The position numbers were made by a program, and so were the translations under genes. A stretch of DNA of 63,004 nt, counting the filler. It is 9 parts of 9 records of this genome, joined end to end, with 100 filler letters (N's around TTAATTAATTAA, not from the genome) between each part and the next. Parts side by side here need not be neighbours in the genome. Positions count along the whole stretch, not along the records: positions 29,083 to 39,928 come from SRR7504441_6110; 8 more parts are not named here. One strand, 5' to 3'. This document shows positions 1 through 63,004 of this stretch, one piece after another. Numbering within the stretch: position 1 is the stretch's first letter; each line of letters starts with the position of its first letter. Below the pieces are notes generated by a model that saw only the letters and a program-made list of their open reading frames with translations, made no database searches and was not told the origin of the DNA.

Positions 1-3000
1 GCCACGAACAGCCCGTTGCCGTACGTCACCTCATTCCAGCCGTTGGCCTCTCGCCACTATTTGTGAAAGTGGCAGCAGCAGTGCTTGGGGCCCAGTGTGT
101 GGCTGTACCATTGGTTCCAGACTCCAAGTCTCCATTCAGAACTAATCCTGATGTAAGCTGACCCGAATTCGTTGAGCAGTCAGCAGAGGCCTCCCAGCCA
201 GAATCGCACTGGCATGTGGATACAGTGCAGGCTCCATGTCCAGAGCAGGCACTCCTTGTGAAGCTTTGAACCTTACCAGTACAACCCCGGATGGCCAGTT
301 CATTAGTGCAAGACTAGAAGTCAATGATGATGATGCAAACTCTTATGTGCAGGTGTCAAATGACAAAGACTCCGCGCAGCCAGTCAGGCCTGGGATGACA
401 TCGATCTACAGTGTAGGCTTTGCGGTATAGGTGAGATCTTCTTCCACACGGAACACCGCACGTTCAAAATACACCTGTGCTACCTGCGTGCAGCCGCTTG
501 CTGGACAGAGCTCTGTGCTGCACGTCGAATCGCCATATCCGCTTTCACAGATACATTCTCCAAGTGAGCAAGTTCCATGGGATGAACAGCTGGGCTGGCA
601 TACAAATGAAGCGTTGCATGACGAGCATGCAACCCAGCCTCGCATTGCAAATCTCCCATCTTGGCAGCTGCTGCATGCTGACTCCTCATCCAAACTTGAA
701 AACTTCCCAACACCACAAAGTGCACAAGTGGCATTGCCGCTTGCAGCCAGAATGCCTGCATACGTTCCTGCAAGACAGGTAGCACACACGCCGTCTTCAT
801 TTAGGCCAGAGCCAGTAGGACAGGACTGACAGTCGTCAATGCTACTAGAACCATCGGAGGTTGTGTCCTTTCCTGAGGGACAATTCTGGCAGTCACTGGC
901 GTACATTGCTCCAGAAGACTCCAGGTAGCGACCCTGAGGGCATTTAGTGCATGTTGCGCTGCCAAGTTCCGATGCAAAAGAACCAGGGATACATGTGCCA
1001 CATTGTGAAAGTTCAACTCCACCGGTGGATGCATATGCTCTTCCTGCCGGACAGTTCTGGCATTCTGTGGCATTCGTGTTCAACGTTGTTGAAGCGAACC
1101 GGCCAGTGGCACAGTCAGTGCATACAGACGATGCTGCTGGGCTGTATTTTCCTGCTACGCAACCTTGACAGGTTGAAGAGTTTACTGCACCTCTTGCACC
1201 TGAGAAATATCCTGCTGCACATCCATCACAGCTGGTTCGGCCTGTTGTGCCAAAGTAGCCAGATGGGCAGGGAAGACAAATGGTCCTTCCCGACGCAGAG
1301 TTGTATGTACCATAGTCGCATGGTGTACAATCGGCTGCGCTGGCAGAGGAATAGGTGCCAGCAGGGCAAAGAATGCACGCATGTGAGCTGTTGTCTCCAG
1401 GGTTGCCAACAGAGGGATTGTGACTGCCAGGTAGACAAGATCTGCATTTGGTGGAGTTGGCTGACGAGAACTTGCCAGTGGGGCAGTCAATGCATACACT
1501 CGAGTTGCTGGCTCCCGCTAAGGTCCCAATTTTACCACCAGGACAGACTGTGCAGCTTAGCACACTTGTTCCTCCATGCGTCGTACGATAAGTCCCAACT
1601 GGACAAAGGGAGCACCTATCAGCGCCTTCGATGTCTGAGAAAGTGCCAGCAGGGCATTGCGTACAGCTGTAGCCACCTACACATCAGACTCAGAGAGGCC
1701 GCTGGGGTGCCACAGATCACCAGTCTCGGGTGCAAAAGAACCTCTATCACACAGCCCACAGGATGCACTTCGAGGTAGACCCTTGGTCCCGGGAGGGCAC
1801 CCTGAACCTGTGTACTCAAATGTGGATAGCGTGTCCAAAAGCGTTCCGTCGCTGGTCTGTCCACCATAGACGATAACGGTACTGCCAAGACTGATTGCCG
1901 TGTGCCCTTCAATCCTACTATTCACTTCAGCAGAAGCCGAATACGCTGGAAAGAGAAAGGTCCCGAGCGCAAATCTGTCTACTCTACCCCATCCTTCATA
2001 GTTTGAGGCAGTGAGGCTTGAAAGTGGGTCCTCACACCTGCAAAAGGAACAGGTTATTAGGGATTGGCTATGGACATCAAGATACTGGTACTGGCAGCAC
2101 TTTGCTGAGGATGCACGATAATCCACGGCATTACATCCGAGCTGACTCTGCAACAGGGACCAGTGTGAGCCAAGTCCCAGTCTTCACATACCAGATCGCA
2201 TGCATCTTGGCAGCTTAACAGACTATCAGCAGTCGGGCACGACGAGCTCAGTGCAACGCAGTGAAGCTGTCCATCCGGATCTTTCCGTTCCCAGAGGCCG
2301 AGTATCTTTCGGGGAATGGCACCTGTCCCACCTGTAGCTCAATGCTGGCCCGCGAGGGGAGAATCACCAAAGTATTCAAAGCCTCGTATCGCCGGGTCCG
2401 CGTACCTAGGCACAACTGGGTCAGCCCGAAGCTGCAAGTAGTTGGTACCAGAAGGGGTCGTGCCTGGGCTGCAACCCAGAGAGAGAGACAGCGAGTGACT
2501 CTGACAGCGCTACGAGCACATGGTTGGTCACAGCAGTACCTGTACTATTGGGAGTGGGCAAGACTGCCGTGGAGTTGGCATAAGCAGTCTCGTTCCAGTA
2601 GCTTGTGTCATTGACAACTCGGCTCCATGCTTGGACATCAGGGCAGTATGACCACACGTCCCCAAGCGCAACCTCTGCAGATTGCAGCAGGGGAGCTTGG
2701 CCTCCAGAGATGACCATGCATCCCTGGAGCACCGTGGCCGCGTGCATGTACCGTGCTGACGGCCCGACAGCAGCCAGGGTGGTCCACTGGCTCGTGGAGA
2801 CCTTAAGCGAGACGAGGCTATCAAGTAAAGCACCCGTGTAGTCCTGCCCTCCAAAGATATATACAGTGTCGCCGATCCATGCGCTGACGTGGCCGAAACT
2901 GGCGTGAACCACGTTGCTATCCGTGGGCACTGTGCTCCAGGACCCTTCCTTCCAGTCAAACAGCCAAGAGTCTCGCAACACACTCGCCCCCGACACTCCC

Positions 3001-3452
3001 CCGTGCACCACCATGTGCGTGCCGTTGGCGGATGCACTATGCCGCTCACGCACTTGGGGGGTGACCCCGAACACGCTGATCTGAGACCATGTGTAACTCG
3101 AGTTCGATAGGTCGAGTGCCCACAGCTGAGAGCTCAGTGTGGCCAGTCCGTCTCGCACCACCCGCCCGCCGAACACCAGCATATGCGGGTCTTGGGCGCT
3201 GGAGTTGGCGTACACAAGGCATGCCGTGTGGTGCACCGAAGCCGGTGCCGACTGGTTCCCGCCAACCGCCAACGCCGTCCAATCCACGCTGTCCCCGCTT
3301 GTGTGTCCCACCGAGGCGTTCCCCGTCAATGCGGCGGTCGCACTCCTCCGCCCGGAACTCGTCGAAATCGCCCCAAAGCGGCCCAGTCCAGGCTGTGCGG
3401 CCGCACCCAACACTGCCACTGCCACCGCAATCACCAGTCCACGCCCCGACAT
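1..3452 (-). CDS. Secreted or surface protein with kelch repeats, Cys-rich (GCC2/GCC3, ephrin-receptor-like) repeats and EGF domains; multi-exon, probably 3'-truncated
   Basis: Signal peptide MSGRGLVIAVAVAVLGAAAQ. Kelch motifs (MLVFGG, VVHGG, IFGGQ, ISGGQ). Many CxxCPxGxY/F repeats in 406-1563. EGF CSSHGTCSLGECICESGYGDSTCS. An exon missed by the ORF track (313->26) encodes a second EGF, CSGHGACTVSTCQCDSGWEASADCS. Confidence 0.8.
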
Positions 3453-3654
3453 CCTTCACCGCACCGCGCCCACCCCTTCCATCGCTGGATTGGGAAGATC
3501 CTCCACACACTCAGGCTCTCGCGCCAGCTGTTCGCGGGCAGCGTCGAACCCGGGTGTCACAGCATGGAGCAGACGCTGCTGGGCGCGGGGGCGGAGGACA
3601 GCGCGGCGGCCCGCCCTTCGACTGCGCCGTCGAGTGCCCGAGCAAAGGGCCCGG

Positions 3655-3754
3655 NNNNNNNNNNNNNNNNNNNNNNNNNNNNNNNNNNNNNNNNNNNNTT
3701 AATTAATTAANNNNNNNNNNNNNNNNNNNNNNNNNNNNNNNNNNNNNNNNNNNN
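3655..3754. other. Artificial contig spacer. Identical spacers at 7233-7332, 10978-11077, 14311-14410, 22195-22294, 28983-29082, 39929-40028, 56212-56311
   Basis: 44 N + TTAATTAATTAA (stops in all six frames) + 44 N, eight times. Confidence 0.99.
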
Positions 3755-4343
3755 AAGGAGTAAGTGAGTACGGCAGAACTATGGTACGGGATGTTCATGC
3801 ACGATAAATACCTAGGGTGATTTTCCCGCGCTTTCCCCAATTTCCCGCGCTCGACGCTGATGGGAGCTATGCACCGCAAGGACCATGTGCCAGACATCGA
3901 AGACCGTTGGTGGGTTGAATATGTGAATCCCTGACGTTAAAATTAATTAAAATGGTGTTGCTGCGGTGTTACGGTTGTGTACATATATACGAGTATTTAA
4001 ACTTAAATCATGATATTACGTAGCATCTATTTGAAAGCTCAATGGGGTTAAAGAACTACACGTAACTAAGCTACTGTAGTACTGCCGGATAAGGCGGATA
4101 TACGGTACGGGTTGGGTTCAACAGCACACGCCGCCCTTGGCCCCTCGGCCCCTTGCCCCCGGCCCCCGCACCCGCACCCGATATTCCGGCTCGAAAATTT
4201 AGAGATTCATAATTAATATTGTAGTGTACTCGTACATCCTGGCAAGTAGGTGGGCCGGAGCACCAAGATAATTATAAAGTAATTAATTATTTAGGCTATA
4301 ATTGAGTACACTGTACATATAAGCCTTGAAGCAATCACTTGAG

Positions 4344-7170
4344 TTAGCAATACTCTATCGAGCCTTTGACCAGCTTTGCTAGTGCAGTGCGCATCTTGAT
4401 TCGGTGTGGAGGGACAACTCCAAGATGGTCTGCGAGCAATTTCTCGCAGTCTATGAACTCAACACCCTTGGAGACCGCCTCAGCTGGATTGCGACCGTGT
4501 ATAGCATGTAGCTCAAGTGCCCGTGCAGCCCATTCACGGGTAACGCGTCTCTGCCAAACATTGCTCACAATTGGCTGCACAGGCAATTTACTTTGCTTTG
4601 GTGCATCAATTGCATCAGTGGCCCGATCGAGTCAACTCGCCACTGATACCCAGGACAGTTCCTCCATGGTGGGTACGTTCACAAGTGTCGCATTCTCTTC
4701 TACTTTACCATGCACGCCCAAGGCAGCAAACACCTCATCGCACATCCCAAACCTCTGTAGCAGATCTGGCTCACTCATTCGCTGCAGGACCCCAGCAAGC
4801 ACATAAGCATCAGGGTCAACCTGAACACCCTCCACCGGTGATGGGGTGCATTTCCCTGTCCAGAGCAACCAGAGCACGGCTGCCACGCTGTATAAATCCG
4901 ACCCAAAACAACCAGCACCGCCGGCACTAATCTCTGGCGACCGATAGGGATCTGTCGCCGTTGCAGGGTCCAAACTTGAGCTGATCTGGCTGCTCTCAAT
5001 GTGCCGGAGTAAATTCTCCTGGAATCCATCACTGGTCGAGCTGATCACCTGCATGCGTGAGCAGACACATTTGAACTTCATGCATTCGTGGCACAGCTGG
5101 GCGCCTTGCTGACACCTTTGCTTGGACTTAAGCAAATTGCTTTGGGCTGTGGCCAACTGAGTAGCCAGGTCGTCATAGTGGGCTTGAGCGTCATGGACCT
5201 GCTCGTTGGCTACAGATGCCTCGTTGTGCGACTGCTCGGCTATCTCTATCATCGCCTCAAGTTTTGATACTCTAGACTCGAGGGTCAGACGTTGCTCATC
5301 GATGCTTGTTTCGATGGAAGGTTGTTTTGTTCGCGGTGGCTGCGGGAATTGCAACTTTGTGATACCATGGCTCAGGGAGGGGGTGTCAGTGATCAGCTGC
5401 ACTCTGTGAACTGCAAATGCGGGCATCCTGTGCACCCTGCAGCCCCCAAAGTCAGCTGCTACCCTGCGTGAACTGGCGACCTATCGGAGCATGCGCCGCA
5501 CAGAAATACCTTACCGCAATCAGGGCAATACTTCACAGCTGCATCCCCACAGTTGGCGCAGAGCTTGCCAAAGGCAGTCGGTGGTCCCCGTGCCCCGACA
5601 TCCAGAAGATAAAAGCCCACTGTAGGTGTGTACAGCACTGTGGCTGGCGAGATGGCACCATGGACTATCCTATTTGAATGCAGCCTGTCCAGGACTGACA
5701 GTAGATCGATCAGTCCCTCCCGCGTCTGCTTTGCAGTCCAAAGCTTCTGCGGTTCGGCCAGCCGCTTCTCCTCTTCGGGGTCTCTGATCCTAAGCCTACA
5801 GAGTGCAGGCACTTCGTAGACTCTGAACCAATGGCCATGAACTGACAGTTCATCCTCATGCCCGGGCTCAAGCGAAGTTAAGACAAAGTGGTGCTGGGCC
5901 AGGCTTCCGGCCTCAACCATGCTCTGCACCTGAGCGTACTTGAATGGCCCTTCGGCCTGCCAGAAAAGCTCATCACAGACTTCAAAACACAGGAATCACC
6001 GCACTGGTTGGCCCGCTCGCCCCTCTCGGCACTGTCAGCAGATAGGTCGACAGGGATCCGTCCCCAGGCTCTGCCCCAGGCGAGGGCAACAACTCAGCTG
6101 ATAGGGCTTTACCAACCCTGGAAGCAATCGCAGCACATGACACGGCTTCTAGTTGGTCTAAGACCAGCACAGCGAGCCGACGATCCCAGAATCGCACCGC
6201 TGGGGTCCTCTTACCGGCTAACACGCCTAAGCACGCTGCCTCATAAGCCAACTTGTCCCTCTCACTCAGGCTAGTTAATAGTTGGGTCTTGTGCTCTCGT
6301 GGCCGCTTAAGTATGCAAAAAGGACTATCTGGTTGCAACAGGTCGATTGCCTTGTAGGTACCACCACCCCACGGGGCTCTGCCAACCCAAAGCGGATCGT
6401 ATGGCGTGAGCCGCTCGACAGCCACAAATCGGGCAGCAAGCACCAACAGCTGAGCACAGCCTGGGCGGCTGCACACTGGGTTGCTCTGAAGCGTGGTCTG
6501 ACTCAGATCGGGCACTAGTGTCATTGCTCCACAACTGGTGCAGCAGGCCTGCGGGCTGCTACTCAGGAAGTGCGCCACCGCAGCAAACCCCTGCGCATCC
6601 CAGGTGAGTCCTGGCCACACACGGCCCGCCTGCGCGCAGTCTGCCAGTGTCGGGCTGACCATGCCAGTTTCCGTGACTAGAAGCTCTTGCAACTGACCCT
6701 GCCGCTCAGCTCCTACCAGCCCTGGCAGGGACCGCTAGCTTGCCCAGCTCAGGTGGCAGCCTGCTCAGCTGCGGATTTCGATTTAGAAAGAGCCGCCTGA
6801 GCGCTCGGCACCTACCCAGCTCGGGCGGGAGCCCCGAGAGCTGGTTTGAGGCCAGGTTGAGCTCCGCCAGGCAGCTGAGTAGCCCAAGCTCGCGCGGCAG
6901 CCTAATCAGTCGGTTCTTGCTGAGAATCAACTGCTCTAGCCGCTGCAGGTGCCCGATTTCGCCCGGCAGGCCGGACAGGTGGTTGTCCATTAGGTCGAGC
7001 CGTCGCAAGCAGACTAGCCGTGCCACCTCCCGTGGGACATGCGTGATGCCAGCCTGGCGCCGGCTGATCCGCTCTGTCAGGATCGGCCGGCGTGGGTCCT
7101 CCCGGCACTTTCGCTGCAGGTAGATCCGGCCGGTCTGGGCCTGGTCCCGACCTACCGGTAGGTCGTTCAT
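4344..7170 (-). CDS. LRR / Zn-ribbon / pseudokinase / B-box / coiled-coil / SAM-like protein, multi-exon
   Basis: LRRs (LxxLxLxxNxLxxLPxE) 6730-7050. Kinase N-lobe GGGTYKAIDLLQPDSPFCILK. C-lobe LDRLHSNRIVHGAISP...LLDVGA, then YRSPE...SDLYSVAAVLWLLWTG. B-box completed by splicing a 44-nt GT-AG intron. SAM-like tail LADHLGVVPPHRIKMRTAL. Confidence 0.75.
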
Positions 7171-7332
7171 CGGCGCTGTGCAATGTGCAAGCCAGGATGA
7201 ACCTGACTCAACAAAAAATTCCCCGAGAGCTANNNNNNNNNNNNNNNNNNNNNNNNNNNNNNNNNNNNNNNNNNNNTTAATTAATTAANNNNNNNNNNNN
7301 NNNNNNNNNNNNNNNNNNNNNNNNNNNNNNNN

Positions 7333-8328
7333 CAGCGGGACGCAGCGCTCCTGCTCGACTCGCTCTTCAACGGCACCCCGAGCCAGCCTGCCGCGCAGCC
7401 CCAGCCTGCTCCGGTAGAGCCGCCGCCGCCGCCAACACAGTGGAACGGGCCAATGACCGAGGACCAGGCGATGGAGGCGGCGATCCAAATGTCGCTCATG
7501 GAGACCGGCGGCAGCGCCGATCCAATCTGGCCAGCGCTGGCGCCGTCGGTGATCCAATCGGCCGCAAGCTGTGATTGGGTTTCGACCTGCGCCGACAGGG
7601 CAAGCACGGAGAACCAGCCGGAGCCGGCTGCAGCAGACCAAGTGTATCGGTACAGACTGCCGGCGCTCAAGTTCGCACGCCAGCACATGGCGTTTGTCCG
7701 AGGGGTAGAGAACAGCCTGCGGCGGCTGCTGGCGGACCCTGCGAGGGCGTTTGCAGACTCGCCTCCGCTGCTCCGTGAGCGGAGGGCGGTGGTCCAAGAG
7801 ATGGCTTCTGAACATGGGCTGTACGCCGGCACCATACCGGGCGAAGGCAGTCAGCGCCGAGTCCGATTCTCTAAGAAACCGTTTGGGCAAGAAGTGACTG
7901 AGCTGACATTTCCGACCCGGCAGGCGGGCTGTCCTGTGAGCTTATCAGGGGCGGCTGCGCTGCCAGCACCTGTGGCGATCCGGTTCACAGGGGTGAGTCG
8001 GGCTGAGCTGGTAGTGGCGGCGTTGGCTGGATTCCAAGGGGCATTCCGTCTGGAGTGGAAGGGAGCCGACCAGGCTGTGGCAGTGTTTGCAGACACCAGC
8101 ATGGCTGAGGCAGCGGCGCACGCAGTGCATGGCCAGCACCCAGGCGAGTACAGCTCGGAGGGAGTTTATAGTATAGACGCATGCCCTCAGGAGCCGGCTC
8201 GGGAGGCCGTGGGGCTGGGCTGGCAGACTGGTAGCGTGAGGCAACGGACGAGGAGGAGAGCACAAGCGTCAGCGAGTGATGCCGTGTCTAATGAGTTGTC
8301 TAACAATGAGGCTAGCCAAGAAGCTTGA
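7333..8328 (+). CDS. 5'-truncated protein with UIM, NFX1-type R3H-like and RRM-like domains
   Basis: UIM TEDQAMEAAIQMSL. R3H-like FVRGVENSLRRLL...PPLLRERRAVVQEMASEHGL. RRM-like FRLEWKGADQAVAVFADTSMAEAA. Confidence 0.7.
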   Translation, partial: QRDAALLLDSLFNGTPSQPAAQPQPAPVEPPPPPTQWNGPMTEDQAMEAAIQMSLMETGGSADPIWPALAPSVIQSAASCDWVSTCADRASTENQPEPAAADQVYRYRLPALKFARQHMAFVRGVENSLRRLLADPARAFADSPPLLRERRAVVQEMASEHGLYAGTIPGEGSQRRVRFSKKPFGQEVTELTFPTRQAGCPVSLSGAAALPAPVAIRFTGVSRAELVVAALAGFQGAFRLEWKGADQAVAVFADTSMAEAAAHAVHGQHPGEYSSEGVYSIDACPQEPAREAVGLGWQTGSVRQRTRRRAQASASDAVSNELSNNEASQEA

Positions 8329-8551
8329 ATGGTGGTTCGATCTCACTGATGGCGCTTAGATTATAGTTGAATGTTAAAATGTATCAAAGCTATTACATGC
8401 ATGTAGACTTAGTCCCGGCAACCGGACTTCATCCATCGATGCGTTGTCCCCTGGAAGTATTTCAGGTTCGCCTGCACGCATCTCCACAGCGCGCGAGGGC
8501 ACGTTGCATGGCAGTCTGTTGACTCTTGGTCATAGTATATTTGTCATAGGG

Positions 8552-9251
8552 ATGGCTGATCCAGGAGAGCTCAATGGTCGGTTGCGGGCTGGTTGGGGTG
8601 AACACCATTCTGCAAGGCACCAGGGCTCAGGAGACCACGCGAGATGGGGGCGCGAGCCGTGCGCGGGCACGCCGAAAGGGGCAGGCCGCGGGCGGCCAGG
8701 AGCGGGGTGGGCAGTCCGGCCGCCGGCGAGAACTCTAGATCTCGTCGGGAAAGGGGCACAAGGACGGTGAGGACATGCATGTCCTCAGCCAAGCGGCCTT
8801 GAATCGGCGTCGGCACGGGACCGGGCCAGAAGGTCAGGGGGAGAGCATGGCCAGCGAGTGCGCCCAGGGCGGCTCGACCTCCACTCCATCTGGCCAAGCG
8901 AGGTCCGCGCCGCATCATCCGCCATTGAGGGCAGCTTTGCCTGGGCGCCGGCGAAGAGGGAAGTGCGACGGATCAGCCCTTTAGGCCTCGGCCAGTCTCA
9001 GGCGAGCCGCGGGACAAGGCGTGCCACAGGTGGAGGGTGGAGGGCTCACATGTTGTGTCAGGCAAATCAAGCCACCCCGCGAACTCGCACACGGCGGTGT
9101 CCCAACTGACTTTCTTTCCGCAATGTCCAACGGAAGGAATGATGCCGGCCGGAGGCGCTCCAGGACCCGACCAATGGTGCCAGATTTCCTGATTCAACTT
9201 GTATATGGGGATACAGATTCTACTCTTAGATGGCGATGTACAGGGATTTAA
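8552..9251 (+). CDS. Possible small multi-exon gene of unknown function
   Basis: ATG follows an AT-rich patch. Intron-sized GT..AAG and GC..CAG segments link open frames ending at TAA 9251. No recognisable domain. Confidence 0.3.
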
Positions 9252-9502
9252 TTACGTGTGAGTACTTAGTATTGGGGGCGGCTATGCCGGGGCATTGACA
9301 CAGACGTGATGCCCAGCGGCAGCGGGCGCACAATCATACAGCATGCGCGGCCGCGCGGCCTACGGGCGTACGGGCGGTCGAGGATGCCGCGAAATCCGGG
9401 CGCGCTGTTCTGTCGCTTTCCGGGATTCCGGGAATGGCAGAGTGCACAATTGTTCAGATTCAAATGCCCATATCATTTCCGATACATTTCCGACGGATCG
9501 GA

Positions 9503-10974
9503 TCAACCATTCGATGTATTCAGTGTTTCAAGCTCTAGATCTACAAGCTCACGATGATCAATGTGCGGCGCATGCTCTGTTAACTTATTAGCATTTGCGT
9601 CTCCACCCTCGGCATCGGGCGCAAGATCGGAGTGCGCTTGCATCTCACAATGGTCGTCAACACTATCAGCACCGCCAACTATCTGAAGCCGCAAGATAAG
9701 CGTGTACGCCGTAGCCGCTGCCATCACTAAAGCCGCTGCAGCACGGTACATCACGACCGCGCCGTATGCATCCATGACAGCCCCGCCGGCGACCGTGCCG
9801 ACCACCACTCCGATCGATCTGGCGCTGGAGGTGAGGCCTTGGGCCGTGGTCTCCAGTCCCTTGGGCGCGAGCTCTGCCCCCCCGTGAGCTAAGGGCCGCC
9901 CGACAGGCCACCTGAGGCGTAATGGACGATCGCCAGCTGCGAGCAGGCGTAGGTGACCCCATGCAGTGGCTCGACCAGCAGCACGAGCCAGGGGTCTCCC
10001 ACCACTGTGTAGACCCACACGCGGAGCGAGTAACATGCACACGCCACCAGCAGCAGAGTCGGCACACTAAACCAAGCGAGCAGTCTATCCCCCACTGAGA
10101 ATAGAGGGATCTCGAACATAACGGTCACAGCCACTGAGAGTCCGCAAAGCGTGTTGGACGCCCGAAGATCCTTCGTGAAGAACAGGAACACTAATCCTTC
10201 GACCAGCGCCGTGCCTGAAGAGAGCACTGTAATTAGCATGAAGAACGCCACACTCGCCGGCCCGTCTGCGCTCACAATTCCCATCACCTGGGACAGCCCC
10301 ACCGCGCTCGCCTGTCGCCGCTTGGGCCCACTCGGTGTGCTGGGCACACTGGAGTAGGCCTCCTCGTCCGTCTGCTCCTCCGTACCCTCCCCTAGCTCCT
10401 CCGCTGCCGGCTCTCCAGCCTCCGGTGCCGAGCCGAACAGCAGGTGCACCAGTCCGAGCAGCAGCCCGGCAGCCGCGCAGTGGGCCGGCAGCACCAGCTG
10501 GACGGCAGGGAGTAGGTCCAGCAGCGGCCCCAGCACCAGCGCGTTGTTCAGCCCCCAGGAGACGGCCCCCCAGAGCCGGACCTGCCCATACAGCTGCTTG
10601 CTCCCAGGTCCGAGCTCGGCCAAGGTGATTCCGTTGAGCAGCGACCCGACCGGAGCCGCCAGCCCCGAGTACAGGCAGCGCACCGCCAGCAGCTGCCCGA
10701 ACCCACCGGCCGGCCAGTAGAGAAGCTGCACCAGCGCGCTGCCGGCCACCGCCAGCGTGAGCACCCCGCGCTGCCCACCCCGCCAGTCGGCGAGCGCGGA
10801 CCAGGCCGGGGCGCAGACGATGTTGAGCGCCGAGTCGACTCCGAGGAGCAGCCCTATCTGCCGGTCTGACATACCGAGCTGAGCGAAGAAAACCGAGACG
10901 AACCGGCCGGGCAGGCTGAACAGGATAAACCCGGCCGCCCACAATAGGCTCAGCCGAAGCCGCCGGGCTGGCAT
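9503..10974 (-). CDS. MFS transporter (MFSD6 / MFS_1_like)
   Basis: About 12 hydrophobic segments. Motifs APAWSALADWRG, YGQVRLWGAVSWG, LVEPLHGVTYA. 38-nt intron 9874-9911. ATG is 3 nt from the contig edge. Confidence 0.9.
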
Positions 10975-11275
10975 GCCNNNNNNNNNNNNNNNNNNNNNNN
11001 NNNNNNNNNNNNNNNNNNNNNTTAATTAATTAANNNNNNNNNNNNNNNNNNNNNNNNNNNNNNNNNNNNNNNNNNNNTGGCGCTTGGCTCGCACGTGTTT
11101 TTTTCTCTCTCCGGAACAGCCTTCTCTCACGCGGTTTTCGAATACAACCATCACCTAGCTCGAGAGTCTCATTCTTATTATCAATTTTGAAACTCCTTAT
11201 TGTGTCACGCGCACGTGAGCGCACGGCAGCGACACGGCGTGGGAAAATTACTACGATTGGGGTCTCAAGGAGTCC

Positions 11276-14116
11276 TCAAAGCTCATCCAGCCTCGGTTGC
11301 CGTGCAGCTCGTCCTCGACTCGCAATATCTCGCAACATGTCTGCCCATGCAGGAGCGGCGCCCGTGCTTCGGAACAGCCGGCGCGAGCCGGCCTTTATTC
11401 GTGCGCGAAGTGCCTGTGACGCGGCGTTGTCCCGCGCAATGCTCACTGCAATCCGAACGTAGTCCGCTTCATCCTTGGCAATTAGCTCGCGAACTCCCAT
11501 CACGTTATAGTAAGCCTGCGTCCACCGCTCTCCGACCAACCTGCGCGGGAGGGTCACGACAGGCGCACCCGTCTCAAACGCCTCTCGCGTGGTGGTGTCG
11601 CCCCCGAAATTGACAGAGTCGAGCACAACGTCGGTCAGTTTGTAGAGCGCCATCAGCTGCGGATGCGCCATCCGCGGAATGAAAACGACGCGCGAAGTGT
11701 CGACGCCGCTGTCGAGGAGCCGCTTCTCGAGCCGTGCGTGTAGGTGCTTAAGGTCACCCACCATTTGGACTAGAATGAGCACGGCGCCGGGGTCGGCCCG
11801 CTGGATGCTTGCCAGTATCTCATCGAAGCTGAAGTCGAACTTGAACGACGCCTGTGCACAGAAGTACCATGTCGCTCCGTGGCGAAGCAGCCGACGCCGC
11901 GCCTCGTCGCTCGGCAGGAAATCGAGGGTTTCCCTCGTGTAGTGCCCCCAGCTGCTCGCGCCCGGCTCCGCCATGGTGCTGTGCTCATCTGGAGTGTTGC
12001 GCGGCTCCCAATACTCCCACACGACACTCGCGGGCAGCAGCACAAGCTCCTCCGTGTAATGTGCCTGCGCCTGCTCCGCCGGCAATTCGGCCGCGGCCCA
12101 ACTGATGTAGTAGTGCATGACACTCCGCGGAATGGCGGACGTCACCGGATGCCCGTGCGTGCAAGCCTGCACTGGCGCCAAGCGCGAGAGGGCGAGCTGA
12201 TGCAGCTCGGGCGTCATCCACAGATCCAAATACACAAGGACGTCCAGATCTGCCTGGGCTATCGCCACTCGCGCCTCTTGCAGACCTTGCAGTGTGGGGC
12301 CGAACCCGACGAGATAGATGTTGTTCTCAGGCGTGGGTGAGAGCCGCTTAGACGCTGGAGTGATGGGAGACCTTGGGTAGTAAATGAGGACAACCTCTAT
12401 CCCCTCGGACGGAAGACGACGGATCGTCTCCCCGAAGCTGCCCCAGATGCTCGACTGCGGGGTGAAGAAGGACGAGAGAAAGCCCACCCTCAGCCGACGG
12501 GTCGCCTTGACCCTCAGCTGTTGGAGGTGCGGCGACACCGAAAGCAGCCCAGGGATTACCTTGACGTGCAGTGCCACCCAGTTCTCGAGCAGAGAGCGGC
12601 GGTCCGCGGTCTCATAGTATGCGAGTGGAAAGCCCGAGCTGAAGCAGCCGGTTCGATCGATTGTTAGCTTCGGCTTGGACAGCAAGCGCTCAGCGTCGGT
12701 CCGGTACTGCCGCACGAATGAGCGGGCCTCACCGCGACTGAGAGGGATATGTGGCACGAGCGTCGATCGAAAAACGTCCCAGCAGTCGTTTGGGGCAGCT
12801 TTGGAGGCAATGGCCTTTGCAAGCCACTCCGCCGCAAGCTCGTACTGATGCCTAGACGCCCTGTACCAACCGATGCGCGCCACAAGGTCGTAGCCCTGCG
12901 CCGAGTTGTATGAGATGCTCGGCTCAGCCTTGTTCGAGAGAGCTAACTCAAACCTCCACACAGCTTGCTCCACGTCCGTCGCGACTTCGAGCATGCCGAG
13001 CTGGACCAGCACGGTGCTGTTGAACGGCGCGAGCGCAAGCGCCCTCTTGTACTGCTCCGCCGCACTGACCGTGCCCAGTTTCATCTCGGGGAGCTGCTTG
13101 TCACTCGCTCGCTGCTCCTGACTGTCCAGCAGATCGCGCCATTCCACAATTCGGCTGTCCCAACCGTAGGCTTCGTCGGCGAATCGCTTCTGCTGCTGTA
13201 GCTTCGCTTGCCGTCCCTCGTCCCAATAGGTGGCGATGACCCCATCCAGCACCCGCATGAACTGCAACATGTGCTGAGCCGGGTCAGCAGTGTGCTGGTA
13301 CATGGTCGCGAATCCGCTTAGGGTCTCCGGCAGCGCGCCAAGGTCCGAGGCCACCACCGCGCACCCGGCGCTCATTGCCTCCATCGCCGCCAGGCAGCTG
13401 GTCTCGGACCAGACGCTCGGGTAGGCGAACACGTGAGCCTTGAGCAGCGCCGCCCGCACCTCATCGTTCGACACTGTCCCGTGGTACCGGCAGCCCGGCA
13501 ACCTTCGACAGGCCTCATAGACCTCCTCGAACGCCTTGTCTCTCTGGGCAAAGGCAGGGCCATAGATCCGAAAGCTCGAGTAAACATCGAGCTCGATCGC
13601 TGCGCCGTATCTCTTGCGGAGCTCGCCGAAGACCGGGATAAGCAGGTGCAGTCCTCTGTGCGGGGTGGTGTGGTAGATCAGGCGGAGCGCCCCCGCTCGA
13701 GGCTTGGCTACGGCCGGGAGCGGCACGATAGCGTTCTTGAGGACCGCTGCCTCGCTACGCTGGATGCCATAGCGCTCGGCATACCTTGCGAACTGCCATT
13801 CTGAGACAAACACCAGTCGCCAGAACCGGGCCCTCGACTGTGGGTGCTGCAGGTGATGGCTCTCTGGATCTTCGGGTAAGTCGTGGAGCCACAGCACGTG
13901 GGACTTGCCCTCGGGGAGCTCCCGCACGCGCGACATGACGAAATTGTACTTGGCGAGGTGGCGCGGTTCGAGTCGCGATAGCAGCCCATCGCGCATCGCC
14001 TCGGTGCCGCCTCGAGCGAAGGGGATGGAGCCGTTGCTCAGGAGCCAATCCTCGCTCGCAGCAGTGCCAGCCCAGCCCAGCAGCAGCAGCAGCAGCAGCA
14101 CCGCGGTCTGTGCCAT
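11276..14116 (-). CDS. Signal-peptide protein: GT4 glycosyltransferase + TPR-like helices + GT41 (OGT/SPINDLY/HMW1C-like) domain; intronless
   Basis: Signal MAQTAVLLLLLLLGWAGTAA. GT4 AHVFAYPSVWSETSCLAAMEAMSAG. GT41 RLRVGFLS, RLAPVQACTHGHPVTS, DVVLDSVNFGGDTTTREAFETGAPVVTLP. Ends in RLDEL. Confidence 0.9.
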   Translation of the reverse strand: MAQTAVLLLLLLLGWAGTAASEDWLLSNGSIPFARGGTEAMRDGLLSRLEPRHLAKYNFVMSRVRELPEGKSHVLWLHDLPEDPESHHLQHPQSRARFWRLVFVSEWQFARYAERYGIQRSEAAVLKNAIVPLPAVAKPRAGALRLIYHTTPHRGLHLLIPVFGELRKRYGAAIELDVYSSFRIYGPAFAQRDKAFEEVYEACRRLPGCRYHGTVSNDEVRAALLKAHVFAYPSVWSETSCLAAMEAMSAGCAVVASDLGALPETLSGFATMYQHTADPAQHMLQFMRVLDGVIATYWDEGRQAKLQQQKRFADEAYGWDSRIVEWRDLLDSQEQRASDKQLPEMKLGTVSAAEQYKRALALAPFNSTVLVQLGMLEVATDVEQAVWRFELALSNKAEPSISYNSAQGYDLVARIGWYRASRHQYELAAEWLAKAIASKAAPNDCWDVFRSTLVPHIPLSRGEARSFVRQYRTDAERLLSKPKLTIDRTGCFSSGFPLAYYETADRRSLLENWVALHVKVIPGLLSVSPHLQQLRVKATRRLRVGFLSSFFTPQSSIWGSFGETIRRLPSEGIEVVLIYYPRSPITPASKRLSPTPENNIYLVGFGPTLQGLQEARVAIAQADLDVLVYLDLWMTPELHQLALSRLAPVQACTHGHPVTSAIPRSVMHYYISWAAAELPAEQAQAHYTEELVLLPASVVWEYWEPRNTPDEHSTMAEPGASSWGHYTRETLDFLPSDEARRRLLRHGATWYFCAQASFKFDFSFDEILASIQRADPGAVLILVQMVGDLKHLHARLEKRLLDSGVDTSRVVFIPRMAHPQLMALYKLTDVVLDSVNFGGDTTTREAFETGAPVVTLPRRLVGERWTQAYYNVMGVRELIAKDEADYVRIAVSIARDNAASQALRARIKAGSRRLFRSTGAAPAWADMLRDIASRGRAARQPRLDEL

Positions 14117-14837
14117 TGCACCCTCGATCAGCTCCTGGCTTCCTGGTGCGGGCAGGGCCGCGCCAGCATCGGAGCCTGCGCCACAGTTGGAGCGGGGGAG
14201 CGGGCTGGGACACCGTAAAGACGTTCAGCTCGTTCGACCTGGGCCGAACGCCAGAAGCGTGAGCGCCGCCGCCCTGATCTGCGCACTCCAGCCCAACCGC
14301 TGATGTGCCANNNNNNNNNNNNNNNNNNNNNNNNNNNNNNNNNNNNNNNNNNNNTTAATTAATTAANNNNNNNNNNNNNNNNNNNNNNNNNNNNNNNNNN
14401 NNNNNNNNNNACCTCTAGTTCATCTCACCAGTAATTGGTATTATTCCGAATGTTTTGATAGTCAGTGGTGAAAGCGAAGCAATTGTAATCTATGGTTTAT
14501 CTGCATGTCATCATCGCGCAATGGCTCGATTGGTCGCCTAATGACGCTTTAAATTACGCCTAAATATTGGTCGCTCACATGTATGCACTCACTGGCACCG
14601 TACACACTTGCTCGTACTCAGGAGACATCGCGCTCGGTTAGTCCTGGTAGTCCGATGTTGTGCTACTCGCTTGGCCGTTTTCTTGTGAACTGACAGGGCT
14701 GGCGCGGGATGCTTCCATGACACTTCGCATAGTCCCGGCCGCTCTCCTGGTCGGCAAGCAATAAGCAGCTGCACAGGGATGCATCTAGTATATGCCTATG
14801 GTGTACGTAGCAGTGGCAAGAATGCTACAAGTCAGGG

Positions 14838-17794
14838 CTAACACCGGCTTAGCATCTCCACGCCGTTTGCCCAAATGCTTTCGCAGGCGTTGGCAGCGTC
14901 GGTCTTCTTTGCCCGCACTAGTTCCATCGCCTCCATTCCGGTGTTTGCAAAAGCTGCCTTCGCCAAGGCTGCTTGGCCAACTCCGTAATTAATTGCCTTG
15001 ATAAAGCTCCTCAGAGACAAGGAAACTTGGCAGCGGACCTTATATATATATGGACCAGTCGAGGCTGCGGTGGACTGGCCTGTTCTCTCATTTGAAGCTT
15101 CGAGCACCTGCCATCTGTCGGCCCCACCAGCCGCTGAACTAAGGTCAAGCTGATTACCTCCGCGATGCGGATCTCGATTGAGTGATCGGCGTGCGCTATC
15201 CACACCTGAAGTTCGGGTCAATCTCAAACAGAGCTGCATTTGCCTGTAGGAGTGCTGCATGCGAATTGACCACACAGCACATCGTAGTCACTGCGCTGGG
15301 GCCACAGAATTGCCGAATGGCAGCATGTGTACTAGCATCGTATGCAACCACGCTTCCGTCCTTGTGCCCTGCCCAAACCTTGGCAAGACTCAGTTTAAAT
15401 CAACCAGGGAGCTGCACCTGGGAGCCCGCTTGCACCAGTGCCCTCACTGAGCTTTGAGCATGGCTAACCTGCAGATTGGGCATTTGATGTCAAATCAATC
15501 TAGAGTCACACCGTAGCTCGCTCTTGAGAGGCTTCGCGTATTGCCAGAATCGAACCATCGTTACAGCCAACCCAAATCTCTTGCGTTGACGAAACGCTGC
15601 CGTTTCGTGAGTGACGGGTGGGGAGGTGACTCACGAGGTAATCGCCTCCGTGTGGCTGGCCAGCGCGACGGACGAAAGGGGCGGGATCATGCACAGCCCT
15701 TCAGCAGGCCCGTTCTGCAGCGAAAGGCTCTCTATTGCAGCATCTGCGGAACTTGCTGAGTACGTAAGAACTCCCTCTGCGCAAAACTGCTCAGCCGCAG
15801 ACCTGAAGGCCAGTGGGCACCCAGTGTTGCGAGCCAAAGATTTCCGAGCGAACCTGCGCATCCGCCTTGCCATTGCCATTTCCCTTTGGAGGCTAGCATC
15901 GCTCCAAGCACAGGATCGCTGTCACAGCCATCCTGTGGTCGGTACCACAGAGTGCAACTGCCTTCTTCACAACCAACTGCGACCAGGCTGCGTCCATCCA
16001 GTCAGTCAAGTGGCTCGGATGCTCAACTTACTCGCCCCAGGCGCAGATCATCCGCACCGAAGCCCTCAGCGAGCTCGACCAGTCCCAGGCCCCGGTCTGA
16101 AGCGGGGCGATGAAAGCACCAGTGGCGTTGTACCGATGGACCACCATTCCGTTTCCGCCAACCCACACCTGGGCCCAGCTGCCCAGCTAGCCAGGCTTGC
16201 CAGCACCTCGGGGTGGACCAGCGCCATCGCTCTGATCTGCCACTCATGTGACGGCGCCCCAGCACCGATTGGCGAGTCAGGCAGCCCTGGCCCAATCTCA
16301 CGCCCAGCTAACGGACTAGCTCGCCTGCGGAGCACGTGTACACGGAGCCAACCGAGTCGATCAGCCGGAGCGGCTGATCAGCACAGCTCGACCATACGTC
16401 TTGCCCGCTTACACACAAACGTATGCTGTCCGAGGCCACGCCTGCCAGGTATTCCAACGATAGCCCTAAACATTGCATCACCTGCAGAGCAGTGGTGCCG
16501 CATGGTGGCCATTGGTTGCAGCCGAGCCCCCCAGAACAGATCAGCCGGGCCAACCGCTTGCCGGCGGTGGAATGCACGGCTGGCCATCAGGTCCACTGCT
16601 CGCGTCGCGCCAATCTGATTAAACGCAGCGTCGGTGATTGTCCTATGATCGGTGGTGGCAGCTGTCTGCTCCACCACGGAGATGAGTGCATGAGGATCGC
16701 TGCACTCCAAAAGAGCATCCCCCGCCAGCACAAACAGCGCCAGCACAAACCGGGTGAGCATCTCGGGGCCGAGCAGCAGCATCGCGTCCCAGATCCGGAG
16801 CACGAGCGCCCCGGGGGATAGGCTGGTCGCACAGTGCTGCAGCCACGAGCACCTACCCAACCGGCTCACGCCAATCAACCAGCTGACACACAGCGTCGGC
16901 GCCAGCACCTCGGACCGCCACACCCCGGCCTGGACCAGCCGGGTTGCGAGCTGATGCTGCGGCCAGCTAGTGAGGCCTGCGGCTCAAGGCAGGCACCGGC
17001 AGTTTTGTGAGGATCTGATCAACCAGCATCTCGGCCTCGCACTGAGCGGCTCGGCCGGACGAGAACACTTGCCCGAACCAGTCCTCGCACACCAGGCAGA
17101 GCAGCCAGTAGCTGGCGGCCTCGTTCATCGAAGTGGCCTCCAGAATCAGCCTTGCGATCGAGGTGATTTGAGCCGCGAGAGCGTGCAGCTTCGGATGGCC
17201 TGACCCTCTCATGGGACCCGGCACACCCAACCGCTACCGCACGAGAACACATGCAGCACCGACCGGAGCGCCCTCAGCTTGCCTTCCGCCAGCGCCGGGT
17301 TGGCGCTCTTCCAACCTGCCCCGACTGACCTGCGCGGCCCAACCGACAGGTAGGGTACCCTCGGTTTGGGCATCTATCGCCGCGTCAAACTCGAGTGCCA
17401 GCGACGAGGCCCCCGTGGCGAGGTACCCGCGCACTGCATCGTAGCTCATTCCGGCCCGCTGCTCCTTGTCTGCAGCCTTCGAGAGCTGGAGCCACACTGC
17501 GCTCCGGAGCTCCCGCGGACACCCGCCTTCGAGCAGCAGCTGGCGCAGCCGGACCGGGCTGGCCAGCTCGGAATCCGCCAGCAGCGCCTTCCATTCCTCG
17601 AACGCGCTCTGCTCCGGCGGGCTGCCGCACTCGTCCCGGGCCTTCTCGGCGTTCATCACCGAGAGCAGCTCGCGCTCGAGCGCCATCCGCTCCGGCTTGG
17701 AGAGCGACCGGCGGGGCCGGGGCTGGTCCGACCCCGCGTGCTCGCTGCTCCCGAGGTCCACCGTGCTCAGCTCCTCCGACGACGCCTCCAGCAT
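14838..17794 (-). CDS. TBC-domain (Rab-GAP) protein with a long C-terminal region, multi-exon
   Basis: LRQLLLEGGCPRELRSAVWLQLS, MNEAASYWLLCLVCE, LVLRIWDAMLLLGPEMLTRFVLALF. WD40-like EIWVGCNDGSI. The 3' exon structure is uncertain. Confidence 0.75.
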
Positions 17795-17937
17795 CTCCGG
17801 CAGGTGCTGCCCAGGTGCTGCCCTCGGCACTCCGGCTCTTCGGGCTGTCAGCTGTCTGTCAGCTGCAGCCAGCTCGTTTTTTCATAATTTATCATTATGG
17901 ATCCCTACCAGGTTTAGAAAGTTCGGGTCCCCCGGAC

Positions 17938-18728
17938 ATGCCGCAGTACGGCGAGGATGGGTATTGGGACCAGCGGTACGCAGAGAGCCAGACCGAGCAC
18001 TTCGAGTGGTACGCCTCGTTCCTCGAGATACAAGACAAGGTGATGGCCGCCTGCAAGGACATGAATGCACGGGTGCTGATTGTGGGATGCGGCAACTCCC
18101 GTCAGCCCCTGCGCTGCGTGCGGGAGCCAGCCGGGGACAGGGTTTGCGGAGCAGATATACGAGGCAGGCTGGACCAGGGTGACCAACATTGACATCTCCG
18201 GCACAGTGATTAAGAAGATGGGTGGCAAATATAGCAGCTCCCACCCCACAATCAAATGTGACCAGCCTCACGGCCAGCTCCCACCGCCCGGCAGGGCTCC
18301 AGATGGACGCCCGGAAGATGGAGCAGTTCGACGATGCCAGCTTTGAACTGGTGTTCGATAAAGGTCGCTGCCAGCGGGCCAGCCCAACACCAATGCGGGA
18401 TCGCAGGCACCCTGGACAGCTTGCTTTGCGGATGCTCGAGTGAAGGCTCTGCGCTCCAGCTCAACTCAGAAGTCGACCGGGTGCTGCTGCGCAGGCAGTT
18501 TGGCTGGACCGTCGGCTGGTTGGCAGGTGCTGGCGCCGGGGGGGGTCTATATCAACTTCTCGTACGGGGAGCCGGCCGAGCGGATTAAACACTTCTCACG
18601 GCCAGAATACTCCTGGGTGGCAGAACACTCCCCTGTCGGTGCCGCATCTAGTCAGGCGGGTGGTGCCTTCAGCTCTCGTGGGTACAGGCACATACTATTT
18701 CTACAAAATGACGAAACCTGAGTTCTAA
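17938..18728 (+). CDS. Class I SAM methyltransferase (EEF1AKMT4 / METTL13-N-like), 5 introns
   Basis: YWDQRY, FEWY, VLIVGCGNS, NIDIS, FDKGTLD, VLAPGG after removing GT-AG introns (e.g. 18101-18140, 18481-18526). Confidence 0.92.
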
Positions 18729-19133
18729 TCTGGAGAGCAGAGACTAGTGCAGTGAATTAATTTATGAAGGCACATCTAGGCACATCGTCATCATCTCAAG
18801 ATTTGATGATAATTTGATGGTGACATTGTGGACACGCTAGGACACGCGGGTACTCATGCAAGTATGCGATTTCCAATGACACATTATTATGATAGTCGAA
18901 TGATACAAGCAGTTAGAATTATTAGTACTCGTACAACTACAATAGTACTGAGATCATTAGTAGATCCAGTGCTCCGCGCAATTAACGCCCGTCTTTCGAG
19001 TGCTCAAAACTCGAGAAGATTGTGAGTAGTTGGTTACATGTGTATCGAGTAGCCTGGCTTATTAAGTTGTGCCTAGAAGTCCTGCTAAAGTTACGTTGTG
19101 CTGGTACTTATAATAGAGTCTCTTGTCCTCCGT

Positions 19134-21278
19134 CTATCCTCCGTCCTCTCGTATAGTTGGGTCGCCTCGGGCTGCGACTTCGTCTAGATCGCAATGGTGC
19201 ACCCTAATTGCACCAAGCATTCTCTCTGGCAACTCATCCTGATTCGGCCAGGCTCAGCACGTGAGATACAGGGCGCCACTCACTTCTCGCTTGCCCTCTA
19301 GCACGAACCCCATGTCGACCACAAGCTCTTTGGCCGCTCCCTTGCACATGGACATTATCTGGCCCACCCAGCTCGCAGCCAGCAGCCTGGTTGGCATACC
19401 TTGCCAGCCACTACGTTCGAGCAGACGTCGATGTCCACCTCAGTGTAGCCATCGCCGTGAAAGTGCCGCATCTCCAGCTTGGACCCCAGGATGGCCGGCG
19501 TGCTCCCGACCTGCGCCCACTCAGCCAGCCCACACCAATGGCTAACCCTAACCCTAACCCTAAGGCCCACACGAATGGCTACCGCCCGCCGGACCAGCCA
19601 GGGGCCCTCGATGATCCGTGGGATGAACTTGAGTCTCGACTGCCGAAACTTGCTGTTGGTCGGGCGCATGAAATGATCGAGCATCTTGCCAAACACGCCC
19701 ATCGGCTCCGTATCCGCCAGCTCAAAGTATATCGCAAAGCTATACCTACCCAGGCCGTCCCAACCAGCCAGGCTCGCTCATACCCGGGCACCATCCAGCT
19801 GAGCACGAACATCCTGCCAGCCGGCTCGCCCCGCCGGCGCTGGTTCCGGCGCCATTTCTGCGGATCGCTGGTCACAGGCTCGAGATTAGGCAGACCTGGA
19901 AGACGGAGCCCGGCCACTGGGCGATGTTGGGCTTGGGGTCCTGGCAGGCGAACAAGTCGACCCCGACCACGCGGCAGAAAGAGTCGGCAGACGGCTGCTT
20001 GATCCTGTGCGACAGATAGCCCGGGCTCCGCACTTGGAACTCGCTCCCCGGCAGCTCAGACCAGACGTTCCGGCCATGGCCCGAGCTACTCAGCGGATAG
20101 CAGCCCCGCTCGTCTTCTATGGGGCCCTCCGGCACAGGCGTACTTGGGGACTCGGGCAGTGCACCCAACAGCTGGGCATCCTCACCGACCGGCGACTCGA
20201 TCAGTGGGCTGGGGGTCCTCTCTAGCTGGTCGCTGGGCGGGGCCAGGTTGAGCAGCGACCAGACCTGTCCTGTCCGGTCCGGGCCGCCCAACCCTAAAGT
20301 GGCACCTGCTCGGGCGAGTCAAAGAACCTGAGCCGGTCAGCCAGCGAAGGTGCCTGCTGCGATACCTGGCCCACCGGTGATCAGCTGGGGGACCTGGGCA
20401 GCCGGCGCCTTGAGCTTGAGGAAGGTGTTCCAGTGGAACCCGCCGCCGACCACAGCGAGCAGCGACAGGCTGTTCAGGTACCTCGGCGCGAGCACCAGAC
20501 CAGCCGCCATCAGCCAGTCTGCGCTCACTTGCGGGCCTCTCTCCCCGAGCAGCAGCACCGCCGAGTAGAGCTGGTCGGTCAGGTGCGCCGTGCTCTTGAT
20601 CAAGTAGAGCAGCGCCCGATCCAGCCAGCCGGCCGCGCACCGCTCCACGCTCTCGGCTCTGAGCACGATCACCGGCATCCCGTCCACAGTGCTCCCCAGC
20701 TGCACTAGCCCGCTCTGCGCCATCTCCGGCAGCTCCTGCGTCCGCGCCAGGTACCAGAACCGACCAGCCACCACCTCCGGCCCGAGCTCGGCCGCGTCTG
20801 CCACCGAGAACTGCAGGTCGGCCGCCAGCTGCTCCCAGCCCGGGTACCGGAGGCAGCACCGGGCGCAGAGCGAGTCCTCGATCTGGTCGGTCATCCGGGC
20901 CCCGGCCTCGTCGCACCGGCGGCAGGGCACCACGCAGTTGTTGCACGAGGCGCACTGGTACACGTTCCGCCCGACGGTTTTGCTCTGGAGCAGCCGCTGG
21001 GTGGAGAACAGGAAGCACCAGGAGCACCAGGCGGTCCGGGTGAGCAGCCCAGTCACCTGGATAGGGTGGCAACGCAGGCAGAGCGTGTCAACCGCGTTCG
21101 AGTACTTCTGATGGGCCCGGGCCATCGCGTTGCACGAGATCATCATGCAGCGGGTGGTCATGCTGTGGCAGTTTGTGCAGCTGTAAAGGTTGCGCGACAG
21201 GGTGCGCTCCTGCACCAGGGTGTGCCTGGCAGGCTGCAGACACCAGCTGCACCAGGCCTCCTCCTCAACGATCGCCAT
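19134..21278 (-). CDS. Protein with two WCSWC Cys-rich repeats, a CRAL-TRIO/BCH-like domain and an EDR2 C-terminal (DUF1336) domain
   Basis: DUF1336 motifs FQVRSPGYLSHRIK, RLKFIPRIIEGPWLVRRAVGSTPAILG, YTEVDIDV, LVVDMGFVLEG, ELPERMLGAIR. BCH-like GSTVDGMPVIVL...APRYLNSL. Exons join in frame through intron-sized segments. Confidence 0.8.
19542..19563 (-). repeat. Interstitial telomeric repeat (TTAGGG)3+ inside a 72-nt intron
   Basis: ctaaccctaaccctaaccctaa within intron 19511-19582. Confidence 0.9.
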
Positions 21279-21435
21279 TCGGCACCCAGGCGGGCCCTGC
21301 CCACCCAAGGCTGCAGCTGGGGACTGCTCCACTCGCCAACGGCTTCAGTTCTTCGCAAACTGAAAGCAAATGGCGATACGCACCGTTTGAAGCAACCCAG
21401 CCGTGTGTGTCCCAGCTTTGTCGGGACCAGACAGT

Positions 21436-22194
21436 ATGACCATGCTGGAGAGCATCTCGCCAGAGAAGAAGGCCAAGCTGCACGCCCGGCGGGAGGCGCT
21501 CACCGAGGAGCGGAAGAAGGAGCGGCAGCACCTGGAGGACGAGTTCCAGCACATCGACTCAAAGCTCAAGTTTGGGTTCCGCAAGGCTTCCCCAGCCCGC
21601 CGCAGCCCAATCAGCTCGCCCAGCCAGGAGATCGAGAGCCGACTCGGCCAGATCAGGGCCGATCGCGACCGACTGAATGAACTGAAGCGGCAGCAGCGCG
21701 GGGCGGCCGAGATTCAGGCTTACGAGGCCTCGCTGCGCTCCCAGATGGAGTCGGCGAGCAACGAGGAGCGGCAGCGAAAGCTGGCCGCTGAGAGCAGGCG
21801 GCAGGTGCGGGTGCAGAAGCTGAGCTCTGTGTTCGGCGAGTTCGACTTGGACCAGTCGGGCGCGATCGAAATCAGCGAACTGCTCGAGCTGGGCGTGGCG
21901 CGGCGGGCCACAGGCCAGCGCACAGGCGACTGGTCGGTCGAGCGCAACCGGAAGATGCTTCAGAAGCTGGACACAGACCTGAACGGTACAGTGGAGCTGG
22001 CTGAGTTTGTGGAGCACTTTGATAGAGCGCTCCCGCATGACGACCAGAGCTTCGACAGGGCGATTCACGAGTTCCTCGAGGTGGCAAGGTTCGTCAAAGA
22101 GGAGCAGCAGGCGCTCGAGCAGCTCCAGCTCCAAAAGGCTGAAGAGAGCAAACAGAAGGTCGAAGAGAGCAAACAGCAGCGGATGGCGCACAGG
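21436..22194 (+). CDS. Coiled-coil + EF-hand pair protein, 3'-truncated
   Basis: EF loops DLDQSGAIEISE and DTDLNGTVELAE. Confidence 0.85.
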
Positions 22195-22341
22195 NNNNNN
22201 NNNNNNNNNNNNNNNNNNNNNNNNNNNNNNNNNNNNNNTTAATTAATTAANNNNNNNNNNNNNNNNNNNNNNNNNNNNNNNNNNNNNNNNNNNNCGCCTC
22301 ACTTGGGCCCGCGGTTTTTTCCAAGGGAGCAAGTCGTTACG

Positions 22342-24186
22342 ATGGCTGCGAGTGACGAGGCGGTGCGGGCTGACCGGGGGGCCGGTGGTGAGCGACGGGG
22401 GCAGATGACCCGCTTCCTCGAGGCCAATCGGATCAGCATGGGCCAGGCCGACCAGTCCGCCCGCCGTCTCCGGTCGGCATCTCTCCAGTTTGGCGGTGGG
22501 CCCCGGGGCTGGCCGCCGCTCAGCCGGGCCCAGGCAAGCTTGTGGTGTCGGGCGAGTCGACGGTGCCGGCGCTGACCGAGCAGGAGGCGATGACCGCGGT
22601 GCTCCGCAACACCGAGTTCCCCACCGGGACCGAGCCCGGCGGCCGCGAGTGGCTGGCCGGGGTGGGGCACGACCGCGAGACCACCCTGATGGAGGTGGCC
22701 AAGCAGGTGCCGCCCGGGGGGGGGCGGCGGCCAGCGGGCGGCCAGACCGTGTCGGAGCTCGACTGCCGGATCCTCAAGCCCAGCTCCGTGGCCGCGATCG
22801 AACAAGCAGGCGCCGAGCTCAAGGCCCAGGTGCTCGGCCGGCCCCGGCCCGCTCTGAGCCGGGGCCAGCTACACATGCGCGAGACGGCGGTGGCGGACGG
22901 CGAGGCGGCGTGCGAGGCGATCCAGCGGCACACGGGGGCGATGCGGCTGGCGGGCAAGAGCGCGGAGGTTCAGCGTGTCGAGCTCGAGAAAGATATTGTG
23001 GAGTGGCACCTCAAGGAGAGCGAGCAGAGTGAAGGCAAGACCCGGCGCTGGCTCGAGAGCGCCCTGACCAAGGCGCCCCGCCCGGCCGGCCTGGGCGAGC
23101 CTGCGGGCAGTGCGAGAGCACGATTGCGACTCAGGGAGAAGAACTCGAGAGGCTGCGCGCACTGCACAGGGCTGAGACCACCGAGCTCGAGAGCCGGCTG
23201 AGCGTGGCCCGGACCGAGCTGGCCTCGACCGTCCAGTCTAACGAGCTGATGGAGGCCGAATGCGCCAAGACATGCCGGCGTCTCCGGTGGGCTGCCGGCT
23301 GCTGGCTGGGCTGACAGGCCGGCAGAGAGGAGGTGTCTGAGCAAAAGTACGGCAAGGAGAGCGCGCAGGCCGAGCTGGCGCAGGCGCAGGCGGCCAACCA
23401 GCTGATGCGGGAGGAGCTGGAGGCGACCAAGCAGCGACTGGACAGCAAGGTGGCGGAGACCGATGAGCTGGTCGCTCTCAGGCTCGAGGCAATCGAGGAT
23501 GCGGCCAACACACGGAATGCGATGGCCGACGCTGTGCTCGAGAAGCAGCGCGAGAAAGTGGCCCGGTGCGAGCAAGTGCAGCTAGACAAGGTCCGGTCCG
23601 AGTGCAACCTGCGACAAGAGCTGGCGAGCGCGAGGAAGACGAACGCGCGGCTGCAGGAGGAGAAAGTGGAGGCGATCACGCGGATGGCCATGGCCAACAA
23701 GGAGTCCACCGGCTGCATCGAGCGGCTCACCCAGATCACCGATCAGAACACGGAGCTCCGTCAGACGATTGCAGGCCTGGAGGTGAGAGGGTCTGGCTGG
23801 TCCTGTGCGAGCTCGGGGCCAGGCCGAGGTCAACCGGCTGGACGCGGACAACTGCCGGCTCTCCAAGGAGCTCAGGTGCCCTGGCTGTCGGCCTGGCTGA
23901 GCGCGGGGCAGCGTGGCGTCCGATGACGTGCTCAACCTGCGGTGCGAGTACGGCTCGACCAAGCGGCGGTGGGAGCAGGCCCAGCGGGAGGTGGAGGCGC
24001 TCAAGGCCACCCAGCACGAGCCGGCCGACTACAGGCTGTACGCCCCCCCATATAAATACGCGGCCGACTCGCTGCCGGCACCGCACATGCAGCCGATCGT
24101 CGATGTTGCAGCCGGCCGACTCGTTGCCGGCACCGCACATGTTTGATCCCAGTCAATTTTTCCAGCAAACAACATCGTTCAATTAA
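22342..24186 (+). CDS. Coiled-coil protein of unknown function, multi-exon
   Basis: Heptad-rich exons (22542-, 23333-, 23913-) separated by about 40-nt GT-AG segments. Confidence 0.7.
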
Positions 24187-24403
24187 ATGATATGAGTCGA
24201 TAGTCAAGTAAAGTGCTGCCTCGTACGTATGTAGCAATCCGGATATCCGGCTAAGTGTATATTGCTTGGTATATACTGCGTACGTAGATGAGCACTCCAC
24301 GCACTCCACGCGGACACACTCCTCTCAAGATGTCGTTGGCGGCCTTCGTTTTGCCCGGGCGGTTGTTGAGCGCAGAGGTTGTGGCTCGGGGGCGTAGTCG
24401 GGG

Positions 24404-25709
24404 ATGGACCCGAGGGCCCAGCGGGCGCGGTGCTGCCGGCCGCGACCCCGGGCCCGAGCCCTGGCCGGGCAGGTCCCGGCTCTCCAACGAATCCCCGGCG
24501 ATTGCATTCTTCGCCATTACTTTCGCGTGCATGATCATCGCGCAGGTCGGCCGTCCCCTGCCGCCGGGGCCAGCTGCCGGACAGGCGCTAGCGTACGTGG
24601 CGAGCAACTTCAGCTTCCCGTCGCACCTGGCCTGGATGGCCGCTCTCTCGTTCGGTCTCCAGTGGCTGGTGTTTGTCCCGTCTGCTTGCCTCGAGACCGC
24701 GGCCTATTTCGACGTTGCCGGCAGCTCGGGCTACTTCGCGCTCGGGTTGTACAGGTGCGGGTGCCGGGCGGGGCGCCGGCGGAGCGAGCGGGCAGCCTGG
24801 TGCTTGGAGGGAATTACTTTCTCCGGCAGCTCTTGCTTACTTTCTGCGTGCTGGTCGGCCGGCCGCCGTCCAGATCCTCAGACCGGGGCAGGTGTGGGCG
24901 GCCCGTCTTGGGGTGTTCCTGTACCTGCGGACGGCCAAGGCCGGCGGTGCGAGCCCGGATGGGGGGGGAGAGACGGGGCGCAGGCGACTGCCGGTTTGAT
25001 GAGATCAAACAACACGGCGCGCGCTTCTTCAACATGTGGAGCATCCAAGCGCTCTGGGTGTTTGTGGTCTCGGTCCCTCTCTACTGCCTCAACAACACCG
25101 GGCGCAACCCGCCGCTCGGCGGGCAGGACTTGGCGGGGTTTGGGCTGTGGCTCGTGGGGTTTGCGATCGAGGTGCTCGAGCTCAGTTTGGCTCGACCGGG
25201 GGGCTGCAGGTGGTGGCCGATGCGCAGAAGACGGCGCACAACCAAGACCCGAGCACAGCCGGGAGCTTCATCCAGTCCGGGCTCTGGCGGTTCTCCCGCC
25301 ACCCGAACTACTTTGGCGAGATCTTGCTCTGGCTCGGGGTGCTGCTCGTGAGCAGCAGGGTGTTCGAGGCCGGCCAGTGGATCTGCCTGGTCTCGCCGGT
25401 GTTCGTCACCTACCTGCTGGTCAAGGTGAGCGGGATCCCGCTGCTCGAGACCAAGGCCGAGACTAAGTGGGGCCTAGACTCAGAGTACAGAGCGTACAAA
25501 GCCCGGTGACATCGCTGGCCGGCCGGTGGCTCACAGCGGGCAGCACGCCCAAGCTAGTCATGTGGTGGGTGCCGGCCTCGGGCGAGAGCGCCAGGTCGGA
25601 GCTGGCCGCGCCGATCATGTCGCAAGACCAGCATGAGGATATTCTGTTCAAAGCGAGCGACTCGGAGCCGCCACGAGACGAAGAACTTTCACCTCCAACT
25701 GCGGTGTAA
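24404..25709 (+). CDS. DUF1295 / steroid 5-alpha-reductase-like membrane protein, 7 introns
   Basis: WAARLGVFL, GDCRFDEIK, VADAQK, FIQSGLWRFSRHPNYFGEILLW, SGIPLLE. Introns 24430-72, 24546-84, 24755-95, 24854-91, 24947-83, 25172-209 and 25506-43 restore one frame. Confidence 0.92.
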
Positions 25710-25961
25710 CATTAGGTCCAAACAGTAAGCTTCATAAGGGAAGGAACTCGATCTAGAGTCGGGCGTATAGAACGGATCCGCATTTACAGCATTCACTCGA
25801 TATCAGTACAATCATGGGTACGGAATCTCTTTTATCTCCACCTGTACTACACCAGTGGTACCTATACTTGAAGTATACCATGGAGTTTAAAGATGAGATT
25901 GAAGACTGCATGCTAGATGGCATGCTACCGGTACAATCATGTAAAGCGGTGAGTAGTGAGA

Positions 25962-27452
25962 TTAATTCATGAACCGCGCTCGATTATGCCATTGAATCGG
26001 CTTTGCGAGCTTGGTATCAATTAAAGCTTTGCGGGAGCTTTTAGAGCACTCGGCGGCCCATAATGTGGCGGGGGCTGAGCACAGTCTCATTGTTGGTGTG
26101 GGCCACCGCCGGGTGGTGGTTTGGCTCGAATAATCGGAATAATGTAGTGGTCGACAAACAACTGCAGGAACAGCACAAAGTACGAGGCGTACATCGTGAT
26201 CCCGAACACCGCGGTGGTCTTGCTCAGGTGCTCGCACCCGCCGGGCTGCTCGATCGACCGCCTGCCCAACGGCTGTCAGTCGGCTGCCCCAGGATCGGTC
26301 GCCTGGTCCCCAGCACGAGCACAGCCAGCCCGAACACCATCTGCAGGATCTGGAGCGCCGTGATCAGCGGGGAGACCCACTGCTTGAGCAGCCGGCGGAC
26401 CGACTGGCCGCACTGGGTCAGTCCGAAGTAAAGATACATGACGGCGTGCACAAAGTAGTTCATAGTAGCAAACCTGCTCGCACTCAGCCGCCCGCCGCAC
26501 GCCTGAGCCACCATAGCCCAGCCCCACCCACACGAGAGGCGTAAGAGTGCCAGCAGAAGAGCATCACGCTGCGCTGGCCGGTCGCCCCCCCGCCGATCGG
26601 GTCGGGCACCTGGCATGATGGTACCAGTGCAGCAGGATCACAGGCCTCTGCCTCAGCAGCAGGAACAGAGTGTCCACCATCTCCAGCGGCTTAGAGAAGA
26701 TGAACGCGGCCACCCAAAACCTGCCCAGCCCTCCCGCCGCCTGGCCCGCCCGGGCACCCGCTCCGCCCGAACCCATATTCGAACGGGGAGGCGCACACCG
26801 AGCCTGTGAGCCCGTGCTCCTGGCCCAGGCTCGCCCAGTCGGCCAGCTGGCGGGGCACCGCCACCATGGCGACCAGCTTGGGTCCCGTGGCCAGCAGCCC
26901 AGCCGCCGAGAAGACGGCGAGCCCCATGTTCCAAGCCACGAACGGCCCGGCCGCGAACACCGGCTTGCGCCCGCTGGGTCGCGCTCAGCCCGGGCCCGCC
27001 GCCAGACCCACCGGAGCAGCCACGCGACGGTCGGCACCGCGAGCACGTAGAGCAGCGCGAGCAGCTGGCCGGCCGCTCGGGCGGGGGCGCGGCGGGGGGG
27101 GCTACCTGCGGGAGGCTCCACCAGTCGGCGGCCCAGCTGGTGATCTCCTGCGGGCCAGTTCAGCCGGCAGGCCCGGGCGACCCACCTCAGCGTCGAAGTA
27201 GGCTCTCTCCGCGGCCGACACCAGCTCCTCCTTGCGCATGATTGCCGGGGTCACCGGGCGGAGCGCGTGCCAGAGCTCGGCGGCGGACGGGGCCCAGCCC
27301 ATCACGCCATCGCCCACCGCCACGGCCACCAGCCCGGTCACCACCGCGGTGGCTCCGCCCAGCACCGCTAGCTCCGGGGCTGGCAGGCTGGGCTCGCCGC
27401 AATCCGGCAGAGGCTGCTCTCGCGCCTTTGTAGCGGCCGCTGTGCTCGCCAT
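25962..27452 (-). CDS. ELO/ELOVL fatty acid elongase, multi-exon (stop at 26087 or 25962)
   Basis: SKPLEMVDTLFLLLRQRPVILLHWYHH, MNYFVHAVMYLY, ITALQILQM, MYASYFVLFLQLF. Confidence 0.92.
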
Positions 27453-27759
27453 GCTCGCACGAGGTTCGCGATCGACCCGAGGCCAGAACGACGAAGTGAT
27501 CGATCTACTGTCAAAGGCGGTCTCTATAAGGCGGCTCGGTCGTTCGACATGTGCTCAACTTCGAACGTATATCCTTGAATTCATTTAAATCTAATATCCT
27601 GGCAACCTAAAACGCCTCAGTCATACATAGAAAAATACAATCATCATTTTGGTGGGAGCACGATTTGCCTGACATAGTATATGTACTCATACTCACAACT
27701 TTGAGCTTATTAGCAAGTTGAAGCTCCGACCGACTCGCGCGGAGCGCTGGATCAAAGCC

Positions 27760-28982
27760 TCACTTGTACCGCATAGTCTCGTAGTCGTACCCAATAGTCG
27801 GGAATTCGGACGCGAAATCCTCGACGTCGGACCGGAGTTGTGCGACCTCTTCTGGCTGGTTCTCATCAATGTGTTGCTTGAAGTCAGCCAGCTTCTTGCT
27901 GGTCAGTTTGGTCTTGAGATCGGCCGCGATCTTGATCCCGCGGACCAGGAACTGAGCCACTTGTTCAAAGTCCTTTTCCATAAACCCGCGCGAGGTGAGC
28001 GCTGGGGTCCCGATTCGGAGCCCCGAGGGCATCAAAGCCGACTTGTCACCGGGCACCGTGTTCTTGTTGGTGGCGATGTGCGCCTGCTCGAGCACGTACT
28101 CGACGCGAGCCCCGTCCGCCTTGGCCGAGCGCAGGTCGAGCAACACTAGGTGGTTGTCCGTCCCGCCGGAGACCAGTTCGATCCCATGGCTCCGGAGCGC
28201 GCCAGCCAGCGCCTGGCAGTTGGCCAGCACCTGCTGCTGGTACTGGACGTACTCCGGGGAGAGCGCCTGCTTGAGCGCCACAGCCAGCCCTGCAATCGTA
28301 TGGTTGTGTGGTCCGCCCTGATGCCCAGGGAAGACAGAGAAGTTGATCTTCTCCTCAAGGTCATACAGCGTGTCGCCCTTAGGCGAGCTGCGCCGGACCC
28401 CCTTCCGGAAGAAGATCATCGCCCCGCGCGGCCCCCGGAGCGACTTGTGCGTGGTGGTGGTCACGATGTCGGCGTACTCAAAAGGGTTGGCAGTCACACC
28501 TCCCGCCACCAGCCCACTGATGTGCGCCATGTCGCAGAGCAGGTAGGCGCCCACGCTGTCCGCGATCTCGCGCATCCGGGCGTAGTCAATCACCCTCGAG
28601 TAAGCCGAGGTGCCGGCCACCAGCACCTGCGGCCTGAACAGCTGAGCGTTCTCAGCAAGCCTGTCATAGTCAATCAGCCCGGTGCTCTCGTCCAGCCGGT
28701 AGGGCATGTTCTGGAAGTAGATCGAGGTGGCCGAGATCTTCTTGCCCGGCACTTCAAACCCGTGCGACAGGTGCCCGCCGTGCGGCAAGTCTAGCCCCAT
28801 CAGCCGGCCGTTCGGTCCCATGATCGCCGTGTACACCATGAAATTGGCCGGCGAGCCCGAAAGCGGCTGCACGTTCACCCCCCACGACTCCGGGGCCAGC
28901 CGGAACACCTCGAGCGCCCGCTCGCGGCACAGGCGCTCGGACATATCGATGAAGTCGTTCCCGCCGTAGTACCGGGCCCCGG
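27760..28982 (-). CDS. SHMT: Serine hydroxymethyltransferase (eukaryotic type), 5'-truncated
   Basis: [56 protein letters not shown]. Confidence 0.98.
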
Positions 28983-29082
28983 NNNNNNNNNNNNNNNNNN
29001 NNNNNNNNNNNNNNNNNNNNNNNNNNTTAATTAATTAANNNNNNNNNNNNNNNNNNNNNNNNNNNNNNNNNNNNNNNNNNNN

Positions 29083-29485
29083 CCTGTATCTCGATCTCAA
29101 ACTGGGCAGCTGGAGATCGGCAGTCGGCGAGGGCCGCCCCCTGAGCCGAGATCCCGAGGCAGAGCGGCGCATCGAGCAGCTGGCGCGTGGCCAGCCGGCT
29201 GCCCTGGACCGCCCAATATTGGTTTGCCCGCAGGCGCATTGGGCCCGATCCACAGGGCTGCAGCGTCACCGGGCTCCCAGCCGGGGCGCGGTAGGCACCT
29301 CCACCGCTGATCTGCAGGCAGAGGCCCAGGGTCGAGGCCACAGCGGCCGGGCTTACAAATGGCGGGACTGTTTTGAGGCTGAAGGTCTGGTTGTCGGCGC
29401 CAGCGGAGCACGGGGCGAGTGCCAACTGAGGACCAGCTGAGACGACCGTACAGCACAGGGCGAACACCGCGACGGCGACCTTCAT
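29083..29485 (-). CDS. Secreted protein with a ricin-B (beta-trefoil) lectin domain, 3'-truncated
   Basis: Signal MKVAVAVFALCCTVVSA. Motifs GLCLQI, VTLQPC...NQYW, LCLGI. Confidence 0.75.
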
Positions 29486-29505
29486 TGGCCTGGGCCCTTT
29501 CACTT

Positions 29506-29521
29506 TCCGTTATATAACGGA
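29506..29521. promoter_or_regulatory. Perfect 16-bp palindrome with TATA core in a divergent promoter
   Basis: TCCGTTATATAACGGA between ATGs at 29485(-) and 29577(+). Confidence 0.5.
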
Positions 29522-29576
29522 TGTTGAGCACCCGACACTCGACCAAGACGGCATCATACCCGTGCACCTATTGAGC

Positions 29577-32260
29577 ATGCTGCTGCTCCTCCTCCTCGGC
29601 GGGGTAGTCAGTCTGGGCAAGGCCGGCAGCATCTGCTCGGGCGAGTTCGCGCGGCAGAAATGGTGCGACCCGGCAGCCCCACTCGAGCAGCGGGTCGAGG
29701 ACATGATCAGCCGGATGAGCCTGCCGGACAAAATCGCCGCGCTGGCTTCGAGCAACAACGCCGCCCCCTCTCTCGGGCTGCCCAGCTACAACTGGCGCTC
29801 GGAGGCCAACAACGGACTCGACTACTTCGACTCGCACAACCCACTCACCCCGCACTCGACCAAGACGGCATACCCGTGCACCACATCCATGGCGTTCAAC
29901 CGGAGCCTTGTGCGGGCGCTCGGGGCTCAGCTCGGAGCCGAGGCGCGGGCCATGGCCAACGTGGGCAGCGCCGCCGGGACCTGGTGGCACCCGGTGATCA
30001 ACCTGGCCAGGGACCCCCGCTGGGGCCGCAACTACGAGACCCCGGGCGAGGAGTGCGCCGCCCGGGGCCGGCCAGGCACTAAGCGGTGCGGTCAGCCCGT
30101 ACGTTTCGGGCGAGTATGCGGCCGCGTTCGTGCAAGGATTCCAGGAGTCGCCAGTGGATCCCGGGCACCTGCAGGCCTCAGCATGCTGCAAGGTGGGCCA
30201 GCAATCGCCCTAGCGGTGTGAATGCGAGTTGTGGGTGTGCAGCATTACGATGCAAACTCTATGGAGAGTACCACAGAGGCCGGGGTCACGTTTACCAGGC
30301 ACGACTTTAATGCCAACGTGACGATCCAGGACCTAGTCGACAGCTATTTGCCCGCCTTCCAGAGCTGTGTAGAGAAGGGCCGGGTGTCGGGGTTGATGTG
30401 CAGCTAGTCAGTCTCTGCTTGTCACGCTGGTCAGCTGACCGGCCGTGTGTGCAGCAACGCTATCAATGGAGTGCACTCGTGCGCCAACAGCTGGTTGCTC
30501 AAAACTGTGGCTCGCCAGGCCTGGGGCTTTGACGGATACATTACTGCTGACTGTGATGCTGACGGAGACTCGTACAACAGCCACATGGAGACTCCCGAGG
30601 AAGCGGTCCGAAATGTCCTGAGGGCTGGCACGGAGTGAGTCTCTTTGATGATGCTGTCAGCTGAGTAGCTTTGGGTGGTTGCAGCAATGATTGCGGGACC
30701 TTTGTGAGCCGACACGCCCTCTCCGCGCTCAACAAGAGTGTGATTACAGTCGATGACATCGATCAGAGGCTAGCGATGATGTTCAGGGTGCGCATGCGCT
30801 TGCTGCACTTTGATCCGCCGACAACCAGTGCTCTGCAAAAGATTCCAACCTCTGTGATTTGCTCCGACTACGCCAAGGCGCTGACAAAAGATGCTGTAAC
30901 CCAGGCCGTTGCGCTGATCAAGAACAGCGATCGCACACTGCCGTTGAATCCGGACGCTAACCGAACACTGGCGATAATCGGCCCCAATGCCAATCTAACG
31001 AGCACTTGCCAGGCAGGAGGTGGACCTGGTGGGAACGAAAACTGCTATGGCGGCGCATGCGACGATTACTTCCCGTCTCTCGTAGATGCACTGCAACAGT
31101 ATGCGCCGAAAATCGAGTGGGCCCAGGGCTGCGAGCAAGGGCTGCCAGAAGGCTGGGGGCAACCCAATGCAACGCAGGACGCCATCTACACCGCCGCTGC
31201 AGTCGAACTGGCCGCACGGGTCGATACGGTAGTGTTGGCTGTTGGCACAAACCTATCAATGGCCCACGAGTCGCACGATGCCACCTCGTTGGCCCTCCCA
31301 GCTGGCCAGCTGGCCCTGATTGCGGCAGTGACTGCTGTTGCCAAGAGCCCAGTGGTTGCTGTGACGCTCACAGGCGTTCCGCTCGACCTATCGCCGCTGC
31401 TCAACAATCCCATGGTCGGTGCTGTCATGCACGCAGGGCAGCCGGCGGTGCAAACACTCGGCATAGGCGACTTGCTGTTTGGCAAGCGCTCGCCGGCTGG
31501 TCGAGTGACCTCGACCATGTATCCAGCCAGCCTTGCGGGCCAGCTCTCGATCTTTGATATGAACATGAGGCCGGGGCCATCAGCATTCCCTAGGCCAGAC
31601 TGCAACTGCAGCACGCATTGCTGTGGAACCCAGTGCCTGTGCCGCAACACAACGGGCGAGCCCATGCGATATTGTCAGTGCGGCTCTACTGGGTGCAACA
31701 TCAAGCCACTGTCACCGCTCCCTCCGTGTCCACGAGGAGCCAATCCTGGTCGTACGCACCGATTCTTCACCGGCACGCCTGTGGTTCCCTTCGGGTTCGG
31801 CCTCAGCTTCTCCACATTCTCATACGCGATCGCCTCGCATCCGCAAGGTATCGTGTCTCTTGATGCAGTGCGCCAACTCCTATCCGATACAACCACGCGC
31901 CAACAGTTCCCCCCGATGAGTGCGGCTCGCCACCCTGCAGCAGTGCCAGCCAGCTATGTCGTCAACGTGACAAACACTGGCAGCATGGACGCCGATGATG
32001 TGGTCCTCGGGTTCCTCAAGCCGCCAGGAGCCGGAATCAACGGCGTGGCGCTGCAGACATTGTTTGGGTACGAACGTGTGCACGTCAGGGCAGGCGACAG
32101 CGTGTTGGTCACTTTATATCCGTCGATGACCGACTTCACCCATGTCGGGTTGAGTGGAGAGCGCTCAGCTTTGGTCGGCGAGTACACGGTCCAGTTTGGG
32201 TTAGCTGAGACGCGTGAGCTTGGCCAAGGGTTTGCTGAACATAAGATGATAGCGAAATGA
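29577..32260 (+). CDS. Secreted GH3 beta-xylosidase-like glycosidase, 4 introns
   Basis: [47 protein letters not shown] (nucleophile Asp), [11 protein letters not shown], FnIII-like tail. Confidence 0.95.
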
Positions 32261-32352
32261 TTTTACTCGCACAGTACTCGTACAGCTTCGTAGTAAGTAG
32301 ATCTAGAGTACTAGATCTAATTGATCACTGATTGATTTAATTGTCACCTCTA

Positions 32353-33486
32353 TTAATCTGTAACCTCGACTGTCTTTTCCACTTGGTCCATAAGGTCTTG
32401 ATACCCATCGTCAGTTGGCTTACGCGAAAACAGCTGCACACCAGTCAGCAGTCAGAGTACTCGACAGGCCTGTTTGGGGGTAGAAATGACAAATGCTATG
32501 AAACTCAGTGGTCACCTTAAGCAGCTCAGATCTTATCGCTCGCGGGTAGGCGTAAACAAACGTATCAAACAGGCCGTGCAGCGCAGTGCATGCCCCACAG
32601 GCTACCACCAGCCAAGATCTCGGCGGCGCATTGGGTGAGCCTAACTCTTCACAGCGCATCACGGTGGCCGCGGTTCCAGATATAACAAGAACCAGAGGGA
32701 AACCTAACAGATGAAGCAACAATCTGGAAGATTTTCTCGAGTCGGCGTCCTCCGGGCCCCTGGTACGTGCCACCAGCCGGCGCAGCTGCACGGCCAGGAT
32801 CGAGCACACCACTGAGTTATAAATGACCGCAACCCAGAGCGGCACATAGTACTGGGCCATCCGGAGTACCTGCGCAGGCCAATCTGACTGACCAGACCGG
32901 CTCCCAGGCCGAATCCAGCACCATCCATCGGCCTTGCCGTAGTAGCCCTGCAACCGGGCTCGCCCAGCTGGCCGCGCGCACGGTGCACCGGCGGAATGGC
33001 GATCGGTAGCGCCGCCATCAGCGCCGCAGTGCCCCAGATGGCGGCGTGAAGCAGCCAGGGCCGGTTGGCGCGCACGCCGTGCCCCATGTCGGTGATGCAC
33101 AGGTCCAACGCATACTCAACGTCGATCAGCGCGCTCTCCTGCCGTTCGAGCTGCTGCACCCGCCTGAAGGTGCTGTGCACAGCCGCGGCGATCGCCACCG
33201 ACCACAGGATGCCAGCCAGCTCGAAGAAGGAGAGCAGGATGGCCTGGGTGGCGCAGAGCGCCGGGTCGTATGGGCTACCGATTATGGCGCCCACGCCCGA
33301 GAAGAAGTCGGAGATGGCCAGGTTGAGCACCAGCTGCGCAAACCAGCCGAATCGGCGGTGCGTCAGCCCCACGCCACAGATGATCAGCAGCGCCCCGGCC
33401 ATCGACAGCCCAGCGCACACCCGCCGGGCCATCTCCACCTGGGCCACCTCCGGGATGTACGAGCCACCACTGGCCCAGGGCCGCAT
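32353..33486 (-). CDS. 7TM GPCR, GCR1/cAMP-receptor-like
   Basis: LVLNLAISDF, LCATQAILLSFFELAGILWSVAIA, YGKADGWCWI, YYVPLW, LHGLFDTFVYA. Exact stop uncertain. Confidence 0.88.
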
Positions 33487-33712
33487 CGCTGGCGCGTCTC
33501 AGAGCCCTGCGCTGCTGTTCGGTCCTCAGTGCCTCACTGTGCTGCAGCTGTGGCGGCCAGATTTCAGTTGAGCGGTTGCTGGCCGTTGAGCCGGCTGCTT
33601 GCTGCGGGCTGGAGCAGCTGCGTTCGAGGTGGTGCGCGGGCAGGGGTTGGGGGCTCTCCTACAGTGAGTGCTTGCTGCTCATCGGCTCCTGAAAGCGCAG
33701 CAGTGAGCGGAG

Positions 33713-36700
33713 ATGCTCGAGTCCCAGCTGGCCGGGCTGCTCGAGCAGCTGCTCGACGATTGGTTCGAGGGAATCAGCAAAGAGGCGGTCAGCCTGTCGG
33801 TCTGGTCCGGCACCTGCGAGCTCGAAGGACTAAACCTCCGGCCTGGCCCGATCTGCGGGCTGGAGCAGCTGCCGTTCGAGGTGGTGCGCGGGCAGGTGGG
33901 CACGCTCCGCATTACCGCGGACTGGCGGGACCTGTGGTCGAGCAAGCCGGTCCGAATCGAGCTGGGGGACGTGTTCGTGTTGCTCCGACCGGCCGAGTGG
34001 CAACAGTTTGGCTGCCGGGCCCGGGCGGTCCGGCGCAAGATGTCGCAAGTAAACAAAGAGCTCTACCTGGAGCGGAAGGGGCTGGCGCGTGGGAAGATGC
34101 CACTGGCCGAGAACGCGGACAAGACCATCAGCCAGATGAGGGCCGAGCGTAAGGCTGAGAAGGAGCACAGCTGGGGCCGATGGCTGGCCGGCAAGGCGCT
34201 GGAGAAGGTGGAGCTGCGCGTGTCTAGCCTGCACGTTCGGCTGGAGGACCGTACAGTCTCGCCAGTGCCTGCCGCGGCCGGGCTGTTTCTGTCGGTGCTC
34301 GATGTGAGCTCCGAACGGCCTGACAGCGAGAGCGAGCAGCGGTTCTGCAAGAGGCTACTGGTCGAGGACTGCGGCGTCTACTGCGATTCGGATCAGGTCG
34401 AGTGGCTCGAGCCTCTCGAGTGGCTAAACGCGCCGGATCAGTTTGGTCAGAACATGGTCAGGCTGATGTCTCGCAATGCGAGAGAGCGGTTCGTGCTGCC
34501 GGCCTCGAGCATCGAGGGCTCATACAAGTACGAACCGGGCAGGCACCACCTGCAGGTGACCATGGAGCGGGTAGCGCTCTCTGCCAGGCGCGAGCAGCTG
34601 TGGGTGCTGCTGGCTCACCTCGAGAGGATCACGCTGTTTGAGCGATGGGCCAAATTCAGGGTATTTTGGGAAAGGGACCAGCGCCCGGCTAGTGGCGCCG
34701 AGTGGTGGCGTTACGCGAAAGCCTGCGCTCTCTCCGTGGTCAGGCAGGCGTCCGGGTCCCGGCTGGACCCGGCCTCGTTATCTCGGCGGCGGCGTTGCAG
34801 GCGGCAGTACACTCAGCTATACCAGGCGGCTAGGTTTAACGAAGATCGGAATGCGCAACGAGCGCTCGAAGCCCTGCAGCTCGAGCTGCCACTCCGTGAG
34901 ATCATGGCGTTCGAGTCGCTTGCATACCGCACTCTGCAGCGCAAGCTGCTGGCCGTGGACGACTACCAGTCGCAGTTGAACATTTTCGATCCGCGACGCC
35001 ATTTTGATGCGCTGCTGGCCCAGGATGTGACTGCTCTTGAGTTGAGCCCGGAGCAGGAGCGGCAAGTCCAGGCAATGATGGCCAGCGACTTGAGCGCGGT
35101 CGCCAACAGCCTTGGGGACGTGTTCCTTGTGGACGGCACGTGCGAGTTGGTTTCGGTTTCTCTGTACGACGTGGATGCCCAAGGCAAGCAGCACAGCTGG
35201 GCCCGTGCGGCGAGCTTTGAGCACAAGCTTCAGCTAGAATACGGCCCAGCCCGGTCGAGAATTGCCTATTCTGCCAATGGTGCCGAGGTGCTTCACTCCC
35301 CAAAGGTTGACTGTGGTGTGCCTTTGTTTGTGCTGTCCTGCAGTGGTCATAGTGAGGCAGAGCAGGCTTCATCAAGCTTTCAGCTCGAAATTGATGCTCC
35401 GAGCAGTATCCACAGTCAAGGCTCGCTAAGGTTCGTTGGTCACCAGCGGCTGTGTGTGACTCTGGATCAAGCATTTGTACGTAGGCTGATGGGTTTCCTG
35501 GACATCTCTCACCTAGACTTGCAGCTATTCGAAAGTGTAATGTATTCGGGTCTTCGCCAAGTACGACGATACACCACCCAACAGGCGCGCCGGATAGAAC
35601 GAGAGGCCCATTTTTGGAGTATCGACATCAGTTTCATGGCACCGCTGCTGGCCTTGCCCAGTGGATCCGGCTCAAGAGCCGAGGCATCGGCATCCGTGAA
35701 TCGCGCACCATCCATTGACGACCGCTGGTCTACTGACGCCGTCTCCCCACCAGATCGGCCCAGTCAATCTGGTCTGATACTTGATCTAGGCAAGTGCTGC
35801 TTCAAAAGCGAAAGCAAGGTCTTTGACCTCGAGACTAGCCCAAATGTTCATGAATGCGGGACTCAGAAGATTTACTGCATCATAGAAGGCGTTCGTGGGA
35901 TCGCCACCTCGACCGAATACCAGCATTGCTTCGGGTCGGAGTCTGCGCGTGCTGAGCATGAAGTTCTCCGACTGACATTACACGGTGAGGTCAAAAGAAC
36001 AGTGGTTAGCATTGTAGAGAGGGCTGATCTTGCTCTTGATTATGTGGCATCCGCGGCGTTTGTCACGCTGGACAAGGCCCAGTTCGAAACAATCTGTGCC
36101 ATTGCAGCTGAATTCATCGAATTGTATGAAGACTTGGAAGTGGCTTACAGGCGCAGCCTTTTGTGCAAGTATCCGTACAAGGGGCTCCATAGCGATAAGC
36201 TTTCGATTGATCTGCTCACTAGGGTCCACTCCAATCTTGAGGCCGCATCTCCGCAACTCGCGCCGAAGGAACTTGCAACATTGGTGACGTGCCAGCTTGG
36301 GATCGAGCATGCGGAGTTTGTGCTGCGAGGGGGGGTAGCTTCTAGCGACGTGCTACTCAAGTGTATGCTGAATGCTGGTTTGGAGATGAACAACTCAGAA
36401 CGAAAATGGGTGACTACGGCGACAATCTGGTCCTTAAAGGTTGTCAGCGGTGCATCAGTTGCACCGGCTTCAATTACCGGGTTTGAGCAGCCGATCGTGT
36501 CTTTTGAGAGCGGCTTGGACCAGCGTTGGTCTATTGACGCGATATCGCCTGCTGGATGCGATATTGTCTCAATAGATCAGCGCAGGCGCCTCCTCTCTCC
36601 AACAGCGTCACCTGTCACCTCGGCCTCCCGCGGGCCTTCGCTCTCTGCACGGATTGTTATGGCCTCGGATGTGAGGGTCTCGATTGTTGCAATAGGTCTA

Positions 36701-38422
36701 CGGATCTGTATCTCTGAGGCCTGTCTGCGAGTCTTCAAAGAGCTGACTGGCTGGCTGAAGCCTGTTTTGAAATCCACAGCAGGCTCAGACCGAAGTTCTC
36801 CCCTGGCAATCCTCTGTCAACTCGCGATCGATGACCTGGGGGTCCAGATTCACACTGCAGCTGGACATCTTGGGAAATTGAGCGTTCCTGTTGCCTCTGG
36901 GACTCTAGAGCTACAGGATGGAGTCCATCTAAGTTCACAATGTGACCTGAAGTTGTCGCTGACCACTTCTGAGCCTCAGCATTTAGTCCGAAATCATCTA
37001 GCCTGGGACATTGACGAAGCCAGCGCTGATGCATTTGCTGAAATCAAGGTGAAGGGGCTGCGAACAGAGCTAAGCTTAGTCAGTCCCTGCCAAAAGTTGC
37101 ATACTGAAGTTCACGCAAGATCCATTGTATACACCGATCTGGCTTCTCCAACGACTGCGATTTTAAGCTGTGAGGCACAAGCAGGCGTACCTGGAGTCCG
37201 TTTGACAATTGAACCGGATGACATGCAGTGCGATCTCTGCCCTGTTTCATGTGTGTGGCAGCCTGCATCGCTGGATGCTTTGGTGATTTGGAGCAAGAAC
37301 ATCTATGGTGCTTTTGCACCAGTATTTCTCACCGAGACGTCTTCGAGTTTCTCTGCACGTATTAGTGTTGTTCGGGTCGATGCAAAGCTTTGCAAGAAAC
37401 GTGGATCACCAGCTCTGATGTCATTGAGTATCTCGGTGCCTCAAGCCATGGTTGTCGTGTCCGAACTCTCCAGACTGTCGCTTCAAATCACAACACCACT
37501 GGCCGAGCTGATTGTCCACGACCTGAAGCGGGCAGATCTAGAGAGTGTCCTCAAGGTAAAGCAAGCCAAGTTTCAGTATGCTGAACGAGAAATTGGCGAC
37601 TTTGCGGTTCTTGGTGTTTCAGACGCGGAAATGGTCGTGTGCACAGAGAGCGCCCTCGACGGAATCAAAGCAATTGACACCGATATCATTGATTTGATTT
37701 TAGCTCACAAGAGCAAGAGCGAAACTGACTTCAAGTTGACCATAAGGGCGCAGGGAGCTTCGATATTACTGCAGCATGCTACTCTGAACCAAAGAAATTG
37801 CGCAGCGAGTGCTCACTGTCGAATTTTGCAGTTGGATATGGCCGATGTAGACGACACTATGAAGTGGTCAGTGTGGACCAGCGGATGCTGCGTTCTCAAC
37901 TGCTGGAGCTGCCTAGCAACCATCAGGAGGAGTACACTGTCGTTTCAGGATATCAACTTCAAGCGACAGCTCACGCTCGGGGACAAGCTTCAATTTGTTC
38001 AGATGGGATTAAGCGGCGCCTTACATCTATCCTTTCTTCCGACAGCCATACTAGCAGCATACTCCACCTGGCATAAACATGAGGCACAAAACGTAGTTGC
38101 CGTTCTCGCTCTCAGTGCAATGATATTGCTTGCGGCCCATTGGTCTTCTCGCAGCCTAGTCCTACCAGCCACTGTGCATGCCACTTCAAGCAGCATTGCA
38201 GACAACAGGAGATCTTTTCGACGAAGTTCGGTGCTTTCAATACTATCAAGCATAGCAATAGCAGCAATGCATGTTGCCAGCTTGGAGTCCGATGGCGATA
38301 AAACGTATGTCGCGAGCGCGATGGGTTTGTTCATCCTGATTTTTCAGGTCTTGTCAGTATTTGATGTCTCCTTGGTTAGTGACGTGTTAGGTCCGGTCAG
38401 GACGGCATATCAAATACCCTAA
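33713..38422 (+). CDS. Chorein_N / VPS13-like bridge-like lipid transfer protein, 1569 aa, with hydrophobic C-terminal tail
   Basis: MLESQLAGLLEQLLDDWFEGISKEAVSLSVWSGTCELEGLNLR, LHVRLED, WWRYA, RRQYTQLY (VPS13 N-terminal signatures). Confidence 0.9.
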   Translation: MLESQLAGLLEQLLDDWFEGISKEAVSLSVWSGTCELEGLNLRPGPICGLEQLPFEVVRGQVGTLRITADWRDLWSSKPVRIELGDVFVLLRPAEWQQFGCRARAVRRKMSQVNKELYLERKGLARGKMPLAENADKTISQMRAERKAEKEHSWGRWLAGKALEKVELRVSSLHVRLEDRTVSPVPAAAGLFLSVLDVSSERPDSESEQRFCKRLLVEDCGVYCDSDQVEWLEPLEWLNAPDQFGQNMVRLMSRNARERFVLPASSIEGSYKYEPGRHHLQVTMERVALSARREQLWVLLAHLERITLFERWAKFRVFWERDQRPASGAEWWRYAKACALSVVRQASGSRLDPASLSRRRRCRRQYTQLYQAARFNEDRNAQRALEALQLELPLREIMAFESLAYRTLQRKLLAVDDYQSQLNIFDPRRHFDALLAQDVTALELSPEQERQVQAMMASDLSAVANSLGDVFLVDGTCELVSVSLYDVDAQGKQHSWARAASFEHKLQLEYGPARSRIAYSANGAEVLHSPKVDCGVPLFVLSCSGHSEAEQASSSFQLEIDAPSSIHSQGSLRFVGHQRLCVTLDQAFVRRLMGFLDISHLDLQLFESVMYSGLRQVRRYTTQQARRIEREAHFWSIDISFMAPLLALPSGSGSRAEASASVNRAPSIDDRWSTDAVSPPDRPSQSGLILDLGKCCFKSESKVFDLETSPNVHECGTQKIYCIIEGVRGIATSTEYQHCFGSESARAEHEVLRLTLHGEVKRTVVSIVERADLALDYVASAAFVTLDKAQFETICAIAAEFIELYEDLEVAYRRSLLCKYPYKGLHSDKLSIDLLTRVHSNLEAASPQLAPKELATLVTCQLGIEHAEFVLRGGVASSDVLLKCMLNAGLEMNNSERKWVTTATIWSLKVVSGASVAPASITGFEQPIVSFESGLDQRWSIDAISPAGCDIVSIDQRRRLLSPTASPVTSASRGPSLSARIVMASDVRVSIVAIGLRICISEACLRVFKELTGWLKPVLKSTAGSDRSSPLAILCQLAIDDLGVQIHTAAGHLGKLSVPVASGTLELQDGVHLSSQCDLKLSLTTSEPQHLVRNHLAWDIDEASADAFAEIKVKGLRTELSLVSPCQKLHTEVHARSIVYTDLASPTTAILSCEAQAGVPGVRLTIEPDDMQCDLCPVSCVWQPASLDALVIWSKNIYGAFAPVFLTETSSSFSARISVVRVDAKLCKKRGSPALMSLSISVPQAMVVVSELSRLSLQITTPLAELIVHDLKRADLESVLKVKQAKFQYAEREIGDFAVLGVSDAEMVVCTESALDGIKAIDTDIIDLILAHKSKSETDFKLTIRAQGASILLQHATLNQRNCAASAHCRILQLDMADVDDTMKWSVWTSGCCVLNCWSCLATIRRSTLSFQDINFKRQLTLGDKLQFVQMGLSGALHLSFLPTAILAAYSTWHKHEAQNVVAVLALSAMILLAAHWSSRSLVLPATVHATSSSIADNRRSFRRSSVLSILSSIAIAAMHVASLESDGDKTYVASAMGLFILIFQVLSVFDVSLVSDVLGPVRTAYQIP

Positions 38423-38609
38423 ATTAAATTTGAGTCTATCGGCACGATCGCGCGTATTGCTCATCATGATGGATTGTAATTATTGTATTGCATTGCTGAG
38501 CCTGAATGATGCACATGATCAAACCCATACAACTCGTTTATCACGATCAATCTAATGGCACGCGTTTTTTAAAGTGGGGGGCGTCTGTCTGGTGGCCTCC
38601 GCCTCTATA

Positions 38610-39824
38610 TCACTGTGGGTTTATCTCGACGTCCAAGTGAAAATTGAGGTGGTCCTTCACGCTCAGCCTAGTCGGTACTTTGTCTCGCGCAACGTTAGTT
38701 GGCTTCTCGGACTTACAACTGCGCCCACCCCGGTCAACCAACCTGCGATGCGGTGGGCGCACATCTCAAGCACTTGGTGCCCTTGCTTAATCTCTGCGAG
38801 CTCCATGAACGCATAGCACTTAGTGCTCACCTGCACCCTATCACGAGCGGCATCAAAGCATGTACCATCTTCTTGTCGGGCTTATAATGAGAAAACTCAA
38901 AAAAGATCGCGCAGCCGGATGTCTGGCATGTCTTTATAGGCTCGGCATGCCCTTGGAGCAGCTCCAGTGAGCTCTGGAGCACGATTGTATGGTCGAATAT
39001 AATATGCTGGGGCGAGTTCTGCTCTAGGCTGTGCTTCCCTTGAGGCGTCTCCATCGGCGGTTCGAGCAGAGTGCCGTTGCCGTCTGCAGCGCCGGAGTCA
39101 GCGCAACCGGCAGATTCAGCGGTGCACCCACGACACTGATCCTGATCTGGGGGTTGATGTAGCCTGCTGAATTGGCGTCTTTCATGCCAATCCTGTCAAT
39201 GTGTAAGCGCACTGCGGTGCCGTCCACTTCGATACGAGGAGCCGCAACCTCTGTCACTGCGTTCCCCTCCAAATCCATGTTCTGGATCTGCCCGCGCCGG
39301 TGAGCCCCCGCCGCCCGGCCCGGCCACCATCCCCGTGGCCTCTACCGAGTCCAACTCGGCCCTGCCGCCCGATCATCCCCCGCCGCCCGGCCTGGCAGGA
39401 CTGTATGGGCGCGGCGATCCCAGAATACACGCTCAGGTCCAGCGGGAATTCCATCTCAGGCACTGGCTCCCGGGTTACAGCCGCGAGCACTGACCCCGCG
39501 GTCCCGCCGCAGCCCGGTTCGCCTCACACCTGGCATCAGCGACCGTATCCTGTCGGCGGACGGCCCGGAGATCCCTCCGCGCACGGTAGCACTCCGCAGC
39601 TTGAGGCTGAGCACCAGGTTGCGAAGCAGTTTCTGGCCGGGCGTTCGGGGCTGGGCCGGGCCCGCGGGCGCCTGCTCGTGTGCCGGGAGCTGGGCGCGGT
39701 CAGAGTTCCACACGGCCCGAGCCAGCGCCTCGTACCCTTCGTCCGCCTCGATCACGTGGCCCCACTCGTCGTGCTCCAGCGCCTCCGCAAACTGGGTCTT
39801 CCAGCTCCGTCGGGTCGAAGCCAT
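38610..39824 (-). CDS. AIDA: Axin interactor, dorsalization-associated protein (AIDA-type C2), multi-exon
   Basis: DEWGHVIEADEGYEALA, LHIDRIGMKDA...YINPQIRISV, AIFFEFSHYKPDKK. Confidence 0.92.
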
Positions 39825-40534
39825 CGAGTTGCTTTTTATGTGAGGAGTCAGCACTATTTATAAGTGGAGCTCAGTCCTAGGCCTGTCAATAATATTGACA
39901 GCAGCTACTCGTACAGCGTAGTCGCAGANNNNNNNNNNNNNNNNNNNNNNNNNNNNNNNNNNNNNNNNNNNNTTAATTAATTAANNNNNNNNNNNNNNNN
40001 NNNNNNNNNNNNNNNNNNNNNNNNNNNNACTGACAGACCGGCCTCGGGGGTGGGCCTGACAACAATAAATTCCCCGAGGATTATCCCTCGAACGACAGCT
40101 CCGCTAGAAAAGCACAATAACTGGCCATGGTAGAGTCTAATGCATGGATCTTCGACAGCAACCGCAACACCCTCGTCGTCCAGTACTCGAAGAATAGTAA
40201 CGACCGTCAAACTCGACCCGCCGCTTGATGTGCTCCACACACGCAGGCATCGGGAGCGAAGTTGCCTCGAACCCCGGGACTCCTGGCATCTCGGCCAGCG
40301 TGGCCACCAGCCGTCGCTGCACGGCAGGCTCGACATACGCCTGGATGATCAGAGGTGCGCTGAGCGTCGGCGGCCCGTCCCCAGGCCACGGCCGGTGCTC
40401 GTCCTCGTCGGCGGCTGGGTCGTGCCTGCACCCGTAGCTAGTCAGCCGACACCACAGGTCGGGTCACCCTGCCAGCTGTTTGAGCCGGAGCTGCAGTCTG
40501 TACGGGTTGAGCACTGCCGCCAGCGCCCCGTCAG

Positions 40535-40760
40535 GGCTTATAGGCTGCCGTCTGGTAGGTCTTCCCACCGTCGTCAGAGTACCAGATGCATCCAGGCGAG
40601 TCCGAGTAGAAGATCATCCGGCCCGCCTTTGTGATAGTCCTCTGCCCACCACCACCGGCGCCGCCACCGCCGCACTTGGTCGCCACCTCGACCTCTGTGG
40701 GTTTGGACCAGCTGGCACCATGATCGGACGACGTGACCTGGTAAATCCGATGCCAGCTCT
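40535..40760 (-). pseudogene. Isolated sialidase/BNR (Asp-box) fragment
   Basis: Two Asp-boxes, SSDHGASWS and YSDDGGKTY. No ATG or upstream exons. Confidence 0.55.
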
Positions 40761-41285
40761 GACGAGGATGGATCAAAGGGAAAAGCTGAGAGCACAAGCG
40801 TGCCAGTCAGCCCACAGCTCGCAAAGCAGCTGATGCTGCTTTGCAAGCGCCTTCGGCATTACCAGACGAAGGCTCATGGGCGGAATCTGGCAAGGCAGGA
40901 AGCAGGCGCAGAAGAAGAGGTAGAATTGACGAAGCAAGCTAATGAGATTGCTGCACAAGTGCAAGCAATGCAACACCGAAAACAGAATTTACAAGTCAAG
41001 GCTGATCCCAAAGAGCAAAGAAAGCTAGAAAAGAAGCGAGAAATCTTGAGAGAGAAATGGCAGCATGAATTGGAGGCGGTTACTCTGCTCGAGGCAGAAA
41101 TGAGTGAGCTTTCGATGGACTTTGATTATTGTCAAGGGTCCATGGCAGAAGATGAGGCGGAAGCGGAGGCGCTGGGAAGCGAAAACAACTTCCTCAACCA
41201 GCACCTGAATATCAGGAAAGGCTTTGTCAATACATGGTTACGTAGGGGCTCGTGTCTCGTGAACAGTAACTGTTATAACTACTAA
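40737..41285 (+). CDS. Coiled-coil ORF, probably a gene fragment
   Basis: E/K/Q-rich heptads. The frame opens at 40737 with no ATG until about 40833. Confidence 0.45.
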   Translation, partial: PGKSDASSDEDGSKGKAESTSVPVSPQLAKQLMLLCKRLRHYQTKAHGRNLARQEAGAEEEVELTKQANEIAAQVQAMQHRKQNLQVKADPKEQRKLEKKREILREKWQHELEAVTLLEAEMSELSMDFDYCQGSMAEDEAEAEALGSENNFLNQHLNIRKGFVNTWLRRGSCLVNSNCYNY

Positions 41286-41382
41286 TCAGACACATACGTA
41301 TGAGCAATGTGATCATGACTCGTCACGGTTCACGAACAACAGCTAAATTGTTCATTTCAAGTAATTTTTATGCCGTACGATT

Positions 41383-42792
41383 CTAGGAGGATAGGGCACT
41401 GTCCCCCCCAGGGGCGGGGACGTTGGGGCTGGCCTTCGTTTCGGGCTTGTCTTCTATCAACCATACATTTGCCGGTTCGCGGAAGACAGAGAGCTCGCCG
41501 CCTCCCATCCTTGTATTGGTTGTATCTATCAATTTCTCGTTGCCGTCACTTTTCGCGTTGCCAGTGTACGCTCGATCGCCATAGAAGATCTCCTTGTTGT
41601 GAAGCCCTGGTGTGTAGCCGCGGAGGCGCTGAATATAAGATGTGAATGTTGACAGTCTAGTCCCCACAAATAAGTTGGCTTCGACACAAATCAGCTGCTC
41701 AACCATGCCAATCAAATGAAAAGGCGTCTCGGCCTTGGGCGGCATGTCCTTCCAGAAGTGCAGCTTATACCCAGCCTGCCTGAAAGGTGAAAAGAACTCC
41801 ATGTTGCTCTCATCTGTTGAGATGTACAGAGTGCGTTTCCCACTCCTCTCAATCAAAGGCTTCAGATTCTGCCAGAGCTTGGCAGCTCCTAGCTTGACTT
41901 CCTTGTACTGGAAGTCGCCCCTGCGGATATGCAGAGCTGTGTAGCTGCCTATCCCGCCCAGAAAGGCCACCGCCTTGGCTGCCCGCTCCCAGACTGAATG
42001 CTCGTAGTGCACGTAGTTTCTCATCATCCGCTTCATCTCCCTGTCGTGCCTCGGCTCTGCAAACACCACAAACGTGTGCCAGGTGCCGAGCAGCCGGAAC
42101 CGATCGTGGTCCACCTTGAGCACCTCAGCGTCCCACAGCCGTGTGCCCGGCCCAATATCGACTAGCTCTCGGTCACTCACCTGATTCGCCAGCCTGTCCT
42201 GAGGCAGCTGCGCGCGCACTTTCTGCATCGAGGGCCAGGCCACTGCGTTGCGGAGCGGGAGCAGTTTGATGCTCTCGGTGGCCATCCGGTGTTTGAGCGT
42301 GCGCGAGTGGAAAGTCTCCCAGCTGATGCAGGGCACGATCCGCTGCAGCGCCTCCATGTCGAAGAAGTCGTTGAACCCTAGCGCGGCCGACCCGAGCAGG
42401 TACCACTTCTCCTTCTGCGGGAGAACCAGGCTCCGGCCGGTGAGCAGCGCCAGCACGATCTGGATCTCGAACGCCAGCCTGATATTGTTGAACCCTCCGT
42501 GGTCCACACTGATCAGCATATACTTGCCCGGCCGCCCAATCGGCAGCCAGCTCCGGTCCGGGGACCCGAAATGCGACCAGTACCGCATCCGGTCGAGCAG
42601 CCGAGCAGCCGCGGGGCGGGGCTTCTGGCTGGGCTGCGGCAGAGCGAGCGGGTCGCGGGAGATCTTGGGCCTCGGGCCGCGCGCCACCCGCGGCTGCGGA
42701 CCCGGACCCTGGTGGAGCGCCAAGTTCATGATGCTCAGCGAGCCGAGGATGCCCACCAGGCAGATCGGGATCAGCCGCCGCACCCACCCCAT
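41383..42792 (-). CDS. O-fucosyltransferase family (POFUT2-like) type II membrane protein, intronless
   Basis: N-terminal TM. GGFNNIRLAFE, YTALHIRRGDF, LYISTDE, VEQLIC...FVGTRLSTFT. Confidence 0.92.
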   Translation of the reverse strand: MGWVRRLIPICLVGILGSLSIMNLALHQGPGPQPRVARGPRPKISRDPLALPQPSQKPRPAAARLLDRMRYWSHFGSPDRSWLPIGRPGKYMLISVDHGGFNNIRLAFEIQIVLALLTGRSLVLPQKEKWYLLGSAALGFNDFFDMEALQRIVPCISWETFHSRTLKHRMATESIKLLPLRNAVAWPSMQKVRAQLPQDRLANQVSDRELVDIGPGTRLWDAEVLKVDHDRFRLLGTWHTFVVFAEPRHDREMKRMMRNYVHYEHSVWERAAKAVAFLGGIGSYTALHIRRGDFQYKEVKLGAAKLWQNLKPLIERSGKRTLYISTDESNMEFFSPFRQAGYKLHFWKDMPPKAETPFHLIGMVEQLICVEANLFVGTRLSTFTSYIQRLRGYTPGLHNKEIFYGDRAYTGNAKSDGNEKLIDTTNTRMGGGELSVFREPANVWLIEDKPETKASPNVPAPGGDSALSS

Positions 42793-42984
42793 CCGCCGTG
42801 TGCGGCTGGCGCCGTGTGCGGCTGGCTCTACCCCTGCAGCGAGCGGCCTATCGCTTGCTGTCCGGCCGCGGCCGGCTCGCTCAACAACGGACGCGGCGCT
42901 GCGTCGCCGGGCCGATAGCGCAGGAGCCACGCGTGCAGCCAAGAGGCGGCCAAGAGGCAGCCACAAGAGGCGGCCAAGAGCGTC

Positions 42985-44618
42985 ATGGAGGAGGAGCGGG
43001 GGTTCGAGGCGGCCAAGGCGGCGCTGTTTGGGACCCAGCGGAAGGGGGCGGCGCTGCAGCTTGCGGCGGAGGAGCGCCAGCGGACGGTGCACGAGATGCG
43101 GCACTACGTGGCGGCCGCCGGGCTGGACTTGGGCTGGCTGGCCGGGCGGGCGGTGCACATCACCGGGACCAAGGGCAAAGGGAGCACCGCCGCCAGCTGT
43201 GAGGCTATCCTCCGCCGGGCACACCGGATGCGCACCGGTATGTTCACCTCGCCGCACCTTACGGTCCGACACCCTGCCGCACCGCGGGCCAGCCGGCGGG
43301 CCAGTGCGTCACAGAGCGGATTCAAATAGACGGCCAGCCGGTGAGCAAGCGGGCGTTCGCGGCCAGCTTCTGGGAGGTCGGTCTGCCGCCCCTCGCCGCC
43401 GGCTGAGCGGCCCGGCAAGCTTTGGGACCGGCTGAATGCGTCGGCCGATGCTAGTGCAGCCGTCGGGCTGCCGGCGGTGCCGGGGTGAGTGGCCGGCTGG
43501 CGGGTCGGATCGGGTGGCAGGTACTTCAGGATGCTGGTGCTGCTCAGCCTGGTGCTGTTCTGCAAGGAGCGGCCCGACTGTGTGGTGTATGAGGTCGGAA
43601 TGGGAGGCAGGTTTGACCCAACCAACGTGCTCCCGGGCCCCACAGTGTGCGGCGTGACCAAGCTGGACCTGGACCACACCCGAGTGCTCGGGGACACCCT
43701 CGAGCTGATCGCGGCCGAAAAGTCTGGCATCTTCAAACCAGGGGCCGGCCGCGCCTTCACGGTGCAGCAGCCGGATGGCCCGATGTCGGTGCTTGCCGAG
43801 GCCGCCGAGGCGGTCGGGCTGGAGCTCGTGACAGTGCAGCCGCTCCCTCCGGACACCAAGCTCGCGCTGGCCGGGGCGCATCAGCTCGAGAACGCGGCAC
43901 TCGCCGTGGCGCTCTGCAGTAGGATCGCTGCTCACTGCCCTGCGGTGATGGAAGCGCTGAGCGCAGTCCGCTGGAAGGGTCGATGCCAGCAGCTAGAGCA
44001 CCAAGGGCTCAGTGTGCTGGCCGACGGGGCCCACACCGCTGACTCGATGAGTTGCTTTGCCCTCTGGGCAAGAGCCCAGTGCCCGAATCTGGGCCGACCC
44101 GCGCTCATGTTTTACTGCGGTGCCCCGGCCTTCCGGCCCAGGCTCAGCCGGCTCAGGCCACGAGCGCGACCCGGCCGAGCTGTTCGGGCTTCTCCAGCCG
44201 GTGCCGCGGGCGGCCGAGCGGCTCGTAACCCCTGGCAGGCCGAGTTCAGCAGAGTCTTCATCTGTGAGCCACAGTGCACCCGCCCGAGCGCGCTCAAGCC
44301 TAGGGCGTTCGATCCGACCTCTGGCCAGCTGGTGCTCGCCGCGGACCCGCCGCCGTGGGACGGTGCATCCCCCCCGCGCGCCAGCTGTGTTAGGGGCGGC
44401 GCAGAGACACTGGTGGCGTTGTGCAAGTCGATGGCGCCACAAGTGGAGGTGCGCCGGTGCCGGGTGGGCGCTGCGCTGGAGGAATCAGTCCGGGAGGCGC
44501 TGGGGGTTGTCTGGTGCACCGGGTCGCTGTACCTGGTGAGGGGCGAGATCTGCACGGACTGAGTCTGTGGCAGGTGGGCGAGCTGCTTGAGCTGCTCGAG
44601 TCGCAATCGGGCGATTGA
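42985..44618 (+). CDS. FPGS: Folylpolyglutamate synthase, multi-exon
   Basis: HITGTKGKGST, GMFTSPHL, EVGMGGRFDPTN, DHTRVLG...EKSGIFK, GRCQ, DGAHT, TGSLYLVG. Confidence 0.95.
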
Positions 44619-44811
44619 AGCACATTCTGCTGATTTTAAGTTAAATTGGATTGAGTGCTATAGCTTTTGTCTAACAATCCGAGGGGCGTCTTTGATTGTA
44701 TACTCGACTTTCTAAAGTCGTTCCGTCGTTGCACAATTTGCAGTCTCTGCAAGCGAACGCCGGCGAACTGTTGAGCCGTTGTCAAATAATTAATTGGGGA
44801 CCCTTTGTGAA

Positions 44812-45254
44812 ATGATGCAGCCTGCAGGGGGCGCCTCGGCGGCCCTGCTGGAGGCTGTGCGGTTCGGGCGGACAGACCGGATCCACACCGCCTGCGCTAG
44901 CGGGGCCCAGAGCACCTCGCAGGACGGCTGGGGCTGGAGCCCGCTGCACGACGCCGCCGGCTCCGGGCAGGTCAACACGGTGCGGATCCTGGTGGGGACC
45001 TACCACGCGGACGTCTCGCTGGCCAACAAGGTGCGCCGGGCCGGGCGCCGGAGCTGAGCTGGGCCGGGCAGCTGGGCTGGACGCCGCTGCACTGGGCGGC
45101 CGCGCACGGGCACTTGCAGGTCGTGAAGGCGCTGGTGTCAGAATTCGGGGCCTCGACTAGCCAGCAGACCAAACACGGCGAGACAGCGCTGGCGGTGGCC
45201 AAGCGGCTGCAGCAGCGCGAGGTGAGCGAGTACCTCAAGATGGTCAGCGTCTAA
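44812..45254 (+). CDS. Small ankyrin-repeat protein, 1 intron (45031-45071)
   Basis: GWSPLHDAA, GWTPLHWAAAHGH, GETALAVA. Confidence 0.9.
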
Positions 45255-45582
45255 GATCCCGCGGCCTCTGCTCCGTGATGATGATGATTCTTCTGATAAG
45301 GCAACTTGCTGACACTCGAGAGCGCAAAGCGTAGCTCTCACAACGCAAGGAGGCCTCGGACAAAGGTGGTCAAGGGGTATTCTCCCAATCTATTAGTAGG
45401 ACTATATGCCTCGGACTACTTAAAACATTACCAGCCGTATGCAACAAATAATATTCATCGGCTTAATTGCCGGTGCCGTGTTCTGGTCATGGTGTGCCTT
45501 ATCCACTTGGGATAGCCCGCGCCGAGTGAATCCTCTGCCAGCCCCACCGCTAGGCCAGCCCGAGCCGCCTGGCAGCTGGGTG

Positions 45583-46100
45583 CTAGGTGTTGGTGCTGTA
45601 GGTGTGCCTGCACAGCCGCTCGGCCCTCACCGCAGCCGGCCTCACCCGCAGTTTAGGCAAGAATAAAACACAGTCTGGCCCTCGTCCACCGAGCGCAGCT
45701 GCAGGCAGTAGAAGGCCATCTCCTCGTACCCGCACTTGGGACAGGTCTCCTGCACCTGCGGCCGGCTGGGGCCTCGATCGGCCGGTCCGGTCACCGTGGC
45801 CAGCTGATCCTTTTTGTTCTGCACCTGCCCGCCGAAGCAGGCGTCCGGCGCAAACGAGCGCGGCTTGACGCTGGACATCAGCACCTTGTCCGCTAGATCT
45901 GGCCCCGCTGCTAGGCGGGCCCCGCTATCGATGAGCGGACCGTCGACCGCGGTCCGGAACCCGCAGCTGGAGCACTCGACGAATTTGCCGTAGTCCGGAA
46001 TGATGAGCAGCGCACCGCACGCCGCGCAAAAGTCCGAGTTGGGCTTGGTCGTCCGCCCAAAGTAGCCCCGCCCCCCACACGGCGGCGCAGCCTCCTCCAT
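45583..46100 (-). CDS. RPA12: RNA polymerase I subunit RPA12
   Basis: DFCAACGALL, ETCPKCG...LQLRSVDEGQTVFYSCLNCGHTYSTNT* after splicing. Confidence 0.93.
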
Positions 46101-46155
46101 CACCCACCGGTGCCGTGGCGCGCCCAGCAACGAACGCCCGGATCAAGAAGCAGCG

Positions 46156-46659
46156 ATGTCCTGGGGAGGTCGAGGGCCGGCGGCCGGCTCGATGGAGGTG
46201 AGCGGGCGGGCCGAGGCGGGGCTCATCTCGGGGCGCAGGGCAACATGCCCCGGAAGAACGTAGACTCGTTCGCCGGGAACGCGCAATACGGCGACCGGAA
46301 TAAAGGGCTGGTGGACTGGAAGATGGTGTTCGCCAGCGAGAGGGAGCGGTTCGCGGTACAGACCGCCCTGCGGGGGAACGCGACGCCGCGCAAGAGGCTG
46401 CGTCCGGAGGAGATCGACGTGGAGGCCTTTGTGCGCCCTGCCGGCCGAGCGGGGCGGCTGAGCTGGGGGGGGGGAGCAGGCCAAGCTCGCGAAGACCTGG
46501 GCGGCTGGGGCAGAGGACAGAAAGAAGGAGAAGAAGAGAAAGAGGGAGGAGGAGGCCAAGGCAGCCGAGGAGGCAGCTGCGGCCGCCGAAGCCCCGCCCC
46601 CCGGCCCCCCTCCCGCACCCGAAGCGCCTCCAGCTCCCGACGCCCCCATGCTGAGCTAA
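46156..46659 (+). CDS. Small basic/Pro-rich hypothetical protein, 2 introns
   Basis: GT-AG introns about 46198-46238 and 46431-46479 give a continuous frame ending DAPMLS*. NLS-like KKEKKRKR. Confidence 0.6.
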
Positions 46660-47034
46660 GCAAAGCAGCGTTGCGGGGATCGTACAGAAGGCTCGGTCCA
46701 GCGTGCGGGGACACGGGACGTCGCCGTGCGGCTTCCAGGCACGCCGCGCTCTCGAGGTGCGGTCCCGAAGATGCGCATTATTATTACTTGTATTTATAAA
46801 TTTGATCGCGTACAAACGACACGTGCAAACGCGTAGGCCCCGGCCTGTATATATAGCAGCCTTCACGTGTTTGGTACGGCCCGAGGCACTTGAGATTCGC
46901 CCACACCGCATAGAGCAACAATCACCGACAGCTCACTCGACTTTGTCAGGACTATGTCGGTGACACCAATGCCGATACGTCACACCGGTATTAATAGCAT
47001 ACACCAATTGCATGCAATGCCTAACCAACAGCGG

Positions 47035-47382
47035 TCAATTATATCCCCATTCGGAGAGGAGCGACACGCAGTCGGCCTCATCTTGGCTTGCGGCCATTTG
47101 TGCCGGCGTGCGACCGCTTTGATTCGCCACACCCAGGTCGACCCCAGCCTCCCGCAGCACCCGAAGGCACGCGGTGTGACCTTTCATTGCGGCGAGGTGT
47201 GCCGGCGTGTGACCAAACCTGTCTCCAATGCTCATGTCGGCCCCGACCGCAATCAGCTCGAGCAGCAACTGCGCGTCGCCATCCATAGCCGCTCGAATCG
47301 CCGCGGTACGGGTGAACATATCTGTTTCGTTTATCTCTTGAATGTTCAGCTTTTGGCACAGCGCCTCCACCGTGGCGCTCAT
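47035..47382 (-). CDS. Small ankyrin-repeat protein
   Basis: GHTPAHLAAMKGH, GRTPAQMAA. Confidence 0.88.
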   Translation of the reverse strand: MSATVEALCQKLNIQEINETDMFTRTAAIRAAMDGDAQLLLELIAVGADMSIGDRFGHTPAHLAAMKGHTACLRVLREAGVDLGVANQSGRTPAQMAASQDEADCVSLLSEWGYN

Positions 47383-47484
47383 CCCAGCGAGCTTCACGCG
47401 AGCTTCGTGCCTGGCCTCTGCAGTCCCCGCGGCCAATCCTATTATTATTTCATACCGTTGTGGATAACTCGAAGAAATGGAAAA

Positions 47485-50400
47485 ATGAAAAGCGCCCAGA
47501 TCTGGGGCCTGCTTTTGCTGGCGGGGCTGGCCTGCGGGCAGGTGCCGTTCCAGCTCGAGCTCGAGCCGGCTCCGGCCCCGCCCGAGTCTACGGCTCCCGC
47601 GGGCGGGCTCTCGCGGGCGGCCGCGGCGCTCTCGGAGACCCGGGCCGAGCTCTCGCGGGCCAAGGCCGAGTTCGGGCTTGAGCTGCGGGCTCGCCGGGGG
47701 GCGGCGGCCGACGCCAAGCAGGCCGAGCTCCGGACGCGGTCGGTCGAGCACGAGCTCGAGCTGGCCACCGCCGGATCGGCCAAGGCGGGCGAGGAGCTGT
47801 CCCGGGCGCAAGGCGCGGCGGCCAGGCTAGCCGCGGGGGACCGCAAGCGGCTCAAGCGGCTGCGGGCGGCGGCGGCCAAGGCAAAGCGGCGGATGGAGCG
47901 GGCCCGCGGCCAGCTGGTGAGCAAGAGTGAGGCGGGGAATGCCCAAAGAGCCGAGGCGGAGGCCCAGAGCGAGAGCAAACTCCAGGACTGGCTGATCGCC
48001 AAGCGACGGGTGGACAGCGCCCAGACCGGGATGTCCCGGGCCCGGCGGGCGGCCGAGGCGGCTGAGGTGGGTGCCCTGGTCGGCCGGTGGCTTATTCTTG
48101 GGGAAGGTCCGACTAGAGAAACTGCAGGCTCAAGCCAAGCTCAGGGAAGCAGCAGAGATTCAGAAGGCCGCCGAGCAGGACCAGGAGGACACGATCGCCG
48201 AAGACGAAGCCCGCCAGAAGCGCGGCGTGGCCGCCGTCCGGCTTCAGCAGAGCCAGCAAGCCACAATGGAGGCTTCCAGGCAGGTGGGCGCTGCAGCTAA
48301 TCGGAGTACTGCCCTGGCTCGCGAGGCCCAGCAGATCGAGAAACGGCAGGAGGCCCAGCTGGCCCAGGCGGACAAGCTTGTGGCCGCGCGGGATCGGGAT
48401 CGGGCGGCCGAGAAGGCCGAGATCCGTGTAGTGGACACCAGAGTGGCCCGCACTCGGACCAAGCTCCAGACGGAGCGGGATGCGCTACGGCGGGCCAAGC
48501 GGCGAGTGGCGGTGGCCGAAACCGGTGGGCTAGCTCTCGGTTTGGGACTGAGTGTGCGGCAGATGTGGTAGCAAGTGAGCAACTCAAGACCCACGCGAAA
48601 CGGGCTGCTTTCCGACTAGAGGCAGCCAAACACAAAGAGCAGCTTGCAAGACAACGGAAGAATCGGGCCCACCGGCGGCTGAGTGAGGCCACCGGTGCGC
48701 GCCTTGCGGCCTCATCAACTGCCGTTCGCGCTGAGGCTGCGGCCGACACAGCCAAGCTGGCCAAGCTGGCAGCACAGAATGCAAAGAAGCGAGCGTCCCA
48801 GGTGGCGGCTGGGCTGCGTCGGAAGGTCAAGCAGCAGCAGCTGCTGATCCACCAAGCCGAGGAGCAGCAGACAGAGCAGCTAGGCATAGCTGAGGGCGAC
48901 GCTCGCAAAGTGAAGCGAGAGCTGCTGCGCCGGGAGCAGGAGGAACGGAGGAAGATCCAGGTCCAGTTGAGTCGAGCTCAAGCGGACGAGGAGCTTGCGA
49001 CAAGAAAGGCCCGGAGGGCGGCTGCCAGGCAGGACCAGAGCGAACGCGTGTCAGATCACGCAGCAGACAGGCAGCACCGTATGGAGCAAGAGGCGCTGCA
49101 AAACGAGAAGAGGGCCAGGGCCGAGCAGCAACAGCAGCTCGATAAGCTGCTGAAGCGCTACAAGAAAGAAGAGGCACAGATCAGGGAGGCAGCCAGCAGG
49201 AAGGAGAGCAATGCTGCGACGATTGAAAAAGAAGCCGTGAGAGACCAGCAAGAGCAGCAGCAACTCACACGGGCCAAAATGGCCGAGATCAGCAAAGGGA
49301 TGCAAAATAACGAATTGGCGCTAAAGGAAGAGCTTGAGCACGCCAAGGCCAAGCAGGAAGCTGAGCAGCAAGAGGCGAAGCGAGTGATGAAGCAGCAGCA
49401 AGAGGTGGCTTCCCAGAGGGCTGCGGCTGCCTTGGAGGCGGCCCAGCATGTAGCCCGGCAACGCGCTGGCACCAAGCAGGAACAGGCGGCAATTGCTTCC
49501 AAGTTGAAGGTGCTAGCTGAAGCGGCCAGATCTGCTGCAAAGGACAGTGCCACTGCCTTCCGGCAGGCTAAGGACCAGGGAAAAGCCACACTTAGTGATC
49601 TTCAAAACGAGGAGCAAAAGCAGGCCCAGGCCCTGGAGCACCGAGATGCCGAGATGAAGGTTGAGGTCTCCGCCCAGCTGCAGAGCGAGCGAGCCCGGCT
49701 TGCTGACGCCCAAGCAAAGATCCGACACGCTCAGCAAGCCAAGCACGCAGCAATCAAGAAAGTCGAAGAGCAACTTTCGGCCCAGCTCAAGCTTAAAAAG
49801 GCCAAGGTTGGGCAAGAGCAGCAGGACATTATAGCTCGAGTCGAGGCACGGGTTCAACGTGAGCAACTCCATCTAGAAGAGCACCAAGCTCAAGTCAACA
49901 GTCTAAATGACGAGACCAAGCGCGCGAAGGCAAGAGCCGGACGAACTAAGCTAGCCGAGACAGCAGCGCAGCTAAAGCTTCAGTCGACTCAACGATGGGC
50001 AAACAAAGCATTTGCTGAAGCCAGCCAGGATACGCATGAAGGCCGGATAAAGGTTAAACAAAAGCTCAACTCCAAGCGCGCAAGGCTTGCACAGCAACTG
50101 TCCGAAGCTAAGCAAGACCTGCTGCAAACGCACAGAGCCATCCCACGCGCTGAGGATGCTGTAGTCAAAGCGAAGCATGCACTTCTCGCTGCTCAGGGCC
50201 ACTGGAAGCTGGCCAAGAAGGTTGCCTCCACCTACAGGGATCAAGCGCAGGATGCTGAGCGGTTCATGGAAGACAAAAAGTCGAGCCTTGAGAATTTCAA
50301 GATGCAATTCAAGAACGCGAAGACAAACATGCGGACTCTGAAGACTGAGGCTACAGCTGCCGAAAAGAAAGCTCGAGAAGCGGAGGCCTCTAGTGAAATT

Positions 50401-52552
50401 GCATTGCGACGCGTTGCACGCAAACTTAAAGCCGAGCAAGCCAAGATGGCCAGTGCTGAGGAGGGCCTGGGACAGAGCATCGAAAAGCAGGAGCGTCAAT
50501 TTTCGCGGCTGGTTTCCAAAGAACAGCCGGGACAACCAACAAGTGGTTCTGGCCAGACTGCGATGCAAGCTAGAATGGATCGAGACAATGCAAAACTGGA
50601 AGCCGCAGAGGCCAAGGATGCGCTTGCGGATAGTGAAGCTGCACTGAAGAAGATGCAATCAGTACAAGCTGAGGCAACAAACACCCAAGCTGTGGCAAAC
50701 GCAAACGTAAAGGCTCTGACAGCAAGGCAGGAATCAAATGAGTCACGGACGAAAAGGAGGGAAAAGATACAGCAGGATCAAGCGAAGCGTAGCGTTGCGA
50801 GAGCAAAGCACCAGGCTGCAGCTGTAGCAGCCGAAAGCTCGGATGCCAAGCATGCCCTGGCGCGGGCTCTGACCGCAGAAGAGCAAGCAAAGAAGGCACT
50901 CGACTCAGTCAAACAGAGCGCTCGACGGCCAGAGAAGGCTACAAAGGCTGAAATTAAGGCATCACACCAAGCTGCTCGAATTGCCCGCAATGCGTATGCG
51001 GAGAAAGCAAAAGTGTTGGCATCGTTTCAAAAAGGTAGCTCGCAGAAGGAGGCCAGGGCTAGCAGGCTTGTTGATGCTGCCACAACTCAGGAAGCACGAA
51101 GGAAGGCAGAGGTGAGGCAAGCAGAGCTTAAAAAATCCCAACTTAGTGTGGACAGCAAGAAAGCAGCTGACCGGAGCAAGGCTGTTGCAGCAAAAGAACG
51201 CCAGGTTGCCATGCAGTTCAAAACACTCAAGCAGCTTGAGATAGATCGTCACGAGGCTCTTGTGCAAAAGAGAAAAGACTTGCAGCAGCGAAAGACGCAC
51301 GATATGCATTTGGCACAAGCTAAGATGTCCAAGCGGATCGGGCGTCAGCAACAAGCAGCCAAAGAAGCTGAGCAGACCGCGAAGAGTGAAACAGCGAAGG
51401 CCTTTGACACTGTGATCTCCACAGCCACACAGATTTCAGCCTTGAGAAGCGAGCACGCTGACCTGAGAGCTCAGGCTATGGAAAAGAGCGAACGTATTCA
51501 GCGCGAGTTGAACCGCAAATCACGCAAAGTAGCTAGCAATGCAGACCAGGAGATAGCCAAAGCTGCTCTCGATTCCCAGATGATTCAGGCAAAGGTCAAA
51601 GTAAGGCAGCAACGGGCTGACGATTCGATAGCAACGACTAAGAAAGTCAAAGACGCCAAGATGCACAAAGCGCAGAAGAGGATTGCTGCCGCGGATGTAA
51701 GAACGCACAAGGCTGAGGCCGAACAAGAGCAGTCGGAGACTCGCGCAGGACTAGAGCAGCAGATGTCTCGTGGTCTCAAGAAAGAGGCAAAGCTGATGGT
51801 ATACAAACAAGAGCAGGAAGAGTCACGTCAAGTCGTGGCTCAAGATGAGCAACAGCGCGCAGTCAGAAAAAGAAAGGCGACCGAGACCCGGGAGATGAAG
51901 AAAGTAGCATACGCCAATGAGACACTTGTTCAGAATGCTGAAGTTCTCAAGAAAGCGAGGGATAAGGTCGGTCATCTGCCTGTAAGGCCGTTTCATTGAC
52001 AGCTTGTGTGTGGCGCAGGTGACCAGAGCCGAGCAAGTGACAGATCTAGCTGCGGAAAATGCACAGTCGGCAGAAAGCGCAGCCCTGGATTGGGCTGCGA
52101 AAGCTCAGCAGGAACAGGAAAGTGTTCACGCGACAGCAGCTGACTCTCAAGAGGAAGTGGAGTCGGCAAAGGAAGAAGCAATCAGGGCGGAAGCGAGTGC
52201 TGAAGATGATGCTGTGGAGGACAAGCACACTGGCAAGGACATGATCGAGGAGAAGCTAAAGATTGGCCACCAGACCTCCAAGGCAAGAATCAAGCAAGCA
52301 AACATCGTGGCTGCCTCCAAGGTCTCGAATCTGCAAGCAAAAACAGTGGGCCAAATTAGCATGCAACATGCTAAGCTGGAAGCTGCCAAAGATCGGCTTG
52401 CGCAAGCTGAGGAGGACATAAAGGCCTTGCATAGGAAAAGGGAGGACGCCGAGATCGAGAGGCGACATTATCAGGGGCAGATCGACAATCTACTCCATGA
52501 TATTCGAGGCATCAAGCTAGCGAAACAACAACTCAACCCCGGTGTTCAATGA
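47485..52552 (+). CDS. Very large (about 1640 aa) secreted coiled-coil protein, 3 introns
   Basis: Signal MKSAQIWGLLLLAGLACG. A/Q/K/E/R-rich helical sequence throughout. Introns about 48067-48106, 48524-48570 and 51966-52018. Confidence 0.85.
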
Positions 52553-52754
52553 GCACAGCCTCGTATTAAATAAAGCCTTTACAGCTGTAACCATGTGAAG
52601 ACGTATGCATGCGGGGCCTACAGCAACAGGCGGTGAGCAAGCTCACTAGCTCGCTTGCTCGTATTCAAGTAGTAAGCATTTTTAGTGAGCACCCTATTCA
52701 CCCCGGGGAGCTTGCTATTTATAATAATAACGGCTGAATCTCTTCACATCACTA

Positions 52755-55700
52755 ATGCGTCTCGTGTGCTGGCACATCCTGGTCGCAGCCGTGGGGGCGC
52801 TGCTTCCGCCGCCGACCAGTTTGCGCGTCGAGGGCCTGCTCCCCTACGCCGCGGTGGTCAGTGTGCCCCGGCCTCGCTTCAGCTTCGTCCATGCGCGCGA
52901 CACAACGACTCCCTTGCCCCGCGGGCGATCGCAAGTCGCGTACCGGGTATCGGTATTCGCTGGCCAGAAGCTGCTCTGGGACAGTGGCAAGGTTCTCTCA
53001 GCCAACTGCTCACAGATCCCCAGTGGCGTGGACCTGCTGGCATTCGGCTCCTTCAGGTTCGAGGCGCAGTGGTGGCGCAGCGACGGCGCGCAGTCTGCAA
53101 CAGCGGCGGCAGGCTTCGAGACGGGACCGCTCCGAGCCAGCGACTGGGGCGATGCCGCCTTCCTGGGCGGGGCACTGCTGCGCACTGAACTAGTGCTCGC
53201 GCAAGATGCCGAGGTCGCTCGCGCCCGTGCTTACGTGGTGGCGCCTGGCTGTCACGAGCTAGAAGTGAACGGCCGGCGACCCCCACAGGAGCTTCGCGGC
53301 ATCTGTCCGTTCATGGCACCTGGCCGCGGGCAGGGCGGCATTCACCAATTCAGCCCTCGGGCTCTTTACCAAACGCACAACATTACCAGGCTGCTGCAAC
53401 CAGGCACCAATGGTGTCGGACTGCTGAGTGGCAACGTTCTCACAACGGCGCCGTCGGTTCTTGTTCTATTGCGTGTGGAGCTGGGTGACGGGTCCATCGT
53501 GTGCGTTCGGAGTACCACTGGACCCACTGGAGGCTGGCTCGAGGGGCCGAGCTACCTGACTCACGATGAGTACACTTCGCACATCGATTGGACCAAGCGG
53601 GAATCGGGTTGGAGTTCAGCAGGATTCAAGCCGCGCGATCCAAGTCAGTGGTCGGCGGCTTCTTCTCCTTTTCCAAATGCAAGCAGCCCGCCACTGGCAA
53701 AGCAGATGAAGACTATTGGTGCAGTGATGATGCCCCCATCGACAGTGGTGGCACAGATGCGGCCTATTGCGGTTGAAGACCTTACGGTGAATGAGCAGTG
53801 TCAGCTGAGTTCTGGGCTGCTCGGTGGTAAACGTAAGGAGTGCCAAACCTGCGCTCCAACTGACACATTGGTCCTCAGATGCGCAGTAGGTGTCATGACC
53901 AAGATTGAGTTTGTGTCGTGGGGTACTCCAACTGGAACATGTGGCAACTTCTCTGCTAGCTCGTGCAACTCGAGTGCGTCGTACTCAATTGCCGTGAAGG
54001 CTTGCATTGGCCGATCGAGCTGCTCTTTGGTTCCATCTCGCCAAGCCTGGGGCGCAGACCCATGTTATGGCGAGACCAAAGTGCTGGCTGTGCAGGCCTC
54101 CGGTTGCACGCCAATCATGGTGCCTCCGCCTAGCAGGCAGTACATGTACACATTTGAGCGCAACTTTGTTGGGACGATTAGATTGGCTCCGCTACCAGAC
54201 GCAGCAGAGGGTTCCACAATATCCATGCAATTGGGAGAATGGATTGAAAACGGTGTGCCAAAGACGCGAGGTAACGAGCAAGTTGAGAGCCACACACTGG
54301 TGGCCGGGAACCCTCTTGCTTTGGAGACACTCTTCGTCTGGCACGGTTTCCAGTATGTTCTTGTCACATGTACACATGACGCAGAATTTGAGGGCAGTTT
54401 GGACGCTATCAGTGGCCTCGAGATCCGCACCAACGTCGAAAGCGTTTCTTCGCTCCACTTTGGCGGGGACGATGAATCAAGCATAAGAGATGCCAAACTG
54501 TTCAACCGAATCAATTTTATCGCCCGAAACAGCATGGTCAGCAACGTGGCCGCCTATCTACCAACAGATTGCCCAACGGCCGAGAAGCGGGGCTATCTCG
54601 GCGACGCCTCGTTTGCGGCACCCGGCACACTGTGGAACTTTGGCTTGCAGTCTGTCTACTCATCGTTCATGAATGTGATCGTAGACTCCCAGACCATGAG
54701 CGGCGACGTACCCACCTCGGTGCCCTGCCCTTACCCGGGCTCAATCGCCGTGGGGTGCGGCGGCTCGAACAACTGGACCTTTCCAGCGCGATGGGGGCCG
54801 CCGCATTGCAACGACGTCGCGTGGACTTCTGGGTTCCCAATCGTGATGGAGCAGGCGTATCAGTTCAGCGGTGATACGCGGCCATTGGAGAATCACTGGG
54901 ATTCACTCCAAGAGTATATCGAGAACCTGATTGCCAAAGCACCTGCCTATCCAGGAAACATCACTTCGTGTGATCCAGGAGAGGACTACGTTTCTCATGA
55001 CATTGTGAGGCTGGGGGATTGGATCACACCAGCCAGATGCACCGGAAAGCCGACTGGCTCTCGTTGCCAAGAGTCTCTAGAGATGTCAGGTATGAGTTTC
55101 GTGCTTGCTTTGCGCTCGATGGCCATAATCGCCATCGCCATCGGCAAACACGACAGCGGAGCTCGGTACAACGCGTTGGCAGACAGAGCAGCTGCCAACT
55201 TCCATACCGTTCACTGGAACCCAGCAACCAATTCGATGGGTGGTGATGCCGGCATGACACAGGTGCTGAATGTGCCAGCTCTGGTGATTCAGTCCGCGCC
55301 GACTGATGTCGTTTTGGAAAAGATTGTGGCGACGCTGCAGAGCGATTTGAGGGCTCGTGATTTCCACTTGGCTACCGGTGCTGTGACGAGCAAGTGGCTG
55401 CTAGAAGTGCTGAGTGAAAATGGGCTACACCAGTCAGCAATTAGAGTGGCAACGCAGACTACCTTTCCGTCGTGGGGCTGGTGGCTCGCGATGAATGCAA
55501 CCTCTTGCTGGGAAACATGGCACAATGGCACGGGTCATCATGATGGCATCGGGCCCTTCAAGGGCACTCCAAACAGCCATAACCACGTCATGCTCTGCGG
55601 CGGCGTCTCTTCTTGGTTCTGGACCCAGCTGGTTGGCCTCAAACCAACCAGTCCGGCTTTCGCCACCTTCGCCGTCGCACCGCGCATCGACCCGACGCTA

Positions 55701-56051
55701 GGGCCGGCATCGGTGTCTGCCAACTATTCCTCGCCGAGGGGCGACATTCTGATCTCGTGGTCCCGCAACACAACGGCACAGACAATGCACATGACTGTCG
55801 ATGTGCCCATCGGTGTGCAGAGTGCTATCATTTCGGTTCCGACCCCTTACCACGGTGTACGGCGGGTGACCGAGAGCGGGACCACAGTTTGGCACGCAAA
55901 TGGAGTTCCCAATGAAATCAGCAATGATGTGCGCGGTGTCGAGTGGCTGGCTGTCGACCGAGCCGCTGTCTGTTTTCGCGTGCATAGTGGCAGATTTAAT
56001 TTTCATGCAGATGTCGAGGACTCTCCGACAAACTACCGACAAACACGCTGA
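52755..56051 (+). CDS. Secreted GH78 alpha-L-rhamnosidase with internal SUEL/Gal-lectin domain, intronless
   Basis: Signal peptide. FVWHGFQYV, PTDCPTAEKRGYLGDA, FPSWGWW, WETW, SHNH. SUEL WGTPTGTCG...ACIGRSSC...DPCYG..KVLAVQASC-like. Confidence 0.93.
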   Translation: MRLVCWHILVAAVGALLPPPTSLRVEGLLPYAAVVSVPRPRFSFVHARDTTTPLPRGRSQVAYRVSVFAGQKLLWDSGKVLSANCSQIPSGVDLLAFGSFRFEAQWWRSDGAQSATAAAGFETGPLRASDWGDAAFLGGALLRTELVLAQDAEVARARAYVVAPGCHELEVNGRRPPQELRGICPFMAPGRGQGGIHQFSPRALYQTHNITRLLQPGTNGVGLLSGNVLTTAPSVLVLLRVELGDGSIVCVRSTTGPTGGWLEGPSYLTHDEYTSHIDWTKRESGWSSAGFKPRDPSQWSAASSPFPNASSPPLAKQMKTIGAVMMPPSTVVAQMRPIAVEDLTVNEQCQLSSGLLGGKRKECQTCAPTDTLVLRCAVGVMTKIEFVSWGTPTGTCGNFSASSCNSSASYSIAVKACIGRSSCSLVPSRQAWGADPCYGETKVLAVQASGCTPIMVPPPSRQYMYTFERNFVGTIRLAPLPDAAEGSTISMQLGEWIENGVPKTRGNEQVESHTLVAGNPLALETLFVWHGFQYVLVTCTHDAEFEGSLDAISGLEIRTNVESVSSLHFGGDDESSIRDAKLFNRINFIARNSMVSNVAAYLPTDCPTAEKRGYLGDASFAAPGTLWNFGLQSVYSSFMNVIVDSQTMSGDVPTSVPCPYPGSIAVGCGGSNNWTFPARWGPPHCNDVAWTSGFPIVMEQAYQFSGDTRPLENHWDSLQEYIENLIAKAPAYPGNITSCDPGEDYVSHDIVRLGDWITPARCTGKPTGSRCQESLEMSGMSFVLALRSMAIIAIAIGKHDSGARYNALADRAAANFHTVHWNPATNSMGGDAGMTQVLNVPALVIQSAPTDVVLEKIVATLQSDLRARDFHLATGAVTSKWLLEVLSENGLHQSAIRVATQTTFPSWGWWLAMNATSCWETWHNGTGHHDGIGPFKGTPNSHNHVMLCGGVSSWFWTQLVGLKPTSPAFATFAVAPRIDPTLGPASVSANYSSPRGDILISWSRNTTAQTMHMTVDVPIGVQSAIISVPTPYHGVRRVTESGTTVWHANGVPNEISNDVRGVEWLAVDRAAVCFRVHSGRFNFHADVEDSPTNYRQTR

Positions 56052-56572
56052 CCGTCGCACCAACGCGTTGTTATAAAACCTGTTGTATTGTTGTACATGT
56101 ACATGATTGTAACAGTTAGTAGTTATTGTACATGCATGACATTGTATAATTATGTACATGTAATCATACGAGCATCGATTTAAATCAAAAATCGCAATTG
56201 ATAGAACGATTNNNNNNNNNNNNNNNNNNNNNNNNNNNNNNNNNNNNNNNNNNNNTTAATTAATTAANNNNNNNNNNNNNNNNNNNNNNNNNNNNNNNNN
56301 NNNNNNNNNNNAAAGTCGGGGCCCTAAGGCTCACATAACCTTTACTCAACAATACCAGTGGTATTAAAGTGCTCATTTTGACGATTTGTGTACTCGACGT
56401 ACCGACTAGTACCGACATTATTCAAGCCAGGAACAAGCGATGAGTGCGTGAGTGCGCACGGCCCCTAGGCCTCCGTGCCGTCCGTGGGCCGCCCTCCGAC
56501 GCCTCCGATCTTAAAGGCGTAATTATTAAAGACTTTAATTCAAAGGTCATTGGGAATGATAACGTGATAAAG

Positions 56573-57811
56573 TCACGCTCGAGGTACTTCGGACATCTGT
56601 GCCATATCTGCAAATACCTTCACTGCATGGCTCAGCGCCTCTTGGCGCCGATTCGTCTCGAGCGACTTCTCCATCACTAGTTGTGCAAGCTCCTTGTGGT
56701 GGGCTTCCGAGGACGCCTGTAATGCTTTGATGGCCTCTTGCCGTTGGAGCTCGCTCTGTTCCATCTGCCAGGCAGTCAATCAGACCGATTCCAGCTCAAT
56801 CGGGATTCGCCTTTGCTTTCAATCCTGAGTTTTCAGCCCGCAGTTCTTGGACCTGCTTTGTCAGCTGGGTGATCGCCTGTAGCGGTTCTTCTCGAGCCTG
56901 CTGCACCTAGCACACACGTGAGTGAAAGGGCCTTCGCCAGATGCACCTTTTGCTCGAGGACGGGCCGCAGCTTGTCAAGGACAGCTTGCTCCAACTATCA
57001 AAGGCAGCAATCTCAAGTCACCAACGATTCGAGCTGGACCTGGCTCAAACTGCTGTTTGTTTGGTTTGCCATGATCTCGATCTGCTTGGCAAAGTCGCCA
57101 CGGATCGCGCTACACTCGTCTGCCAGCATCGCGACGTCCTGACAGCGAAGCAGCAGTTAGCTCATTCCCTGCCGGAGACGCTAGGCCAAGTGCTCAACAC
57201 CTGGGCAAGTGCTGAGCTAGATCGCTGGTGGTCTTCCGCAAGTGCACTGCTGGACCGCGCATGCTGCTGTTGGATCTCAACAATTTGCTGCTCAAGCTTC
57301 GAGTCCTGATCAGGCTGTTTGGACTGCATCCCAGTCACGAGGCGTTCGAGCTCTACCTGCACAGCCTGCACAACGCATTGTCAGTGAATCGGCCCCCCTA
57401 GTCGCAAGCTCTTACGTGCAGCGTGGAGTCACACTTAGTGTATTTCGAGGCAGCCGTCTCCTGCAGGCTCGCCTGATTGTGGACCTCTCGTTCAACAGCT
57501 GCCAGCTCGGACTTGAGCGCTCCAACTTCAGTGCGAAGCGACAGCAGGCTTTGCTGCTCAGCCGCATGGCTCTCGGTCTGGCCGCGGTAACGCGTCATCT
57601 CAGTCCGCAGCAGCTTTCCCTCCGCTGCCAGCTTCAGGGCCATTTCAGTCCTGATCGCGTCCACCTCCTCGACCAGCACATCGGATATTGTTGTAAAAGC
57701 CTCATTCAAGGCCTCCACCTGTCTGCTGAGGTACTCGGCAGACCCGCCCGTGACCACGCTGCTCTGGAGCGCCCGCTGCTGCTCCAGCCACCGCTCGTGC
57801 AGCGTGCCCAT
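56573..57811 (-). CDS. Coiled-coil protein of unknown function, multi-exon
   Basis: Heptad-rich exons (57398-, 57162-, 56573-) separated by intron-sized GT-AG segments. Confidence 0.65.
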
Positions 57812-57936
57812 GTCACGCTGCTCGTCAAGAGCAGCAGCTCCACTGCACCGGCCGCACCCGCTCAAAACTGAGATGTCGTTGAACAGCTGCATCAGTCGGC
57901 TGTCGGCCGGGCACCGATGATGAGTCTCAGTCCGGA

Positions 57937-59057
57937 ATGAGCAAGCGTCCCAGGGTGCGTGGCGCGCTCCCATCACTGAGTGGCTGCAGCAGACCGGGGA
58001 GCTGGTGGAGGGGCCCGCAGCATTGGAGAGCCCGTAAGCCGGATTCGCCCGCTTCTCTGAGAGGTTGAGGGCAGGTCGGCGGCTCTCGAGGCGAAGGACA
58101 CTGAGATCGCCAGGCTGCGAGCGGAGCTCTTGCTGGCGGATGATCTGAAGAAACGGGAGCGAGCGCTGGTCATGCGGCTGTCAGGGAAAGAGCAGGAAAT
58201 AGCCGAGCTGCAGGTGGTGTGACCAGTCCGTAACTGAGGCATTCGGCTCGGCAGACTCGGGTGCAAGAGCTGATAGCGATGGCACGGCCACAGGCGGTGC
58301 AGCTGAATGAGACCATTCTAGACCCGGCTGTCAATCGGGAGTTCGAGCGGCTGCGTGCCGAGGTGCTGCCCAACTAGGCCAGGCCTTTGACAGCAGCCTG
58401 GATAGGCGACACAGACCAAGGAAGAGCTCCAGAAGTCGCAAGATGACGCGCAGGCTATCAAATTCACCCAGGAGAGGTGGCCACAAGCCCGCCGAGCGCT
58501 GCTGCGGCTGACTTCGGCGGCAGTCTGACCGGCAAGAGGCTGATGGCCAAGTGCAAGACTTTGCAGGAAGAGAACGAGGACTTTGCGCTGCAGGTGAGCT
58601 GCGTGAATTCAACGCCAGAATCGGCCCTCCTGCCCACAGCCTGAATCTGTATTCAACTAGGTCTCCGAAGGCAGGGTCAAGAAGCTCGAGCTCGAGATCT
58701 CCCTGAAAAAGCAGCACATTTCTGGCCTAAAGAAAGCCCTCCAAGGTAGTCACCTATCTGTGCGGCTTCTTGGTCAGGCTGCTTGGCTTGCTGCTTGGCT
58801 TGCTGCTTGGCTGGGGTATCTGGTGCGGCCTTTGCCCCGGTCTGATAGCTTTCGCATCGTCGGCTGAGGCTGCTGAGGCGGCACTGGGTCAGGGTCCGGA
58901 GCGCGGCCCTTGCTTGCAATCCCTTGTGTTGCTTGAATGACGAGTTGTGGGATTTGCAGAATCAAATGGGTACATCTCAATGCTAGATGAAGAAATGGAG
59001 AACATGCAGAATACCATCTTTTTCCTGCACCAAGAACTAGAAGAAGGGCTGTCTTAG
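57937..59057 (+). CDS. WTAP: WTAP/FIP37/Mum2 m6A-writer subunit, multi-exon
   Basis: RERALVMRLSGKEQEIAEL, ILDPAVNREFERLR, LMAKCKTLQEENE, SEGRVKKLELE, LDEEMENMQNTIFFL. Start uncertain. Confidence 0.9.
58778..58812. repeat. Tandem 12-mer (GCTGCTTGGCTT) x about 3 in a 214-nt WTAP intron
   Basis: Direct reading. Intron 58746-58959. Confidence 0.85.
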
Positions 59058-59221
59058 AGCTGTCTTAATTAAAGCTGTCTTAAAAGTTGTCTTAAAACTT
59101 GTTTATCTAAATGTCTATTGGATGCAATCACTAATGTATTCTTGGTATTGCGCAAACAGTATGAGAGTGCATACTTTATTGTACTTTGAAGCAGATCGGC
59201 CGGTTTAACCGTTAATTGATA

Positions 59222-59968
59222 TTATATGGTTACGAGCTCAGTATCATCATCATCGAGAAGACGATTCCCAACAAGGGGGTCGTCGAACGGGTTAGCGGGC
59301 TGCATGTGGCTGCGGTACTTCGACTTCATCGCCTCCAGCAGTCGGTTCTGTGGCCGGCTCCCCGTCTTGCCTGGTTCGGTGTCAAAGTCCTCCAAAATGA
59401 TATCATCGGCACTGCCAAAGTAGCTTAACAACTGGATTGAAGTCCACGCTAAAAGCTCAACGGTCCCAAACCCCAAGAAGAGGTAGGCGCATACGGTGGC
59501 GTGACTGGCCACAAAGTCTCTGGAGCGCTGCACATCTTCCTGGCACGATCTGCACTTCTCATCACAGCACTTCTCTGGTGATTCCATGCAGTCTTTGGAG
59601 TTGGCCCAGCTGCGTTTATCGAAGCTCTCGCACTCCTCGTACACCATAGAATCAATGAACGAGGGCTGAGAGACGAGCACCGCACCCACCAGCTGCGGCA
59701 CGATCAGCAGCAGTAGCAGCGCCGAGTACACCCGGCTGCAGCACGGCCTGTTGGATCCGTGGTTGTCCGCAAGCCAAAGCCCGAGCCCGGCCACGAGCAT
59801 GGTGCTCAGACCCAGGCCGAGCACCAGCAAGCTAAGCAGGTTTCGCTCCTGGGCGATCTTGAGGCCCACGAAGGTCATGACGGCGCCACACGTCAGGATG
59901 AGGTAGTTGCTGACCTTCAGGTTGAAGCCCCAGAGGTAGGCACAGCAGGCAGAGCAGCAAGAACTCAT
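59222..59968 (-). CDS. Tetraspanin-like (TOM2A-like) membrane protein
   Basis: Four TMs, N-terminal Cys cluster, Cys-rich large loop, cytosolic tail with NPFDD. Confidence 0.8.
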   Translation of the reverse strand: MSSCCSACCAYLWGFNLKVSNYLILTCGAVMTFVGLKIAQERNLLSLLVLGLGLSTMLVAGLGLWLADNHGSNRPCCSRVYSALLLLLIVPQLVGAVLVSQPSFIDSMVYEECESFDKRSWANSKDCMESPEKCCDEKCRSCQEDVQRSRDFVASHATVCAYLFLGFGTVELLAWTSIQLLSYFGSADDIILEDFDTEPGKTGSRPQNRLLEAMKSKYRSHMQPANPFDDPLVGNRLLDDDDTELVTI

Positions 59969-60262
59969 CGTGCTCCGCGTGCCACCCACGCCCGGCGAGC
60001 CGCCCCAGCCTAGTTGCGCAGTCACAGCAGGACACTGTCAGGCCGCTTCTTGTCCTCGCAGCACTCCGGATCGACACAATCCGACAACGGCCGGCGCACA
60101 GCCCGGCGCCGTCCTCAGTGGCATTGGTGTCTTGGGCGAGGACTCAAACGGCGAGCGTCCAGCTGTGAGCCGAGCTCCTCAAAGCAGCACCGGTGCGCGT
60201 GCAGCAGCTTTCTGTCGCGAGGCAGAGCCTCTTAGAGGCGCCCACTGTCCGCACTGCAGAGC

Positions 60263-63004
60263 ATGAGCCTCGAGAGCGAGCTGGGCGGCTCTTCGTCCGA
60301 GGACGCCTCCGGGCCCCAGGTGCGCGTGTGCCGTTTTGATGGCCCGGGTTGCAGGCTGTATCGGGGGACAGGTCAGCATTATGAAGATGCGCGTGCAACC
60401 CAGCGAGCAAGTCGGTCGGTTCCGGGGCTTCGCTGTGAACAACCAAAGGATGGTGATTGCTACAGAGCACGGCTACGTAATCCGTATAGACCTGCGAACC
60501 AACATCCAGGACATAGTGCAAGTCTCCCAAAAGTGTGGCCCGGTGCGTACGATCGGGCTCGACCCAGTTCGAGGGGTGCACGCATTCATTGGGTTCAGCT
60601 CGGGAGACAACTTTTACCTCTCGGCGCAGTCCGACAAACCGGTTCCGCTGCGTAAGCTCGACGGGATAGTGGTTACAGCGCTCGCCTGGGACCGAGACAA
60701 CAAGAACGTGGCCAGCACGGGCGACATCCTCCTGGGCACCGATGCGGGAGGGATCTTTGAAGCCTCCCTGGAGAACCATGGGAAGACAGTCAACTGCCGA
60801 AAGATCTATGATATAAAACAGCTGGATACTGAGCCGCTCGACAATGACGTCCAGATGGCCATCCATGGGCTGCATTTTGAACGGCTAGTGCACGATCGCA
60901 AATTCATGGTGATGGCTGCCACGCTCACCCGACACTACCAGTTTGTTGGCGGGTGAGCACGCTCAGCTCACATCTAGAAGCAGGCTGAGCAGACTGTGTG
61001 TGCTGCAGACCCACGCTGGAGCAGCTCTTCCGGACACCACCATACAATTCGAATCCACCATTCCGCCAAATGCCTGGCAGCTTGAACTACACCGAGCTGC
61101 ACCTTTGGGGCTCACCAGAGGAACCGAGCCAGCGCTTTGCGTGGCTCACTGAGCCAGTGGTTGTGTATGGCGATCTGGAGTTCAGTGGCCAAGGCGCTGG
61201 GGATGTGTTCTTGTCTCAAGACCGACTTCGGTAGCTTGTGCGCGGGGTGCTCGTGACAGCGGCTTGTCCTAGGTATCCATCCATATTGAACGAACACGGC
61301 CAGCGCGTGTCTCGTGTACCATGCTCGATGGGAATCACAAGATACCACTTCCTGTTACTTTACAACAACTATTTCCAGGTTTGCCGCCTGTTGTGCCTCC
61401 AAGGTCTGACCTCAATAATGCAGGTGGTGAACCCTCTCAGCAAGCAGATGGTGTATGAGACAGAGCTACCGCCCCCTGGCACATCAAATCTGGGCCAATT
61501 CCTTGCTGTGGCATCTGATGCTCACACCAGCATAAATTACTTGCTTTCGGATCGTGCTATCCTCAAAGCTCAAATCACAGGGGAGGACATGAACATGTGG
61601 CGGATCTTTTTGAGTCACAAAAAATTTCGCGAAGCCAAGGAGGCCTCCCGCTCATCAGCCCAAAGGAATAAGGTATGTTTGTTTAATGAGCCCGGCTGCT
61701 GGTTTTACATACCTGCAGGTGCTTGTTGTAGAGGCAGATTATCGCTTTGAGCAGGGCGACTACGTAGCTGCAGCCCAGATCTATGCACAGTCCCCCCGCT
61801 CGTTTGAAGAGGTGCTGTTCGTCATTCTGTTTGTTTTACTAACTGACTCTTGCATACTTGAAAACAATGTTTTGTGTGTGCTGATCCTTGTTGCACCATT
61901 TTTGTCGAGTGACTTGTGTGGCAGGTGGCTCTAAAGTTGATCAAAGTAGGCAATCGTGAAGCACTCATCAAATTTCTGATTGAGAAGCTCAGATCAATGC
62001 GCGAAAATGCAAAGATCCAGCGGACCTTGATCTGCACATGGTTATCCCACAGAACTGAGTAGAGTTGAGCGTCTAATTCATTCTGTTTTGGTGCTCAGGC
62101 TAACCGAACTCTTCCTAGACCAGCTGAATCAGCTTAAATTTGAACAGCAGCCCGCAAAACTGGCAGAGGCAAGCCACATGTTCCGCGCATTTCTGGAGCA
62201 GCATCGTGATGATCTTGACCCTGCTACTACAGAGGCTCTGATTTCATCACATGGTAAGTTGTAGTACCTGTCTCTATCAAATCATGAATTCTTATTTCGT
62301 TGGGCTGGCAAGCTTGAACTTATTATATGAATGATGAGCTCAATGTGAGGAATTGTAAGCATTTGGTCACCTTGCCATGTGCTCCAGGTAGAATTGATGA
62401 GCTGCTCTTCTTTGCTGAGCAAATTCATGACCATTCAGTCACTATTGGCCACCATATCCAACGCAAGGAGTGGCAATTGGCACTCGATGTGATGATTCAG
62501 CAGCAGGATCCACAGAGCTTTTACAAACATGTGCCTGTGCTGATGCGTCATTTGCCCGGACCAACAGTGTCAGTACTCTTGCAATTTACTCCAGGTATTA
62601 GCAAGCTTCCCAGTAGTGTTAAGGAGCCCTACGCTTCTAGTGTGACTGTGGCCTGTGCCTGACAGGTCTGGACCCATCCAAACTTTTGCCAGCCCTGGTG
62701 CAATTTGAGGCCTCGAGACCGGAGGACTGTGAAGAGCCAAACGAAGCTGTACGATACCTGCAGCAGGTATGTTGCTTTTACATGTGTATCACCAGGGTCT
62801 GGGTCTGATTGGAATGCTTTTATTTTGAAGGTTTGCCGAGCCAGGAAACCTGGTCTACCAGAGACAGCGATTTGCAAGGATATGGCTGTGCACAACTACC
62901 TGCTGTCTCTTTATGCCAAGCAATCAGAGGTGACTACATCCTTGCGATGAATAAAGCCTGGACTGCTTTGCTGGTTGATGAATGAATGCATATGCTTTGC
63001 AGGA
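60263..63004 (+). CDS. VPS18: Vacuolar protein sorting 18 (Pep3), multi-exon, 3'-truncated
   Basis: LRKLDGIVVTALAW, ILLGTDAGGIFEA, VMAATLTRHYQFVG, AAQIYAQSPRSFEEVALK, AVHNYLLSLYA. Confidence 0.96.

What the first reader, a model, noticed from the sequence alone, without database searches (positions are those of the whole stretch)
29524..29882. GH3 leader carries a copy of its own CDS, flanked by a 7-bp direct repeat
Seen: 29536-29568 (cactcgaccaagacggca-tca-tacccgtgcacc) matches CDS 29853-29882 exactly except for a 3-nt insertion. The insert lies between two TTGAGCA copies (29524-30, 29571-77), and the second overlaps the ATG. Established: locally templated insertions with microhomology are a hallmark of Pol-theta / synthesis-dependent end joining. 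Inference: this is a repair scar that rewrites the 5' leader from a template about 320 nt downstream, possibly the gene's own nascent RNA.
Basis: partly seen in the sequence, partly recalled or inferred. Interest (0 to 1): 0.72.

Follow-up and report, generated by a model that had tools for sequence, protein, structure and literature searches.

The report
Repair scar copying downstream coding DNA
A 47-base insertion just before the start of a sugar-cleaving enzyme gene in an uncultured marine protist contains a short copy of that gene's own coding DNA, and a second such copy lies 4 kb away; both are likely ordinary scars of DNA-break repair, and nothing found points to RNA as the template.

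Summary
29531-29568 copies GH3 coding sequence 29849-29882 between two 7-nt repeats, or 9-nt repeats with one mismatch. A low-depth contig from another seawater run starts with the insert's last 9 bases, which weighs against an artefact but is not a full bridge. Both have the build x-z-filler-x-y-z with microhomology only at the x|z joint. The best reading is a DNA-templated scar of staggered-break repair. Its main rival gives the same sequence: a 230-310-nt tandem duplication that later lost its middle. The RNA idea has no support, because in a head-to-head gap any direct copy reads as 'own CDS, same strand', and neither donor spans an intron. Pol theta is unverified: the tract is longer and farther from the break than typical Pol-theta insertions, and no genome was held to look for POLQ. 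The scan has noted duplication-plus-filler scars many times on other DNA of this genome, and this window holds several more. New member of a known kind; interest 0.27.

The parts
29084..29485 (-). 5' part of a divergent gene with a signal-peptide-like start and a weak ricin-type lectin match; runs off the contig end
   Evidence: PF00652 E 2e-5, 25.2 bits, below the curated cut-off of 29; signal peptide judged by eye
29506..29521 (.). 16-nt palindrome made of two back-to-back TAACGG words; candidate bidirectional promoter element
   Evidence: promoter role taken from earlier AI notes, not shown here
29521..29574 (+). 17-codon upstream ORF created by the insert; without the 47 nt this ATG would be in frame with the GH3 gene
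   Evidence: whether this ATG is in the transcript is unknown
29522..29530 (+). x: first copy of the flanking repeat (7 nt exact from 29524, or 9 nt with one mismatch); ends in the 2-nt microhomology CA shared with the donor
29531..29568 (+). z: 38-nt copy of GH3 coding sequence with a 3-nt doubling and one 1-nt shift
29569..29577 (+). x': TA plus the second 7-nt copy; last base is the A of the start codon
   Evidence: present at the start of a contig of run X1
29577..32260 (+). intact GH3 beta-xylosidase-like gene, 830 aa after four predicted GT-AG introns (30053-95, 30193-242, 30407-54, 30635-84; 43-50 nt)
   Evidence: introns predicted from the reading frame, not seen in RNA
29849..29882 (+). 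donor in GH3 exon 1; aligns without a gap to a conserved GH3 stretch, so this is the original
33546..33699 (.). 154-nt part of the second head-to-head gap; another wild allele has 105 other letters here
   Evidence: one contig of run X1, depth 2.7
33596..33605 (+). second case, x: first copy of a 10-nt repeat; its last 4 nt (CTGC) overlap the start of the copy
33602..33644 (+). second case, z: 43-nt copy of VPS13 coding sequence, one base missing
33645..33668 (+). second case: 24 nt of filler with no clear source
33669..33678 (+). second case, x': second copy of the 10-nt repeat, inside a candidate 37-40-nt 5'-UTR intron (33664-33700/33703)
   Evidence: intron is a consensus match only
33853..33896 (+). 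donor of the second case, inside the VPS13 N-terminal coding region (gene starts 33713)
   Evidence: PF12624 E 4.8e-29

Best explanation
The GH3 leader holds a 38-base copy of its own coding DNA between two copies of a 7-9-base word, and this is likely the scar of one repair event at a staggered DNA break, in which a broken end would have paired through 2 bases with DNA about 315 bases downstream, copied a short tract inaccurately, and been joined back without homology. Shown: the build x-z-x-y-z, microhomology at x|z only, changes in the copy that are all or mostly indels, the same build at a second promoter, and related duplication-plus-filler scars in the window. Inferred: the break, the DNA template and the single step. 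Not resolved: whether the stagger was short (9 nt, far template) or long (314 nt, middle looped out during fill-in), and which polymerase acted. The scar likely survives because the downstream ATG and the whole GH3 frame stay intact; it only lengthens a 44-nt gap to 91 nt.
For: Both copies far exceed shuffles (scores 26 and 40; no direct hit of 18 or more in 15 shuffles). Both are bracketed by a direct repeat (chance 95 of 19,594 and 62 of 19,444). Both have microhomology at the x|z joint, CA and CTGC (chance 7.2% and 0.6%). The copies differ from their donors by indels: +3 and a 1-nt shift (also readable as two substitutions) at site 1, -1 at site 2. Other duplication-plus-filler scars lie in the same window: 17 nt plus telomere repeats at 19528, 29 nt at 24061, 18 nt at 39303, and 9-TA-9 at 9474, 19126, 56025. 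A contig of run X1 starts at 29562 with one differing letter in 323; an insertion-free allele would differ at 7 of its first 9. Direct-repeat insertions from priming across a break are described (PMC7165422, passages), as are non-tandem duplications from within 200 bp of a break in rice (PMC7407515 section 4.3).
Against: No insertion-free allele of site 1 was found (1 of 7 runs laid touches the site; none in JGI metagenomes), so the pre-insertion state is inferred. The X1 support is 9 bases at a contig end, under the tool's 31-base bridging rule, and the left junction is not covered. Tract length (38, 43 nt) and distance (317, 251 nt) exceed typical Pol-theta insertions. A 2-nt microhomology is weak. 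At site 2 the other allele differs over the whole 154 nt, so the simple x-z-filler-x history there is not confirmed. The identical product from duplication plus later deletion cannot be excluded.
Confidence: 0.6

Rival explanations
1. Two steps: a tandem duplication of the gene's 5' end (314 nt at GH3, 228 nt plus 24 nt of filler at VPS13), then a microhomology-guided deletion of the middle of the first copy. The deletion would be favoured because it removes the upstream start codon that blocks the intact second copy.
For: It gives exactly x-z-x-y-z. It makes the flanking repeat, the direct orientation and the downstream donor automatic. Filler sits at z|x, where other scars of this window have it. 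In both cases the missing middle holds the first copy's ATG, and at site 1 the joint falls after its A. An intact duplication would stop the reading after 103 and 68 codons.
Against: No intact duplication of 200-350 nt was seen in 63 kb; the other duplications listed are 29 nt or shorter. It needs two rare events at each of two neighbouring loci and a probably null intermediate. The similar z lengths (38, 43 nt) are not explained: z could be up to about 165 nt at site 1 without an ATG.
Confidence: 0.2
2. The break came from excision of an unseen transposon of the kind proposed for this genome's 9-TA-9 scars, and the gap was filled with copied DNA before the TA.
For: The right repeat is preceded by TA (dinucleotide frequency 2.6%), and 5 of 9 short repeats with a 2-nt spacer in the window have TA. 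Filler of 1-123 bp after excision is described in rice (PMC4423477, passages).
Against: The exact repeat is 7 nt, not 9. The TA can equally be a 9-nt repeat with one transition. No element or terminal repeat is present. Site 2 has a 10-nt repeat and 24 nt of filler.
Confidence: 0.08
3. An assembly or whole-genome-amplification chimera.
For: The assembly is fragmented and its source is unknown. Amplification chimeras prime at 2-21-nt complementarity (PMC1855051, abstract and Results). No read or contig spans the left junction. The site-2 copy is not seen in the one other allele.
Against: A contig from another run with about 0.8% differences (10 of 1,266 letters) carries the right junction. Short-range direct chimeras were 11 of 475 in that study, and this structure needs two jumps. 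Indels inside the copy are not expected from an assembler.
Confidence: 0.06
4. The copy was reverse-transcribed from the gene's own nascent or mature RNA during repair.
For: Both copies are sense and come from exon 1 of the adjacent gene. Microhomology at the left joint only is compatible with right-to-left synthesis on a sense template, since re-annealing microhomologies tend to be the longer ones (57% vs 16% over 1 bp). RNA-templated repair is reported in human cells (PMC12065846, PMC11390984; search listing only).
Against: In a head-to-head gap every direct copy from either side reads as own-gene sense; 2 of 2 direct has p = 0.25. Neither donor spans an intron and there is no poly(A). A sense DNA strand (long overhang, sister chromatid) explains the same joint, so the joints do not identify the template.
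Confidence: 0.05
5. A selected regulatory element: an upstream ORF encoding a copy of the enzyme's own peptide, or an antisense tag on the divergent transcript.
For: The ATG at 29521 opens a 17-codon ORF in the donor's frame that stops 2 nt before the main ATG.
Against: Site 2 has no ATG in its leader. The ATG at 29521 overlaps the candidate promoter word and may lie upstream of the transcript start. The copy is young, and site 2 is polymorphic. The frame match has about 1 in 3 odds.
Confidence: 0.01

Closest known systems
[quoted passage not shown]
   Same: Direct copy of flanking DNA, short (2-nt) microhomology at one joint, error-prone copy.
   Different: Tract 38-43 nt (there rarely over 10), donor 251-317 nt away (there within 50 bp), a target duplication instead of a deletion; POLQ not checked.
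Plant filler DNA and non-tandem duplications at breaks (rice, as summarised in PMC7407515 section 4.3; PMC4423477 and PMC10923293, passages). The primary rice paper was not held.
   Same: Natural insertions of tens of bases made of partial duplications and nearby donor sequence; attributed to asymmetric nicks and end joining.
   Different: Donors there are within about 200 bp; here a little farther, and in a protist.
Daphnia pulex insertions and neointrons from staggered double-strand breaks (PMC4202315, passages)
   Same: Insert flanked by a 4-12-bp direct repeat of the target.
   Different: This insert lies in a leader, cannot be removed exactly by GT-AG splicing, and its filler has a traceable source.
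Tandem duplications from fill-in of 3' overhangs by CST-Pol alpha-primase (PMC8355091, passages)
   Same: Paired nicks give duplications; fill-in starts at the tip of the overhang, which would fit z being the far end of a long unit.
   Different: Overhangs tested there were 43-49 nt; a 230-310-nt unit with a looped-out middle is my extrapolation.

Membership tests
Pol-theta templated insertion (TINS) | Insert of 5 bp or more repeats flanking DNA directly or inverted | tested here: met
   38 nt direct copy
Pol-theta templated insertion (TINS) | Template within about 50 bp of the break; first tract rarely over 10 nt | tested here: not met
   317 and 251 nt away, 38 and 43 nt long against PMC7165422
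Pol-theta templated insertion (TINS) | Microhomology at priming or re-annealing joints | tested here: inconclusive
   2 nt and 4 nt at the left joint, none at the right
Pol-theta templated insertion (TINS) | Depends on POLQ | not testable with these tools
   no genome held; earlier notes gave nothing on POLQ
Staggered-break insertion (duplication plus filler) | Direct repeat of the target at both ends of the insert | tested here: met
   7/7 or 8/9 nt at site 1, 10/10 at site 2; chance 0.3-0.8% each
Staggered-break insertion (duplication plus filler) | Empty allele with one copy of the repeat | tested here: inconclusive
   none found for site 1; the site-2 allele lacks the copy but differs over the whole stretch
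Neointron born from an insertion | Insert removable by GT/GC-AG splicing | tested here: not met
   the scan for 34-60-nt GT..YAG introns found none on the plus strand at site 1; three minus-strand matches cover at most 8 nt of the copy. RNA contigs did not reach the leader
RNA-templated insertion | Copy skips an intron or carries poly(A) | tested here: inconclusive
   donor 1 ends 171 nt before intron 1; donor 2 lies in an uninterrupted ORF; no poly(A)
9-TA-9 excision-like scar of this genome | Exact 9-nt duplication separated by TA only | tested here: not met
   7 exact bases and 38 extra nt before the TA; related build possible
Amplification chimera | Absent from independent unamplified DNA | tested here: not met
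   right junction present at a contig end in run X1; weak, 9 bases; library type of X1 not on record

The most novel reading that the evidence does not exclude
In this telonemid-like protist, the break-repair process that seeds new 40-50-nt introns also reaches 250-320 nt into the downstream gene for template, possibly its transcript, and so keeps rewriting tiny bidirectional promoters: strains 99% alike in coding DNA carry wholly different promoter cores. That would make it a natural system for watching long-range templated repair, intron birth and promoter turnover come from one mechanism.
Probability: 0.15. Interest if true: 0.62.

Novelty: new member of a known kind. Interest (0 to 1): 0.27.

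Why it matters
Alone it is one mutation. With the second case and the many related scars it suggests that this lineage has unusually active insertion-prone break repair, acting even inside 44-230-nt bidirectional promoters. The traceable donor shows where filler comes from, which bears on how new introns get their sequence. It would matter much more if a genome-wide survey found intron-skipping copies, which would be natural evidence for RNA-templated repair outside animals and yeast.

Tried and rejected
Whole-genome survey and POLQ search: not possible, no genome held. Protein atlas for taxonomy: no answer twice. JGI metagenome scans: 595 candidate stretches, none a GH3 relative; 391 candidates, 2 distant VPS13 relatives of no use for the leader. 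Viral contigs: 0 matches to the 19-nt repeat. VPS13 homology search: none at E 0.001 among 6,078 candidates. Of 20 runs listed, 7 were laid; 6 of 7 show no contig at site 1 in the listed tables (6 pieces were not shown); uncovered parts prove nothing. The two RNA runs cover only the last GH3 exon, so they say nothing about the leader or splicing. Using the side of the microhomology to tell the synthesised strand: rejected, since it can be the priming or the re-annealing joint. Precise removal of the 47 nt as an intron: no suitable ends. A patchwork origin for the rest of the site-2 stretch: only 7-10-nt matches within 1.2 kb, with no null computed. Weaker self-matches (score 12-17) exceed the shuffles (direct, score 12 or more: 69 vs mean 28), but many lie in repetitive coding sequence and were not pursued. 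Literature searches listed no paper on such insertions in telonemids; this rests on listings only.

Full report
Setting. The window is nine contigs joined by linkers. It is a eukaryote with about 60% GC and short GT-AG introns. The serine hydroxymethyltransferase on the neighbouring contig is 77% identical to a Telonema subtile protein, against about 62-68% for the named green algae, haptophytes, fungi and plants listed. The organism is therefore likely a telonemid; this rests on one gene of another contig. No whole genome was held. The finding lies in a 91-nt gap between two head-to-head genes: a lectin-like gene starting at 29485 on the minus strand and a GH3 gene starting at 29577. The GH3 gene reads through to 830 aa after four predicted introns of 43-50 nt and matches solved beta-xylosidases (E 2.8e-16).

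Observation. Confirmed as written. The copy extends to the whole 38 nt between the flanking repeats, 29531-29568, with donor 29849-29882. It differs from the donor by a doubling of CAT and by a 1-nt shift that can also be read as two substitutions. The donor aligns without a gap to a conserved stretch in 8 of the 10 homologues found, the 8 that I aligned, so the coding copy is the original. In a self-comparison of all nine contigs, only two repeats at 30-2,000 nt spacing score 18 or more; 15 local shuffles gave no direct hit at that level. The flanking repeat is 7 of 7, or 8 of 9, with chance rates of 95 and 163 in 19,594.

A second case. It too is bracketed by a direct repeat, of 10 nt (62 in 19,444 by chance). 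Both sites read x-z-filler-x-y-z. The end of x overlaps the start of the donor by 2 nt (CA) and 4 nt (CTGC); chance rates are 7.2% and 0.6%. There is no overlap at the other joint, which holds TA at site 1 and 24 nt of unknown source at site 2.

Is it real? Twenty runs were listed, none holding over 17% of the words; seven were laid. One, X1, has a 323-nt contig from 29562 to 29884 with a single differing letter. An insertion-free allele would differ at 7 of its first 9 letters, so X1 carries the right junction. X1 differs from the window at 10 of 1,266 aligned letters, so it is not the same haplotype. This is 9 bases at a contig end at depth 3, below the tool's 31-base bridging rule, and the left junction is uncovered. 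At site 2, an X1 contig aligns to 33476-33545 and 33700-33771 with 105 other letters between, and no piece of it was placed on the copy. The copy is thus apparently absent from that allele, which differs throughout. Short-range direct chimeras were 11 of 475 in a single-cell amplification study (PMC1855051, abstract and Results). I put the artefact at 0.06.

Context. The window holds other duplication-plus-filler scars: 17 nt around three telomere repeats (19528), 29 nt around 23 nt (24061), 18 nt around 54 nt (39303), and 9-TA-9 at 9474, 19126 and 56025. TA is the spacer in 5 of 9 such short repeats although it makes up 2.6% of dinucleotides. Earlier unchecked notes of this scan report many scars of this class elsewhere in the genome, several as candidate new introns. 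They gave me the leads on 9-TA-9 and on the AACGG promoter word; they are not counted as evidence.

Mechanism. Most likely one repair event at a staggered break, with a DNA template. Priming of one end on the other resected end gives a direct-repeat insertion (PMC7165422, passages). The case differs from typical Pol-theta insertions, where first tracts are rarely over 10 nt and templates lie within 50 bp. It is closer to natural insertions in rice, described as partial or non-tandem duplications from within 200 bp of a break (PMC7407515 section 4.3; the primary paper was not held), and to the repeat-flanked inserts of Daphnia (PMC4202315, passages). Indel-rich copying recalls Pol theta, which adds bases in runs at over 1% in some contexts (PMC2441791, abstract), but two to four changes in 81 nt is above that, and later mutation may contribute. 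The same sequence results if a 314-nt (or 228-nt) unit was duplicated and the first copy lost its middle, either during fill-in of a long overhang (extrapolated from PMC8355091, passages) or later under selection. In both cases the lost middle holds the first ATG, and an intact duplication would stop translation after 103 or 68 codons. One sequence cannot separate these routes. I give 0.6 to the single event and 0.2 to two steps.

RNA template. In a head-to-head gap a direct copy from either side reads as 'own gene, same strand', so orientation carries no information beyond direct versus inverted (2 of 2). Neither donor crosses an intron. The one point in favour is that a left-only microhomology fits right-to-left synthesis on a sense template, if it is the re-annealing joint, but a sense DNA strand serves equally. 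RNA-templated repair papers were seen as a search listing only. Probability 0.05.

Consequence. The insert lengthens the gap from 44 to 91 nt and moves the nearer AACGG word from 14 to 61 nt before the GH3 ATG. It also puts the ATG at 29521, which would otherwise be in frame, on a 17-codon ORF ending just before the main ATG. No plus-strand intron of the usual kind covers it. Two RNA runs hold contigs of the last GH3 exon only, and DNA in those libraries is not excluded. Any effect on expression is untested.

Verdict. A real, young, locally templated insertion, one of a class common in this genome and known from plants and animals. The long reach, the second case and the fully different promoter allele in another strain are the only points above routine. 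No supplements were read; those of the cited papers may hold longer-range examples. Interest 0.27.

Noticed in passing
window 33602-33644 / 33853-33896: Second CDS-to-leader copy (VPS13, 43 of 44 nt) with a 10-nt flanking repeat; stronger than the finding itself.
   Followed up: yes
window 33546-33699: A wild allele about 99% identical in the flanks has 105 different letters in place of this 154-nt bidirectional promoter core. Its first letters repeat 33516-33525, suggesting a 15-nt duplication of which the window keeps only part.
   Followed up: partly
window 19528-19581: 17-nt duplication (one mismatch) around three telomere repeats, apparently inside a predicted 72-nt intron of a minus-strand gene.
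   Followed up: partly
window 9474, 19126, 56025 (9-TA-9); 18830, 56399 (8-TA-8): Uniform short duplications separated by TA.
   Followed up: partly
window 24061-24141 and 39303-39396: 29-nt and 18-20-nt duplications around 23 and 54 nt of filler with no local source found.
   Followed up: partly
window 59048-59102: Iterated, decaying copies of a short AT-rich word, like repeated rounds of slippage synthesis.
   Followed up: no
window 9345-9433: Three separate 8-nt tandem duplications within 90 nt, followed by a 9-TA-9 at 9474.
   Followed up: no
window 8768-8787, 7148-7165, 15909-15937, 36523-36583: Perfect palindromes of 20 and 18 nt and two imperfect hairpins; the last lies inside the VPS13 ORF.
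   Followed up: no
window 33489-33537 (-) and 33664-33703 (+): Candidate 5'-UTR introns (49 and 37-40 nt) on either side of the second promoter; the plus-strand one lies in the polymorphic stretch.
   Followed up: no
window 29577-29660: The closest GH3 homologue and three others carry an N-terminal WSC domain that this gene lacks.
   Followed up: no
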